Positions 1 to 64,000 of a DNA stretch of 64,000 nt are shown in pieces. The translations under genes and the position numbers were made by a program. This DNA is from an uncultured delta proteobacterium. GTDB taxonomy: Bacteria > Desulfobacterota > Desulfuromonadia > Desulfuromonadales > BM103. Numbering within the stretch: position 1 is the stretch's first letter; the number at the start of each line of letters is the position of its first letter. The DNA lies in contig CAVQRZ010000001.1 of assembly GCA_963715335.1 (NCBI GenBank), forward strand, positions 128,001-192,000. The letters run 5' to 3'. The notes under the pieces are model-generated. The model ran no database searches. It saw only the letters and a list, made by a program, of their open reading frames with translations, and was not told the DNA's origin.

Positions 1-135
1 ATCACAGCAGGTTCTTGAAGTCACAGAAATCCGGCAAAGGAGATGCCCTCCGCAAGGAGAAGGCACTTTTGCATACTTTTGTTGCCGGACAAAAGTATGG
101 CGTCGGGCGGGACGCGACCCGCCGGTTTTGCTTTT
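1..135. repeat. Intergenic palindromic (REP-like) repeat, copy 1, cut by the window edge
   Basis: 131/135 identical to 6836-6970; bases 45-125 also match 6430-6510 (79/81). Contains the hairpins catacttttgt..acaaaagtatg and ggcggg..cccgcc. Confidence 0.9.
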
Positions 136-378
136 GTCTTTAACTTCCAAAGTCTAATAAAAAGGGCAACGGGTTAACCCGCCTTTGCACTTGTGGGTTG
201 AATCAACGAGAGCTGAAAGCCACGCACTTAATAAATTTGTGTGCGGGGCTTTTTGCATGCACATAGCGTCTGTCCGAATGCCCCGCGCAAGACTAACCTC
301 TGTTCAAAATACACAAACAGGCTTATCATCCGTGGTGTTGTATACTTATGGGACATCCCGACATCAAGGAGAAGATTG

Positions 379-1884
379 ATGGACATCAAAATCCGCAAAA
401 CATCCCCGCTGCAAATAAAGACCCCATGCATGGTGATCGGTGTCTGCGAGAAGGATTTTGCAGCCCCCCTACTTAAAGAGCTTGATCAAAAGCTCGGCGG
501 CCTGCTTCGCAAGGCGCAGCGCAATGCTGAATTTTCCGCAAAGGTGGACGAGCAGATCCTCTTCCAGCCCGCCGGACACCTGCCGGCAGAGCGGGTTCTC
601 CTCATTGGCCTTGGTCGGTCAAAAGAGATCACAACCGAGAAGATCCGTCGTGCGGCTGGTCAGGCAATGCAAGTGGTCACAGAGAAAAAATTTGGTCAGA
701 TGGTCTTTGCCTTGCCGCCCGGGACCAGCGGAGATGATTATCCTGCACAGGTTCAGGCTGTAGCGGAGGGACTTCTTCTGGCCAGCTACCGTTACGACCG
801 GTTTCTCGGCGACAAAGCCAAAGGCTCACGCAAACTGCCTAAAACTGTAACCCTGGTAGCCGAAGCTGGTCATGACAAGCTAGGTTGCGAGGCCGCCGTT
901 GAAAAGGCGCAGAAACTCTGCCGGGCCGTGATCTTGGCCCGCGACCTGGTCAATGCGCCAGGGAATATAAAATCACCGGCCTTCCTCGCAGAACAGGCAC
1001 AGGCCGCAGCAGCTGAAAGCACATTGAAATGCAAGGTTCTCGGCCAGAAAGAATTGGTCAAGGAAGGGTGCGGCGCCCTGCTCGGCGTGGCCCAGGGTAG
1101 CGGGCGAGAGCCCCGGCTGATTATCCTGGAACACAATGGCGGCGGCAAGCATGAAGCGCCGGTCGCCCTGGTCGGCAAAGGCGTTACTTTTGATTCCGGC
1201 GGCATCTCGTTGAAATCGGCCGAGAAGATGGATGAGATGAAGATGGACATGGGCGGTGGCGCAGCGGTCATCGGCACCATGCTGGCGGCTTCACTGCTTG
1301 AATTACCGGTCAACCTGGTCGGCCTCATCCCCGCAGTGGAGAACATGCCCTCGGGAACGGCCTATCGACCGGGCGACATCCTGACCAGCCTCTCCGGTCA
1401 GACGATCGAGGTCCTCAATACCGATGCCGAAGGCCGCCTGATCCTCGCTGACGCCCTGACTTATGCTAAACGGTATGAACCAAAGCTGGTTATTGACCTG
1501 GCGACCTTGACCGGTGCCTGCATTATTGCCTTGGGACATCAAGCCACGGCCGTCCTGGGCAACGACCAGGAGCTTGTCCAATCGCTGCTGAGCGCCGGGG
1601 AGAAGAGCGGGGAGCGCCTATGGCAACTGCCGCTCTGGGAAGAGTATGACTCGCTGATCAAAAGCAGCGTTGCCGACGTCAAAAACACCGGTGGCCGGCC
1701 GGCCGGCACGATCACTGCGGCAGCCTTCTTAAAGAAGTTCGCAAAGGATTTCCGCTGGGCCCACCTGGACATCGCCGGCACAGCCTGGCGCGACCAGGAT
1801 CAGCCCTACACACCGAAAGGCGGGACCGGAGTCGGCGTGCGACTGCTGATTGAATTTCTACACGATCTGCCTGCCGCAGAATGA
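379..1884 (+). CDS. pepA: Leucyl aminopeptidase (M17)
   Basis: Motifs VGKGVTFDSGG, MKMDMGG, NTDAEGRL and ATLTG; ATG at 379 follows an AGGAG RBS. Confidence 0.95.
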   Translation: MDIKIRKTSPLQIKTPCMVIGVCEKDFAAPLLKELDQKLGGLLRKAQRNAEFSAKVDEQILFQPAGHLPAERVLLIGLGRSKEITTEKIRRAAGQAMQVVTEKKFGQMVFALPPGTSGDDYPAQVQAVAEGLLLASYRYDRFLGDKAKGSRKLPKTVTLVAEAGHDKLGCEAAVEKAQKLCRAVILARDLVNAPGNIKSPAFLAEQAQAAAAESTLKCKVLGQKELVKEGCGALLGVAQGSGREPRLIILEHNGGGKHEAPVALVGKGVTFDSGGISLKSAEKMDEMKMDMGGGAAVIGTMLAASLLELPVNLVGLIPAVENMPSGTAYRPGDILTSLSGQTIEVLNTDAEGRLILADALTYAKRYEPKLVIDLATLTGACIIALGHQATAVLGNDQELVQSLLSAGEKSGERLWQLPLWEEYDSLIKSSVADVKNTGGRPAGTITAAAFLKKFAKDFRWAHLDIAGTAWRDQDQPYTPKGGTGVGVRLLIEFLHDLPAAE

Positions 1885-1920
1885 CCACGCTTCAACGACC
1901 TGGCATGCCGGTCTTTCGCC

Positions 1921-1949
1921 TTGACAGGTGAAAAGCCGGTTGCTAGGTT
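1921..1949 (+). promoter_or_regulatory. Putative sigma70 promoter for serA-hisZ-purA
   Basis: TTGACA at 1921-1926, 17 bp spacer, then TGc-TAGGTT extended -10 with the hexamer at 1944-1949. Confidence 0.55.
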
Positions 1950-2010
1950 ACTGTGTTCGGGTATAAGTATTTGCAGTGGCACAGCAATCTATTCTTTGAC
2001 GGGTTCCATC

Positions 2011-3594
2011 ATGAAGGTACTGGTTTCTGACAAATTCCCCACTGAGGGGCTCCAGGTGCTGGAACAGGCTGTAGGTATTGAGCTGGATTACCAGCCGGGG
2101 CTGTCTACCGAGCAGTTGCTGCAGGCGGTGGTCGATGCGGATGCACTGATTGTCCGCAGCGGCACCCTGGTCACCGAAGAGGTATTCCAGGCGGCCACGC
2201 GCCTCAAGGTCGTCGGTCGCGCCGGTGTCGGCACCAGCAACCTCGACCTTGATTCGGCGAACCGCAAGGGCGTCGTCATAATGCACACCCCCTTCGGCAG
2301 CACAACCACGACGGCCGAGCATACTATAGCGATGATTTTCTCCCTGGCCAGGCAGATACCGAGAGCCAGCCAATCGACCAAAAGCGGTCACTGGGATTCG
2401 GCGAATTTTCTGGGCATAGAAGTCGCCGGCAAGACCCTCGGAGTCATCGGCGCAGGCAAAATTGGCCGACTGGTCGTTGAACGGGCCCTCGCCTTGAAAA
2501 TGAAGCCGATTGTCTACGACCCCTACCTGACCGAAGACACCTTGCGCCTGCTGGGAGCCGAACAGGTTGAGTTTGACGAGTTGCTGAGCCGCTCCGACTT
2601 CCTGACCCTGCACACACCACGCAACGCAGAAACCGCCAATATCCTGAACAAGGAAACCCTGGCGAAAGCCAAGCCTGGATGCCATATCATCAACTGTGCA
2701 ACGGGCGGACTCATCGATGAATATGCCCTGGCTGAAGCGATCCGCGGGGGACACATAGCGGGGGCGGCGATTGATGTCTTTGATAAAGAGCCCCCGGCTC
2801 AAGACAACCCGCTCCTCGGGCTTGATCAGGTCATCTGCACTCCTCACCTGCGCACTGCCACTCGGGACGCCCAGGTGAACGTAACGGTACAGATTGCCAG
2901 CCAGGTTGTGGAGTTTCTGCAGCGTGGCATTATCGTTAATGCGGTAAACGTCCCGTCGATCAGCGCGGACCTGCTGGCCACGCTGAGACCGCATCTGGAA
3001 CTGGCCGAACGCCTTGGTTCATTCCAGGCCCAGCTCTATGGCAAAGGCCTCGAAGAGGTTCGCCTGGAGTATGCCGGGACCGTCACCAACAACCCGACGG
3101 AGCCATTAACCATGGCCGCGCTAAAAGGCCTTCTGGAGCGGATGATCGGCCCCGAGGCCAACTATATCAACGCCCCTCACCTGGCCAGGGAGCGCCGTAT
3201 CCGGGTCACGGAAACCCGCAGCCAATCGAGCCGCGGGTTCTCCAGCATGATCCGCCTGACCGTTGTCGGTACGGATGGAGAACATGCTGTATGCGGTGCG
3301 ATGTTCGGCGAAGGGGATTACCGCATTGTCCGCGTGAACGGCTGCAATGTTGAAGCAATTCCCAAAGGCTATCTCCTGGTGTTGTTCAACGAGGACCGCC
3401 CCGGCATCATCGGCTTTATCGGACAAGTGCTTGGCGAAGCGGAAATCAACATTGCCGGCATGAACCTGACTCGACAATCAACCGACGGCAAGGCGGTCTC
3501 CCTGATCAATGTTGACAGTTGCATTCCTAGCGAAACTCTGGAAAAATTGCGTGCCCACCCGCACATCGTGGCGGCAAACCAAATCGTATTATAG
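2011..3594 (+). CDS. serA: D-3-phosphoglycerate dehydrogenase-like protein (type I, ASB+ACT domains) with an atypical active site
   Basis: GRAGVG, GAGKIG, YDPY, DVFDKEP, TPH and a C-terminal ACT domain (DRPG..NIAGM). NxARG is replaced by NCATG. Confidence 0.8.
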   Translation: MKVLVSDKFPTEGLQVLEQAVGIELDYQPGLSTEQLLQAVVDADALIVRSGTLVTEEVFQAATRLKVVGRAGVGTSNLDLDSANRKGVVIMHTPFGSTTTTAEHTIAMIFSLARQIPRASQSTKSGHWDSANFLGIEVAGKTLGVIGAGKIGRLVVERALALKMKPIVYDPYLTEDTLRLLGAEQVEFDELLSRSDFLTLHTPRNAETANILNKETLAKAKPGCHIINCATGGLIDEYALAEAIRGGHIAGAAIDVFDKEPPAQDNPLLGLDQVICTPHLRTATRDAQVNVTVQIASQVVEFLQRGIIVNAVNVPSISADLLATLRPHLELAERLGSFQAQLYGKGLEEVRLEYAGTVTNNPTEPLTMAALKGLLERMIGPEANYINAPHLARERRIRVTETRSQSSRGFSSMIRLTVVGTDGEHAVCGAMFGEGDYRIVRVNGCNVEAIPKGYLLVLFNEDRPGIIGFIGQVLGEAEINIAGMNLTRQSTDGKAVSLINVDSCIPSETLEKLRAHPHIVAANQIVL

Positions 3595-3606
3595 AAAGAC
3601 TCGATT

Positions 3607-4884
3607 GTGTCGAACATCATAGAAACACGCCTGCCTACCGGTGTAAGAGATTTTTTGCCGGTTAAGGCCGCCAAGCTTGACTATCTGCAAAACACCCTGC
3701 GCAGCATCTACCGTTCCTGGGGCTTTCGCCCTGTTGCACCGGCCATTCTCGAGGATCTCTCGGTCCTCGAGCTCGGGCTGGGGACCGATCTGCGGGAAAA
3801 GACCTTTCGTTTCGACGACCGTCAAACCGGTCGCCTGGTCGCTTTCCCACCCGACATGACTCCCCAGGTCGCGCGGATTGCCGCAACCCGCATGCGCGAC
3901 ATGCCGCTCCCTTTCCGCCTCTGCTATAACGGCTGCGTGCTGCGCCATACCGAGCAACAACTCGGCAAGGATCGGCAGATCTATCAGTCAGGGGTGGAAC
4001 TGATCGGCCTGAGTGGCCCCGAAGCCGATGCTGAAATGATCGCCATGGCGGTCAAATGTCTCCAGGCCGTCGGCGCGACCGAATTCACCATCGACATCGG
4101 CCAGGTTGAGTTTCTACGCGGAATCCTCGACGACCTGCCGCTTGATCCGGCACAATCCCGTGACGTCAGAACAACCATTGCCGCCAAGGACATCTCCGGT
4201 CTGCAGCAGAGACTCAAAGACCTGCCGTTGACCGACCAGCAGCGCGCCGAACTGGTTGCCCTGCCCAGACTTTACGGCGGCCGTGAGATCCTTGGCCAGG
4301 CTCGGCAGGTGATCACCAATCCCGCCTCACAGCAGGCTTTGGATAACCTGGAAAGAATTCTGGAAGTCCTTACGGTTTACGGCGTTGAGGAACACATCAC
4401 TTTAGACCTTGGTGAAATGCGTGGTTTCGATTACCATAGTGGGCTGATATTCCAGGGCTTCATGTCCGGCTTCGGCAGGGCGGTCTGCGCCGGCGGTCGT
4501 TACGACGGCCTGACCGAACGATACGGCTTTGCAGCTCCGGCTACCGGTTTTGCCTTTAACCTGTACAACCTGCTCTTCGCCCTCGACAACATTCTCGACG
4601 AGCGAGCCGAAGAGGGGACCGACATCCTGCTCTTCTCAGCGGGACAGGACAAAGCCCCGGCCCAGCGCCTGGCCGCGGCTCTGCGTGAACAGGGGTATTC
4701 GGTGGCTCGTGACATTATCGGGCGCGACCAGGCGGCCAGTCTTGACTACGCCCGGCGCATGCACTACCGCTACCTGCTGGTCATTGATTCAGCAGAACCA
4801 GAAATGATCCTGATCCGCACTGCGGACGGCGAAAATACTTGCGTGACACGCGCAGCGATCGAATCCGGGCAATTCCGGATTTAG
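3607..4884 (+). CDS. hisZ: ATP phosphoribosyltransferase regulatory subunit
   Basis: HisRS-like fold (PTGVRD, PDMTPQVAR, QSGVELIG, GGRYD) lying immediately upstream of purA. Confidence 0.9.
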   Translation: MSNIIETRLPTGVRDFLPVKAAKLDYLQNTLRSIYRSWGFRPVAPAILEDLSVLELGLGTDLREKTFRFDDRQTGRLVAFPPDMTPQVARIAATRMRDMPLPFRLCYNGCVLRHTEQQLGKDRQIYQSGVELIGLSGPEADAEMIAMAVKCLQAVGATEFTIDIGQVEFLRGILDDLPLDPAQSRDVRTTIAAKDISGLQQRLKDLPLTDQQRAELVALPRLYGGREILGQARQVITNPASQQALDNLERILEVLTVYGVEEHITLDLGEMRGFDYHSGLIFQGFMSGFGRAVCAGGRYDGLTERYGFAAPATGFAFNLYNLLFALDNILDERAEEGTDILLFSAGQDKAPAQRLAAALREQGYSVARDIIGRDQAASLDYARRMHYRYLLVIDSAEPEMILIRTADGENTCVTRAAIESGQFRI

Positions 4885-6183
<1,299 letters not shown>

Positions 6184-6212
6184 TTGTTTGGTAAACAATG
6201 TTAGCTAGAGTC

Positions 6213-6247
6213 AAAGGGCATCAGATGGTTAATCTGTTGCCCTTTTT
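6213..6247 (+). terminator. Rho-independent terminator after purA
   Basis: agggca-tcagat/atctgt-tgccct hairpin followed by a T run. Confidence 0.7.
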
Positions 6248-6429
6248 CATTGTCTACTGGACTTCAAAGACAAAAGGGTTTTAAGTTCCATGCCTGCCGT
6301 TTGCAAGCGATCTCATCAGCAAGATCCTGCCAACCCATAATGACAGCAGTACGGCGAGGCCCCCTGTAACGGGCCGGCTCGTCTCCTCTGTTGTTCCCGA
6401 AAGCCATATCCCCTTCGCGAACGTCTATA

Positions 6430-6510
6430 GCCCTCCGCTAGGAGAAGGCACTTTTGCATACTTTTGTTGCCGGACAAAAGTATGGCGTCTGGCGGGACGC
6501 GACCCGCCGG
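6430..6510. repeat. REP-like repeat, copy 2 (core)
   Basis: 79/81 identical to 45-125. Confidence 0.9.
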
Positions 6511-6557
6511 TGTTGGTTTTCACTTTTCGAAATTTACAGACAAAATCAAAGCAGAAT

Positions 6558-6625
6558 CCGGGGGTCGCGCCCCCCGACTGCGCCTTACTCTTTTGCTGGC
6601 CCAAAAGAGTAAGCAGAAAAAGGCC
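6558..6625. repeat. Diverged copy of the same repeat family in the opposite orientation
   Basis: ccgggggtcgcgcccccc..cttactcttttg..caaaagagtaag has the same two-hairpin layout as the reverse complement of 6430-6510. Confidence 0.7.
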
Positions 6626-6835
6626 TGCGCTGCGCTGGGCATGTCTGGCTCGGCATGGCGGCAACCTCAATTCGATGGCTCTATTAACCGATAAATGTTT
6701 ACGCTTCCCCCGCAGGAGCCGAGGCTCTTGAGAGCCTCTCCTGCTGTGGAGGCTTGCGTCGGTAGAGATTGTTTTGGCTTTTCCCTGGTAAATCACACAG
6801 CAAGGTCAGGCCCTTTGACACAGGGCCGGATCCCC

Positions 6836-6970
6836 ATCACAGCAGGTTCTTGAAGTCACAGAGATCCGGCAGAGGAGATGCCCTCCGCAAGGAGAAGGCG
6901 TTTTTGCATACTTTTGTTGCCGGACAAAAGTATGGCGTCGGGCGGGACGCGACCCGCCGGTTTTGCTTTT
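6836..6970. repeat. REP-like repeat, copy 3
   Basis: 131/135 identical to 1-135. Confidence 0.9.
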
Positions 6971-7076
6971 AAGCCTTTCAAGAAAAAGAACAAGGGCAAC
7001 AGATTAACCATCTGTTGCCCTACCAAGCATCAAAACCTAACGGTACTAAACCACGGCGTAATTATTAACCACCTCT

Positions 7077-7517
7077 CTACTGCTGCATGAAATAACCAGC
7101 AACCTTCCATTCATCACCTTCGAGCATCACGGTCACATATTCCGATACTTGGTCCGCGTTCTGGAAAGCAGAGTCATAGATCAACATGAGATATTCACCT
7201 GGTGGGCTGTCTTTCGCTTCGGTGGAATAACTGGCACTTTTCCGGACCCGCTGAACCAACCCGCCGGAGAGGTTACGGGCCTCGCTGAGCTTTTCTACCC
7301 AGTCCTTTTCCGCAATCTTCCCCTGCATCAGGCTCGCCGAGGCGTGCCAGCTCTCGGTATATTTGCCCCCGTCAACCAAAGCCAGGAACTCAACGCTAAC
7401 AGTCTCGGCCCGCTCGATCTTCTCACTGTCCGGGCTCTGGTTGTAGAGTGGGATCAAAATCATGAAGAGGCAGGCGACAATCAGGACGGCGTGAATACGT
7501 AATTGCTTCGGCAACAA
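7077..7517 (-). CDS. DUF4019-like exported or membrane-anchored protein
   Basis: N-terminal TM segment, FLALVDGGKY..SW and PPGEY..W.VAGY pattern; GGAGG RBS. Confidence 0.7.
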   Translation of the reverse strand: MLPKQLRIHAVLIVACLFMILIPLYNQSPDSEKIERAETVSVEFLALVDGGKYTESWHASASLMQGKIAEKDWVEKLSEARNLSGGLVQRVRKSASYSTEAKDSPPGEYLMLIYDSAFQNADQVSEYVTVMLEGDEWKVAGYFMQQ

Positions 7518-7608
7518 GAGATCCTCCGGTAGATTTGAAATTTGTACTGTTTTTTACTATGGAAAAGACAGAAGGTCTAGACTTTTTAAAAACAGCCCTT
7601 CAAGTTCG

Positions 7609-10600
7609 TTACGCTTCCTGTCCGAGGCGACGGAAGGCTGCCAGCACATCGTTCTGGTTGAGAATGCCGACCAGCTTTTGCGGATCATCCGAATCGACCA
7701 CCGGGAAATAACTGACATTGCGATGCTGCTGCAGGATTTTCAGCGCCTCGCGCAAGGGTTGGTCCGGGTGCAGGCAATAGGATGCCGTTGTTGTCAGATC
7801 GCCGGCGACCACCAGCGGCACCAGGGTAGGTTCGAAGAGCAGGTTACGGATTTCCGTGTAATCGATAACCCCGACGAACCGGTTTTGGTCGTCAATCACC
7901 GGGAACCGGTCATAGCGGCTATGGGCAATATGCTTGAGCAATGCGTAGTAGGGTGTGCTATGCAAAACCGTCTCGACATTCTGGCGCATGATGTGCCGCA
8001 CCAGGATATCGCCGGGGTCCTTGAGCTGGTGGCCGATAGGGACCCCCAGGGCGCTGCGGAAATGATGGACGACATTGTGCAGGCCTTCCAGGGCTCCCAC
8101 CGGGGATTTCTTCTGCAGCAGCGCCAAAATCGGCACTTCGCCGGAGCGCACCAGCCCGTGCCTGACGGCAAGCGGGCCGACCAGTTCAAAAACGACTACC
8201 GCCCCGAGCACGATCGTTTCCAGCAACTTACCGCCCGTTGGCCAATGAAGCGCGAGTTGACTGGCCAGACCGATGGCGACGCCCGCCTGAGCCATCAGGG
8301 TCAGGCCGATGTAGGTCTTCTCGGTTTCGCCGAAAGCCCCGAGTTGGGCGCCGATGGCAGCCCCAAGCCACTTACCGAGGGTGCGCGCAAAGACGTATGC
8401 AATGCCAAGCAGCCCGATGTGAGCCAGGGATTCGATATGCAGGTTGGCGCCTGCCAGGACGAAAAAGATGACGTAGAGGAGGTAATCAACCTGGCGGATA
8501 TCCTGCTGCAGACGATGCCAGCGCGAGCAGCTGTTAGCAAGGACCATCCCGAGGACCAGGCTGGCCAGCAGAGGGTCGATCCCCAGACCCCGGCAAATAG
8601 CCACGGTGACGGCAATCCCGCCCAGCATGAGAATCTTGTTCTCGCTCGGCAGTTCGAGACGCTGGGCCCACACCGACATGAAAAAGCCAATAATCGCGCC
8701 GACCACGACTGGACCGGCCATGCGCATCATCAGTATCGCAAGCCCTTCGTCAGGGAAGATGAAAATGTGGGCGATTACTGCGAAGCCGAGGACCGACACC
8801 AGGTTGTTGAATCCGACCAGAGTCAGAACAAGATTGGTCACCGGTCCTTCCGCTTCGTACTCGCGGATGACCATCAGGGTGGCCGCAGGGGCTGTGGCCA
8901 CGGCAATGATCCCCAAAAACATGGCGAATGCCAGCGAGGTCTGCCAGAGGGTCAGGCCCGGGAGGACTTTCTGCTGGATCGCCAGGTTGACCCCCAGCGT
9001 GGAGATCGCTACCAGGATAAAAGTCAACAGCATCTCACTGCCGGAAAAGAGCAGGACCCGATGCCGCCAGCGATCAAGATGACGAATTTCGAACAATCCG
9101 CCGATATGCATCAGAATCAGGGCCAGGGCCAGGTCGGAGACCAGACGGAGCTCGCCGAGGACCTCCACGGGGAGGAAGGTCGGCAGGTTGACCAGCCCGG
9201 CAAGGGACGGGCCGAGCAACAGGCCGACCACCAGGTAGCCGGTGACTCTCGGGATATGGCAGAGAGAGGCCAGCCTGCCACCCAGCAGGGCGCCTATGAA
9301 AATCGCGGCAAGCGCGATCAGGATGTGGAACAAAGAAGACTCCATAACTGTATGCCAGACCTGCCCGCACCGCGCTTTTGCCCGAGTCGTCTCCGCACCC
9401 TGCGGAGCAGAGAAACAATCGGAGCCGGGGCTCGTCACGTGTCGCCGGCGTAAAGCTCCTCTAAAGAGGCTAAGCCCTTTCTTCTCGCCTATCACCAGAA
9501 GACGGTCTCCCTCCTTGAGGATGGCGCTGCCGTCCGGGACGAAGGACTGGTCGCCGCGCGTCAGCATGGCCACCAGACAGCCCTTGGGGATCGGCAGATC
9601 TTGCAGAGCCTGCCCGACCAGGCTGGCCGTGGGATGCTCGGCGCGGAGGTTGAGGATCAGGAAATGATCATCATGGAGCAGGCTCTGCCGCAGGCCTTGT
9701 TCGTCATCGGCCTGATGCCACTCCGTGAAGAAGCTTTCTTCGTCGATACGCTCCGCGATCCTTGCCAGAATTCGCAGGTGCTGGGTCGGGTTGTGGTCCG
9801 GGCTGACGAGGAAGAAAAGTGCGTAAACGACCTCGACACCCTCTTCCTGGTAGTTCAGCGGATTGTAGATCGAGATTCGTACCCCCTGCTTCGCCCTGAC
9901 CAGGATCATCTCGGCGTGCGCGATCTTGTCTGAACGGAAATGAGGGAGGGCCACCCCGCGGGTCACCGGAGTCGCCCCGATCTTGTTGCCATCCATGACC
10001 TGCTTGCAGATATCTTCTTCGGTCATAGGGATAATGGTGCACAACTTCGCCGCAACCTGCGCCACCACCTCTTTGAATTGACAGGGAGCATCGATTTCAA
10101 CAACCCGGCTGCGCATAACGATCTCATCAAAGGGGTCCTCCTCGCGCAGCCCCTTCTCCCGCAAGATCCCCCGCAGCTCGCTGTCCAGGTCGACATGCTT
10201 GTGACGGCCAAGACGCTCGAATACGTGGTAGATCGCTCCAGCCCGGACCACGCGGTGGCGACCGTAGTAGAGGTACCATCCACTCGAGGCCAAAATCAGC
10301 CCCGCGGAAAAGAGCATCGGCACGACCCCCATCTCGAAGATCAGGAAAAGCGGCAAGACAATTCCGGCCAGCTGCATCCATGGGTAAAACGGGGAACGGT
10401 AGCCCGGGTCGTAAGATTGAATCTGGCTCTCGCGCATGACGATCACCGCTACGCAGACCAGGGCGAACATCAGCAGCTGAAAGGAGCTGGCGAGCTTGGC
10501 GATGCCAACCGGATCGAACAGGACGATGGTGAGGATGATGGCGGTCAAGGTCAATGAAATGGCATGGAAGGGGGTACCGAACCGGCTCAGGCTGCGGAAC

Positions 10601-11529
10601 AAGTCCGGCAGCAAGTGGTCGCGGCTCATGGCCAGGGGGTAGCGCGAAGCACTGAGCAGCCCCGCGTTGGCAACCGACACAAAGGCTAGCAGCGCTGCCA
10701 GAGACAGCAGCACAACCCCGGGGAAGCCCAGGGCGTAGCCCGCCGCAGTTGCGACCGGGGTCAGGTTGCCGCGCAGCTCGTCGGGCGGGACCAGGCCGAC
10801 GATCACGGTGGTTCCGAGACCATAGACCAGAATGGCGCTGGCGAGGGCAAGAAACACCGCCCGCGGCAGATTCCGCTCCGGGTCCTTGACTTCTTCCGAC
10901 AGGCTCGCAACCTTGGTCACGCCGACATAGCTGATGTAGACCAGGCCGGCCGTGGAGATGATGTTGTCGAACCCGGCGGCCAAAAAGCCCTCGAAATGGA
11001 GCGGCTGGATGGAGAAGGCCCCGCTGGTAATGAAAACCAGCAGCAGACTGAGCAGCCCGAACACCAGTGCGACCTGGAGGCCACCGCTCTTCTTGGTGCC
11101 CAGGAGGTTGATCACGCCGAGGGCAACAGCGATCGTTACGGCGATCGGGACGATCTGCAGGATCGGGAAGAACAGGGCAATGTAGGCCCCCATCCCGACC
11201 AGCGCGAAGGCAACCTTGAGGACGAGGGCCAGCCAGGTACCGATGCCGCCGATCGTGCCAAAAAACGGCCCAAGGGAGCGGTCCAGGAAATAGTAGACCC
11301 CTCCGGCACGGGGCATGGCCGTCGCCAGCTCTATGATACTGAACGTGGCGGGAATCATCGGCAAGGCGGCCAGCATGTACGCGAGGACAAGCCCCGGGCC
11401 AGCGCTGATGGCAGCGATTCCGGGAAGCAGGAAAAACCCGGCGCTCAGGGTCGCACCGGTGGCGATGGCATAGACGTCGACCAGTCGCAGTTCTTTTTTC
11501 AAACGTACGTGTGTCCTGGGAAGCGCCAT
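7609..11529 (-). CDS. As sequenced, one 1306 aa ORF: APC amino-acid permease + PTS EIIA + TrkA-C, joined to a CPA2-type cation:proton antiporter + CBS pair. Probably two genes (11529..9435 and 9345..7609).
   Basis: APC (GATLSAGFF, SEEVKDP), EIIA (GVALPH, HLRILA), TrkA-C (GDRLLVIG), CPA2 (ATAPAAT, QAGVAIG) and CBS (RFPVID) motifs, with a linker at ~9345-9465 that does not look like protein. Confidence 0.75.
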   Translation of the reverse strand: MALPRTHVRLKKELRLVDVYAIATGATLSAGFFLLPGIAAISAGPGLVLAYMLAALPMIPATFSIIELATAMPRAGGVYYFLDRSLGPFFGTIGGIGTWLALVLKVAFALVGMGAYIALFFPILQIVPIAVTIAVALGVINLLGTKKSGGLQVALVFGLLSLLLVFITSGAFSIQPLHFEGFLAAGFDNIISTAGLVYISYVGVTKVASLSEEVKDPERNLPRAVFLALASAILVYGLGTTVIVGLVPPDELRGNLTPVATAAGYALGFPGVVLLSLAALLAFVSVANAGLLSASRYPLAMSRDHLLPDLFRSLSRFGTPFHAISLTLTAIILTIVLFDPVGIAKLASSFQLLMFALVCVAVIVMRESQIQSYDPGYRSPFYPWMQLAGIVLPLFLIFEMGVVPMLFSAGLILASSGWYLYYGRHRVVRAGAIYHVFERLGRHKHVDLDSELRGILREKGLREEDPFDEIVMRSRVVEIDAPCQFKEVVAQVAAKLCTIIPMTEEDICKQVMDGNKIGATPVTRGVALPHFRSDKIAHAEMILVRAKQGVRISIYNPLNYQEEGVEVVYALFFLVSPDHNPTQHLRILARIAERIDEESFFTEWHQADDEQGLRQSLLHDDHFLILNLRAEHPTASLVGQALQDLPIPKGCLVAMLTRGDQSFVPDGSAILKEGDRLLVIGEKKGLSLFRGALRRRHVTSPGSDCFSAPQGAETTRAKARCGQVWHTVMESSLFHILIALAAIFIGALLGGRLASLCHIPRVTGYLVVGLLLGPSLAGLVNLPTFLPVEVLGELRLVSDLALALILMHIGGLFEIRHLDRWRHRVLLFSGSEMLLTFILVAISTLGVNLAIQQKVLPGLTLWQTSLAFAMFLGIIAVATAPAATLMVIREYEAEGPVTNLVLTLVGFNNLVSVLGFAVIAHIFIFPDEGLAILMMRMAGPVVVGAIIGFFMSVWAQRLELPSENKILMLGGIAVTVAICRGLGIDPLLASLVLGMVLANSCSRWHRLQQDIRQVDYLLYVIFFVLAGANLHIESLAHIGLLGIAYVFARTLGKWLGAAIGAQLGAFGETEKTYIGLTLMAQAGVAIGLASQLALHWPTGGKLLETIVLGAVVVFELVGPLAVRHGLVRSGEVPILALLQKKSPVGALEGLHNVVHHFRSALGVPIGHQLKDPGDILVRHIMRQNVETVLHSTPYYALLKHIAHSRYDRFPVIDDQNRFVGVIDYTEIRNLLFEPTLVPLVVAGDLTTTASYCLHPDQPLREALKILQQHRNVSYFPVVDSDDPQKLVGILNQNDVLAAFRRLGQEA

Positions 11530-11693
11530 CTTTCCCTCTCGCCTGTCAAACTCTTGCTGCGAACCGCACCGGGGCCCCAGTCACCAGCCAGCAACTGGGT
11601 CAGGCCCGGAAAGGGTAGAATATAGCATACCCTGTCAGACTTTCGAAAAGACAATTGTCCGGCACAGGCGTTGTCCGGGGTCCCCTTTCTTGC

Positions 11694-13223
11694 TCAGCGG
11701 GGCTTCCGATCCAGCCCCCGATACTGAATCGCCTCGGCCAGGTGGGCCGGACCGATCTCTGCGTTTCCGGCAAGATCGGCAATTGTACGACCGACCTTGA
11801 GCAGGCGCGTATAGCTTCGGGCCGACAGGCCAAGCCGGTCCGTGACCTGTTGCAGCAGTTCCTGCCCTGCTTTGTCGGTCCGACAGTATTTCTGCAGTTG
11901 CCTGGGTCCCATGCGTGCGTTGCAGTGAATCGATGAACCTGCGAACCGCTGTTGCTGGACGGACCGTGCCTGCGCTACCCTGCCACGAACAGTTTCGCTC
12001 CCCTCTACCGGCCGGGTATCGGCAAGATCCCTGTGCGGCAGGCGTGGGACCTCGACCTGCAGATCGATACGATCAAGCAACGGTCCCGAAAGCCTGGTCC
12101 GGTAACGTTGCATCAATGCCGGCGTACAGGTGCAGCTGTGCTGTGAATCGCCGAGAAATCCACAGGGGCAGGGGTTCATGGCGGCGACCATCATAAAGGA
12201 TGCCGGATAGGTGAGGCTTTGTGCGGCTCGACTGATACAGACCTGGCCATCCTCGAGGGGCTGCCGCAGCATTTCCAGGATATTCTTCTTGAACTCCGGG
12301 AGCTCATCGAGAAAAAGGACGCCATTGTGCGCCAGGGAGACCTCTCCGGGGCGGGGATGAGTTCCACCGCCGATCAAACCGGCATCAGAGATTGTATGGT
12401 GCGGCGCTCGGAACACGCGCCTGGCGACCAGGGCCTGACCGGTCGGCAGGAGTCCGAGGATGGAATGAATCTTGGTGATCTCAAGGGCTTCTTCAAAAGT
12501 CTGCTCCGGTAGAATCGTCGCGATCCTCCTGGCGAGCATTGTCTTGCCGCTGCCGGGAGGTCCGACCATCAGGATGTTGTGCCCGCCGGCGGCGGCAACC
12601 TCCAGGGCGCGCTTGACATGGTCTTGCCCCCGCACTTCGGAGAAATCGACATCGTCCTGAACAACCTGGCCGAACATCGTCGAAAGATCGACCCGGCACG
12701 GCTCCAGGGTTCGGTTGCCGGTGAGAAAATCAACCACTTCGCCGAGGGTCCCGGCCGGGTAAACTGGCAGGCCGTCGACCAGCGCACCTTCTTCGGCGTT
12801 GGCGGCAGGCAGGATCAGGCCGTCCAGATGCCAGCGCCGCGCAGCGGCGGCAACCGGCAGCACTCCACGGACCGGCTTGATGCAGCCATCGAGAGACAAT
12901 TCGCCCATCAGGAGGAAACGCGAGGCACGAGCCAACGGCACCAGTCCGGTTGCCGTGAGCAGGCCGACTGCCATAGGCAAATCGAAGGCTGTGCCTTCCT
13001 TGCGAATATCCGCCGGGGCCAGGTTGATCGTGATGCGACGGGTGGGAAATTCGTAACCGGAATTTTTAATCGCGGACTTGACGCGGTCCTTGCTTTCCTT
13101 GACCGCGCCCTCGGGGAGACCAACCGTGGCAAACTGCGGCAGTCCCTGGGCTATATCGACTTCCACCTCGACCGGGTAGGCGTCAATCCCGAGCAGCGCC
13201 CCGGATAAAACCTTGGCAAGCAT
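11694..13223 (-). CDS. comM: YifB/ComM Mg-chelatase-like AAA+ ATPase
   Basis: GPPGSGKT, RAPHHT, GEVSLAHNGVLFLDE and NPCPCG motifs; ATG at 13223 with a GGAGG RBS. Confidence 0.93.
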   Translation of the reverse strand: MLAKVLSGALLGIDAYPVEVEVDIAQGLPQFATVGLPEGAVKESKDRVKSAIKNSGYEFPTRRITINLAPADIRKEGTAFDLPMAVGLLTATGLVPLARASRFLLMGELSLDGCIKPVRGVLPVAAAARRWHLDGLILPAANAEEGALVDGLPVYPAGTLGEVVDFLTGNRTLEPCRVDLSTMFGQVVQDDVDFSEVRGQDHVKRALEVAAAGGHNILMVGPPGSGKTMLARRIATILPEQTFEEALEITKIHSILGLLPTGQALVARRVFRAPHHTISDAGLIGGGTHPRPGEVSLAHNGVLFLDELPEFKKNILEMLRQPLEDGQVCISRAAQSLTYPASFMMVAAMNPCPCGFLGDSQHSCTCTPALMQRYRTRLSGPLLDRIDLQVEVPRLPHRDLADTRPVEGSETVRGRVAQARSVQQQRFAGSSIHCNARMGPRQLQKYCRTDKAGQELLQQVTDRLGLSARSYTRLLKVGRTIADLAGNAEIGPAHLAEAIQYRGLDRKPR

Positions 13224-13320
13224 ATGTCCCTCCATTTGCAAATAGCAGGCCCCGATCTCGGGGCAAATTACATGCGTTGCCAGACTGGCAACATTTCATT
13301 AAACAGCTTGAAAAACGCTT

Positions 13321-13433
13321 AACGCCCGTTCGCTTCGCTCACTCAAGGCGCAAAGTAACGCAAAGAAAAACCATAAATTTTAATCTTATTCTTCCTTGGC
13401 CTTTCTTTCGCGTCTTTGCGCCTTTGCGTTAAA
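13321..13433. repeat. Short palindromic intergenic repeat (aaggcgcaaag...ctttgcgcctt type)
   Basis: Inverted arms at 13345-13355 and 13414-13424, with repeated cgcaaag/ctttgcg units around an AT-rich spacer. Confidence 0.65.
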
Positions 13434-13455
13434 TGGTTTATTTCAAGATTTGAAA

Positions 13456-14394
13456 TCACCCTGAATGCTCCAACTCGTCCAGGTATTTCTCTGCAACGAT
13501 CGCCGCAATCGCGCCATCACCGACCGCAGTCGCGATCTGCTTGAGGATCTTCTTGCGGACGTCGCCGGCCGCGAAAACGCCCGGCATCGAAGTCCGGCAA
13601 TCCGAGTCGGTCAGGATGTAGCCATCCTTATCGAGGTCAAGAATCTCGGCCAGGAAATGTGCCTTGGGCGTCACGCCGATGGCGACGAACATGCCGACCA
13701 CCTCGAGAGTCTGCCGGGAATCGTCCTGACGGTTGCGCAGCACCAGACTGGTGACCCCGCTCTTGTCGCCGAGAGCTTCCTCGACAAGGCAATTCCAGAG
13801 CGGTTCAATCTTGTCGTTGGCAAACAGCCGGTCCTGCAGGACCTTGGTAGCCCGCAGCTCATCACGCCGGTGCACCAGGTAAACCTTGCTGGCGAAACGG
13901 CTCAGGAACAGAGCCTCTTCGGCGGCCGTATCGCCACCGCCAATAATCGCGACCGGCACATTCCGGAAAAAAGCGCCGTCGCAGGTGGCGCAATACGAGA
14001 CGCCGCGGCCGGTAAATTCGGTTTCGCCAGGGATCCCAAGCTTGCTCGGTTCGGCACCGGTCGTAATAATCACGGCGCGGGTGCGCACTTCTTTGTCATC
14101 GACTGTGACGACCTTTTCCTTGCCATGATCGACCATGCCGGTGACTTCGCCGGTGACTGTTTCCAGGCCAAACTCCTGGCAGTGCTGCTGGAAGCGCATC
14201 ATCAGTTCAGGGCCGTCGATCCCTCCCGGAAAACCGGGATAATTCTCAACCTTGGTGGTCGTCATCACCTGGCCGCCGAGGATCATGCGTTCCACCACCA
14301 GGGTTTTGAGTTTGGCGCGGGAAGTATAAAGGCCAGCGGTCAGTCCAGCCGGGCCGCCACCGATAATCAGTACGTCATATAGGGTTTCGCGCAT
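13456..14394 (-). CDS. trxB: Thioredoxin-disulfide reductase
   Basis: GGGPAG, CATCDG, GGGDTA, HRRD and FAAGDV motifs. Confidence 0.96.
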   Translation of the reverse strand: MRETLYDVLIIGGGPAGLTAGLYTSRAKLKTLVVERMILGGQVMTTTKVENYPGFPGGIDGPELMMRFQQHCQEFGLETVTGEVTGMVDHGKEKVVTVDDKEVRTRAVIITTGAEPSKLGIPGETEFTGRGVSYCATCDGAFFRNVPVAIIGGGDTAAEEALFLSRFASKVYLVHRRDELRATKVLQDRLFANDKIEPLWNCLVEEALGDKSGVTSLVLRNRQDDSRQTLEVVGMFVAIGVTPKAHFLAEILDLDKDGYILTDSDCRTSMPGVFAAGDVRKKILKQIATAVGDGAIAAIVAEKYLDELEHSG

Positions 14395-14544
14395 TTGTCC
14401 TCGTCCTGTATGCACTCTGTAGAAATAGCTGTCGAAAATTGCCGGTAACCTTAGCATAGCTGTGGCGAAAAGGGAATCGCCATCATACTTGCTTTCCCCG
14501 GCGCCGGGGGCCTAGAATAGTGCCGACAAAACCGGACCGAGACC

Positions 14545-15546
14545 ATGACCGAACAGACGACATCAACCCCTCTCCACCAGGGCCACAACCGCGGGCATCA
14601 CGACCATGGGCAGCTTGACCGTGGCATCACCCGTGGCTTCATCATCGCGATCGGCCTGACCGCGATCACCCTGATCGCAGAATTGATCGGGGGCTTCTGG
14701 ACCAACTCCCTGGCCCTGCTCGCCGACGCTGCCCACGTCTTCATGGACCTCTTTGCCCTGGTCCTGTCGCTGGCGGCGATTCATCTGGCCAGGTTCCCGG
14801 CCAGCGACACCCGAACTTACGGGTGGCATCGCGCCGAGATCTTTGCGTCACTGATCAATGGCGCGACCCTGCTGCTGATCGCTTTCGGCATTCTCGGCGA
14901 GGTCTGGGGTCGCCTGATTCACCCCGAAGCGGTCAAGAGCAAGGAGATGTTCATCATTGCGACGATCGGCCTGGTCATGAATCTGGTCGCCGCCGGCCGC
15001 CTGCATAGCCACTCCCGCGACGACCTCAACGTGCGCAGCGCCTTCCTGCACGTCCTCGGCGATGCGATCGCCTCGGTCGGTGTTATCATCGGCGGCATTA
15101 TCATGCTTTACACCGGCTGGTTCATCATCGATGCCCTGATCTCTCTGGGAATCGCCCTGATTATCAGCTGGGGTGCGATCCGCATCCTGCGCGAAGCCGG
15201 TCATATCCTGCTGGAGGGAGTCCCGCCACAGATCAATATCAACGAACTGGTTGCCAGGATGGAGGCCATCACGGGTGTCAGCAATGTTCACCACCTGCAC
15301 GTCTGGTCAATCTGTTCACACATCACGGCGTTGTCGGCACATATCGATATCGAACCGGACTATCGCTTGCACCAGGGTGAAATTATCGGTAATCTCGAGG
15401 AGCTGCTCGATCACGAGTTTCACATCACCCACACGACGCTGCAGGGAGAATGTTCAAGGTGCACGACCGGGCCAGTGATCCAGCAGCTCAAGCACAGGCC
15501 GCGCAAGCCGTCACATGACGACCACCACAACGATCATCGACACTGA
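14545..15546 (+). CDS. czcD: CDF family Zn/Co/Cd efflux transporter (CzcD/ZitB-like)
   Basis: SLALLADAAH.FMD, LHVLGD and HLHVW motifs; His-rich termini. Confidence 0.88.
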   Translation: MTEQTTSTPLHQGHNRGHHDHGQLDRGITRGFIIAIGLTAITLIAELIGGFWTNSLALLADAAHVFMDLFALVLSLAAIHLARFPASDTRTYGWHRAEIFASLINGATLLLIAFGILGEVWGRLIHPEAVKSKEMFIIATIGLVMNLVAAGRLHSHSRDDLNVRSAFLHVLGDAIASVGVIIGGIIMLYTGWFIIDALISLGIALIISWGAIRILREAGHILLEGVPPQININELVARMEAITGVSNVHHLHVWSICSHITALSAHIDIEPDYRLHQGEIIGNLEELLDHEFHITHTTLQGECSRCTTGPVIQQLKHRPRKPSHDDHHNDHRH

Positions 15547-15552
15547 GATTCT

Positions 15553-15960
15553 ATGCACCGTTTGATCAAACCGATTTTCTGGACTTTCCTGTTCCTGGCC
15601 ATGCTGCTGGTCATCGACCAGATCCTTGTCCGGGTCCCCCCGATCCATCCAGCCCATGAAGCCGTCAGCAACTTCTACCGGGACTTCCGCGGTCGCCTGA
15701 TCGACCTGACTTTCGGCGAAAAGCAAGCGGCGCCGGAATCGGTCGAAGCCGTCATCGAGAAACAACAGGCGGCGGAGAAAAAGGCCCCTGCAAAAACCGG
15801 GACCCCCGGCAAAAAACAGTCCCTGCCGGCCAAGAGCACCCCTGCCGAGAAATCGCAACGCTACATCTACTCTGACGGCAAGGGCGAGCTGCACTTTGCC
15901 GATTCCCTGGAAGAGGTCCCGGAAAAATACCGCGCGCAGGCACAACCTATGGGGAAATAG
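15553..15960 (+). CDS. Hypothetical membrane-anchored protein with a DUF4124-like C-terminal motif
   Basis: N-terminal TM, Lys/Ala/Pro linker, and YIYSDGKGELHFADSLEEVPEKYR. Confidence 0.65.
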   Translation: MHRLIKPIFWTFLFLAMLLVIDQILVRVPPIHPAHEAVSNFYRDFRGRLIDLTFGEKQAAPESVEAVIEKQQAAEKKAPAKTGTPGKKQSLPAKSTPAEKSQRYIYSDGKGELHFADSLEEVPEKYRAQAQPMGK

Positions 15961-16080
15961 CGTGGCGGGTGGCGCGTAGCGCGAAAAAAATAAAGGGGTG
16001 CCAGACTCAAGTCTGACACCCCTTATCTTCATAAAAAATTGGTTTTAGCTTTTTCCCGCCACGCGCCACGCGCTACTCGC
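15958..16080. repeat. Inverted heptamer arrays flanking a bidirectional terminator hairpin
   Basis: gcgtggc/gcgcgta heptamers at 15958-15987 are mirrored by cacgcgc units at 16053-16080; hairpin aaggggtg..cacccctt at 15993-16024 lies between convergent genes. Confidence 0.65.
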
Positions 16081-16081
16081 T

Positions 16082-16873
<792 letters not shown>

Positions 16874-17129
16874 GGCACCTCCGATATAAAACAAGGTTCT
16901 AAGCAACCCCTTGTCGCCTCTGCAAGTGGCATCAAAAGTAATTATATGCGAGTCGCAACGACAAACAAGGCCTCCCAAACTTAACCGGATTATCTTGACC
17001 GCAAGGCATAAATCATGCTATGACGTGTGGCATTTTGGTAGCTAGACTACTGTTTTAGATGGTTGTATTTTAATGACAGTTCCACCAGGGACTGAATGTG
17101 TTCAACGCCAGTTGAACCCGCCGAGAGAG

Positions 17130-17615
17130 ATGAAAACCAAATTCGCCACCTTTGCAGTGATGTTGATCTTCTGGGTCGTGTTGTCAGGCATGTTCGACGC
17201 CTTCCACCTGACCCTCGGCGTGATCTGCTGCCTGTTGGTTGCCCACTTCAGTCATGACCTGCTTTTTTACGGTGACCACAAGGCGGGTTGGGGGCAGGGG
17301 CTCCTTGGTATGATCAGCTACCTGCCCTGGCTCTTCTACCAGATCATCCTGGCCAACCTTGAGGTCGCATACGTCGTGCTGCATCCACGGATGCTCGACA
17401 AGATTGACCCGCATGTCATCCGCTTCAAGACCAAGCTTAAAAGGCCTATCTCCAAGGTTACCTTTGCCCAGTCGATCACCCTGACTCCAGGGACCATCAC
17501 GGTCAGCATTCATAAGGACGAATTCTCTGTTTACGCTCTGACCCGCAGCGCCAGCGACGCCCTGCCGGGCGAAATGGAAGAACGGGTCGCTCGCGCTCTG
17601 GAGTCGGGTCAATGA
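17130..17615 (+). CDS. mrpE: Mrp Na+/H+ antiporter subunit E
   Basis: ANLEVA and SITLTPGT motifs. Confidence 0.9.
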   Translation: MKTKFATFAVMLIFWVVLSGMFDAFHLTLGVICCLLVAHFSHDLLFYGDHKAGWGQGLLGMISYLPWLFYQIILANLEVAYVVLHPRMLDKIDPHVIRFKTKLKRPISKVTFAQSITLTPGTITVSIHKDEFSVYALTRSASDALPGEMEERVARALESGQ

Positions 17616-17914
17616 TGCATTCATTCTTTCTGGCAACCGGAGTTGCGCTGGTCCTGCTGATGATCCTCAGCCTGCTGCGTACGGTAATCGGTCCGACCAT
17701 TCTCGACCGGATTCTCGGTGGCAATGTGATCGGCACCAAGACCACTGTGTTGCTGCTGCTCATCGGCTTGCTCTACGACAACCTTGCCATGTTCGTCGAT
17801 ATCGCCATCGCCTACGCGTTGCTCAACTTTATCGCCACGCTCGGAGCAACCAAGTTTTTCCTGCACCGGCTTGACGTTTTCCTGGAAGGACAGGATCGGG
17901 AAGAGAACCCATGA
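17612..17914 (+). CDS. mrpF: Mrp subunit F
   Basis: GPTILDR and D.AI.YALLNFI motifs. Confidence 0.9.
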   Translation: MMHSFFLATGVALVLLMILSLLRTVIGPTILDRILGGNVIGTKTTVLLLLIGLLYDNLAMFVDIAIAYALLNFIATLGATKFFLHRLDVFLEGQDREENP

Positions 17915-18246
17915 CGGTTTTTTCTATCATCGCCATAATTCTGATTATGCTGGGGCTGTTCTTTTTCTTCGCCGGGACCATAGGGATTCTGCGGCTACCG
18001 GACTTTTACAGTCGCCTGCATGCCGCCGGAAAATGTGATTCTCTGGCAGCGACGCTGATGATCGGCGGGATCGCGATCTACAACCTTCAGCCCTTTACGT
18101 TCGGTGCGCTGCTGGTCAGTTTCAAACTGCTTTTGGTTGCCCTGTTTGTTTTCGTCGCCAACCCGACGGCAACCCACGCGATCACCGAAGCGGCACTGGT
18201 GCTCGGCGTTAAACCGTGGCAGCGGACGGAGAAGAAAAAACCATGA
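17911..18246 (+). CDS. mrpG: Mrp subunit G
   Basis: RLPDFYSRLHA and NPTATHA motifs. Confidence 0.9.
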   Translation: MTVFSIIAIILIMLGLFFFFAGTIGILRLPDFYSRLHAAGKCDSLAATLMIGGIAIYNLQPFTFGALLVSFKLLLVALFVFVANPTATHAITEAALVLGVKPWQRTEKKKP

Positions 18247-18488
18247 TCTGGCAACTTGACCTGATGATTCTCACACTGGTGGTGGTTTGCGCCCTGGTAA
18301 CGATTAATATCAAGGACCTGCTCGGGGCATCTGTGGTGTTCGGCATCTATTCGTTCATGATGTGTTTGCTGTGGGCCGAGATGGGCGCCGTCGACGTCGC
18401 GTTCACCGAAGCCACCGTCGGTGCCGGCGTCAGCACTATCTTCTTCATCTCGGCGATCTTCAAAACCACCCGGAGGAGCAAAGATTGA
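18243..18488 (+). CDS. Mrp subunit, DUF4040/MbhD-like (MrpA C-terminal part)
   Basis: GAVDVAFTEATVGAG; ATGA overlap with mrpG. Confidence 0.85.
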   Translation: MIWQLDLMILTLVVVCALVTINIKDLLGASVVFGIYSFMMCLLWAEMGAVDVAFTEATVGAGVSTIFFISAIFKTTRRSKD

Positions 18489-18766
18489 AAGGCCTGGCAT
18501 TGTTCGCAACTCTGTTGACAGGAGCCCTGTTATTGTTTGGGACCAGGGATTTTCCCCCCTGGGGAGACCCCCAGGACCCTGCCAGCACTTACCTCTCCCC
18601 GGTCTATATTGAAAAGGCCGTCGAGCAGACTCACGTCCCGAATATCGTCACTGCGATACTCGGCGATTACCGGGGCTACGACACCATGTTCGAAACCGTG
18701 GTTATCTACTGTGCCGGCATGGCTGTGCTCAGCATCCTGCGCAGAAACAGGGAAGATCAGGAGTGA
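18485..18766 (+). CDS. Mrp subunit, MbhE-like
   Basis: PNIVTAILGDYRGYDTMFE; TTG start overlaps the previous stop. Confidence 0.8.
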   Translation: MKGLALFATLLTGALLLFGTRDFPPWGDPQDPASTYLSPVYIEKAVEQTHVPNIVTAILGDYRGYDTMFETVVIYCAGMAVLSILRRNREDQE

Positions 18767-19230
18767 GAGATATCAACGAACATAAACCCGGTGAAGATCT
18801 GATCATCAAGACCGCGGTGCGGCTGATGGTCCCCTTTGCCCAGCTGTTCGGTCTCTACGTTATCGTTCACGGCCACTACAGCCCGGGCGGCGGGTTCCAG
18901 GGCGGCGTCATCCTCGGGGCCGCATTCATCATGCTCGCCCTGGCTTTTGACATGAAGACCTCCCAGCAATACATGACCATCAGGGTCAATACGGTTTTCA
19001 GCAACCTTGGCGCAGCGATTTTTGTCGGAGTCGGTGCGCTTTGCGCCATCTTCGGCGGGCTGTTTCTCGATTACAGCGCATTGGACAAGCTGATCCCGAT
19101 GGGTCCGGTCGAATGGCGCTCTTTCGGTATCTTCCTGGTTGAAGTCGGCGTCGGCTTTACGGTTATGAGTATCATGGTCCTGCTCTACTGGAACCTCAGT
19201 TCCGGCGGATCGATGGACAAGGGGCTGTAG
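18763..19230 (+). CDS. mrpB: Mrp subunit B
   Basis: HGHYSPGGGFQGG motif. Confidence 0.9.
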   Translation: MRDINEHKPGEDLIIKTAVRLMVPFAQLFGLYVIVHGHYSPGGGFQGGVILGAAFIMLALAFDMKTSQQYMTIRVNTVFSNLGAAIFVGVGALCAIFGGLFLDYSALDKLIPMGPVEWRSFGIFLVEVGVGFTVMSIMVLLYWNLSSGGSMDKGL

Positions 19231-19231
19231 G

Positions 19232-19621
19232 ATGGAAGCGTTCCTCGACGAAATCATCGCCAAATATAATTACTGGATTTACGTTGTGCTGATGATGATC
19301 GGCTTCTACGCCATGATCGGCAAACGCAACCTGGTCAAAAAGTTGCTTGGCATGAACATCTTCCAGACGGCCATCATTCTTTTCTTTGTCTCTATCGGCG
19401 TCAAGAAGGGCGGCGGCATTCCGATCGTCGACAAGTACCAGGCCCTGGCGGGTGGCGTCGATGCCGCCACCGTAGTCAATCCGCTGCCGCACGTCCTGAT
19501 GCTGACCGCCATCGTTGTCGGAGTCAGCGTCACCGGCGTGGCCCTGGCCGTCCTGATCCGCATTCACAAGGAGTTCGGCACCCTGGAAGAAGACGAGATC
19601 CTGGAGAAGCTGCGTCGATGA
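19232..19621 (+). CDS. mrpC: Mrp subunit C
   Basis: NLVKK and NPLPHVLMLTAIVV motifs. Confidence 0.92.
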   Translation: MEAFLDEIIAKYNYWIYVVLMMIGFYAMIGKRNLVKKLLGMNIFQTAIILFFVSIGVKKGGGIPIVDKYQALAGGVDAATVVNPLPHVLMLTAIVVGVSVTGVALAVLIRIHKEFGTLEEDEILEKLRR

Positions 19622-21108
19622 GTGCTTCCAACCTCCATCTCTTCGTCCTGGTCGTACCGCTGCTCTCGGCTCTGGCCGTCAACCTCTGGGGACGCAACAA
19701 CCGCCAGCTGATCGCACCGCTGGTGCTCGGCTCTCTGGCTTTCTCGGTGTTCGGATCGATCATCGTGATGGCCCGCGTACTCAACCATGGCACGATCAGC
19801 TACACGGTCGGCAACTGGCAGCCGCCCTTCGGCATCGAACTTATTGTCGATCCGTTGAGCGCCATGATGATGGTCCTGATAGCTGTCGTGGCCCTGCTCG
19901 CCTCCTTTTCAGCCCTGAAGAGCGCCGAACAGGAGCTCCCCGGCCGGGAGGCTTTCTTCTTCACCCTCTACCTGATCCTGATCTGCGGCCTGCACGGCCT
20001 GGTGCTGACCGGTGATGCTTTCAACCTTTATGTCCTGCTTGAAATCACTTCGATCACCTCCTATGGCTTGATCGCCATGGGCCGCGGCCGGGCGGCGCTT
20101 TCCAGCTTCAACTACATCATCATGGGTTCGATCGGGGCCTGCTTCTACCTGCTCGGTGTCGGCTACATCTACATTCTCACCGGCACCCTGAACATGGCGG
20201 ACATCGCCCGGATCCTGCCGACCCTCAACGCACCGATCGCCATTACCACATCGATCGCCTTTGTCCTGGTCGGCCTGTTTATCAAGATGGCCTTTTTCCC
20301 GCTGCACGGCTGGCTGCCGAATGCCTACAGCCACGCGCCCACCGGTGCCGGCACCATCGCCGCGCCGTTGATGACCAAGGTGACCATCTACCTGATGATC
20401 CGGGTCATCCTCAACGTTTACACTCCGGCCCTGGTGTTCACCCATGACTGGGTGACCAACGGCCTGATCTGGGCTGCAGCCATCGCCATTGTCTGCGGTT
20501 CGGCGCTGGCCCTCGGCCAAAAAGATCTGCGCCGCATGCTGACCTACATCATCGTCGCCGAAGTCGGCTACATGGTCGGCGGCGTCTTCCTGGCCAACAG
20601 CAACGGCCTCACCGGTGCGATTCTGCACATCGTCAACGACTCCCTGATGACCCTCTGTCTGTTCCTGGTGGTTGCAGCGATCATTTATCGCCAGGGCAGC
20701 GTCTCACTCGTCTCCCTGCAGGGGATCTTCAGGCGCATGCCGATCACCATGGCCGCTTTCACCCTGGGCGCTTTCGCCATGATCGGCGTCCCGCCGACCT
20801 GCGGCTTCTTCAGCAAGTGGTACCTGATCCTCGGCGGGATCGATGGCGGGCACTGGGAATTTGTCATCGCTCTGGTGATCAGCAGCCTGATCAACGTGGT
20901 CCTTTTCTTCAGGATCCTCGAGCTGGCCTATTTCGGCTCCCTGGCGGACGGCGAGCATCACGAGCATAGCATTGCAGAGCGCCACGAGGCGCCCTGGTGG
21001 ATGCTCAAGCCGCTGGTCATCACGGCCGTGCTCCTGGTCGTTGTCGGCTTCAGCACCGGACCACTGATCAATAACATCATCAGCCTGATCATACCGGCAG
21101 GTTTTTAA
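19618..21108 (+). CDS. mrpD: Mrp subunit D (copy 1)
   Basis: GDAFNLYVLLE, K..FFPLHGWLP and G.PPT.GF.SKW motifs. Confidence 0.9.
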   Translation: MSASNLHLFVLVVPLLSALAVNLWGRNNRQLIAPLVLGSLAFSVFGSIIVMARVLNHGTISYTVGNWQPPFGIELIVDPLSAMMMVLIAVVALLASFSALKSAEQELPGREAFFFTLYLILICGLHGLVLTGDAFNLYVLLEITSITSYGLIAMGRGRAALSSFNYIIMGSIGACFYLLGVGYIYILTGTLNMADIARILPTLNAPIAITTSIAFVLVGLFIKMAFFPLHGWLPNAYSHAPTGAGTIAAPLMTKVTIYLMIRVILNVYTPALVFTHDWVTNGLIWAAAIAIVCGSALALGQKDLRRMLTYIIVAEVGYMVGGVFLANSNGLTGAILHIVNDSLMTLCLFLVVAAIIYRQGSVSLVSLQGIFRRMPITMAAFTLGAFAMIGVPPTCGFFSKWYLILGGIDGGHWEFVIALVISSLINVVLFFRILELAYFGSLADGEHHEHSIAERHEAPWWMLKPLVITAVLLVVVGFSTGPLINNIISLIIPAGF

Positions 21109-21125
21109 GCTGTTTTGAGACTGAT

Positions 21126-22595
21126 ATGACACCGACTCTATCCATCTGGCCAATGATCGCAATCCTGGTCTCCCTGCTGGGAGCCCTGCCGATCATGCTC
21201 TCCGACCGCCGGCCGAACCTGCGGGAAAGCTGGACGATTCTGATCGCGCTGGCCAAGCTCAGCATTGTCGCCTCGCTCCTGCCGGGGGTCCTTAAAGGCG
21301 GCAGCTATATCTTCACTATCGCCCAGGTCCTGCCCGGGGTGCCGATCGAATTGCGCGTCGATGCGCTGGGGATGGTGTTTGCCCTGGTCGCATCCTGTCT
21401 CTGGTTGTTTACCTCGATCTATTCGATCGGTTACATGCGGGCTCTCGATGAGCACGCCCAGACCCGCTATTTCGCCTCCTTTGCCGTGGCCATTTCAGCG
21501 ACTATCGGCATCGCGTTTTCCGCCAACCTGCTGACGATGTACCTCTTCTACGAGGTCTTGTCGCTGTCAACCTATCCGCTGGTCACGCACGAACAGAACG
21601 CGGAAGCGCGCGCCTCGGGACGCAAGTACCTGACCTATATCATCGGCACATCGATCGGCCTGGCCCTGCCGGCCATGATGATGACTTATGCCGCGGCCGG
21701 CACCCTCGACTTCACCCAGGGCGGGATTCTGGCCGGCAAAGCCTCACCGGAGCTTCTGGCCCTGCTGCTGGTGCTGTTCCTGTTCGGGTTCGCCAAGGCC
21801 GGACTGATGCCGTTCCACGGTTGGCTGCCGGCAGCGATGGTGGCGCCGACCCCGGTCAGCTCCTTCCTGCACGGTGTCGCGGTCGTCAAAGCCGGGGTTT
21901 TCGCGATCTTCCGCATCATCTTCCATATCCTCGGCCCGGAGACCCTGCAGTCGGCGGACCTCGGTTCAGTTATTACCTACATCGCTTCGGTGACCCTGCT
22001 GATTGCCTCGATGGTGGCGCTCACCCAGGACAGCATGAAGCGTCGACTGGCCTACTCGACGATCGGCCAGCTCTCCTACATGGTCCTCGGCGCCGGCATG
22101 CTCTCGGCAACCGGCATGCTCGGCGGCATCATGCACCTGGCAATGCACGCCTTCGGCAAGATCACCTTGTTCTTCTGTGCCGGAGCCATTTACGTCGCCA
22201 GCAAGAAAAAATATATCAGCCAGATGGATGGCCTGGGACGGCGTATGCCGATCACTTACCTGGCCTTTTTCCTCGGCTCGCTAAGCATCATCGGCATGCC
22301 TCCGCTGGGCGGCTTCATCAGCAAATGGAAGCTGCTGATCGGTGCCGTCGAGGGGGATCAGATGGTCCTGATCGCCGTACTGGTAATCAGTTCCCTGCTG
22401 AACGCCGCATATTTTTTCCCGATCGTCTACCGTGGTTTCTTTGTGCCTGCCGCGGACGGGCAAGAGGTAGGGTTCAAGGAAGCACCGCTCTTCTGCGTGC
22501 TGCCGCTGTCGTTCACCGCCCTTGCGTCACTGGCCCTGTTTTTCTACCCCGACACCCTGTTGCGGTTGGCGAAACTGGCACTGGGCATCGGCTAG
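21126..22595 (+). CDS. mrpD: Mrp subunit D/A-like (copy 2)
   Basis: PFHGWLP.AMVAPTPVS and KRRLAYSTI motifs. Confidence 0.85.
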   Translation: MTPTLSIWPMIAILVSLLGALPIMLSDRRPNLRESWTILIALAKLSIVASLLPGVLKGGSYIFTIAQVLPGVPIELRVDALGMVFALVASCLWLFTSIYSIGYMRALDEHAQTRYFASFAVAISATIGIAFSANLLTMYLFYEVLSLSTYPLVTHEQNAEARASGRKYLTYIIGTSIGLALPAMMMTYAAAGTLDFTQGGILAGKASPELLALLLVLFLFGFAKAGLMPFHGWLPAAMVAPTPVSSFLHGVAVVKAGVFAIFRIIFHILGPETLQSADLGSVITYIASVTLLIASMVALTQDSMKRRLAYSTIGQLSYMVLGAGMLSATGMLGGIMHLAMHAFGKITLFFCAGAIYVASKKKYISQMDGLGRRMPITYLAFFLGSLSIIGMPPLGGFISKWKLLIGAVEGDQMVLIAVLVISSLLNAAYFFPIVYRGFFVPAADGQEVGFKEAPLFCVLPLSFTALASLALFFYPDTLLRLAKLALGIG

Positions 22596-22618
22596 GCTGA
22601 AGCTGAAAAGGACCTCGA

Positions 22619-22774
22619 ATGAGTACGCACGAACCGGACCGCAACCACGGTCATGATGAAGATGGCCCGATGATTTTGGCCCACGACGCCGTGGCAGGCT
22701 ACCGGCCGGTCTTCTACATCTGCATTACCCTGGGAATGCTTTATCTGGCCTTCGTCTTCTGGCAGAGCTGGTAA
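22619..22774 (+). CDS. 51 aa single-TM small protein inside the mrp operon (absent from the ORF track)
   Basis: MSTHEPDRNHGHDEDGPMILAHDAVAGYRPVFYICITLGMLYLAFVFWQSW; AAGGA RBS; fills the operon gap exactly. Confidence 0.65.
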   Translation: MSTHEPDRNHGHDEDGPMILAHDAVAGYRPVFYICITLGMLYLAFVFWQSW

Positions 22775-22784
22775 GGAGCAACCG

Positions 22785-23055
22785 ATGTCCAAACGCCCGA
22801 TCGATATGAATGAAGAACTGGGGATGTTTGACAAGCCCCAAAATGTCAAGCGCCTGCTTTACGTATTCTACACCTGCGTGGGCCTGCTCTTTGGTGGTTG
22901 ACATTTTCTATCACAAGCACGCGATCTTCGCCTGGGAAGGGTACTTCGCTTTTTACTCGGTATACGGGTTTGTTGCCTGCGTGATCCTGGTGATCGTCGC
23001 CAAGTACGTGCTGAGGCCCATGGTTATGCGCAAAGAGGATTACTATGACGATTAA
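22785..23055 (+). CDS. ~89 aa two-TM mrp-associated protein, frameshifted as sequenced
   Basis: MSKRP..FDKPQNVKRLL joins VVDIFYHKH..YGFVAC..REDYYD if one T is removed from the run at 22890-22892; AGGAG RBS. Confidence 0.7.
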
Positions 23056-24825
23056 CGCCCTGCCGCCTGCACTGATCCTGATCCTCGGAGGGCTTCTGGT
23101 ACCACTCTTCAAAGGGCGTGCCCGTCAGGCTGGCTGTTGCTGCTGCCGATTATCAGCTTCGTCAACCTGCTGCAGATCCCAGACGGCAGCCATTGGGTCT
23201 ATCCGTTCCTCAGCGACCAGGTCGTGTTTGGCCGGGTCGACAAGCTGAGCCTGATCTTCGGCTATATCTTCCACCTTGTTGCTTTCCTCTCGGCACTCTA
23301 CGCTCTGCATGTCGACGACACGGTTCAGAACATCGCCGGCACAGTCTACGCCGGCGCAGCCATCGGCGCAGTTTTTGCCGGCGATCTTTTGACGTTGTTC
23401 GTCTTCTGGGAGCTGCTAACCATCAGCGCGACCTTCCTGATCCTGGCCCGGCGCACCGAGCGAGCACTCGGCGCCGGCTTCCGCTACTTCATGGTGCATG
23501 TCGCCGGCGGCCTCTGCCTGCTGGCCGGCAGCGTTCTGCATTTTCACAAGACCGGCTCTGCGGCATTCGACCTGGTCGGACTGAACGGGCCAGCCTCCTG
23601 GCTGATGTTCATCGGCATCGGCGTCAACTGCGCCTGGCCACTGCTCCACCCCTGGTTGACCGACGCCTATCCCGAAGCGACTATCACCGGCACCATTTTC
23701 CTCTCGGCGTTCACCACCAAGACGGCGATCTACGCGCTGGCCCGGGCCTTCCCCGGCACCGAGGAGCTGATCTTCATCGGCGCAGCCATGGCCGCCTTCC
23801 CGATCTTCTACGCGGTCATCGAGAACGACCTGCGACGGGTGCTCGCCTACAGCCTGATCAACCAGGTCGGCTTCATGGTGGTCGGCATCGGCATCGGCAC
23901 CGCCCTCTCTATCAACGGCGCCATCGCCCACGCCTTCAACGACATCCTCTTCAAGGGGCTGTTGTTCATGACCATGGGAGCGGTCATGTACCGTACCGGC
24001 AAGATCAACGCCACCGATCTTGGCGGGCTCTACAAATCGATGCCCTGGACCTGCGCCTTCTGTATCGTCGGTGCCGCTTCGATCTCGGCCTTCCCGCTCT
24101 TCTCCGGTTTCGTCAGCAAATCGATGGTCATGGAAGCGGCCGCCCACGGCGACATGCGCTGGGTCTGGTTCATCCTGCTGTTCGCCTCGGCCGGCGTGTT
24201 CCACCACGCCGGCATCAAGATCCCGTTCTTCGCCTTCTTCTCGCACGACTCCGGCATTCGCTGCAAAGAGGCACCGCCGCACATGCTGCTGGCGATGGGC
24301 ATCTCGGCCGTGCTCTGCATCCTGATCGGCTCCTTCCCGCAATACCTCTACAGCCTGCTGCCCTACGCCGTTGACTACCAGCCGTACACGGTCAGCCACG
24401 TTCTGGCGCAGACCCAACTGCTGTTCTTCTCGGCACTGGCCTTCACCCTGTTGCTGCTGGCCGGCATCTACCCGCCGGAGATCCGCTCGATCAACGTCGA
24501 TGCCGACTGGATCTACCGCAAGGGTTGCCGCCAGATCTACCGCCTCTGCCAGTGGGCCTTCGACGGCATCAACGACTGGGCCAACCGGACCTTCGCCCAA
24601 CAGTTACCGAAACTGCTGGGCCACTTCTTCGAAGAACCGGGCGGCAACCTCCAACGCTACGGCTACCGGCTCTGGGTAGAGTCCAGCGGGATGACGGATA
24701 ATCGCGACAAAGTCGATCAGGACATTGACCGGCGCAGCCGCAGTGCAGCCTACCCGGTCGGCTTAAGCGTCCTGCTTGCCGTCGTCATTCTCACCCTGGT
24801 GTCCACGATCCTTTACCTGCACTAG
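23045..24825 (+). CDS. mrpD: Mrp subunit D/A-like (copy 3), frameshifted near 23130 as sequenced
   Basis: MTINALPPALILILGG joins WLLLLPII if one base is added near 23130; FWELL, LHPWLTDAYP and LRRVLAYS motifs. Confidence 0.85.
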
Positions 24826-24869
24826 GGCACCCTCACGGGCTGCTTCTGCCACTGCGACGGCAGGCATTC

Positions 24870-26003
24870 ATGGTCGGTCTTTATCTGCATATCCCTTTTT
24901 GTCATCGCAAGTGCGTTTACTGCGATTTCTATTCGGTCGAAGCCGTCACGGCAGCACTGCAGGGCTATCCCGAACTACTCATCAGGCAGCTTGAGCGAAC
25001 CAGCGGACAAGGCCGCTGGCAACACCCCTTCGACACCATCTATTTTGGCGGTGGAACCCCGTCATTGCTTTCCCCGCAATCGATCGATGCAATCCTGCAG
25101 GCAATCAGCCGCCATTACTCCCTGGCGAGCGATATCGAAATCTCCCTGGAAGCAAATCCGGGGACGGTCACCATCGACAGCCTGAGTGGCTATCGCAGCG
25201 CCGGCATCAACCGCCTCTCGCTGGGACTGCAGAGCTGCAATGACCGACTGCTGAAAGTCCTCGGCCGGTTGCATGACCGTCGCCAGGGGCTGCAGAGCTT
25301 CGAATTAGCACGACAGGCCGGTTTTGACAACATCTCCCTGGACCTGATGTTTGCCTTACCGGGCCAGACCCGTGACGATCTTGAAGAGGACCTGCAGACT
25401 TATCTCGAACTGGCCCCGGAACATTTTTCATGTTACGGCCTGACGAGCGAGCCGGGAACACCTCTGCACGCAATGGTCGCCTCCGGAGCCCTGGCCCTGC
25501 CGAGTGAGGATTTCTATGCCGATGCGTTCCTGCGCATCCATGACCGGCTGAGTGCTGCCGGCTACATGCATTATGAAATCGCCAATTATGCCCGCGACGA
25601 CTTCGAGTGCCGACACAATGCCGGCTACTGGAAGCGTTTCCCCTGCCTCGGGATAGGTGCCGGGGCACACTCTTTCCTGAACGACGGCTGGGGCAGCCGG
25701 TGGGAAGTTGCCGGAGACCTGCAGACTTACCGTCAGGCACTGCAAACCGGCCAGGAACCGATGACGTGCCTCGAAACCTTCGATCGTGAATCCGCTTTGT
25801 GCGAGACCATCTACCTGGCGTTGCGCACCCGGCGCGGCATTGCCGACGCCGAGCTGCAACAACGTTTCGGCTGCACTCTGGCAGAGCAATTTCCGGAGGC
25901 GATCGAAGCCACTGGAGAATGGCTGAAAAATGATGCCGGCCGCTGGTTCCTGACCCCGTCCGGCTGGCTCCTTTTCGACCACCTGATTCTGAATTTCCTT
26001 TAA
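24870..26003 (+). CDS. hemW: Radical SAM heme chaperone HemW (HemN-like)
   Basis: YLHIPFC..KC.YCDF, GGGTPS, YEIANY and HN..YW motifs; upstream of hrcA. Confidence 0.9.
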   Translation: MVGLYLHIPFCHRKCVYCDFYSVEAVTAALQGYPELLIRQLERTSGQGRWQHPFDTIYFGGGTPSLLSPQSIDAILQAISRHYSLASDIEISLEANPGTVTIDSLSGYRSAGINRLSLGLQSCNDRLLKVLGRLHDRRQGLQSFELARQAGFDNISLDLMFALPGQTRDDLEEDLQTYLELAPEHFSCYGLTSEPGTPLHAMVASGALALPSEDFYADAFLRIHDRLSAAGYMHYEIANYARDDFECRHNAGYWKRFPCLGIGAGAHSFLNDGWGSRWEVAGDLQTYRQALQTGQEPMTCLETFDRESALCETIYLALRTRRGIADAELQQRFGCTLAEQFPEAIEATGEWLKNDAGRWFLTPSGWLLFDHLILNFL

Positions 26004-26036
26004 AACTCAAACCCCGATAAAAACTCTTCGCGTACC

Positions 26037-26065
26037 TTGACAAAGCCTATATGCGTTGTTATCTT
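26037..26065 (+). promoter_or_regulatory. sigma70 promoter of the hrcA-grpE-dnaK-dnaJ operon
   Basis: TTGACA at 26037-26042, 17 bp spacer, TGt-TATCTT; directly upstream of CIRCE. Confidence 0.7.
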
Positions 26066-26075
26066 GGCCTTGCTT

Positions 26076-26102
26076 TTGGCACTCTGGGAAAGCGAGTGCT
26101 AA
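26076..26102. promoter_or_regulatory. CIRCE operator (HrcA binding site)
   Basis: TTGGCACTC-N9-GAGTGCTAA, one mismatch from the consensus TTAGCACTC-N9-GAGTGCTAA. Confidence 0.95.
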
Positions 26103-26154
26103 GTTGATTCGCAGGCCGGTTTAACCGGCTTGAGTTTTTTGCACGGAGCATATT

Positions 26155-27195
26155 ATGGCCAAGGCCCTGACTGATCGCTGCCAGCAGATTTTGGAGGCGA
26201 TTATTGAAGAATACATCGCGACTGCTCAGCCGGTCGGCTCCAAGGCGTTGACGCAGAATCACGGCATCAAGCTTTCATCGGCGTCGGTGCGCAATGTCAT
26301 GGCCGAACTGGAAGACCTCGGCTACCTCGCGTCGCCCCACACCTCGGCTGGCCGCATCCCCACAGAAAAAGGGTATCGCTTTTATGTGGACACTCTGCTG
26401 CGCGTCAGCGATCTGGACGCCCGGCAGAAGGACCAGATCGAGATAAAATACCGGCAGCACGGCCTGCAGATGACCGACATGCTGCGTGAGGCCAGCCGCA
26501 CCCTGTCTTCTTACTCACATCTCACCGGGTTGGTGATGATCCCGCGTCTCAGAGCCACGGTTTTCCGGCATATCGAGTTTGTCAAACTCTCTGCCCGGCA
26601 GGTGCTGGTGGTTTTCGTTACCCAGTCCGGCCTGGTCCAGAACAAGCTCGTGGAGATCGACGAGGAACTTACTCACCGTGAGTTGGAACAGATCACAAAT
26701 TACCTGAACCGGACCATGAGCGGCATGAGCATCCAGGAAGTGCGCGCCAGGATCGTTGCCGAAATGGCCCATGAGAAGGCCCTCTACGACCACCTGTTGC
26801 GACGTGCTTTCGCACTTTCCAGCGCCGCCCTTGGCGATGAAGCGAAGGGTGATGTAATCATCGACGGGACCAGTTACTTCCTTGAACAACCTGAATTTTC
26901 CGACCTGCGGCAAATGAAAAACATTGTCCAGGCCTTTGAGCAGAAAAGTATGCTGGTCGATCTGCTCGACCGTGGCACTGACACTGAAGGCGTACAGGTC
27001 ATCATCGGCAGCGAGACCCAATACCACGAACTTTCTGGCTGTAGCCTGATTACCGCAGCCTATTCCGGTAAACGCGGCACCCTCGGCACCCTCGGCGTCA
27101 TCGGCCCGAACCGCATGCACTATTCAACGGTTATTCCGATTGTCGATTACACGGCGAGCCTGATCAGTCGCTTGCTTGATAAAGAAAACGATTAG
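26155..27195 (+). CDS. hrcA: Heat-inducible transcription repressor
   Basis: PVGSK, SASVRN.MA.LE, PHTSAGRIPT and GVIGP.RM.Y motifs. Confidence 0.96.
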   Translation: MAKALTDRCQQILEAIIEEYIATAQPVGSKALTQNHGIKLSSASVRNVMAELEDLGYLASPHTSAGRIPTEKGYRFYVDTLLRVSDLDARQKDQIEIKYRQHGLQMTDMLREASRTLSSYSHLTGLVMIPRLRATVFRHIEFVKLSARQVLVVFVTQSGLVQNKLVEIDEELTHRELEQITNYLNRTMSGMSIQEVRARIVAEMAHEKALYDHLLRRAFALSSAALGDEAKGDVIIDGTSYFLEQPEFSDLRQMKNIVQAFEQKSMLVDLLDRGTDTEGVQVIIGSETQYHELSGCSLITAAYSGKRGTLGTLGVIGPNRMHYSTVIPIVDYTASLISRLLDKEND

Positions 27196-27207
27196 GAGGC
27201 TAACGCC

Positions 27208-27823
27208 TTGGCGAAAAAAAAGCAGCAACCGGCCACAGAGGAGCCGGAAACCATTTCAGAGCAGGTTGAGAAAAGCCCCGGCGAAGTACTTGCCGAGGGC
27301 ACCGAAGAGACGTTTGACCCTCTGCAGGAGCTTGAAAACTCCAGGGCAGAGGCCAGCAAGAACTGGGACCTGTACCTGCGCGAACGGGCCGACCTGGAAA
27401 ATGCCCGCAAGCGCCATCAGCGCGACCGGGAAGAGGCTGTCCGTTTTGCCAACGATCGTCTGCTCAGGGAGATGATCCCGGTGCTCGACAACCTCGAGCG
27501 CGCGGTCGGAGCATGCCGAACAGGGTGTCGACGATAATCAGGGGCTTCTGGAGGGCGTCAACATGACGATCAATCAGTTCCGCAAAGCCCTCGAGGACTT
27601 CGGCGTCAAGCCAATCAAGGCCCTCGGCGAGGACTTCGACCCGAACCTGCACCAGGCCATCGGCCAGATAGAATCGGCGGAGCAGGCTCCGAACACGGTC
27701 CTCAGTGAATTCCAGAAAGGTTACCTGCTGAACGATCGGCTGCTGCGTCCTTCGCTGGTCATGGTTGCCAAGGCCCCGTCCGAAGAGACAAAAGCCCAGG
27801 ACAACGGGACTTCCGGGGAATAG
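27208..27823 (+). CDS. grpE: Nucleotide exchange factor GrpE, +1 frameshift near 27508 as sequenced
   Basis: RADLEN.RKR and PVLDNLERA join EHAEQG..FDPNLHQA..KGY.L.DRLLRP when one G is removed at 27508-27509. Confidence 0.92.
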
Positions 27824-27888
27824 CAACGGCCAGCAGGAGCGTCCGGAAAAACCGACAATAGACCGAATCTTTAAGGAGGATTCTTATC

Positions 27889-29800
27889 ATGAGCAAAGTA
27901 ATTGGCATCGACCTGGGGACGACGAACTCCTGTGTCGCTGTAATGGAAGGCGGCGAGCCGGTGGTTATCGCCAATACCGAAGGGACCCGCACCACGCCGT
28001 CGATGGTGGCTTTCACCGAAAGCGGTGAGCGGCTGGTCGGCCAGCAGGCGAAACGCCAGGCGGTCACCAACCCTGAGAACACACTGTTCGCCATCAAGCG
28101 CCTGATCGGCCGCAAATTTGATTCAGAGGCGGTTAAGAAGGATATTCAGATCAGCCCGTTCAAGATCATCAAGGCCGACAACGGTGATGCCTGGGTTGAG
28201 GTTCGCAACAAGAAATACAGCGCACCGGAAATCTCCGCCATGGTCCTGCAGAAGATGAAGCAGACCGCCGAAGACTATCTTGGCGAAACGGTAACCGATG
28301 CCGTCGTAACCGTCCCGGCCTACTTCAATGACTCCCAGCGTCAGGCCACCAAGGATGCCGGCAAAATCTCCGGCTTGAACGTGCTGCGAATCATCAACGA
28401 GCCGACCGCGGCCGCCCTGGCTTACGGCCTCGACAAGAAGGACGAGGAGAAGATCGCCGTCTTCGACCTCGGCGGTGGCACTTTCGATATCTCCATCCTT
28501 GAGCTTGGCGACGGCGTCTTCGAGGTCAAGTCGACCAACGGTGACACCTTCCTCGGTGGCGAGGACTTCGACCAATTGATCATCGATTACGTGGCTGACG
28601 AGTTCAAGAAAGATCAGGGGATTGACCTACGCAGCGACAAGATGGCGTTGCAGCGTCTCAAGGAAGGCTCTGAAAAAGCCAAGTGCGAGCTGTCTTCCTC
28701 AATGGAAACCGATATCAACCTGCCCTTTATCACCGCCGATGCATCGGGCCCAAAACATCTCAACATCAAGCTGACCCGCGCCAAGCTCGAGAGCATTTGC
28801 GGTAAACTGCTCGACAAACTGACCGGCCCCTGCAAGACCGCTCTCAAGGATGCCGGCCTGTCCGCATCGGATATCGATGACGTTATCCTGGTCGGCGGCA
28901 TGACCCGCATGCCGGCCGTGCAGGAGAAGGTCAGGGAAATCTTTGGCAAGGCCCCCAACAAGGGCGTCAATCCGGATGAAGTGGTTGCCATTGGTGCGGC
29001 CATCCAGGGTGGCGTGCTCAGAGGCGACGTCAAGGACGTGCTGCTGCTCGACGTCACTCCGCTCTCACTGGGCATCGAGACTCTCGGCGGCGTCATGACC
29101 AAGCTGATCGAGAAGAACACGACGATTCCGTGCAAAAAGAGCCAGGTCTTTTCCACTGCGGCGGACAATCAGCCGGCCGTCTCGGTGCATGTCCTGCAGG
29201 GCGAGCGCGAAATGGCCAACGACAACAAGACCATCGGCCGCTTCGAACTGGCCGACATTCCGCCCGCCCCGCGCGGCGTACCACAGGTCGAAGTGACCTT
29301 CGACATCGATGCCAACGGCATCCTCAACGTCGGGGCCAAAGACCTGGGCACCGGCAAAGAGCAGTCGATCCGCATCACCGCCTCATCGGGTCTGTCGGAG
29401 GATGAGATCGAGAAGATGGTCAAGGATGCCGAACTGCATTCATCAGAAGACAAGAAGAAGCGTGAACTGATTGAAACCCGGAATCAAGCGGACAGCCTGG
29501 TTTACACCACCGAAAAGGCCATCAAGGAACATGGCGACAAGGTTGACGAAGAGACCAAGAAAGGGATTGAAAGCGCCCTGGAAGATCTCAAGAAAGCCAT
29601 GGAAAACGACGATCCGGCAGTGATCAAGAGCAAGACTGAAGCTCTCGCCACGGCCTCTCAAAAACTCGGAGAAGTCCTTTACCAGCAGTGCTCAGAGCGA
29701 GGCCGAGACGGGCAAGGCAGGTGATGCTGAAAGCGGCGACCGGAAGAAAGATGATGTCGTCGATGCAGAGTTCGAGGAAGTCGACGACGAAAAAAAATAA
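27889..29800 (+). CDS. dnaK: Chaperone DnaK; the ORF as sequenced ends at 29724 and the true C-terminus is in another frame
   Basis: GIDLGTTNS and DLGGGTFD motifs; removing T29689 restores the canonical [11 protein letters not shown] tail ending in TAA at 29800. Confidence 0.97.
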
Positions 29801-29806
29801 CCCGGT

Positions 29807-29875
29807 AAAGGATACAGGGCCAAGGGGGCAGGGCGAGGATCTATCGCCCCGCTTACCCTTGGCCTTTGACCTTTC
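29807..29875. repeat. Imperfect inverted heptamer-type repeat or hairpin between dnaK and dnaJ
   Basis: agggccaaggg..ggggcaggcg-like left arm versus cgcccc..cccttggccttt right arm. Confidence 0.5.
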
Positions 29876-29893
29876 TGCCGCAAGGACATTGTT

Positions 29894-31009
29894 TTGGTCA
29901 AACGCGATTATTACGAGATTCTCGAGGTCAAGCGCAACGCCAGTGAAACCGAGATCAAGAAGGCCTACCGCAAGCTGGCGCTGAAGTGTCACCCGGATAA
30001 AAACCCTGGGGACAAAGAGGCCGAGGAACGTTTCAAGGAACTCTCCGAAGCCTATGCCGTTCTCTCCGACGGGCAGAAACGGGCGCTCTACGATCAGTAC
30101 GGTCATGCCGGAATCGATCAGCAGGGCGGCTTCGGTTTCTCCTCGGGCGGCTTTGGCGGCACTCCTTTCGAGGATATTTTCGGCGATATCTTTGGCGATA
30201 TTTTCGGCGGCGGGGCCAGTCGGCGCGGCGGCGGACGGCGCGGCGACGACCTGCGCTACAACCTGACCATCGCTTTCGAGGAAGCCGCCTTCGGCCTCGA
30301 AACCAAGATCAAGGTGCCCAGGCATCACACGTGCGACACCTGCAACGGCAGCGGCGCCAGACCAGGGACCAGCGCCGAAACCTGCCGGACCTGCTCCGGC
30401 AACGGCCAGGTTCGCTTTCAGCAGGGGTTCTTTTCCCTGACCCGGCCCTGCCCGGACTGCAACGGTGAAGGCAAAAAGATTTCCGACCCTTGCAGCGACT
30501 GCCGTGGCAGCGGGCTGACCCGCGGGCAAAAGACCCTTTCCCTGAAAATCCCTGCCGGAGTAGAATCGGGCAACCGGCTGAAAATGAATGGCGAAGGGGA
30601 ACCCGGTTCCAAGGGCGGCCCGCCGGGTGATCTCTACGTGGTGATCACCGTCAAGGAGCACTCGATCTTTCAACGTGAGGGGAACGACCTGATCTGCGAA
30701 GTCCCGGTCTCCTTTCCCCAGGCTGCGCTGGGCTGTGAGCTGGAAGTTCCGACCCTCGAAGGGAAGGTCAAGCTCAAGATGCCAGCCGGCACCCAGAGCG
30801 GCAGGATCTTCAAGCTGAATGGCAAGGGGATTCCTGTTCTGCAAGGCTATGGCCGAGGGGACGAGCTGGTCATCGTCCGGGTGGAGACACCGACCAAGCT
30901 GACAACCCGCCAGGAAGAGCTCCTCGAAGAATTTGCCCGTGAGGCCGGGGAAGATATTCATCCGATGGGGAAAAGCTTTTTCGACAAGGTCAAGGAGTTG
31001 TTCGACTGA
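29894..31009 (+). CDS. dnaJ: Chaperone DnaJ
   Basis: HPD motif, G/F region and four CxxCxGxG repeats. Confidence 0.97.
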
Positions 31010-32928
31010 TGCGCTTTAGAGTTGCCATGGCCTGGTTGCTGCTGTTGCTGAGCTGCTGTGCTGGCGCTGCGCTCGCCCAGCCGACAGGGCCACCACAGGC
31101 TGACATCGCAATGCAGAGAGCGCTGGACCATTACCAGGCCGGCAAGCTCAATGAAGCCGCCGGCCTGCTGCGCGGATTTATTATCAGCCAGGCCGATTCA
31201 GACCGGATTAACGAGGCCTATTATTACCTGGCTCGCATCCATCACGACCTCGATCAACCTTCGATTGCCCTGGATTATCTGGACCGGCTCGACCGGAACG
31301 CGGCGAGTCCGGCCAGTGCCCTGTTGCAGGCCAGGTTACTCCTGCAGATGGGTGATGCCGCCCGGGTCGTTGATCGATTGCTGCAAATCGACTCGGAGAC
31401 ATGGCCGCTGCAACAGCGCCAGGAACGCTATCTCGCCCTTGCCGAAGGGTTTATGGCCCTGGACGAGCCTCACAAGGCTCTCTACTTCTACCAGCAAGCC
31501 ATGGTGGTAGAGGGGGACGCCTCTCCGCGTGACGTCCTGGCACATATCTATAGCCTGCTGAGCGATCGTTTCAGCGAGGCTGAACTTGCTGAAGCAGCGT
31601 TCATGTATCGCGACAGCCCGGTGGCTTACCTGGCGATGCTGCAACTCGGCTGGCGAGCCCTGGCGGCGGATCAAAAAGAACAGGCCCGCGAGTGGGCCGC
31701 TGCCGCTATGCAGTCACCGATCGGTTTCGCCTATCGTGAAGAAGCCCTGGCACTGCAGTCGCAACTCAGCGACCCGAGCCAGCTGCAACGCTCCATCGGT
31801 GTCCTGCTGCCTTTGAGCGGCCGCTACGCCGCCTTCGGTGAAAGGGTAAAGAACGGGATGGAACTGGCAATGGAGACGTTCCGCCCCCATATCCCGGTAC
31901 GCCTGATCTTTCGTGACACGGCCGGAGATGAGACGATCGCCGCCCAGCAGGTCGCCGAACTGGCGATCAGTGATCGCGTCATGGGCATTGTCGGGCCGCT
32001 GGTCGGCAATGCTGCCCATGGTGCGGCCATACGGGCCAACCAGGAGCGCATCCCGCTGCTGACCATGTCCCAGCGTGAAGGGCTGGCGGCCTCGAGCCTC
32101 TACGTATTCCGCAATTCTCTGACCGCGAGACTGCAGGTCCGGGCCCTGGTTGACTACGCCATGGAAGAGCGTGGTTTTTCCACTTTTGGCATCATGAGTC
32201 CGCAGACCCGCCAGGGAGAAAATTTCGCCGAGCTTTTCCGGGACGAAGTCTGGCGCCGTGGCGGCGAGATCATCGCTGAGCAGAGCTACCAGACAGACCA
32301 GACCGACTTCCGCTATCAGGTCCGCATGCTGCAGGGGCTGGACCCCGACGCGCCTGACAAGGAGGAGTCCCCCGTCGATTCGGAGGCTTCCGGAGCTGAC
32401 GGTAAAGAGGAGAAAACACCCCCTCCCTTCGAAGCTTTGTTCGTCCCGGATTACTCCGACCGGATCAGCCTGATTGCACCCCAGATTGCCTTCTATGGTC
32501 TGGAAGAGATTCAATTACTCGGCACCAACGGCTGGAACGACGCCGAACTGCCGCGCCTGGCGCGCCAGTTTGTCGAAGGCGCCGTGTTCACTGACAGCTT
32601 CTTTTTGCACAGCACCTATCCCTTCGTTCAGGAGTTCGTGAAAAACTTCTTCAACCGCTTCGGCGAAGAGCCGACCATTCTCGAAGCCCAGGGCTACGAC
32701 ATTGCCGGGATCGTGTTGACCCTCCTCAACGACCCCGAAATCCGCAGTCGCGAAGATCTGCGTCGCGCCCTGTCACAACTGCAGACCTTCCCCGGGGTGA
32801 CCGGCGCCACGCGCTTCGACCTCATCGGCGAAGCTGACAAGACCCTCTTTCTGCTTCAGATCCAGAATGGTGCGATCGTTCAAATCAACCAAGGGGCCAC
32901 CGCACCGGGTAAACCGGCTCTTCAATAG
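31009..32928 (+). CDS. TPR + LppC/LpoA-like periplasmic-binding-fold protein (penicillin-binding protein activator family)
   Basis: Signal peptide, TPR-like helices, and IGVLLPLSG, GPL and F.GVTG motifs. Confidence 0.75.
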   Translation: MRFRVAMAWLLLLLSCCAGAALAQPTGPPQADIAMQRALDHYQAGKLNEAAGLLRGFIISQADSDRINEAYYYLARIHHDLDQPSIALDYLDRLDRNAASPASALLQARLLLQMGDAARVVDRLLQIDSETWPLQQRQERYLALAEGFMALDEPHKALYFYQQAMVVEGDASPRDVLAHIYSLLSDRFSEAELAEAAFMYRDSPVAYLAMLQLGWRALAADQKEQAREWAAAAMQSPIGFAYREEALALQSQLSDPSQLQRSIGVLLPLSGRYAAFGERVKNGMELAMETFRPHIPVRLIFRDTAGDETIAAQQVAELAISDRVMGIVGPLVGNAAHGAAIRANQERIPLLTMSQREGLAASSLYVFRNSLTARLQVRALVDYAMEERGFSTFGIMSPQTRQGENFAELFRDEVWRRGGEIIAEQSYQTDQTDFRYQVRMLQGLDPDAPDKEESPVDSEASGADGKEEKTPPPFEALFVPDYSDRISLIAPQIAFYGLEEIQLLGTNGWNDAELPRLARQFVEGAVFTDSFFLHSTYPFVQEFVKNFFNRFGEEPTILEAQGYDIAGIVLTLLNDPEIRSREDLRRALSQLQTFPGVTGATRFDLIGEADKTLFLLQIQNGAIVQINQGATAPGKPALQ

Positions 32929-33050
32929 CATTGGACTCGCGCCCGGAGGATCATACTTCCGAGGCGCCTGGCCTACTCTATTTCGACACGCAGACACTGA
33001 GAAAAAGCCTTTACAGTCAAACGTTCTTTGGTGTATTTTGCCTGTTCTGC

Positions 33051-33138
<88 letters not shown>

Positions 33139-33299
33139 GGTTAACTTACTTGTAACGCTCCCAAGGGATTCGAAGCGGAGCGAACGCTGCCAGTGACAGA
33201 AGAGTGAACCGAGAGGTTCGCGGCAGTGAGCGTAGGGGAGCCTACGCAGGAGCCAACGAGAGTTGGCGAGGTAGTGGGCGAATCCCTCCCTCTCCGCCA
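33139..33299 (+). repeat. tRNA-linked structured mini-element ending in a 21 bp duplicate of the tRNA-Ser 3' end
   Basis: cgaatccctccctctccgcca occurs at 33118-33138 and at 33279-33299, with several internal hairpins between them. Confidence 0.8.
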
Positions 33300-33444
33300 T
33301 TTCTTATCCAACTGATTACAAATCAATGCAAAAAGGCAATCAAGGCTCAGGATTTAAGCTTTTTCACTGGCAAACCTTGATGGTTTTCACTTCTTTGCGT
33401 TAGATGTTTTCAGTTATCCGGCATGGGCATATATTTGCCGTCAG

Positions 33445-33554
33445 AAGTGACAGCCGGGTCCCGCGCAACGGACGGCCGTGAACTCCGTCAGACCCGGAAG
33501 GGAGCAGCGGCAGCGGCCTCAGCCGTGTGCCGCGGGAGTGCCTGGCTGTCACTT
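33445..33554 (+). ncRNA. ffs: Signal recognition particle RNA (4.5S, small type)
   Basis: Long hairpin aagtgacagcc..ggctgtcactt containing TCAG.cc.GGAA.gg.AGCAG; usual position upstream of dnaX. Confidence 0.92.
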
Positions 33555-33605
33555 GTGCCGGCAAGTCGCCGGTTGCGGTTTTCCTGTCATCCGAACTGAG
33601 AGACC

Positions 33606-35264
33606 ATGGCCTATCTGGTACTCGCCCGCAAGTGGCGTCCACAGAACTTCGCCGACCTGATCGGCCAGGAGCATGTCAGCCAGACCCTGGCGAATGCCAT
33701 CCGCTCAGGCCGGATTCACCACGCCTTCCTCTTCACCGGCGCCCGCGGCGTCGGCAAAACCTCGGCAGCACGGATTCTGGCCAAGGCCCTGAACTGCGAA
33801 GAGGGTCTTACCGACCAGCCCTGCGGCACATGTTCCTCCTGTACGGAAATCACTGCGGGGCAGGGGATGGATGTCATCGAAATTGACGGTGCTTCAAACA
33901 CCGGGGTCGACGATGTCCGCGAACTGCGTGAAAATATCCGCTACCTGCCGAGCCGATCACGATTCAAGATCTTCATCATCGATGAAGTACACATGCTCTC
34001 GACCAACGCATTCAATGCCCTGCTGAAAACTCTCGAGGAGCCCCCGGAGCACGCCAAGTTCATCTTTGCCACCACGGAGCCGCACAAGATTCCGATCACA
34101 ATCCTGTCGCGCTGCCAGCGTTTCGATTTTCGCAAGATTCCTTTAAACAAGGTAGCGGAACGGCTGCGCGAGATATCCTCTGCCGAGAAGTTGACTATCT
34201 CGGATCGCAGCCTCGGCCTGATCGCCCGCCAGGGTGAAGGCAGCATGCGGGACGCCCTCTCCACCTTCGACCAGGTCCTGGCATTCTCCGGAGACCAGGT
34301 CGAAGACGAAGCGGTTCAGACCTTGCTCGGCATGGTGGACCGGCGCCTGCTGCTCGACACGGTCGAAGCGGTTCTGCAACGTGACAGCCGCCGGGCTCTC
34401 GAATCGGTCCATCGCGTTGACCAGCTCGGTTTGGCCCTGCGACGTTTCACCCAGGACCTGCTCGAAATGTTTCGTGGTATGGTCATCTGCAAGGTCGTTG
34501 ACGAGCCTGCCGAGCTGCTCGACATGGTCGGTGACGAACTGAGAGAGCTCAAGGTCCTCGCCGAAGAAGCGTCCTTAGAAGACCTGCAGCGGATCGTTAC
34601 CCTGCTCATGAAAACCCAGGTGGAGCTGGTCAACAGCAGCAGCCCGCTATTGGTCCTGGAGATGAGCCTGATACGACTGGCCACGCTCGCACCTACCCAG
34701 GATCTGGGCAGACTGATCCGTCACATAGAAAGCCTTGAACGACGACTGGCTTCAGCTCCCCTGCCCGCGTCCCGACCTCAGACCACACCGCAAGCCCCTG
34801 CAGCGGAGCCTCCACCGCCAAAAAAGCCTGAAGCTCCCGCCGCCGCATCAACCGACAACAAGGGGTGGCAGGGGCTGGTAGACAAGGTCAAACAAAGCCG
34901 GCCGATGCTCGGCTCGGTACTGGAACATGGCCGCCCGCTGAAACTGGAACCTCCGATGCTGGAAGTCGGCTACCCGAAAGGGTCTTTCATGACCGGTCAG
35001 CTCCAGGAAGATGATATCCGGCACGACCTCGAGGTCCTGGCAACGGAGTACTTCGGCACAACCATCAAGCTCAAGGTGTCCACGGTTGACACCAAGGTGA
35101 AGGACGCGCCCAAGTCGCTGCTGGAAACCCGCCAGGAGGAAGAGACCGACCGTATGCGCCGCCTGCGCGAAGACGCCATGGAGCACCCGGCCCTGAAAGC
35201 GGTGCAGGAGGTCTTCCACGGCAAGATCAAGAAAGTCATCCCGATCGACAAGGGATTTGTTTAA
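33606..35264 (+). CDS. dnaX: DNA polymerase III subunit tau/gamma
   Basis: LARKWRP, GARGVGKT, IIDEVH and SRC motifs. Confidence 0.97.
   Translation: MAYLVLARKWRPQNFADLIGQEHVSQTLANAIRSGRIHHAFLFTGARGVGKTSAARILAKALNCEEGLTDQPCGTCSSCTEITAGQGMDVIEIDGASNTGVDDVRELRENIRYLPSRSRFKIFIIDEVHMLSTNAFNALLKTLEEPPEHAKFIFATTEPHKIPITILSRCQRFDFRKIPLNKVAERLREISSAEKLTISDRSLGLIARQGEGSMRDALSTFDQVLAFSGDQVEDEAVQTLLGMVDRRLLLDTVEAVLQRDSRRALESVHRVDQLGLALRRFTQDLLEMFRGMVICKVVDEPAELLDMVGDELRELKVLAEEASLEDLQRIVTLLMKTQVELVNSSSPLLVLEMSLIRLATLAPTQDLGRLIRHIESLERRLASAPLPASRPQTTPQAPAAEPPPPKKPEAPAAASTDNKGWQGLVDKVKQSRPMLGSVLEHGRPLKLEPPMLEVGYPKGSFMTGQLQEDDIRHDLEVLATEYFGTTIKLKVSTVDTKVKDAPKSLLETRQEEETDRMRRLREDAMEHPALKAVQEVFHGKIKKVIPIDKGFV
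34805..34876 (+). other. Predicted programmed -1 ribosomal frameshift signal in dnaX
   Basis: GGAG at 34805-34808, in-frame A_AAA_AAG at 34820-34826, -1 frame TGA at 34829-34831, stem-loop at 34832-34876. Confidence 0.75.
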
Positions 35265-35269
35265 AATCA

Positions 35270-35399
35270 GGTAACGAGAGGCGCGAGACGCGTAGCGCGA
35301 AAAGGCATGTACAATAAAAGCGTTTGCCACGAAGTCACGAAGCCACCAGGAAAAATTTCGCAAAAACAGATTCTCTTGGTGCCTTAGAGCCTTGGTGGC
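35270..35399. repeat. Heptamer array plus ccacgaag..cttggtgg palindromic repeat
   Basis: cgcgtagcgcgaaaa at 35289-35303 is identical to 15973-15987; imperfect inverted repeat at 35326-35399. Confidence 0.55.
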
Positions 35400-35437
35400 G
35401 AGATTCCCAAAGATTTTTACTGCAAGGAGCAATACTT

Positions 35438-35755
35438 ATGACACGAGGTGGAATTGGCAATATCATGAAGCAGGCGCAGCAGATGCAACGCCGCATGGCC
35501 GAGTTGCAGGAGGAACTCGAGAAGAAGCAGGTCGTGGCCTCGGCCGGCGGCGGGATGGTCACAGCGGTCGTGAGCGGCAAGCAGCAACTTCTCGAGCTGA
35601 AGATCGACCCGGCAGCCGTTGACCCCGGAGATGTGGAGATGCTGCAGGACCTGGTCACCGCAGCAGTCAATGAAGCGATCAAGCAGAGCCAGCAGATGGC
35701 CCAGGAAGAGATGGGTAAAATCACCGGCGGCATGAACATCCCCGGGCTCTTCTGA
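35438..35755 (+). CDS. ybaB: YbaB/EbfC nucleoid-associated protein
   Basis: MKQAQQMQ, AGGGMV and D.EMLQDLV.AAVN motifs; AGGAG RBS. Confidence 0.93.
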   Translation: MTRGGIGNIMKQAQQMQRRMAELQEELEKKQVVASAGGGMVTAVVSGKQQLLELKIDPAAVDPGDVEMLQDLVTAAVNEAIKQSQQMAQEEMGKITGGMNIPGLF

Positions 35756-35990
35756 CGGCGGATTGTCGCCACAATGGGAGAAAATTCGTCAAAATTTAAA
35801 AAATGCACATCAGAGTTTATTGCAATTTAACCGATATAGAGCTTGCAATCAGTTATTTTTTTAAGCTAAGATAAATTTTTTTATCGAAAATAAAAAAATA
35901 TCCGGGGGTTTTTTCAGTGATACGAAAAAAATTTGGCCCCCTTAAAATATCTCTGGAATCTCATAAACTGTTGAATTTCTGAAATAAATT

Positions 35991-36590
35991 ATGTTAGACT
36001 CCATCCCGTCTTTCGCAAGACTGGTGGCAGAATTGGCCAAGTTTCCGGGTGTCGGCAACAAGACGGCGACCCGGCTGGCCTTTTTCTTGCTCCGCCAACC
36101 CAGGGCCCAGGGCGAAGCCCTGGCGACGGCAATCCTTGACCTGCAGAACAACACCAGGTTCTGCTCCGTCTGTTTTCACATCACGGAACAGGATCCCTGT
36201 CCCCTCTGCTGTGACCCGGGACGGGATGAAGCGCTGCTCTGCGTTGTCGAAGAACCCCAGGCCCTGCTGGCCATCGAACGCAGCCGATCCTTCAAGGGCC
36301 ACTACCATGTTTTACACGGAGCCCTGTCGCCACTGGACGGCATCGGCCCTGAAGACCTCAAGATAGACCCCCTGATCGAACGCCTTGAGAAAGGTGCCGT
36401 TCAGGAAGTTCTCATAGCGACAAACTTCACTGTCGAGGGAGATGCCACGGCGCTTTACCTGGCGAAGCTGATCCAGCCACGCGGGATTAGGGTGACGCGC
36501 CTGGCTTACGGCATCCCGATGGGCAGTGAACTCGAGTACGTCGATGAAGCGACTGTGAACCGCGCCGTCGAAGGACGACGGGATATCTGA
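35991..36590 (+). CDS. recR: Recombination mediator RecR
   Basis: PGVG.KTA.RLAF, C4 zinc finger and YHVLHG motifs. Confidence 0.96.
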   Translation: MLDSIPSFARLVAELAKFPGVGNKTATRLAFFLLRQPRAQGEALATAILDLQNNTRFCSVCFHITEQDPCPLCCDPGRDEALLCVVEEPQALLAIERSRSFKGHYHVLHGALSPLDGIGPEDLKIDPLIERLEKGAVQEVLIATNFTVEGDATALYLAKLIQPRGIRVTRLAYGIPMGSELEYVDEATVNRAVEGRRDI

Positions 36591-36669
36591 ACCGCCGTTC
36601 GACAGCCTTCATCCAATATCATCAAAAACTGATCCACCGATATTTACATTCCAGCAAGGAGGAAGTCTG

Positions 36670-39600
36670 ATGTCCAAGAAAATGACTTGCATAGACGGCA
36701 ATACCGCTGCGGCGCATGTTGCTCATGCGACCAACGAGGTGATTGCCATCTACCCGATTACGCCCTCTTCAGTGATGGGTGAAGTCTCCGATGCCAAGAG
36801 TGCAGCGGGCGAAAAGAATATCTGGAACACCATTCCCAAGGTCGTCGAGATGCAATCTGAGGGTGGTGCTGCCGGTGCTGTACACGGTGCACTGCAGGCA
36901 GGTTCTCTGTGCACCACCTTTACCGCTTCGCAAGGTCTGCTGCTGATGATCCCGAACATGTTCAAGATCGCCGGCGAGCTGACCCCCACGGTCTTCCATG
37001 TGTCGGCCCGTGCCATCGCGGCCCAGGCGCTGTCGATCTTCGGCGATCACTCGGACGTCATGTCCTGCCGTTCCACCGGCTGGGCCTTCCTCAGTTCCAA
37101 CAATGTTCAGGAAGTCATGGACTTTGCGCTGATCGCCCAGGCGGCGACTCTTGAATCGCGGGTTCCCTTCCTGCATTACTTCGATGGCTTCCGGACTTCG
37201 AGTGAAGTACAGAAGGTTCATGAGCTCTCCGAGAACGATATGCGTCACATGGTCAGTGACGAACTGGTACGGGCTCACCGCGCCCGCGCCATGTCCCCTG
37301 ATCACCCGGTGCTGCGCGGTACCGCTCAGAACCCGGATGTCTACTTCCAGGGTCGTGAAACGGTCAACGTCTTCTATGACAAGCTTCCGGGCATCCTACA
37401 GAAACAGTTCGACAAGTTCGCCAAGCTGACCGGCCGCCAGTACAACCTGTTCGACTACGTCGGTCACCCCAAAGCCGAGCGCGTCGTGGTGATGATGGGG
37501 TCGGCCTGCGACACCATGCACGAGCTTGTCGAGCACCTGGTCTCCCAGGGCGAAAAGGTCGGCCTGATCAAGGTCCGCTTCTTCCTGCCTTTCAACGTTG
37601 AGGCATTCGCCGAGATTTTGCCAAACACGGTCCGCAAGATCGCAGTCCTCGACCGCACCAAGGAGCCTGGCTCCATGGGTGAGCCGCTCTACCACAATGT
37701 CCGCACCGCTTTCGGTGAGGCAATGGCCGATGGTCTGATCTCTTTCCCGGGCTACCCGTCGATCGTCGGCGGCCGCTATGGTCTTGGCTCATACGAGTTC
37801 AGCCCCGGCATGGCCAAGGCGGTATTCGACAACCTGTCGAAAGACAAGCCGATGAACCATTACGTGATTGGCATCAAGGACGACGTCACCGGCCGCAGCC
37901 TCGATTTCGACGCGGACTATATTGTCCCCTTCGACGGTTACTCGGCGATGTTCTATGGGCTCGGGTCCGACGGTACGGTTGGGGCCAACAAGAACTCGAT
38001 CAAGATTATCGGTGACAGCACCGACAACGAAGTCCAGGCTTACTTCGTTTACGATTCCAAAAAGGCCGGCAGCATGACCACATCTCACCTGCGCTTCGGC
38101 AAGCAGCCGATCCGCAAACCCTATCTGGTCAAGAGTGCCGACTTCGTCGCCTGTCACAACTTCTCCTTCCTCGAGAAGTACGACATGCTCAAAAATGCCA
38201 AGAAAGGCGCGACATTTTTGCTCAACAGTCCCTACGGCAAAGATGAGGCTTGGGCGCAACTACCGAAGAAAGTCCAGCAGACCATCATCGACAAGCAGCT
38301 CAAGTTCTTCGTCATTGATGGTGTGAAACTGGGTAACGAGCTCGGCCTCGGACCCCGTATCAATGTCATCATGCAGACAGCATTCTTCAAGATCTCGAAC
38401 ATCATCCCGCTCGATCAGGCGGTCCGCGAGATCAAGGATGCAATCGTCAAATCCTACAGCAAGGCCGGCGAAAAAGTCGTCCGCATGAACAACAAGGCCG
38501 TTGACGCCGCCCTGGAGAACATCCAGGAAGTTGCTGTACCGGCCACAGCCGACAGCCGCATCGAGATGACCATCGGTCAGTGGGCCGGTACTCCTGCGAC
38601 AGTGCAGAAGACTCTCGGCCCGATCATCGACGGCCTCGGCGAGCACCTGCCGATCTCTGCCATGCCGGCCGACGGCACCTTCCCGACCGCAACTGCCATG
38701 TACGAGAAACGCAACATCGCCATTGAAACACCGGTTTGGGACGAGGCTCTCTGTATCCAGTGCGGCATCTGTTCCTTTGTCTGCCCCCACGCTTCGATCC
38801 GCATGAAGATTTATGATGAGAAAGAGCTGGCCGGTGCGCCGGGAACCTTCAAGTCCTGCGCTGCCCGCGGCAAGGAGATGGATGGCAGAAAATTCACGCT
38901 ACAGGTTGCAGTAGAAGACTGCACCGGCTGCGGCGCCTGCGTTTACAACTGCCCGGCCAAGAGCAAGGAGAACGAAAACCACAAGGCGATCAACATGATG
39001 CCCCAGCCTCCGTTGCGTGAAACCGAACGTGCCAACTTCAACTTCTTCCTCGGCCTGCCAGAAACCGACCCGGCCCTGTTCAACAGTGCCACGGTCAAGG
39101 GCAGCCAGCTGCTCCCGCCGATGTTTGAATTCTCAGGCGCCTGTGCCGGTTGTGGCGAGACCCCGTTCGTCAAGCTCTGCTCGCAACTGTTCGGTGACCG
39201 TATGCTGGTTGCCAACGCCACCGGTTGCTCCTCGATCTACGGCGGCAACCTGCCGACCACTCCCTGGACCACACGTAAAGACGGGCTTGGCCCGACCTGG
39301 AGCAATTCGCTCTTCGAAGACAACGCCGAGTTCGGTTTCGGCTTCCGTCTTGCGGTCGACAAGACCGCCGAGTATGCCCGTGAACAGCTGGTCAGAAACA
39401 TGGCCTGCGGTTGCGCTGCATGCAAAGGGACAGAAGGACTCAAGCAGGCAATCCTTGATGCCGACCAGTCTTCCCAGGCGCTGATCGAAGAACAACGCGA
39501 TCGCATCAACAAGCTCAAGGCGATCCTTGCCAAATGTACCCATGAAACCGCACCACAGCTCCTCGCTGACGCAGACTACCTGGTCGTCAAGTCAGTCTGG

Positions 39601-40251
39601 ATTCATGGCGGAGACGGCTGGGCATACGACATCGGTTACGGCGGTCTGGACCACGTCCTGGCTTCCGGCGCCAATGTCAACGTTCTGGTCCTCGACACCG
39701 AGGTCTACTCCAACACCGGCGGCCAGGCATCCAAGGCAACCCCGATGGCCGCGGTTGCACAGTTTGCTGCCGGCGGCAAGCCAATGCCGAAGAAGGATCT
39801 GTCGATGATCTCCATGACCTATGGCAACATCTATGTCGCCAGGGTCTCGCTGGCCAACCCGGCCCAGTGCGTCAAGGCGTTCCTCGAGGCGGATGCCTAC
39901 GAGGGCCCGTCCCTGATCATCGCCTACTCGCACTGCATCGCCCACGGCATCAACATGACCACTGCCGTGGACAACTGCAAGCGGGCGGTCAACTCTGGCT
40001 ACTGGCCGCTGTTCCGCTTCGACCCGCGCCTGGCAGCCGAAGGCAAGAACCCGCTGCAGCTCGACAGCAAAGATCCGTCGATCGGTTTTGAGGAATTCGC
40101 CAACAACGAAAACCGCTTCCGCGTACTCAAGAAGAACAATCCAGAGCAGGCGGAACAACTCCTCGCTGCTTCTGCGAAAGATGCCGCAACCCGTTTCGAT
40201 CTCTATAAAAAGCTGGCGGAAATGTCGGCAGACTGCGGGACCAAAGAATAA
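36670..40251 (+). CDS. nifJ: Pyruvate:ferredoxin (flavodoxin) oxidoreductase
   Basis: YPITPSS, QSEGGA, two CxxCxxCxxxCP clusters, ACAGCGE and GGDGWAYDIG. Confidence 0.97.
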   Translation: MSKKMTCIDGNTAAAHVAHATNEVIAIYPITPSSVMGEVSDAKSAAGEKNIWNTIPKVVEMQSEGGAAGAVHGALQAGSLCTTFTASQGLLLMIPNMFKIAGELTPTVFHVSARAIAAQALSIFGDHSDVMSCRSTGWAFLSSNNVQEVMDFALIAQAATLESRVPFLHYFDGFRTSSEVQKVHELSENDMRHMVSDELVRAHRARAMSPDHPVLRGTAQNPDVYFQGRETVNVFYDKLPGILQKQFDKFAKLTGRQYNLFDYVGHPKAERVVVMMGSACDTMHELVEHLVSQGEKVGLIKVRFFLPFNVEAFAEILPNTVRKIAVLDRTKEPGSMGEPLYHNVRTAFGEAMADGLISFPGYPSIVGGRYGLGSYEFSPGMAKAVFDNLSKDKPMNHYVIGIKDDVTGRSLDFDADYIVPFDGYSAMFYGLGSDGTVGANKNSIKIIGDSTDNEVQAYFVYDSKKAGSMTTSHLRFGKQPIRKPYLVKSADFVACHNFSFLEKYDMLKNAKKGATFLLNSPYGKDEAWAQLPKKVQQTIIDKQLKFFVIDGVKLGNELGLGPRINVIMQTAFFKISNIIPLDQAVREIKDAIVKSYSKAGEKVVRMNNKAVDAALENIQEVAVPATADSRIEMTIGQWAGTPATVQKTLGPIIDGLGEHLPISAMPADGTFPTATAMYEKRNIAIETPVWDEALCIQCGICSFVCPHASIRMKIYDEKELAGAPGTFKSCAARGKEMDGRKFTLQVAVEDCTGCGACVYNCPAKSKENENHKAINMMPQPPLRETERANFNFFLGLPETDPALFNSATVKGSQLLPPMFEFSGACAGCGETPFVKLCSQLFGDRMLVANATGCSSIYGGNLPTTPWTTRKDGLGPTWSNSLFEDNAEFGFGFRLAVDKTAEYAREQLVRNMACGCAACKGTEGLKQAILDADQSSQALIEEQRDRINKLKAILAKCTHETAPQLLADADYLVVKSVWIHGGDGWAYDIGYGGLDHVLASGANVNVLVLDTEVYSNTGGQASKATPMAAVAQFAAGGKPMPKKDLSMISMTYGNIYVARVSLANPAQCVKAFLEADAYEGPSLIIAYSHCIAHGINMTTAVDNCKRAVNSGYWPLFRFDPRLAAEGKNPLQLDSKDPSIGFEEFANNENRFRVLKKNNPEQAEQLLAASAKDAATRFDLYKKLAEMSADCGTKE

Positions 40252-40268
40252 GTATCAACCTGTTACGG

Positions 40269-40304
40269 AAAAAGGCTCCCGGCACTCATGCCGGGAGCCT
40301 TTTT
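40269..40304 (+). terminator. Rho-independent terminator
   Basis: aaaaaggctcccggca-ctca-tgccgggagccttttt. Confidence 0.85.
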
Positions 40305-40441
40305 CTTTTCCCCTGCATCGCTCACGCTGGAGTTGACCGTCACCTTTACATGGCGTAAAACCGGCAAAAAACCTTGATATCTTGCAGGGTGAAATGATAT
40401 AAGGGCTATTGGCGTATTAACCCCCATGAGGAGAATCCAGC

Positions 40442-40942
40442 ATGCTCGGTCCACAGCAATCTTCCTTTGTCATGTACGACGAGGAATTTCAGCGGATCAG
40501 CGCAGTCATCGGCAAGCTGTTGCGCGAGTCCAATGCCAAAGTCATCTTTCTGGTCGACAAGAACGGCCAGTTGATCGCCGGCTGTGGCGAGACGGAACAC
40601 CTTGACACCACCAGCCTGGCGTCTCTTACTGCAGGCAACATCGCGGCAACCGGTGGCCTGGCGAAACTTATCGGGGAGAAGGAATTCTCGATTCTGTTTC
40701 ACGAAGGGGAAAAGGACAACATCCACATTTCAATCGTTGCCCAGCGTGTCATTCTGGTTGTCATCTTCGACCATCGCAGCTCACTCGGACTGGTCAGGCT
40801 ACGGGTAAAGAAAGCCAGCGATGAGCTGGCTATCATCTTCGAAGATCTCGCGGTAAAATCGGCAGAGATGGAAAAGACCGGCAATGCCGACAGTCCGTTT
40901 GCCGAAATCACTGACGACGACATAGACAACCTGTTCAGCTAA
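40442..40942 (+). CDS. mglB: Roadblock/LC7 GAP MglB
   Basis: FLVDKNGQLIA, SLASLTAGNIAATGGLA and SSLGLVRLR motifs. Confidence 0.93.
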   Translation: MLGPQQSSFVMYDEEFQRISAVIGKLLRESNAKVIFLVDKNGQLIAGCGETEHLDTTSLASLTAGNIAATGGLAKLIGEKEFSILFHEGEKDNIHISIVAQRVILVVIFDHRSSLGLVRLRVKKASDELAIIFEDLAVKSAEMEKTGNADSPFAEITDDDIDNLFS

Positions 40943-40954
40943 GGATACCGGATC

Positions 40955-41551
40955 ATGTCTTTCATCAACTACGCCTCCCGCGAAATCAACTGTAAAATTG
41001 TTTATTACGGTCCGGGGCTGTGCGGCAAGACAACCAACCTGCAATTTGTCTATCAGAAGACCGCTCCCGACGCCAAGGGGAAGATGATTTCTCTTGCCAC
41101 GGAAACCGAGCGGACTCTTTTTTTCGACTTCCTGCCCCTGGCCCTCGGTGAAATCCGCGGCTTCAAAACCCGTTTTCACCTCTACACTGTCCCCGGGCAG
41201 GTTTTTTACGATGCCTCGCGTAAGCTGATTCTGAAAGGCGTAGACGGCGTGGTGTTCGTCGCTGATTCCCAGGAAGAGCGTCTGGACGCCAACATAGAAA
41301 GCCTGGAGAACCTCAAGGTCAACCTGGAAGAGCAGGGATATGAGCTGGAGAAGTTGCCGTTCGTCATCCAGTACAACAAGCAGGATCTGCCGAACTGTAC
41401 GCCGATTGAAGAATTGCGGGAGCTGCTCAACCCGAATGGCGTCCTTGACTTTACGGCCTGCGCGCAAACCGGTGAAGGCGTTTTCGAAACCCTCAAAGCG
41501 GTGGCCAAACTGATTCTGCTCGAGCTGAAAAAAGGTGGCGCTGGAGCTTAG
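40955..41551 (+). CDS. mglA: Small GTPase MglA
   Basis: [24 protein letters not shown] and NKQD motifs. Confidence 0.95.
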
Positions 41552-41591
41552 TCCCAGAGCGGCAGGCCAGCCATAACTTCGGCATTTTTTC

Positions 41592-41620
41592 TTGACTTAA
41601 TTGGGGCGATTCCGTATATT
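41592..41620 (+). promoter_or_regulatory. sigma70 promoter for tRNA-Asn
   Basis: TTGACT-17 bp-TATATT, 21 nt upstream of the tRNA. Confidence 0.65.
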
Positions 41621-41641
41621 TCCCCTCCGTTACACAACTGA

Positions 41642-41717
41642 TCCCCGATAGCTCAGCTGGTAGAGCAGCGGACTGTTAATCCGCTTGTCGTTGGTTCGAG
41701 TCCAACTCGGGGAGCCA
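41642..41717 (+). tRNA. tRNA-Asn (anticodon GTT)
   Basis: TCCCCGA/TCGGGGA acceptor stem, gcgga-CTGTTAA-tccgc anticodon arm, GTTCGAGTC and CCA; 76 nt. Confidence 0.97.
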
Positions 41718-41726
41718 TTCATTTGC

Positions 41727-41755
41727 AAGGGCCAGCTGAATTGCTGGCCCTTTTT
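41727..41755 (+). terminator. Terminator after tRNA-Asn
   Basis: aagggccagc..gctggccc followed by a T run. Confidence 0.8.
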
Positions 41756-41794
41756 ATTTTTTTCTCGGTATAGATCGCCGGATTAAGAGACATC

Positions 41795-43399
41795 ATGACA
41801 AGCTTATTATCAAATTCCGTTTTCCTGTTGTTTGCAATCATTATCCTTGGTGAAGGTCTCGGGCATCTTCGGGTCAAGTCTTTCTCGTTCGGCTCCGCTG
41901 CGATCATATTTGTGGCAATGGCCTTTGGCCACTTTGGCTTCATGTTGCCGTCCGAATTCCAGACGCTCGGGCTGGTCCTTTTTATCTATTCCGTCGCGGT
42001 GACTGCCGGGCCGGGCTTTTTCACGTCATTCAAAAAACAGGGGATCAATCTCGCCATCGGGGCCTTAATTATCATCGCCGTCGCCGCAGTGATGACCGTG
42101 CTGAGTTGCTGGTTATTCAATTTTGATGTTTCCACCGGAGCGGGCCTGTTCGCCGGAGCCTTGACCAGCTCACCCGGTCTCGCGGTTGCCGTTGAGGCTG
42201 TGGAAGGAAATGCAGCAGCAGCCTATGGCGTCACCTACGCAGGCGGCATCATCTGTGTGATCGTCTTTGTGAACCTCCTTCCCAGGCTCCTCCGCGTCAA
42301 CATAGAGAGTGAAGAGATGAGCATCAATAAGGAGAGGACCGAGAACAATCCCCCCTTCACCTTTCACCATGTAGAAGTGACCAACACAAATTTGTTCGGC
42401 AAAAAAATTATTGACCTAAAGCTCAGAGAAATTGCACCGGTGGTCCTGACACGTCTGCTTCGGAGAGACGCGAAAGAGCCAATCCTGGTAACGGGTGACA
42501 CCATTCTTTGTGAAGGGGATAAGCTCAGAATCGCGGGACGCGAGAATGATCTGGAGCGGATTCAACTTTTTTTGGGGAAACCCATTGATGGCGAGATAGC
42601 CTTCAACAAAGGGTTGACCAAAAAAAGTATTATCGTTTCAAAGCAAAGCGCTGCGGGACATACTTTGGGTTTTCTGAACTTGAGGGATACCTTTGGAGTC
42701 CAGGTGACACGCATAACGAGAAACGATATTGATCTCCCTGCATCGTCAACCCTTAGGCTCCATATTGGTGACGTCATCCATGCCGTCGGTGAAGAAGATG
42801 CCCTGAAAAACGTAAGCCGGATCCTCGGCAACGATGTCAAGCAAACATACAAAGTCAGTCTTCTTCCCATCCTGATAGGTCTGGTCGCCGGGTTTATCCT
42901 CGGGCAGATTCCTTTAACCCTTCCCTTACTCGGTCGTTTCTCCCTGGGCGTGACTGGTGGGGTTTTGGTTTCAGGACTCATCCTCGGTTCTCTATACAAA
43001 ACGGGTCCGTTTATCTGGGAAATGCCAACCACTGCTAACTCCTTTTTGAGGGAACTTGGTCTCATGTTTTTTCTGGCGACGGTCGGCACCAAGACCGGTG
43101 CCACGATCATAGAGACGGTGACATCTCAGGGAGCTGAACTGATTGTAGCTGGACTTCTCGTGACAATAACGCCAATGATTGCCTGCGTTGTGATGTGCAA
43201 ATATGTCCAAAAAATTCCATTTCTGCGCATGCTCGGTGTTTTGACCGGCGGCATGACAAGTACACCGGGACTAGCGGCCATAAGCTCGTACACCAAGTCA
43301 TCATACCCCTCATCAGCTTACGCAACGGTTTATCCCGTTGGGCTGATCGGGATGATTTTGGGCACCAAAGTTCTCGTCTACATTTTGTCGATCATGTAA
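41795..43399 (+). CDS. AspT/YidE/YbjL family antiporter with two TrkA-C domains
   Basis: Duplicated membrane domains (GLVLFIY..GP.FF, GALTSSPGL, GGMTSTPGL, YATVYP) around a soluble region. Confidence 0.88.
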   Translation: MTSLLSNSVFLLFAIIILGEGLGHLRVKSFSFGSAAIIFVAMAFGHFGFMLPSEFQTLGLVLFIYSVAVTAGPGFFTSFKKQGINLAIGALIIIAVAAVMTVLSCWLFNFDVSTGAGLFAGALTSSPGLAVAVEAVEGNAAAAYGVTYAGGIICVIVFVNLLPRLLRVNIESEEMSINKERTENNPPFTFHHVEVTNTNLFGKKIIDLKLREIAPVVLTRLLRRDAKEPILVTGDTILCEGDKLRIAGRENDLERIQLFLGKPIDGEIAFNKGLTKKSIIVSKQSAAGHTLGFLNLRDTFGVQVTRITRNDIDLPASSTLRLHIGDVIHAVGEEDALKNVSRILGNDVKQTYKVSLLPILIGLVAGFILGQIPLTLPLLGRFSLGVTGGVLVSGLILGSLYKTGPFIWEMPTTANSFLRELGLMFFLATVGTKTGATIIETVTSQGAELIVAGLLVTITPMIACVVMCKYVQKIPFLRMLGVLTGGMTSTPGLAAISSYTKSSYPSSAYATVYPVGLIGMILGTKVLVYILSIM

Positions 43400-43452
43400 A
43401 CAGCGCCTGCCTGTGAGCCTAGACTCCATTGGCTAGATACGAAGGACACGTT

Positions 43453-43626
43453 TTGAACGAATACAAACTGACATTCACCGTAATGATTAAGGAGTTGGAC
43501 GATCCGGCCGCCAGGAAGCAGGCCAAAGGGATTGCGCAAGCAATCGACCAGGTTGTGCCTGGTGCAGAGATGAAACTCCAACAGGTCCACCAGGATCAAC
43601 CCCCGCGAGGTGTACGAATAGTCTAA
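43453..43626 (+). CDS. Small hypothetical protein (~57 aa)
   Basis: AAGGA RBS, TTG start and protein-like composition (NEYKLTFTV..DDPAAR..KLQ). Confidence 0.5.
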   Translation: MNEYKLTFTVMIKELDDPAARKQAKGIAQAIDQVVPGAEMKLQQVHQDQPPRGVRIV

Positions 43627-43639
43627 GGCGTACTGCGTG

Positions 43640-43684
43640 CTGCTAATCCGCTTGTCGTTGGTTCGAGTCCGACCCGGGGAGCCA
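43640..43684 (+). repeat. att-like duplicate of the tRNA-Asn 3' half
   Basis: 42/45 identity to 41673-41717, starting in the anticodon loop and ending in CCA; followed by a terminator at 43691-43719. Confidence 0.9.
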
Positions 43685-43888
43685 TAAAATAAAAAGGCCT
43701 GTTTTTTACAGGCCTTTTTATTCTGTGTGTCCCGTCCTGAAATAAGTTTACACCTGGGAGACTTATTTATGGACAAGGTAGACAGCAAGCGGAAGAGACA
43801 GAGGTCAAATGATGCTGCATATCCGTAAGTCTGAATGAAAGTTTCTTCCCAGTGCCCGCTATCGTCCGGCTCAAAGAGCCATAAAGAC

Positions 43889-43921
43889 AAAGGCGCAATC
43901 CATATTGGATTGCGCCTTTTT
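43889..43921. terminator. Terminator hairpin downstream of the antiporter gene
   Basis: aaaggcgcaatcca-tat-tggattgcgccttttt. Confidence 0.75.
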
Positions 43922-43951
43922 GTTTCCGGACGGCTCACGAAATGCTCCGCG

Positions 43952-45193
43952 CTATGTCCCTGCCTCATTTTCAGCATCAGCCTTCGCTGATCTCTGCACC
44001 AGGGCAAAGCCGACAGTAAACAGCAGGATCGAGAAAACGATACCAGCGAAAACTCCCGAGACCAGGTTTTCCGTATAAGGGACGCCACGTTGAAAAGGGA
44101 CCATCGACAGGACTCCGGCAGCCATGCCTCGCGGGATCGCCACAACCGCAAGGGATTGCTGTGAACGTGACATACCAGATCCCCACAAGGAAAGCTTGAC
44201 CGCCGGCCAGCGGAAAAGCAGCAGCATGACCGCAAAGGCCGCCCCGAGCAGGATCAGGCGCAACTCGGTTGGGAACATCAACCCTATCATGAAGAAGAAG
44301 AATGACTTGATAAAGAAGCTGATGTGCTCATGAACGATCAGGTCAGAGGGGCGATATTCGTAGGAACGCCGCTTGAACCTTCTGATGTGCAAAATTTTTA
44401 GAATCTCAGTCGAGTTGCCGATCAACAGGGCGCTGATCAACACCCCGAGGGCACCATTGCCTCCAGCCAGGTTGACACAGCCGTAAATGATCAGGAAACC
44501 CGCTATAAACACGGTATAGGCATGATCGCTGCCTCGCAATATCGCAAGCAGCGGCGCCAGGGATATGGCACCAATCACACCGAAAACCAAGGCGACCAAA
44601 ACCGCCTGCCCAATGGTGTACAGTGGTGCATCGAGGCGGAAGGTCCCCATGACGATCAGGTCCACGACGCTCAGGGCCATAACCATACAGACCGCGTCGG
44701 TAACACAGGACTCCAGTTCCAGCAAGCGGGCAATCCGGGGGTCGACAGAGCGGTTACTCATGGCCGGGATCACCACCAGGGAGCTGGTCCCACCCATAAT
44801 TGCCCCGACCATGATCCAGTTCATGACATCCGTCGACCGGGTCAGCCCCATCTTTAGGGTTACCAGAAAGAACAGGCAGGACCCGAGAATCACGAACAGA
44901 AACCCGACCAGACCGAGAGTGATGGCGCGGGGAGCCGCTTCGGTGACTTCCGAGATGCGCAGCTTCAGGCCGCCTCCGGCGAGGATTACGACCAGGGCGA
45001 TGGCGCCGAAAAACGGCATGGCCGGCACCAGCATGTCTTTGGATATGACACCCAAAACCGGGCCGGCAATGATCCCGGCAAATACCAGCCAGACCATATC
45101 GGGGATGCCGGAACGGGTAAAGATGTATTCACCCATTGCGCCGAGGATAATGATCAGCGCAATCAGAAAAACCATTTGCATGACGGGATCCAT
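43952..45193 (-). CDS. CPA1/NhaP-type cation:proton antiporter
   Basis: IPD..L...GII.GP, ALVVIL..GG, GGTSS.VV, LELES..TD and PRG.AA motifs. Confidence 0.85.
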   Translation of the reverse strand: MDPVMQMVFLIALIIILGAMGEYIFTRSGIPDMVWLVFAGIIAGPVLGVISKDMLVPAMPFFGAIALVVILAGGGLKLRISEVTEAAPRAITLGLVGFLFVILGSCLFFLVTLKMGLTRSTDVMNWIMVGAIMGGTSSLVVIPAMSNRSVDPRIARLLELESCVTDAVCMVMALSVVDLIVMGTFRLDAPLYTIGQAVLVALVFGVIGAISLAPLLAILRGSDHAYTVFIAGFLIIYGCVNLAGGNGALGVLISALLIGNSTEILKILHIRRFKRRSYEYRPSDLIVHEHISFFIKSFFFFMIGLMFPTELRLILLGAAFAVMLLLFRWPAVKLSLWGSGMSRSQQSLAVVAIPRGMAAGVLSMVPFQRGVPYTENLVSGVFAGIVFSILLFTVGFALVQRSAKADAENEAGT

Positions 45194-45676
45194 AGACGAA
45201 CCTTCCTTGCCTTTGCAGGTACGCACATAGAGAATCAGAGAAATTGCACGGCGGATACTAACAATCTTTGCATGGAAAAGATATCGCAATTTTTAGGTCA
45301 ATCCATGGGCTTTTTTTGACTCAAATCCCGTTTAGAGCGCATTCTGATGCGGGGTCGAATTCTCAATGGCTCTTCCCCTTGCCCACCACTGCCCGGTTCG
45401 GGGAGCCATAAACGCCAGAGGGTTAGCCGTAAAGCTTCCTCTCTATTTCTTTTGCCTTGACGTAAAAAATGATGTAACCGGCGACACTCTAAATATTCAT
45501 AACCTCTATATGCCCATGAAATATTGACTTCAATAATCACGAGACGGAATCATTAGATATAATGTCCATTCGGGAACGATTTTTGTTGCCTTAGCTCATG
45601 CGTTTTCTCCATGGCTGAAGCGTTGCCAGGCCCAACATTACAGCGGGTAGCTGATACTGAGAAAGGTTTTACGTAT

Positions 45677-46498
45677 ATGTGTCGATGGATGGCTTATTCC
45701 GGTCAACCCGTACTCCTTGAAGACCTGTTGTTCAAGGCAAAACACAACCTGATCGACCAGAGCATGTGCTCCAAATCGGCTGAGACCCCCACTAACGGCG
45801 ATGGCTTTGGAGTAGGCTGGTATACCGAGTCGCCAGATCCGGGGATCTTCCGTAGCATTCGCCCGGCATGGAACGACTTCAACCTGCGCGACCTGTCAGC
45901 GCATATCCGTTCGCCCCTTTTTCTCGCCCACGTCCGGGCAACCTCGCAGGCCACCGTGCAGGAGACCAACTGCCACCCGTTTCGCTACAGGAACTGGCTG
46001 TTCGTGCACAATGGTGAAATCTTCGAGGTCGAGAAAGTGCGCCGCGACCTGCTGATGGCGGTCGATCCGGACCTGTTTCCGAAGATCCTCGGCACAACCG
46101 ATTCCGAGGTCATGTTCTTTCTCGCTTTGACTTTCGGGCTCGAGCAGAACCCGCTGCAGGGGCTGGCCAGGATGGCCGGGTTCGTCGAGGAGACTGCCCG
46201 CAAGCGTGGGCTCGGTGAGTCCCTCTGGATGACTGTCGGCGTCACCGACGGCAAAAACCTTTATGCCGTGCGTTACGCCAGCGACGGAGACGCACCGACC
46301 CTTTACCATAACAGGGACATTGAAGCAGTCTGCCATCTCAACCCGGACCTGCGTGAACATTTTGGCGTAAAGGCTCGTGCCATCGTTTCGGAACCTATCG
46401 GCCTGTTCCCTGAAATCTGGCAGGCAGTGCCGCAGAACTCGTCGGTGCATGTCAAAGAGGCCTGTGTTGAGACGCGTCCGTTTGTGCCGTTGGCTTGA
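45677..46498 (+). CDS. Class II glutamine amidotransferase / Ntn hydrolase (EgtC/YafJ-like)
   Basis: N-terminal MCR, NGDGFGVGWY, AHVRA, NCHPF, HNG and TTDSE motifs. Confidence 0.9.
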   Translation: MCRWMAYSGQPVLLEDLLFKAKHNLIDQSMCSKSAETPTNGDGFGVGWYTESPDPGIFRSIRPAWNDFNLRDLSAHIRSPLFLAHVRATSQATVQETNCHPFRYRNWLFVHNGEIFEVEKVRRDLLMAVDPDLFPKILGTTDSEVMFFLALTFGLEQNPLQGLARMAGFVEETARKRGLGESLWMTVGVTDGKNLYAVRYASDGDAPTLYHNRDIEAVCHLNPDLREHFGVKARAIVSEPIGLFPEIWQAVPQNSSVHVKEACVETRPFVPLA

Positions 46499-46553
46499 GC
46501 CGTTCGGCAGCCAGAAACGCTGCCCGGGTTGTTTGCCGGCCCGGGCCGAAGGG

Positions 46554-46751
46554 CAAAAGCTTCCGCTTGACGCGAACATTCAATACGGCAAGATGGCCAA
46601 AACGATCCGGGACAGGACCGAGGCGCCGGTTGCCGATCTTATTGTGCTCGTAACCCATGGCAAAGCCGGAACCCCGGCCTTCTGGGCAAACAGCATTGCG
46701 GCACAGGTGCGGGAACAGACGAATCGACCGTTGCTGCTGGTGCCGGTCTGA
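46554..46751 (+). pseudogene. C-terminal fragment of a universal stress protein domain
   Basis: ADLIVLVTHGKAG..FW..S.A..V....RPLLLVP with no credible start. Confidence 0.6.
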
Positions 46752-46881
46752 GGGTTTGTATGGAAAGGCTTGACCAAGATCGTGACGGACCGATCGACCG
46801 GCGGGGAGAGTTTTCCTCCCAGCCGTTAACGATCCTGAGATATAACGTGGTAGGCGAGTTTCACAAATTCATGAGGTGCGG

Positions 46882-48012
46882 ATGAAGAAAACAATTTTTA
46901 TCGTGGCTGTAGGCCTGGTGGTCGTTGTCGGAGTGCTGGCCGGAAGCAAGTATCTCCAGATCCGGGCGATGGTCGAGCAGGGGAAGCTGTTTACGCCGCC
47001 ACCTGAGGTCGTGACATCGGCAACGGTTATGGCCGAAACCTGGGAGTCTTACTTGACTGCGGTTGGTTCGGTTGATGCGGTACAAGGGGTGACCGTGACC
47101 GCAGAAATGACCGGCAAGGTTGTGCGAATTGCCTTTGAATCCGGCAACCTGGTGTCTGCCGGCGACCTGCTCGTACAGCAGGACATTTCCGCCGAAACCG
47201 CCCAACTGCGAGCGGCAGAGGCGGTATCGGAACTGGCCCGGCTCAACTTCGAGCGCGCCAAGACGATGTTGCCCAACGAAGCTATCTCTCTGTCCGACTA
47301 TGATGGCCTCCAGGCCCAGCTCACCGAAGCCCGTGCCGAGGTGGACAGCCTTCGAGCGATGATCGATAAAAAGACCATTCGGGTCCCCTTCTCAGGTCGT
47401 CTCGGCATTCGCCAGATCAACCTGGGCCAGGTTATCAACGACGGCCAGGCCATTGTCACCTTGCAGTCCCTGGGCCCTGTTTTCGTCAACTTCTTCCTCC
47501 CCCAGCAACAGCTGGCCAAAATCCGCACCGGGCTGCCGGTGCGCCTGAGTTCCGATGCCCTGCCCGGGCAGGACATCAGTGGTGAAATCACGGCTATCGA
47601 GTCGGAGGTAGATACTGCCACCCGCAATATCCGTGTGCAGGCGTTGCTGGCCAACCCTGGCGACCAACTGCGTGCCGGCATGTTTGCCAGTGTATCGGTG
47701 GTGTTGCCGAAGACGGAGGCGGTACTGACCATTCCAGCCACCGCCGTCCTCTATGCGCCATACAGCGACTCGGTCTTCGTCATTGAGGAGAAAAAGGCTG
47801 AGCCGGGTGTGACGGCCGGCAAAGTTGTGCGGCAGCAGTTCGTCAGTCTGGGAGAAAAGCGCGGTGACTTCATCGTAGTGGCAGCCGGGCTGAAGGCCGG
47901 TGATACAATCGTCAGCACCGGCGCATTCAAGCTGCGCAACGGCCAGAGCGTGGTGGTCGATAACAAACTGGCGCCCGACTTCAAACTGGCCCCTCGGCCA
48001 AACGAGGGGTAA
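46882..48012 (+). CDS. RND efflux periplasmic adaptor (MFP)
   Basis: N-terminal TM, G.V..I.F.SG..V..GD.L, IRVPFSGRLG and D..TR motifs. Confidence 0.92.
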   Translation: MKKTIFIVAVGLVVVVGVLAGSKYLQIRAMVEQGKLFTPPPEVVTSATVMAETWESYLTAVGSVDAVQGVTVTAEMTGKVVRIAFESGNLVSAGDLLVQQDISAETAQLRAAEAVSELARLNFERAKTMLPNEAISLSDYDGLQAQLTEARAEVDSLRAMIDKKTIRVPFSGRLGIRQINLGQVINDGQAIVTLQSLGPVFVNFFLPQQQLAKIRTGLPVRLSSDALPGQDISGEITAIESEVDTATRNIRVQALLANPGDQLRAGMFASVSVVLPKTEAVLTIPATAVLYAPYSDSVFVIEEKKAEPGVTAGKVVRQQFVSLGEKRGDFIVVAAGLKAGDTIVSTGAFKLRNGQSVVVDNKLAPDFKLAPRPNEG

Positions 48013-48015
48013 CCG

Positions 48016-51000
48016 ATGAAGTTCACCGATCTTTTTATCCGTCGGCCGGTACTCGCGCTGGTGATCAGCCTGCTGATCATCATCTCCGGCCTGCAGGCCA
48101 TCCGCTCCCTGAATGTCCGCCAGTACCCACGCAGTGACAATGCCGTGGTTACAATCACCACGGTCTATGTCGGCGCGAACGCCGAACTGGTGCGCGGGTT
48201 CATCACCACACCACTGGAACGGGCCGTCGCCGCAGCCGACGGCATCGACTACATCGAGTCGCAAAGCGCCCAGGGATTGTCCACCATCAGCGCCCGGCTT
48301 AAACTCAACTACGACCCGATCAAGGCCCTCTCCGAAATCAGCTCAAAAGTTGATCAGGTGCGCGGCGACCTGCCACCGGAAGCCGAAGTCCCGGTCATCA
48401 ACGTCGAGTCAGCCGACAGCCAGTTTGCCTCCGCCTATCTGAGTTTTACCTCGGATACGCTCAAGCAGAACCAGATTACCGATTACCTGGTGCGCGTCGT
48501 CCAGCCCCGGCTGTCAGCCCTGGAGGGCGTCCAGCGTGCCGACATCCTCGGCGCCCGCACCTTCGCCATGCGCATCTGGCTCAAGCCCGACCGCATGGCG
48601 GCCTTCAATGTCAGCCCGGCACAGGTGGCCCAGGCGCTGACGGCGAATAATTTCCTGGCAGCCGTCGGCAGCACCAAGGGCTCTATGATTCAGGTCAATC
48701 TGACCGCCGACACCAATCTGCAGTCGGTGGAGGAGTTCAAACGCCTGGTGGTGCGTGCCGGAGATGGCGGCATCGTGCGCCTGGAGGATATTGGTGACGT
48801 CGTGCTGGGTGCCGAAAATTATGACACAGAAGTGCGCTTTTCCGGACAGACTGCTGTCTTCATGGGGATCTGGCCATTACCCAACGCCAACTCCCTGGAT
48901 GTGATCAAACGCGCCCGGGTGGAAATGGAAGGGATCGCCGCTCAGCTACCCCAGCGGGCTCGAGGGACGCATAGCCTACGACGGTACCGCCTATATCGAC
49001 AACGCCATTCAAGAGGTCATCAAGACCCTGAGCGAAACCCTGCTGATCGTGGTCGTGATCATCTTCCTGTTTCTGGGGTCGCTGCGCTCGGCCATCATTC
49101 CCGTGGTGGCGATTCCACTGTCGCTGATCGGTGCTGTCTTTCTCATGCAGGTCTTCGGCTTCACAGTCAACCTGTTGACCCTGTTGGCCATCGTGCTCTC
49201 TGTCGGACTGGTGGTGGATGATGCCATCGTGGTGGTGGAAAACGTCGAACGCCACATGAGCAACGGAGAATCCCCCATGCAAGCGGCTATCCTGGGGGCG
49301 CGCGAGCTGGTGAGTCCACTGATCTCCATGACGATCACCCTGGCTGCGGTCTACGCACCGATCGGCTTGCAGGGAGGACTGACTGGCGCATTGTTTCGCG
49401 AATTTGCCTTTACCCTGGCCGGTGCCGTGACCATTTCCGGCATCGTCGCTGTGACCCTGTCGCCGATGATGTCTTCGCAATTGCTCAAGGCCGGCATGAA
49501 CGAACGCGGCTTCGCCGGGAAAGTCGGACGTGATTTCAACCGGCTGCGCAATTTCTATGGCAGGTTGCTGAACAGCAGCCTGAATGCCAGGCCGGCCGTC
49601 TACCTGGCATGGCTGGTGGTCAGCCTGCTGACTATCCCCATGTTCAGCATGTCAGCCAAGGAGTTGGCGCCTGTCGAGGATCAGGGTGTCATCTTCGGCA
49701 TCCTGGACGCGGCCGCCAACTCCACCATCGACCAGACCAGTCACTATGCGGCAGCGGTCAACGAAGCGTTTTTAAGCGTCCCGGAGACCCAGTTTGTCTT
49801 CCAGATCAGTACGCCCTCTTCCGGGTTTGGCGGGATGGTGGTCAAACCCTGGCAGGAGCGTGAACGCAACATTTTCCAGATTATGCCCGAAGTCAGTCAG
49901 AAGTTGCACAATATCCCCGGCATCAGGATGTTCCCGGTCACACCGCCGGCGCTGCCAGGTGGCGGCCAGTTCCCCGTTGAATTCATCCTCGCCTCCACCG
50001 CCGAACCGGAACAGATTCTGGATTTTGCCAGCAAAATCCAGTTCGCCGCCATGAAGAGCGGCATGTTTGCCTTTCCTCCCTATCATCGACGTAAAGATCG
50101 ATCAGCCCCAGTCCGAGCTGATCATCGATCGGGACAAGGTGGCGGACCTGGGCCTAAACCTCAAGCAGGTGGGGGCCGACATGGCGACGATGATCGGCGG
50201 CAACTTTGTCAACCGCTTCAACATCGCTGGCCGCAGCTACAAGGTGATCCCCCAGGTTCAACGCAGCGACCGGCTGAACCCGGAGCAGCTGCGCAACATC
50301 TACGTCACCGGACCCAAGGGTAAGCTGATCCCGCTGAGCACCATCGCCACCATCAGGGACAGCACCGTACCACGCTCGCTAAACCGTTTTCAGCAACTCA
50401 ACGCGGTCAAGATCAGCGGTGTGGCGGTACGCCCACTGGACGAGGCGCTGCGTTTTCTGGAAGGGGAAGCCGCCAAGGTCCTGCCACAGGGGTACGTGCT
50501 CGACTACACCGGTGAGTCCCGCCAGCTGCGTAGCGAAGGCAACAAGTTTATTCAGGCGTTCGCCCTGGCCGTCATCCTGATTTTCCTGGTGCTGGCGGCC
50601 CAATTCAACAGCTTCCGCGATCCCTTCGTCATCCTGGCCGGTTCGGTCCCCCTGGCCATGTTCGGAGCGATGATTTTCACCTTCCTCAAAATGCCCGACC
50701 CCAGCGTCCCCTTCTGGACCCACGGCTGGACCACCACCATGAACATCTACTCCCAGGTGGGGCTCGTCACCCTCGTCGGACTGGTTTCGAAAAACGGGAT
50801 TCTAATTGTCGAATTCGCCAACAAGCTGCAGGAGAAGGGCCGCAGCAAGCGAGAAGCCGTGTATGAAGCGGCGCTGACCCGCTTGCGCCCCATCCTGATG
50901 ACCACCGGGGCCACCATTGCCGGCCACTTCCCGCTGATCCTGGTCACCGGGGCCGGAGCAGCGGCCCGGAATTCGATCGGCCTGGTGCTGGTTGGCGGCA

Positions 51001-51122
51001 TGGCGGTCGGGACGTTGTTTACTCTGTTCATTATTCCGTCTATCTACATGCTGGTGGCCAAGGATCACAGCAAGGACCAGATACAGGCGGACGAGGAGAC
51101 CAAAGCTCTGATCGGGCTGTGA
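48016..51122 (+). CDS. HAE1 RND permease (MexI/MexW-like), with two +1 frameshifts as sequenced
   Basis: FIRRPVLA, GLVVDDAIVVVEN, KNGILIVEFA and RLRPILMT; frames join if one C is removed at 48949-48952 and one base at 50078-50081. Confidence 0.9.
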
Positions 51123-51235
51123 TTTAGGGCAACCGCAACACCCGGTGCTGGAGTTTGCCGCGGCAGCCTGCCGGCCAACGTGGCTGGCCAAACAACCCGG
51201 TCGATCGATGGAACAGAACGAGAAATGGAGGATGA

Positions 51236-52666
51236 GTGAAAGCGACAGACTTGATGATGTTGATCATCTTGATACTTTGCCCCATGCTGTTGACTGCCTG
51301 CACGATCGGGCCGGATTATGTCAGGCCGACTCCGGTGGAGACCATGCCGACCGCCTACAAGCAGCTGGAAGGCTGGAAGCTGGCGCAGCCCCAGGACGAC
51401 CAACTGACCGAGCGCTGGTGGGAAATCTACCAGGACCCGGTGCTAAACTCTCTGCTGGAGCAGGTCGCCGTATCGAACTTCAATGTCGCTGCTGCCGCAG
51501 CCCGGTTCCGCCAGGCACGCGCCCAGGTACAGGCTGCCAGGGCCGGCTACTTTCCCACGGTTTCGATCGGGGCTGCGGCCAGCCGGTCGCAGCAATCCGG
51601 GAGCATCGGGGCCAGAACCAGTGAGACCTCGCCAACCTCGAATTTTCTTCTGCCACTTGATTTAAGCTGGGAGCTGGACCTCTGGGGCAGGGTCAAGCGC
51701 GAGGTCGAATCGAGTCAAGCCTCCTTTCAGGCCAGCGCCGCGGACCTGGCGGCCGTGACCTTGAGCATTCAAGCGGAACTTGCGAGCAACTATTTTCAGC
51801 TGTGCGTGCTGGATGCACAACTGCAGCTTCTCGAAGCCACGACAGAGGTTTACAAAAAATCGCTGGAGTTGACAAATCATCGTCATGCAGCTGGCTTTGC
51901 CCTCAAAACAGATACCCTGCAGGCCGAGACGCAGCTCAAAGGCGCCGAAGCACAGGTTTTCGATATCCGTTTGCAGCGCATCCAGCTGGAACATGCCATC
52001 GCCCTGCTGATCGGCAAGCCCCCCGAAGCCTTTTCCCTGCCATCCACGGCACTGACCACTGCGATTCCCGCCATTCCAACCGGGCTGCCCTCCGAGCTTC
52101 TCGAACGTCGTCCCGATATCGCCTCGGCGGAGCGCCGGGTCGCTGTGGCCAACGCACAGATAGGCCTGGCCAAGGCCGCCTATTATCCCACCGTCCGACT
52201 CTCCGCGACAGCGGGCTATGAGGCCTCGCAACTTTCCAACTTGCTGAACTGGCCAAGCCGCTTCTGGGCGATCGGCCCCGCGCTTTCGGAAACCCTGGTC
52301 GACGGTGGCTTGCGCAGCGCCCTGTCCGAACAAGCCCTGGCCGCCTATGACGAGACCGTGGCCAACTACCGGGAGGCTGTACTGACCGGCTTCCGCGAGG
52401 TGGAAGATAACCTGGCGGCACTCAGTATCCTGGAGCAACAAGCTCAGGTTCGCAACCAGGCGCTCAAGGCTGCGCGACAGGTCGTCACCATCACCACGAG
52501 CCAGTACAAAGCCGGAACCGTAACTTATCTCAACGTACTGGTCGTTCAGGCCATTGCGCTTGCCAATGAACGAATCGCCCTGGACCTTATTGGTCGGCAA
52601 CTGACTGCCAGCGTCTTGTTGGTTAAGGCACTAGGCGGCGGATGGCAGCCAAAGGAATCGTCTTGA
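51236..52666 (+). CDS. Outer membrane efflux lipoprotein (NodT/OprM family)
   Basis: Lipobox LLTAC-TIGPDY, SWELDLWG, LLERRPDI and KALGGGW motifs. Confidence 0.92.
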   Translation: MKATDLMMLIILILCPMLLTACTIGPDYVRPTPVETMPTAYKQLEGWKLAQPQDDQLTERWWEIYQDPVLNSLLEQVAVSNFNVAAAAARFRQARAQVQAARAGYFPTVSIGAAASRSQQSGSIGARTSETSPTSNFLLPLDLSWELDLWGRVKREVESSQASFQASAADLAAVTLSIQAELASNYFQLCVLDAQLQLLEATTEVYKKSLELTNHRHAAGFALKTDTLQAETQLKGAEAQVFDIRLQRIQLEHAIALLIGKPPEAFSLPSTALTTAIPAIPTGLPSELLERRPDIASAERRVAVANAQIGLAKAAYYPTVRLSATAGYEASQLSNLLNWPSRFWAIGPALSETLVDGGLRSALSEQALAAYDETVANYREAVLTGFREVEDNLAALSILEQQAQVRNQALKAARQVVTITTSQYKAGTVTYLNVLVVQAIALANERIALDLIGRQLTASVLLVKALGGGWQPKESS

Positions 52667-52720
52667 GCATAGTTTTTACTGTCAGAAAAGGATGCCAATA
52701 ACATTGTGTTGGAGGCCCAG

Positions 52721-52843
52721 GCCTATGCACTTTTTTCAGGATTGGTCTTTCTGGTGGTTGTCGGTCTTGTTTTCATGCCTCTGGTCCATCGCCTGCTGCA
52801 CCGGTTTCATTTTGATATAGACGATATGAACGACCCGGATTGA
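52721..52843 (+). pseudogene. C-terminal fragment of a small conserved membrane protein
   Basis: AYALFSGLVFLVVVGLVFMPLVHRLLHRFHFD* resembles the C-terminus of a family recalled from memory; no N-terminus or start is evident. Confidence 0.45.
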
Positions 52844-52905
52844 TCAACGGGGAGGTTTTGCAAAACGCTCTTCTGCTTGAAATTTCTAAACAAGGAGTAT
52901 CCTAG

Positions 52906-53610
52906 ATGAACAAAAGTCTCTCGCATATCAACCCCGCCTGCCAGATCTGCGGTTGCGACAAGCACTGCGACCTCCATCGCGGCGTGTTCGTTCGGCCGCT
53001 GGTGGCCGACTTGATTCGCAAGGATTTTACTCACTGGTCAGAGGATGGCTGGATCTGTACTGAGGATCTGCAGAATTATCGTCACAAGTACATCCGGCAA
53101 CTGCTTGAGGAAGAGAAAGGTGAGATCAGCTCTCTGGAACAGGAAGTTATCGAGAGCCTGCGACAGCAGGAGATATTATCGATCAATCCGGACGCCGAGC
53201 ATGTCGCGGGGATGACTGTAGGGCAGCGCATGGCCGATCGACTCGCCAGTCTGGCCGGCAGTTGGACATTCATCCTCTCCTTCGCCGGAGTCCTGCTGTG
53301 CTGGATCCTGATCAACACGATCAGCCTGCTCCGTCAGCCATTCGACCCCTACCCGTATATCCTGCTGAACCTGGTGCTGTCGTGCCTCGCTGCCATGCAG
53401 GCCCCGATCATCATGATGAGCCAGAGCCGACAGGAAGCCAGAGACCGCCTGCATGCCCAGCGCGATTATCAGGTCAACTTAAAGGCCGAACTTGAGATTC
53501 GGCATTTGCACCAGAAAATCGACCACCTGCTCTCGCACCAGTGGGAAAGGCTGATTGAAATCCAGGACATTCAGATGGAGTTGATCAACGAGGTGAAGCA
53601 AAGAAAGTGA
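52906..53610 (+). CDS. DUF1003 domain membrane protein
   Basis: GSWTFI, FDPYPYILLNLVLSCLAA.QAPIIMMSQ and NLKAELEI motifs. Confidence 0.9.
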   Translation: MNKSLSHINPACQICGCDKHCDLHRGVFVRPLVADLIRKDFTHWSEDGWICTEDLQNYRHKYIRQLLEEEKGEISSLEQEVIESLRQQEILSINPDAEHVAGMTVGQRMADRLASLAGSWTFILSFAGVLLCWILINTISLLRQPFDPYPYILLNLVLSCLAAMQAPIIMMSQSRQEARDRLHAQRDYQVNLKAELEIRHLHQKIDHLLSHQWERLIEIQDIQMELINEVKQRK

Positions 53611-53701
53611 TCTTGGCCAGCGGCGAGCGCCTCATGGCCTCTTGGCCAGGAACGTTCTTCCCGGGCCCGGCTTAAACATCCTTTTCGAGGCGGAGGCAGC
53701 A

Positions 53702-53833
53702 ATGCTTAAAACCGAATGGCAAGGTGAGCACAACATTCTTATCATCACCCCGGAAGGAAGACTCGAGGCCGAAGCTTTTGTCCGGTTGGCGCAGGAAGTC
53801 GATCCATATCTCGAAGAACATGCTCACGCCGGT
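53702..53833 (+). pseudogene. N-terminal fragment of a SpoIIAA-like (STAS/SEC14) protein
   Basis: GGAGG RBS, then MLK..NILIITPEGRLEAEAF.RLAQEVDPYLEEH, after which similarity is lost and the frame runs into a terminator. Confidence 0.55.
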
Positions 53834-53865
53834 ACCCACTATCGTCCGACACGGGGTACCATAAT

Positions 53866-53895
53866 AAAAAAGGCCAGCTTAATAGCTGGCCTTTT
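53866..53895. terminator. Bidirectional terminator downstream of katG
   Basis: aaaaaaggccagct-taat-agctggcctttt. Confidence 0.8.
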
Positions 53896-53939
53896 CTTTT
53901 TAAGGGCTTCAAAAGCCTACAAAAACATTGCTACTACGA

Positions 53940-56147
<2,208 letters not shown>

Positions 56148-56246
56148 TTACAGACATTTACAGTTACTAGCGACGTTTGGATGTTTGGGGGTTGACAGGT
56201 TAAAGTCTTTCCACTTTTATCACAACTTATAGGCTTGTCAATATTA

Positions 56247-56265
56247 ATGGATAATTATTATCCAT
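56247..56265. promoter_or_regulatory. Per/Fur-box-like operator upstream of katG
   Basis: Perfect 9-1-9 palindrome ATGGATAAT-T-ATTATCCAT next to a minus-strand TTGACA at 56241-56236. Confidence 0.7.
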
Positions 56266-56292
56266 AAGTTCTCAAAAAAAATAACGCTGCTT

Positions 56293-56751
56293 TCAGTTCT
56301 TCTGGCAGGTCGGGCAAACGCCGAAAAACTCGACTTGATGTGAGACGATTTTATAGCCGGTGGTTTTCGCCACTTCAGAGGTCAAGCGCTCAAGTTGATT
56401 CACTTCGGGATCGATGATGCTTTGACATTGCGTGCAGATCAGGTGAGGGTGCGGATACGGCTTGTTGCCATCGTAGCGGTTGCAACCATCGGCAAAACTG
56501 ATCTCGAGAATTTCACCGATCTCTTTCAACAGGTTTACGGTCTTGTAGACCGTCGCCAGACTGGTGGTCGGGAAGTTGATCCTGACCTGCCCATAAACCC
56601 GTTCGACGCTCGGATGTTCATTACTGAAAAGAAATGCCTTGAGGATGGCGATCCGCTGCGGCGTGATACGAAACTCACTTTGACGGAGTTTGTCGAGGAT
56701 TTCATCCAGTCTTTCTTGTGGATTCTTCACGTTGTCACCATGTGCAATCAC
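56293..56751 (-). CDS. perR: Fur-family peroxide-sensing repressor PerR
   Basis: TPQR, HPS, SLATVY, RYD, HPHLICTQC, IID and CPTC motifs; adjacent to katG. Confidence 0.85.
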   Translation of the reverse strand: MIAHGDNVKNPQERLDEILDKLRQSEFRITPQRIAILKAFLFSNEHPSVERVYGQVRINFPTTSLATVYKTVNLLKEIGEILEISFADGCNRYDGNKPYPHPHLICTQCQSIIDPEVNQLERLTSEVAKTTGYKIVSHQVEFFGVCPTCQKN

Positions 56752-56949
56752 CGCATAAATCGAGAATCATTCTTTGTAAACAATCACAAATAAAACTCAG
56801 GAAGTCAAGTTTACAGATCCGATCGTTAAACACGACCCTGTTATGGAATCGAGTATCTTTGTCTTTTGGCTCGGCTTTTGAGAAGGACGCATACCCCATG
56901 AGCAGGACGTCGCAGGTCGCTCGTTCACCCCCGGAGGCGCTCCGACTCT

Positions 56950-58170
56950 CTAAGCACTTGATGACGCCCCCACGGACGCGGGCGCACTCGCAACGGCCAA
57001 CTTAAGTTCGGCAATGAATCTGTCGATCTCCTGCAGGCTATTATAATAGTGCAGCGAGGCCCGCAGCAGTGCCGGCAGATCACGGTTTTTCGCGCTGACC
57101 GGATTGGCAGAGAACGGCACCAGCGAGGTGTTGATGCCGCGTGACAGCAGCTGTTGCTGCAGCTTCTCGGCAGGAACCTGCCCGGCAAACATCGTGACGA
57201 TACCGGATTGTTCGAGTCCCTGGTCGGCAACGGTAACACCATCGACATCGGTCAACCTGCGGCGCAGTTCCGCGGCGAGCAAGCCGATGCGCTGATTGAT
57301 GGCTTCGAGCCCCCAATCGAGGGCATAATCTATCGCCACGCCCAGGGCGACCTGGCCGGCACAGCTACGCTCCCAGCATTCAAAGCGCTTCGCATCTGCA
57401 CGCAACCGGTATGCGTCGATACTTATCAATTCTGCAGCATGGTGATTAAGCTGACTCGGTTCAAGTTGCTCGAGCAACGACCTGCGTACATAGAGCAGCC
57501 CCGTTCCGCGCGGACCACGCAGAAATTTGCGCCCGGTGCCACAAAGCATATCGCAACCGATTTGTTCAACATCAATGGGCATCTGACCGAGTGACTGGCA
57601 GGCATCGAGCAGGTAGGGGACCTCCGCAGCGTTCGCTACCTGACCGACCGCGGCGGCCGGATTGACCAGACCGTCCCCGGAAGGGATGTGGGTCAGACAA
57701 ATCAGGCGTACCCGGGAATCGATCAGCTGTTCCAAAGTCGCGACATCGATCTGTCCATGCTCGTCATCCGGCACCCAGGTAATCTCAACGCCTCGCTGAT
57801 GGGCCAGATGCAGGAAGGCGACCAGGTTACTGCCGTACTCGCTGCAGCCGGCGAGGATGCGGTCTCCAGGTTGCAGGTCCAGCGCATAAAAGGCAGCGCT
57901 CCAGGCCCGGGTGGCGCTGTCGCTGAATGCGATTTCAGAAGAGGCGCAATTGAGCAGCCTGGCCGCGGCAGAATAGAAGTTCGCCAATTCGTCAGCACGC
58001 CTTGCCATGGTCTCGTAGCCACCGTTCAGTTCCTCTTCATGCAGGTAGCCGTAGAGAGCATCGGCGACCGGGATCGGCGGCAGGGAGGCTCCGGCATTAT
58101 TGAAATGGATCACCGTTTCACAGCCCCGCGTGTCGCGGCGGGCCTTATCGGCATCAAAAGCCGGTGGCAT
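56950..58170 (-). CDS. Class V PLP-dependent enzyme, EgtE-like C-S (sulfoxide) lyase
   Basis: HFNNAGAS, GGYE, DACQSLGQ and GTGRKFLRGPRG; no desulfurase catalytic-Cys loop is evident; TGATG overlap with ovoA. Confidence 0.75.
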   Translation of the reverse strand: MPPAFDADKARRDTRGCETVIHFNNAGASLPPIPVADALYGYLHEEELNGGYETMARRADELANFYSAAARLLNCASSEIAFSDSATRAWSAAFYALDLQPGDRILAGCSEYGSNLVAFLHLAHQRGVEITWVPDDEHGQIDVATLEQLIDSRVRLICLTHIPSGDGLVNPAAAVGQVANAAEVPYLLDACQSLGQMPIDVEQIGCDMLCGTGRKFLRGPRGTGLLYVRRSLLEQLEPSQLNHHAAELISIDAYRLRADAKRFECWERSCAGQVALGVAIDYALDWGLEAINQRIGLLAAELRRRLTDVDGVTVADQGLEQSGIVTMFAGQVPAEKLQQQLLSRGINTSLVPFSANPVSAKNRDLPALLRASLHYYNSLQEIDRFIAELKLAVASAPASVGASSSA

Positions 58171-60278
58171 CAGGAGAGCTTCTCCCAGACCGTCAGTTGC
58201 GAGAGGGTATGCTGGAACTTGCGCGCCGTTTCACGCAGCACGAAAGGCACATCGCGCGGCTCGCCGAGCCTTCTGAAATGTCCGCCAAGCTGCTCCTCGA
58301 GGCCCTCGAGCGTCGTCAAAGGTTCCCCGGCGCGACGGACTCCGCCGACCCAGTTCTGTATGTCCGTATACTCCTCCAACCAGGTGTAAGGTGAGGCAAT
58401 CACCAGCAGGCCACAGGGATTGATGCGCTCGTGGATACCGCAGAGAAACCGTTTCGGATCGTAGAGTCGGTCGAGCAGGTTTGCCGCCAGGACCAGGTCA
58501 TAACCAGTGAACTGAGGCTTGAGGTTGTGCGCATCCCCCTGGACGAACTCAATTTTTTTAGCCAGCCCGTCGAGCCCGAATTCACTCAGCCGCTTTTCGT
58601 GGAAGGAGACGATTTCACCCTCCTCGGTGAGCTGGTAGTGAATCAGGCCCTTCTCCTGCAGTTGGTGCGCGATCCGGATAAAGCGGGCAGAAAAATCAAT
58701 CCCTGTGACAAAGTGGAAAGATCTTGACAGCTCGAAACTGCTGCGACCAACAGCACAACCAATATCCAGGGCCCGATTCATCGGTCGTTTACCCATTTCC
58801 GCCACACAGATTTCAGCGAGCTGCCTGGGGAAATTGGCTATGTCGAATTTGTCTGGCCCGAAATGAGCATCACAGTACTGGGCAACCGCGTCGTCGGTTT
58901 CGTACATCGCTTTCGGTTCCACGACAGCCTGTTCTGCAGAAACGTAGCGGAACCCGGCGTGCTGAAAGAAATGCCTGCGGAATGCATAACGTGAATCACG
59001 CGTAGCCTCGTTGCCGGTCGAGATCCATGATCCGCCCTTGATCAGGTTGTGCTGGGTGTCGAAAGTCGGGGTAGAAAAATCATCGTAGTAAGGATGCACT
59101 TCAAAGCCGTCGAAGCCGGTAATCGGGGTTTCGGTCCACTGCCAGACATTGCCGATCAGGTCGTAAAAGTCACCGAAAGCAAAGCGGTTGACCGGGCATG
59201 AAGAGGCCCAATGTTCAAGATTGATGTTGCCAGGAGCCCTGGCCCAGTAGGGCTGGTCGGGGATCTCGTGGCGATCGCGCAGCAGGTACCATTCATCCTC
59301 TGTGGGCAGGCGAATCGGCAGGCCGGTCCTTGTTGCCTGCCAATTACAATAAGCTTTGGCTTCCAGATAATTGACCTCGACCGGCCAGTCCCACGGCATG
59401 ACAATTTCCCGGGCCATGGTGCGAAAACGATAGCCGGCATTGTCCTTGATCCAGAAAAGCGGCTGGCTGGCTTTGCTGAATTGCAGCCAATGCCGGCCCT
59501 CTTCCGTCCAGCATGTTTCATCCTGGTAACCGCCAGCCTCGACAAACTCCAGATATTCACGATTCGAAACCAGGTATTTACTGGCAGAGAAGTCTTCAAC
59601 CGTGAACCTGTGCTGGCCAAATTCATTATCCCAACCGTAAAGCGGATGATCTTTGTTTTTGCCAATCCGGACTTCACCGCCAGGGACACCCAGAAGCTGA
59701 TTTTGCGGCGCGTCACCCGTATCAGTGCAGATCTCCCAGAGGGGTAATTGTCGGACCTTCTCGATCGGCAGCCGGCGAATAATTACGGAAGAGGTTTCCA
59801 GGTGAATGCGCTGATGCTCGATCCCCATCATGATCACCCAGAACGGGTTACTCCAGTCGATCGGCAAGGTCAGCGGCAGCGTTTCAATGACGTCGTTGAC
59901 CCGCTGCCGGACCTGGTCGCGATAGGCTTTGACTTCAGCGACGGTCGGCCAGTCGTAATTCTCGGCGTTGAGGTCATCCCAGGACATCTCGTCGACACCG
60001 ATAGCGAACATCGACTCAAAGTGCGGATTGATCCGATCCTCGATAAGCTTGGCGACGATCAGCTTGTTGATATAGAAAACTGCCGTATGGCCAAGGTAAA
60101 AGATCAGCGGATGACGCAACGGTTCTGCGCGCTGGCAAAATGCGGCATCATCGGCAAGCGTCTCGTAGAGCTGCTCATCGATACTGTAGGTCTTGTGAAA
60201 GTAATCGAGGATTTCGGCGCGCTTTTCGTCCGGCGTGCCGAGGTTCAGGATGGTTGTACGGGTATTGCGAAGCACCAC
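58170..60278 (-). CDS. ovoA: 5-histidylcysteine sulfoxide synthase with C-terminal methyltransferase (ovothiol synthase)
   Basis: RHPLIFYLGH, GVDEMSWDD, Fe motif HQRIHLE, FGE-sulfatase domain (GWDNE, GNVWQW, HPYYDDFS, FRRHFFQHAGFR) and MTase (ALDIGCAVGR). GTG start at 60278/60275 after GGAG; the ORF track start of 60311 is less likely. Confidence 0.93.
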   Translation of the reverse strand: MVLRNTRTTILNLGTPDEKRAEILDYFHKTYSIDEQLYETLADDAAFCQRAEPLRHPLIFYLGHTAVFYINKLIVAKLIEDRINPHFESMFAIGVDEMSWDDLNAENYDWPTVAEVKAYRDQVRQRVNDVIETLPLTLPIDWSNPFWVIMMGIEHQRIHLETSSVIIRRLPIEKVRQLPLWEICTDTGDAPQNQLLGVPGGEVRIGKNKDHPLYGWDNEFGQHRFTVEDFSASKYLVSNREYLEFVEAGGYQDETCWTEEGRHWLQFSKASQPLFWIKDNAGYRFRTMAREIVMPWDWPVEVNYLEAKAYCNWQATRTGLPIRLPTEDEWYLLRDRHEIPDQPYWARAPGNINLEHWASSCPVNRFAFGDFYDLIGNVWQWTETPITGFDGFEVHPYYDDFSTPTFDTQHNLIKGGSWISTGNEATRDSRYAFRRHFFQHAGFRYVSAEQAVVEPKAMYETDDAVAQYCDAHFGPDKFDIANFPRQLAEICVAEMGKRPMNRALDIGCAVGRSSFELSRSFHFVTGIDFSARFIRIAHQLQEKGLIHYQLTEEGEIVSFHEKRLSEFGLDGLAKKIEFVQGDAHNLKPQFTGYDLVLAANLLDRLYDPKRFLCGIHERINPCGLLVIASPYTWLEEYTDIQNWVGGVRRAGEPLTTLEGLEEQLGGHFRRLGEPRDVPFVLRETARKFQHTLSQLTVWEKLS

Positions 60279-60309
60279 AGAATCTCCATTGATTAGCAGT
60301 TGATTGATC

Positions 60310-60318
60310 ATTATAACA
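60310..60318 (-). promoter_or_regulatory. Extended -10 promoter element for ovoA
   Basis: Minus strand reads TGtTATAAT about 30 nt upstream of the GTG start. Confidence 0.5.
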
Positions 60319-60418
60319 AGCTCGGTGGAAAATCAAAGATAAGGGGCCTGAACAAATATTAAAGGACCAGACTGCCGAGGAGAATGGAATCTCTGCCGAT
60401 GGTTGCGGCAGACCCATT

Positions 60419-60454
60419 AAAAAGGCCTGCGGCGTTTTCGCTGCAGGCCTTTTT
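60419..60454. terminator. Terminator between the lipoprotein gene and ovoA
   Basis: aaaaaggcctgc..gcaggccttttt. Confidence 0.75.
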
Positions 60455-60579
60455 GAACCTGATTCATTCGGTTGTAAAGTCCGGGGAGGATCAATCATAC
60501 GGGACATCTCTTCGAGGAGCATCCCTCCCCTCAGCGGCGCCAGCCCGCGCACCGGAGGGAGAATCTCACCCCGCAGAGC

Positions 60580-61191
60580 TCAGAACAGACCACTTTCCTG
60601 CAGGGCCTTGCCGAGCGTCTCGAGGTAGGACGCGATGGCTTTGGGTGGCGTATTTTCACGCGTTTCGGTGATCGCCGACCAGAGGACCTTGTCCGTGGCG
60701 ATGTCGTATATGACTGTTTCAACCGTCGAGATATAGTTTTCTGTGACATAGCCTGGGGCGTTGAACGCATTGTAGCCGGCTCCGTAATAATTGTACCAGC
60801 CTCCCCGGTAACGATTGCCGTAGAAACCATCGTAGTACGATGGGCCGCCATGGTAGACCGCTTCCACCTTGCGATCGACCAGACGGGCAATCAGGACACC
60901 ATCAATGCCGTATTCCTTACTCATTTTGGCGGCCTTGTCCTTGTCAATCTGGTCAATGTTCGGAAATGAATCAAGGGTCGGTATCGCCCGAAGCTCCTCT
61001 CCGTTCAGGATATTAACAATGCCGTACTCGACTGAATCCCGATAGGCAGGCTCCTTGAGTACCGCCAGGACAAAAACCTTGGCGAGCTTTTCTGTCCGGG
61101 TTTCATCTTTCCAGACACTCTCGACGTCGGTCGTGGCGCAAGCAGAAAGCGCCAGGACCAGACAGCAAAGCAACCACCATAACCTGTTCAT
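60580..61191 (-). CDS. Hypothetical lipoprotein (DUF4136-like)
   Basis: Lipobox LSAC, Tyr/Gly-rich loop and ETVIYD..KVLWS; AAGGAG RBS. Confidence 0.7.
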   Translation of the reverse strand: MNRLWWLLCCLVLALSACATTDVESVWKDETRTEKLAKVFVLAVLKEPAYRDSVEYGIVNILNGEELRAIPTLDSFPNIDQIDKDKAAKMSKEYGIDGVLIARLVDRKVEAVYHGGPSYYDGFYGNRYRGGWYNYYGAGYNAFNAPGYVTENYISTVETVIYDIATDKVLWSAITETRENTPPKAIASYLETLGKALQESGLF

Positions 61192-61396
61192 CCATCAAAC
61201 TCCTTAAGAGAATCCAGCACAGTCGACTGGGCAGGCCCTGTTCTCAACCGCAGGCTCAGCCTTGCTGAGCTGTTTTAAATTTACCCGAACAGACTGCATA
61301 CACGGCTATCGAAACAAGCGAGCAAGCAAAACGGCAGCCTGTCACAGCCAGGCTACCGTTGTTTAATTTCATAATTCGGTCGCATGAGGCAGAAGG

Positions 61397-61801
61397 TTAA
61401 CGGCAGCGCATCTTTCTTTTACCATCTTCAAAAAGAACTTCGACCTTCTGTGGGCCGAGATTGCCCTGTACGAGCCCGAGGCCGAACATGGGATGCTTCA
61501 TTACGGAGCCCACTTTGAAGGCGGTTTCCATAGTGTAGGTGGTGGCGTCCTTGGCTTCTATGTCAGCCTGCAGTTTCAACCACTCTTTTTGCTCGGCGAT
61601 TGCCGGATCTACGGCGCGGCGCGGTGCCGGTTTTTTTCGAACCGTAGGCGGACGATATTTGTGTTGGCCACTGCAGGTGTTGCACTGAACCTTGGCTGGT
61701 ACGCCCTCGGCCACGGCGACGATAATGTGATTGGTGATTTTACGGCATTTTGTGCAACGCGACTCGATCGGGTCGCCGGCGGCAAGCATAGTGCTTTGCA
61801 T
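61397..61801 (-). CDS. Conserved hypothetical Zn-ribbon protein
   Basis: CTKC..H and CNTC..H motifs; C-terminal HP.FG.G.V..VLF.DG. Confidence 0.75.
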   Translation of the reverse strand: MQSTMLAAGDPIESRCTKCRKITNHIIVAVAEGVPAKVQCNTCSGQHKYRPPTVRKKPAPRRAVDPAIAEQKEWLKLQADIEAKDATTYTMETAFKVGSVMKHPMFGLGLVQGNLGPQKVEVLFEDGKRKMRCR

Positions 61802-61842
61802 GACTTGACTCCCTGTTGTTTGGCCTGGGACGAGATGGCCGG

Positions 61843-62013
61843 TTAATCTGGCTGGGTTAAAACGTTGTCCGAAGATTCTGCGGGAGAGGCTTCTTCCCCC
61901 TCGACAGCAGTTTCTTCTTCGCCAGATTTGCGCTTTCTCTTCTCTTCCTTCTTGGCTTTTTTTGCTATTTCCTTCTGGCGTTTTTCATAACCATAATTTG
62001 GCTTACGACCCAT
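61843..62013 (-). CDS. Small basic/acidic hypothetical protein (56 aa)
   Basis: MGRKPNYGYEKRQKEIAKKAKKEEK; AGGGG RBS. Confidence 0.65.
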   Translation of the reverse strand: MGRKPNYGYEKRQKEIAKKAKKEEKRKRKSGEEETAVEGEEASPAESSDNVLTQPD

Positions 62014-62072
62014 GAAGTTCCCCTTTGGTTTTACACCTGACCCAGAATTCAACTCAAGCCAGGCAGTCCCAC

Positions 62073-62106
62073 AAAAAAAGCCCTACGGAATATCCGTAGG
62101 GCTATT
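62073..62106 (-). terminator. Terminator after the cold-shock gene
   Basis: agccctacgga..tccgtagggct with an A run on the + strand. Confidence 0.8.
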
Positions 62107-62132
62107 CTGTCTATCTTCGTGCAAAAGAGGAG

Positions 62133-62333
62133 TTAGATCCTCTGCACATTCGAAGACTGCGGGCCTTTGGCGCCATCGGAGACGTCAAAGCTTACCCGGT
62201 CGCCCTCGGCAAGAGACTTGAAGCCGTCGCCCTGAATTTGCGAAAAGTGGACAAAAACGTCCGGACCATTGTCCTGCTCGATAAAACCAAACCCTTTTGC
62301 GTCATTGAACCACTTTACTGTACCTTGTGCCAT
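62133..62333 (-). CDS. cspA: Cold-shock protein
   Basis: GTVKWFN, KGFGFI and DVFVHF motifs. Confidence 0.93.
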
Positions 62334-62613
62334 TTTTCCTACTCCTCGTGTTTTTTCAACACTCTGCTTGGTGTGCAAATCCTGCCTGCTGCATAAAACA
62401 AAAAAGCCACATAGCCCAAAGCGGTCTGTGTGGTTTTTCCTGACTGATTAACTTTTTAATCGTGCCCGGCAAACTGCTGCACAAACGTTTAACTTAAGAG
62501 CGAAGCTAGCACGTCTTACCAGTACAATGCAAGGGAATTCTCATTTCCCGTATAAACCGCAGTCTTTTATCTCCGCAATGGGGATAAAAAAAGCAGCCAC
62601 TGGCTTGCAGATT

Positions 62614-63480
62614 CTACTCTACCGGCTTACCCATATCGCAGAGCAGTTCCTGGCGCAAATGATGGGTAACCGGCCCGACCAGCCCCTGGTTAATCGTAAA
62701 AGCATCGACCTTGACGACCGGCATCACCTCAAGCGAGGTGGAGGTGATAAAGACCTCGTCGGCGAATTTCAGGTCCTGCAATTTGAACTCCCCGGTGATG
62801 ACCCGCAGGTTCAGTTTCTCCTCGCACAGCCGCATGATCGTTGAGCGGGTCACGCCTTCCAGCAGGCCGGTGGACGCATCCGGGGTAAAAATCCACTTGT
62901 CCTTGACCCAGAAGATGTTTGAAGAAGCCCCTTCACAGATGTGCTCCTTGTTATTCAGCATAATCACCTCGAAAGCGCCTGCCGCACGGGCTTCAAGCTT
63001 GCCCAACAGACTGTTGAGGTTGCTGATCGATTTGATCTTCGGATTGATGGCTTCCGGGGCATTGCGGCGCGTCTGCGCCACCCGCAACTGGATCCCGTGC
63101 TGATACAGCGCGCTGTCAAAGCCTTGGAACTCGCGGCCGATCACCAGACAGGTCAGATCATTCTCCAGCTCGCGCTGAAACCCGATCTGCCCCTTACCGC
63201 GGGTTATGGTTATCCGGTAATAAGCATTATTGAGGGAGTTTCTTGTACGCAGCTCCGTCAGGACCGTTTCCAACTCCTGCCGGGTAAAGATCACCGGGTA
63301 GCAGAGAGCTTCTGCCGATTGCAGGAGCCGCTGGTAATGTTGGGGAACCTGGTAGAGGTGATCACCGATCGAACGGAAACTTTCGAAGATGCCGTCGCCA
63401 TAGAGGAATCCCTGGTCAAACACGGACACCATCGCTTCATCGGCCTTGATAAACTCACCATTCAAATAAACATAACTCAT
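62614..63480 (-). CDS. Class IV PLP aminotransferase (IlvE/PabC family)
   Basis: DQGFLYGDGIFE, KS, EG..SNIF, LEGVTR and ADEVFIT motifs. Confidence 0.88.
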   Translation of the reverse strand: MSYVYLNGEFIKADEAMVSVFDQGFLYGDGIFESFRSIGDHLYQVPQHYQRLLQSAEALCYPVIFTRQELETVLTELRTRNSLNNAYYRITITRGKGQIGFQRELENDLTCLVIGREFQGFDSALYQHGIQLRVAQTRRNAPEAINPKIKSISNLNSLLGKLEARAAGAFEVIMLNNKEHICEGASSNIFWVKDKWIFTPDASTGLLEGVTRSTIMRLCEEKLNLRVITGEFKLQDLKFADEVFITSTSLEVMPVVKVDAFTINQGLVGPVTHHLRQELLCDMGKPVE

Positions 63481-63643
63481 TCGCCTGCTTCCTTTCGGAA
63501 CACTAACATCCTGGTAAAGACTATGCCATTGCCTGGGACAAGGTCAACCTGCCGAGATCATATTCGACAGGATGCAAACCGACTGGATTCAGGTTAGAAT
63601 GTAACCCTGACACCAGCAAAAAGCCAACCCGGAGTTCCCCAGC

Positions 63644-64000
63644 ATGAAAAAAGCCTCAACCGACCAGCTCCGATTGCCAGAACGTAGCAGGGCAAAAGAC
63701 CTCTATGAGAAACAGCTGCCTGCGCACCAGACCGCGTTGCAGCAGCTTGCCCAAAAGCTCCGCCTGCTTCTCGAACAGCAGGGACTGACGCCAGCGATCA
63801 AGTTTCGGGTCAAGAGTTTCGAGGCGTACTTCGACAAGCTGCGCAAGCACAACTCCGTCAAGAGCAGCCATCGCATCGTGACTATCAACGACTTTTTCGG
63901 GCTGCGCATCGTCTGTCCTTTCCTTGAAGACGTCGAAACCGTCTCCGCCCTGATTGCAAGCCACTTCGAACTGCTTGAGACCGAAAGCAAGGCCAGCCAG
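63644..64000 (+). CDS. RelA/SpoT synthetase-domain protein, partial (runs off the window)
   Basis: Open frame from ATG 63644 with RVKSF...KL and ND.FGLRIVCPFLEDV; GGAG RBS. Confidence 0.7.
   Translation, partial: MKKASTDQLRLPERSRAKDLYEKQLPAHQTALQQLAQKLRLLLEQQGLTPAIKFRVKSFEAYFDKLRKHNSVKSSHRIVTINDFFGLRIVCPFLEDVETVSALIASHFELLETESKASQ

Follow-up and report, generated by a model that had tools for sequence, protein, structure and literature searches.

A class V PLP enzyme coupled to ovoA in Desulfuromonadales as a candidate replacement for the ovothiol lyase OvoB

Two described systems come closest to the locus reported here, the OvoA-OvoB pathway of ovothiol synthesis (Erwinia tasmaniensis; OvoB, 5Z0Q; OvoA-Th2, 8KHQ) and the ergothioneine lyase EgtE of Mycolicibacterium smegmatis (8IRK/8IRY; TIGR04343). 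The C-S lyases of thiohistidine-type pathways are known as broad or borrowed (accessible parts of PMC12631010 and PMC13674229), and a 2021 survey listed 43 of 230 ovoA genomes without a recognised OvoB; Geopsychrobacter electrodiphilus and Pelobacter seleniigenes are marked OvoB 'Absent' in its table. A class V-annotated PLP enzyme, NBV57240.1 ('BacOvoB_5'), has been suggested in silico as OvoB-like in Bacteroidetes (PMC8433421). It shares with the enzyme described here the class V annotation and the proposal as an ovothiol lyase, but it was found via a Hydra fused domain, goes with a two-domain OvoA and has no clustering reported in the accessible part of that paper, a description that sets it apart.

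The window, i.e. the whole stretch of 64,000 nucleotides that was analysed, contains an ovoA gene followed directly by a gene for a PLP enzyme, an arrangement shared with the OvoA-OvoB pathway and with the PatB-type clusters of sister lineages:

56950..58170, minus strand: class V PLP enzyme (406 aa) of an uncurated, EgtE-related family lacking the catalytic Cys; proposed sulfoxide C-S lyase replacing OvoB
58168..58172, minus strand: TGATG stop/start overlap of ovoA and the lyase gene (from sequence; putative translational coupling)
58170..60278, minus strand: ovoA, 5-histidylcysteine sulfoxide synthase (DinB and FGE domains) fused to an N-pi methyltransferase (702 aa, GTG start)
60284..60287, minus strand: GGAG, ribosome-binding-like, 5 nt before the ovoA GTG (from sequence)

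Judging from sequence comparison, we consider it likely that the lyase is a non-orthologous replacement of OvoB and that the two genes form a pathway making ovothiol A.

The first gene encodes a full three-domain OvoA, as had been predicted: its product exceeds both NCBIfam cut-offs (TIGR04344, 700.6 bits, cut-off 400; TIGR04345, 341.1 bits, cut-off 170), contains DinB_2, FGE-sulfatase and methyltransferase domains in Pfam and has the OvoA structure 8KHQ as its top PDB match (E 2e-275). Its start position and its length of 702 aa are common to the OvoA proteins of relatives. All listed active-site residues of the OvoA-OvoB system are retained, and the alignment includes the Cys-binding Arg/Tyr, a three-His triad and the catalytic Tyr. 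The Tyr of HPYYDDF, rightly singled out at the outset, is Y398 and aligns with the catalytic Y406 of OvoA-Th2. The HxxxHxE motif originally taken as the Fe site supplies two of the three His ligands, whereas its Glu is no listed ligand; the site consists of H64, H155 and H159 (H71, H162 and H166 in 8KHQ). R55, Y61, H64, D96, H155, H159, Y398, F401 and Y431-A432-F433 together fit the published composite motif of OvoA and not that of EgtB-IV.

In contrast to OvoB of Erwinia, which had been placed correctly in a different PLP subfamily (PatB/MalY, class I/II; 5Z0Q is the best match of ovoA-linked PatB proteins), the partner encoded here is a class V enzyme (PF00266, 209.7 bits), and TIGR04350 (PatB) is absent from its listed NCBIfam matches. 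It lies below all NCBIfam cut-offs. Overall similarity leans towards the cysteine desulfurase SufS, with 187.7 bits (cut-off 475) against 156.8 bits for EgtE (TIGR04343, cut-off 400) and phmmer E-values of 2e-39 versus 4e-28. Both fold comparisons list only cysteine desulfurases among their matches (SufS/CsdA: a Z of about 49 and an rmsd of 1.9 A across 387 residues at 24% identity); neither the Foldseek nor the VIA matches listed include EgtE, which was not read as excluding it, desulfurases sharing the fold and dominating the PDB. These best HMM and fold matches might suggest that the enzyme is a desulfurase, or a cysteine-sulfinate desulfinase that clears a side product of OvoA, or that it supplies sulfur or selenium. 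OvoA-Th2 does release about 10% cysteine sulfinate, and C17, C75, C158, C191, C206 and C210 are invariant in the coupled clade. However, the persulfide loop of SufS (GHHC) aligns to VPFSANP, in keeping with the predicted lack of a desulfurase Cys loop; a Tyr replaces the stacking His, and Arg-Lys stands for His-Lys (five of five SufS sequences have His at the positions equivalent to 112 and 214 of the lyase). Moreover, the source genome encodes two further class V enzymes, both with a Cys loop. In a tree of 27 class V sequences, from which two divergent rows had been removed and others thinned, the lyase family and EgtE formed one clade with a support of 100/100, apart from SufS/IscS and from OvoB, and grouping the family with SufS was rejected (AU test, p=0.0006); an earlier tree containing the two divergent rows and a faulty one gave 84/72 for the key split. 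A role as desulfurase or desulfinase thus appears very improbable.

The kinship with EgtE extends to single residues. The EgtE PLP/substrate residues Y48, Y106, D180, Q183, R202, K203 and R348 (numbered as in PMC10805701 and transferred by way of TIGR04343 members) correspond to Y52, Y112, D189, Q192, R214, K215 and R370 of the lyase, and all 24 coupled sequences retain them; E247 also has an equivalent, E267 was noted in the lyase, and residues 211-222 read GTGRKFLRGPRG. The lyase nevertheless differs from EgtE in having Ala355 in place of R337, in being only 24-31% identical to five members above the cut-off, and in its linkage to ovoA in a genome without egtABCD. The original label of an EgtE-type lyase therefore holds as far as tree and residues go but not for membership: on these sequence criteria the enzyme is EgtE-like and no member of the curated EgtE family.

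The two genes overlap by one base, in the TGATG placed by the original prediction at 58172-58168. Of 23 related loci, 18 show a one-base TGATG or TAATG overlap, which is therefore not due to chance; the other junctions are one ATGA, one TGATGATG, one without ATG and two that could not be scored. Translational coupling of ovoA and the lyase gene may be inferred from this sequence arrangement. A promoter and terminator scan gave 2 and 4 sites (shuffle means 2.6 and 5.8), none above chance. In one metatranscriptome run short contigs of relatives covered both genes, none of those listed spanning the junction, and their share of 0.06 gave no sign of transcription. No OvoA-lyase fusion was found among 65 longer homologues (8000 candidates scored), which is weak evidence. 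The neighbouring perR-katG was considered as part of the unit and rejected, being present at only 1 of 22 related ovoA-lyase loci.

Of the 201 genomes surveyed in the order, 31 bear the lyase, and every one of these also has ovoA. The genes are adjacent on one contig in 30 of these 31, with match ends within 21 bp in 29 cases and a frameshifted copy at 432 bp in one. PatB at E<=1e-60 occurs in only two of the 31, not beside ovoA in either, and none of the eight PatB (TIGR04350) matches of the source genome exceeds the cut-off (best 134.7 of 340 bits). This adjacency, the large absence of PatB and the tree support the predicted role as a replacement of OvoB. As the 31 genomes are kin, the coupling probably represents one event rather than 31.

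Alternatively, the lyase could act generally on cysteine S-conjugates or cystine and travel with ovoA, while a housekeeping lyase performs the needed step. In favour of this, 11 genomes of the order in which the DNA downstream of ovoA is present have neither type of lyase next to it, ten of them also lacking PatB, and a dedicated lyase is thus dispensable; OvoB itself has been termed broad-specificity (PMC12631010), borrowed lyases occur in the ash and tgi pathways according to the accessible part of PMC13674229, and most of the wider family occurs without OvoA. On the other hand, none of 151 order genomes without ovoA has the lyase, the stop/start overlap is kept down to 67% identity, and the position after ovoA is taken by either the lyase or OvoB: in eight Desulfobacterota genomes (five of family f23 and three of nine other ovoA genomes of the phylum) a PatB/OvoB above the cut-off is found there. 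We therefore regard a general lyase as unlikely.

An EgtE-like partner would also be expected if this OvoA made a 2-thiohistidine of the ergothioneine type or a selenium analogue. C2 chemistry is known in the OvoA relatives EgtB-IV and AshA, and OvoA-Th2 forms a C2 product with hercynine. Yet the published OvoA-type motif RYHDHHYFYAF is present in all 25 aligned lyase-coupled OvoA proteins and identical in PatB-coupled ones, no senB/senC-like gene recurs among the clustered neighbours, and EgtD is absent from five of five genomes, so that there is scarcely any probability of a different product. EgtB above the cut-off is likewise lacking in these five operon genomes (the source genome, 100% complete, and four relatives), and OvoA is therefore the only sulfoxide source found in them.

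In the preferred reading, the replacement of OvoB, the Fe/O2 domain of OvoA, whose family membership is clear, would join C5 of His to Cys to give 5-histidylcysteine sulfoxide. The lyase would bind the Cys moiety, with K215 as Schiff base and R370 at the carboxylate, and release pyruvate and ammonia from it by beta-elimination, leaving a sulfenic acid that a cellular thiol would reduce to 5-thiohistidine, as for EgtE with ergothioneine sulfoxide; the C-terminal domain of OvoA would then methylate N-pi with SAM. With respect to its origin (OvoA tree of 50 rows, without L129, which is partial, and L251, which has a long branch), the coupling would have arisen once, in one Desulfuromonadales OvoA clade, and been lost several times later; the lyase was probably acquired horizontally.

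Outside the clade, OvoA is found in only 2 of 46 lyase-family genomes, a family member occurs in two genomes of the phylum that lack ovoA, and a sarcosine-oxidase-like domain is fused to many of the actinobacterial proteins, which indicates that the family has other substrates. Members flank egtABCD in Actinoplanes/Couchioplanes; in Couchioplanes EgtA, EgtB and EgtD exceed their cut-offs, and none of five genomes with an egt-flanking member has an EgtE above the cut-off. A second recruitment in Sphingomonadales was considered as recurrent and rejected, since a single genome among the 201 of that order has ovoA and this is one case only. Tentatively, and with less confidence than in the replacement itself, the lyase might be the first class V ovothiol lyase, specialised for a C5 sulfoxide; the Cys-less family it comes from, widespread but uncharacterised, would also have given rise to mycobacterial EgtE, with separate recruitments to Micromonosporaceae ergothioneine clusters, to Desulfuromonadales ovoA and to ovoA in the one Sphingomonadales genome. 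N242-H243 (for D-L), the 351-359 loop VPFSANPxS, C158 and C210, fixed only in the ovoA-coupled clade, would then be the switch from a hercynine-type to a 5-histidyl substrate, and the pair would allow lyase specificity for C2 and C5 to be tested against each other in a natural system.

The chemistry itself being already known, what would be new is the enzyme that carries out the step. A two-gene ovothiol pathway of this kind had been thought possibly undescribed, and our literature search, with incomplete coverage of key papers, found no description of ovoA with an EgtE-related class V lyase. The enzyme probably fills a step that seemed missing in this lineage and is a concrete candidate for a second ovothiol lyase where OvoB is not recognised; it further suggests a possible function for its large family, whose members are at present annotated as 'cysteine desulfurase/selenocysteine lyase', and provides a predicted two-gene cassette for ovothiol production. 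Heme-copper oxidase-family genes in five of five operon genomes examined suggest that the hosts are exposed to O2. With the gene pair, nominally anaerobic metal and sulfur reducers would appear to maintain an O2-dependent antioxidant route. The hosts of the ovoA-lyase pair are one group of sediment bacteria.

The ovoA gene of the window and the class V lyase gene that follows it are a real and conserved pair, and the comparisons below make it likely that the lyase gene supplies the C-S cleavage step of ovothiol synthesis in this lineage, an activity that is predicted from sequence.

60278-58170 (-), ovoA, 702 aa, NCBIfam OvoA models
58172-58168 (-), TGATG stop/start overlap in the sequence, one base common to ovoA and the lyase gene
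58170-56950 (-), class V lyase gene, 406 aa, PF00266

The original prediction of a full OvoA was borne out: the product scores above both NCBIfam OvoA cut-offs (TIGR04344, 700.6/400; TIGR04345, 341.1/170), matches the OvoA structure 8KHQ (E 2e-275) and contains residues named in the 8KHQ paper (PMC10696552), namely R55, Y61, V95, the His triad H64/H155/H159, Y398, F401 and T405. Its active-site motif is of the OvoA and not the EgtB-IV type as defined in bioRxiv 10.1101/2024.04.10.588772. The predicted TGATG overlap was likewise found. The host genome (3.3 Mb) is 100% complete and 6.9% contaminated, and the nearest named loci belong to Desulfuromonadales, Geobacteraceae, Geopsychrobacteraceae and unclassified deltaproteobacterial MAGs.

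The lyase has a PF00266 domain (Pfam) and reaches none of the NCBIfam cut-offs listed for it (SufS 187.7/475, EgtE 156.8/400). Overall similarity favours SufS, which ranks ahead of EgtE in phmmer (E 2e-39 versus 4e-28) and with a 49-sequence profile, and the fold matches listed for the lyase model (pLDDT 93.8) are cysteine desulfurases only; yet the active-site residues point in the opposite direction, to EgtE. In an alignment of 24 ovoA-clade, 72 other family, 13 EgtE-clade and 5 SufS sequences, R214 and E267 of the window lyase are present in 13/13 EgtE-clade rows (5 of them above the TIGR04343 cut-off) and in 0/5 SufS rows (all above their own cut-off), which have His at 112 and 214; VPFSANP in the window lyase stands where SufS has a GHHC-type loop. 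Its residues Y52, Y112, D189, Q192, R214, K215, E267 and R370 match Y48, Y106, D180, Q183, R202, K203, E247 and R348 of MsEgtE (numbering of PMC10805701), in a mapping made via genome-derived EgtE members and not by direct 8IRK alignment, whereas the equivalent of EgtE R337 is Ala355. In a 27-row tree (LG+C20) including SufS, two other Cys-loop and three NifS/IscS-type enzymes (labels assigned from motifs), the lyase family, which comprises its uncurated, Cys-less relatives, grouped with EgtE at 100/100, and grouping with SufS was rejected by an AU test (p=0.0006) that came after two earlier class V trees had been viewed. The predicted EgtE-type assignment therefore holds at the sequence level. 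The lyase is not an EgtE proper, given its 156.8/400 on the EgtE model and the position of curated EgtE as a long branch beside or within the family.

Conservation beside ovoA, also predicted, was confirmed in the relatives. The genome collection gave 80 lyase loci, of which 24 show 63-91% identity to the window lyase; ovoA lies directly upstream in 22 of these, the other 2 starting at a contig edge, and the one-base overlap is conserved in 18/23 loci examined. In 201 Desulfuromonadales genomes, a set overlapping that behind the 80 loci, ovoA was found in 50 (some copies partial or frameshifted), and 17 more matches were methyltransferase-only or weak. The lyase (E<=1e-60) occurs in 31 of the 201, all with ovoA (31/31); the two genes are adjacent on one contig in 30 and split across contig ends in the remaining genome, and in one further genome (locus L109) the start of the lyase lies at a contig end. 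PatB, the type of the usual OvoB, was detected (E<=1e-60) in 29/201 genomes, including 2 of the 31 lyase-bearing ones, where it is apart from ovoA; none above cut-off was found in the window's genome. What counts against the ovothiol-lyase reading is that 11 genomes of the order keep ovoA with sequenced downstream DNA and neither lyase adjoining; PatB at E<=1e-60 is absent from 10 of these. In 2 additional genomes the ovoA locus ends at a contig edge. Three relatives (L137:4831-8107, L006:2898-4998, L136) have a shortened or frameshifted ovoA or lyase, reflecting assembly error or decay.

Genes for the OvoA C-terminal methyltransferase only (49-59% identity) occur in 14 genomes of the order that lack a full ovoA, and 2 genomes with ovoA have one as a second copy; no sulfoxide synthase gene was found near them in the 5 loci inspected, and their substrate could be imported 5-thiohistidine or another compound.

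L252:5377-6129, L253:1060-1794, L254:5291-6049, L255:5117-5878, L256:4948-5697, stand-alone methyltransferase genes inspected, OvoA C-terminal match

A true OvoB, of PatB type, takes the same slot in other lineages. In family f23, PatB above cut-off (469-527 bits) comes after ovoA in 5 genomes, and the best structure for the one searched is 5Z0Q (E 4e-120), the Erwinia OvoB (PMC8433421); PMC8943887 describes a further ovoA-ovoB pair. Among 301 Desulfobacterota genomes, ovoA is present in 9 besides the window's, with the class V lyase in 0/9; PatB directly follows ovoA in 3, lies 2.4 kb upstream in 1 and was not found within about 11 kb in 5. In the OvoA tree all 25 lyase-coupled OvoAs fall into a single clade (99/98, 35 rows), intermixed with 8 lyase-less ones, and 7 PatB-coupled OvoAs fall outside. 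This pattern fits one lyase recruitment and several losses, so that the 31 lyase-bearing genomes do not count as independent cases. In a quick tree all coupled lyases fall on a single branch (100) that lies within gammaproteobacterial and Chloroflexota sequences; this placement suggests, rather than establishes, horizontal gain. A divergent OvoA (L251:5147-7558, 40% identity, 804 aa ORF) was found in a genome with a family lyase elsewhere; its altered His-binding motif (FHF versus YAF) recalls AshA-type C2 enzymes.

In the proposed pathway, OvoA would produce the C5 sulfoxide, from which the lyase, by analogy with EgtE (PMC4493562), would eliminate the carbon skeleton of Cys in the form of pyruvate and ammonia; the remaining sulfenic acid would be reduced by a thiol, again as for EgtE, and methylated by the OvoA C-terminal domain (for OvoB biochemistry we follow the review PMC9103826). 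MsEgtE is described as binding the Cys moiety tightly and the His moiety only loosely (PMC10805701), so that a switch of His regiochemistry is plausible. In none of 5 operon genomes was EgtD, or an EgtB above cut-off, found; all 5 have heme-copper oxidase-family genes and 3/5 have cytochrome bd. At 30 alignment positions the coupled clade has a fixed residue that is rare outside it; among them are N242-H243 and 351-359, which by alignment sit in loops lining the EgtE/Egt2 substrate pocket. Drift within one clade would also yield such a list. Against a dedicated lyase count reports that lyases are borrowed in thiohistidine pathways (PMC13674229) and that OvoB is broad (PMC12631010).

The pairing is apparently undescribed: no description of an ovoA gene paired with a lyase of class V or EgtE type was found, in a search outside which most subscription papers lay, so that absence from print is not established. 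The accessible text of PMC8433421 reports clustering solely with class I/II lyases, puts forward a single class V protein, from Bacteroidetes, as OvoB-like, and gives OvoB as 'Absent' for Geopsychrobacter electrodiphilus and Pelobacter seleniigenes. Its dataset contains OvoA TNF49314.1. The family lyase of locus L021 (P0101) has the accession directly after it, TNF49315.1, but the OvoB given in that dataset for 'Deltaproteobacteria bacterium' is MRR53461.1. Table 1 of PMC13674229 lists 'EgtE' neighbours at 6.2%, pooled across all sulfoxide synthases with OvoA not separated, and ovoA-lyase operons may thus be in its data unremarked.

The family as a whole is not ovothiol-specific, since OvoA occurs in only 2/46 distant lyase genomes (any match at E<=1e-20 in 24/46), 2 Desulfobacterota genomes have the family without ovoA, and many actinobacterial members (P0127-P0184) are fused to a monomeric sarcosine oxidase/N-methyltryptophan oxidase-like domain. 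These oxidase fusions suggest that an N-methylated S-conjugate is broken down by a route so far undescribed; single fusions to methyltransferase, beta-lactamase-like and ornithine transaminase domains were also found. Around the 56 more distant lyase loci, an EgtB-like gene lies within 5 kb in 4 (three scored, all above the TIGR03440 cut-off), OvoA in 1 and neither in 51. In Couchioplanes a family lyase is divergent from egtA-B-C-D (EgtA 397/371, EgtD 376/291, EgtC identified by eye), and the sub-cut-off members divergent beside egt genes in Couchioplanes/Actinoplanes (L042:610-6158, L058, L060) are probably the unannotated EgtE of these clusters. The best EgtE-model match was a family lyase in 5/5 genomes tested, above cut-off in 0/5. 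In a Sphingomonadales MAG (L029:4340-9111), the lyase faces a convergent full ovoA, the sole one in 201 Sphingomonadales genomes, across an MFS transporter gene, a single case that may be an independent recruitment.

In the window, genes for a PerR/Fur-type regulator and the catalase-peroxidase katG (53940-56751, -) lie downstream of the operon in the same orientation, an adjacency found in only one close relative. At 48016-51122 (+), an RND permease-like gene reads as three overlapping ORFs, flanked by membrane-fusion protein and outer-membrane factor genes (by eye), and an oxidase subunit that is split on contig C14 hints at assembly indels.
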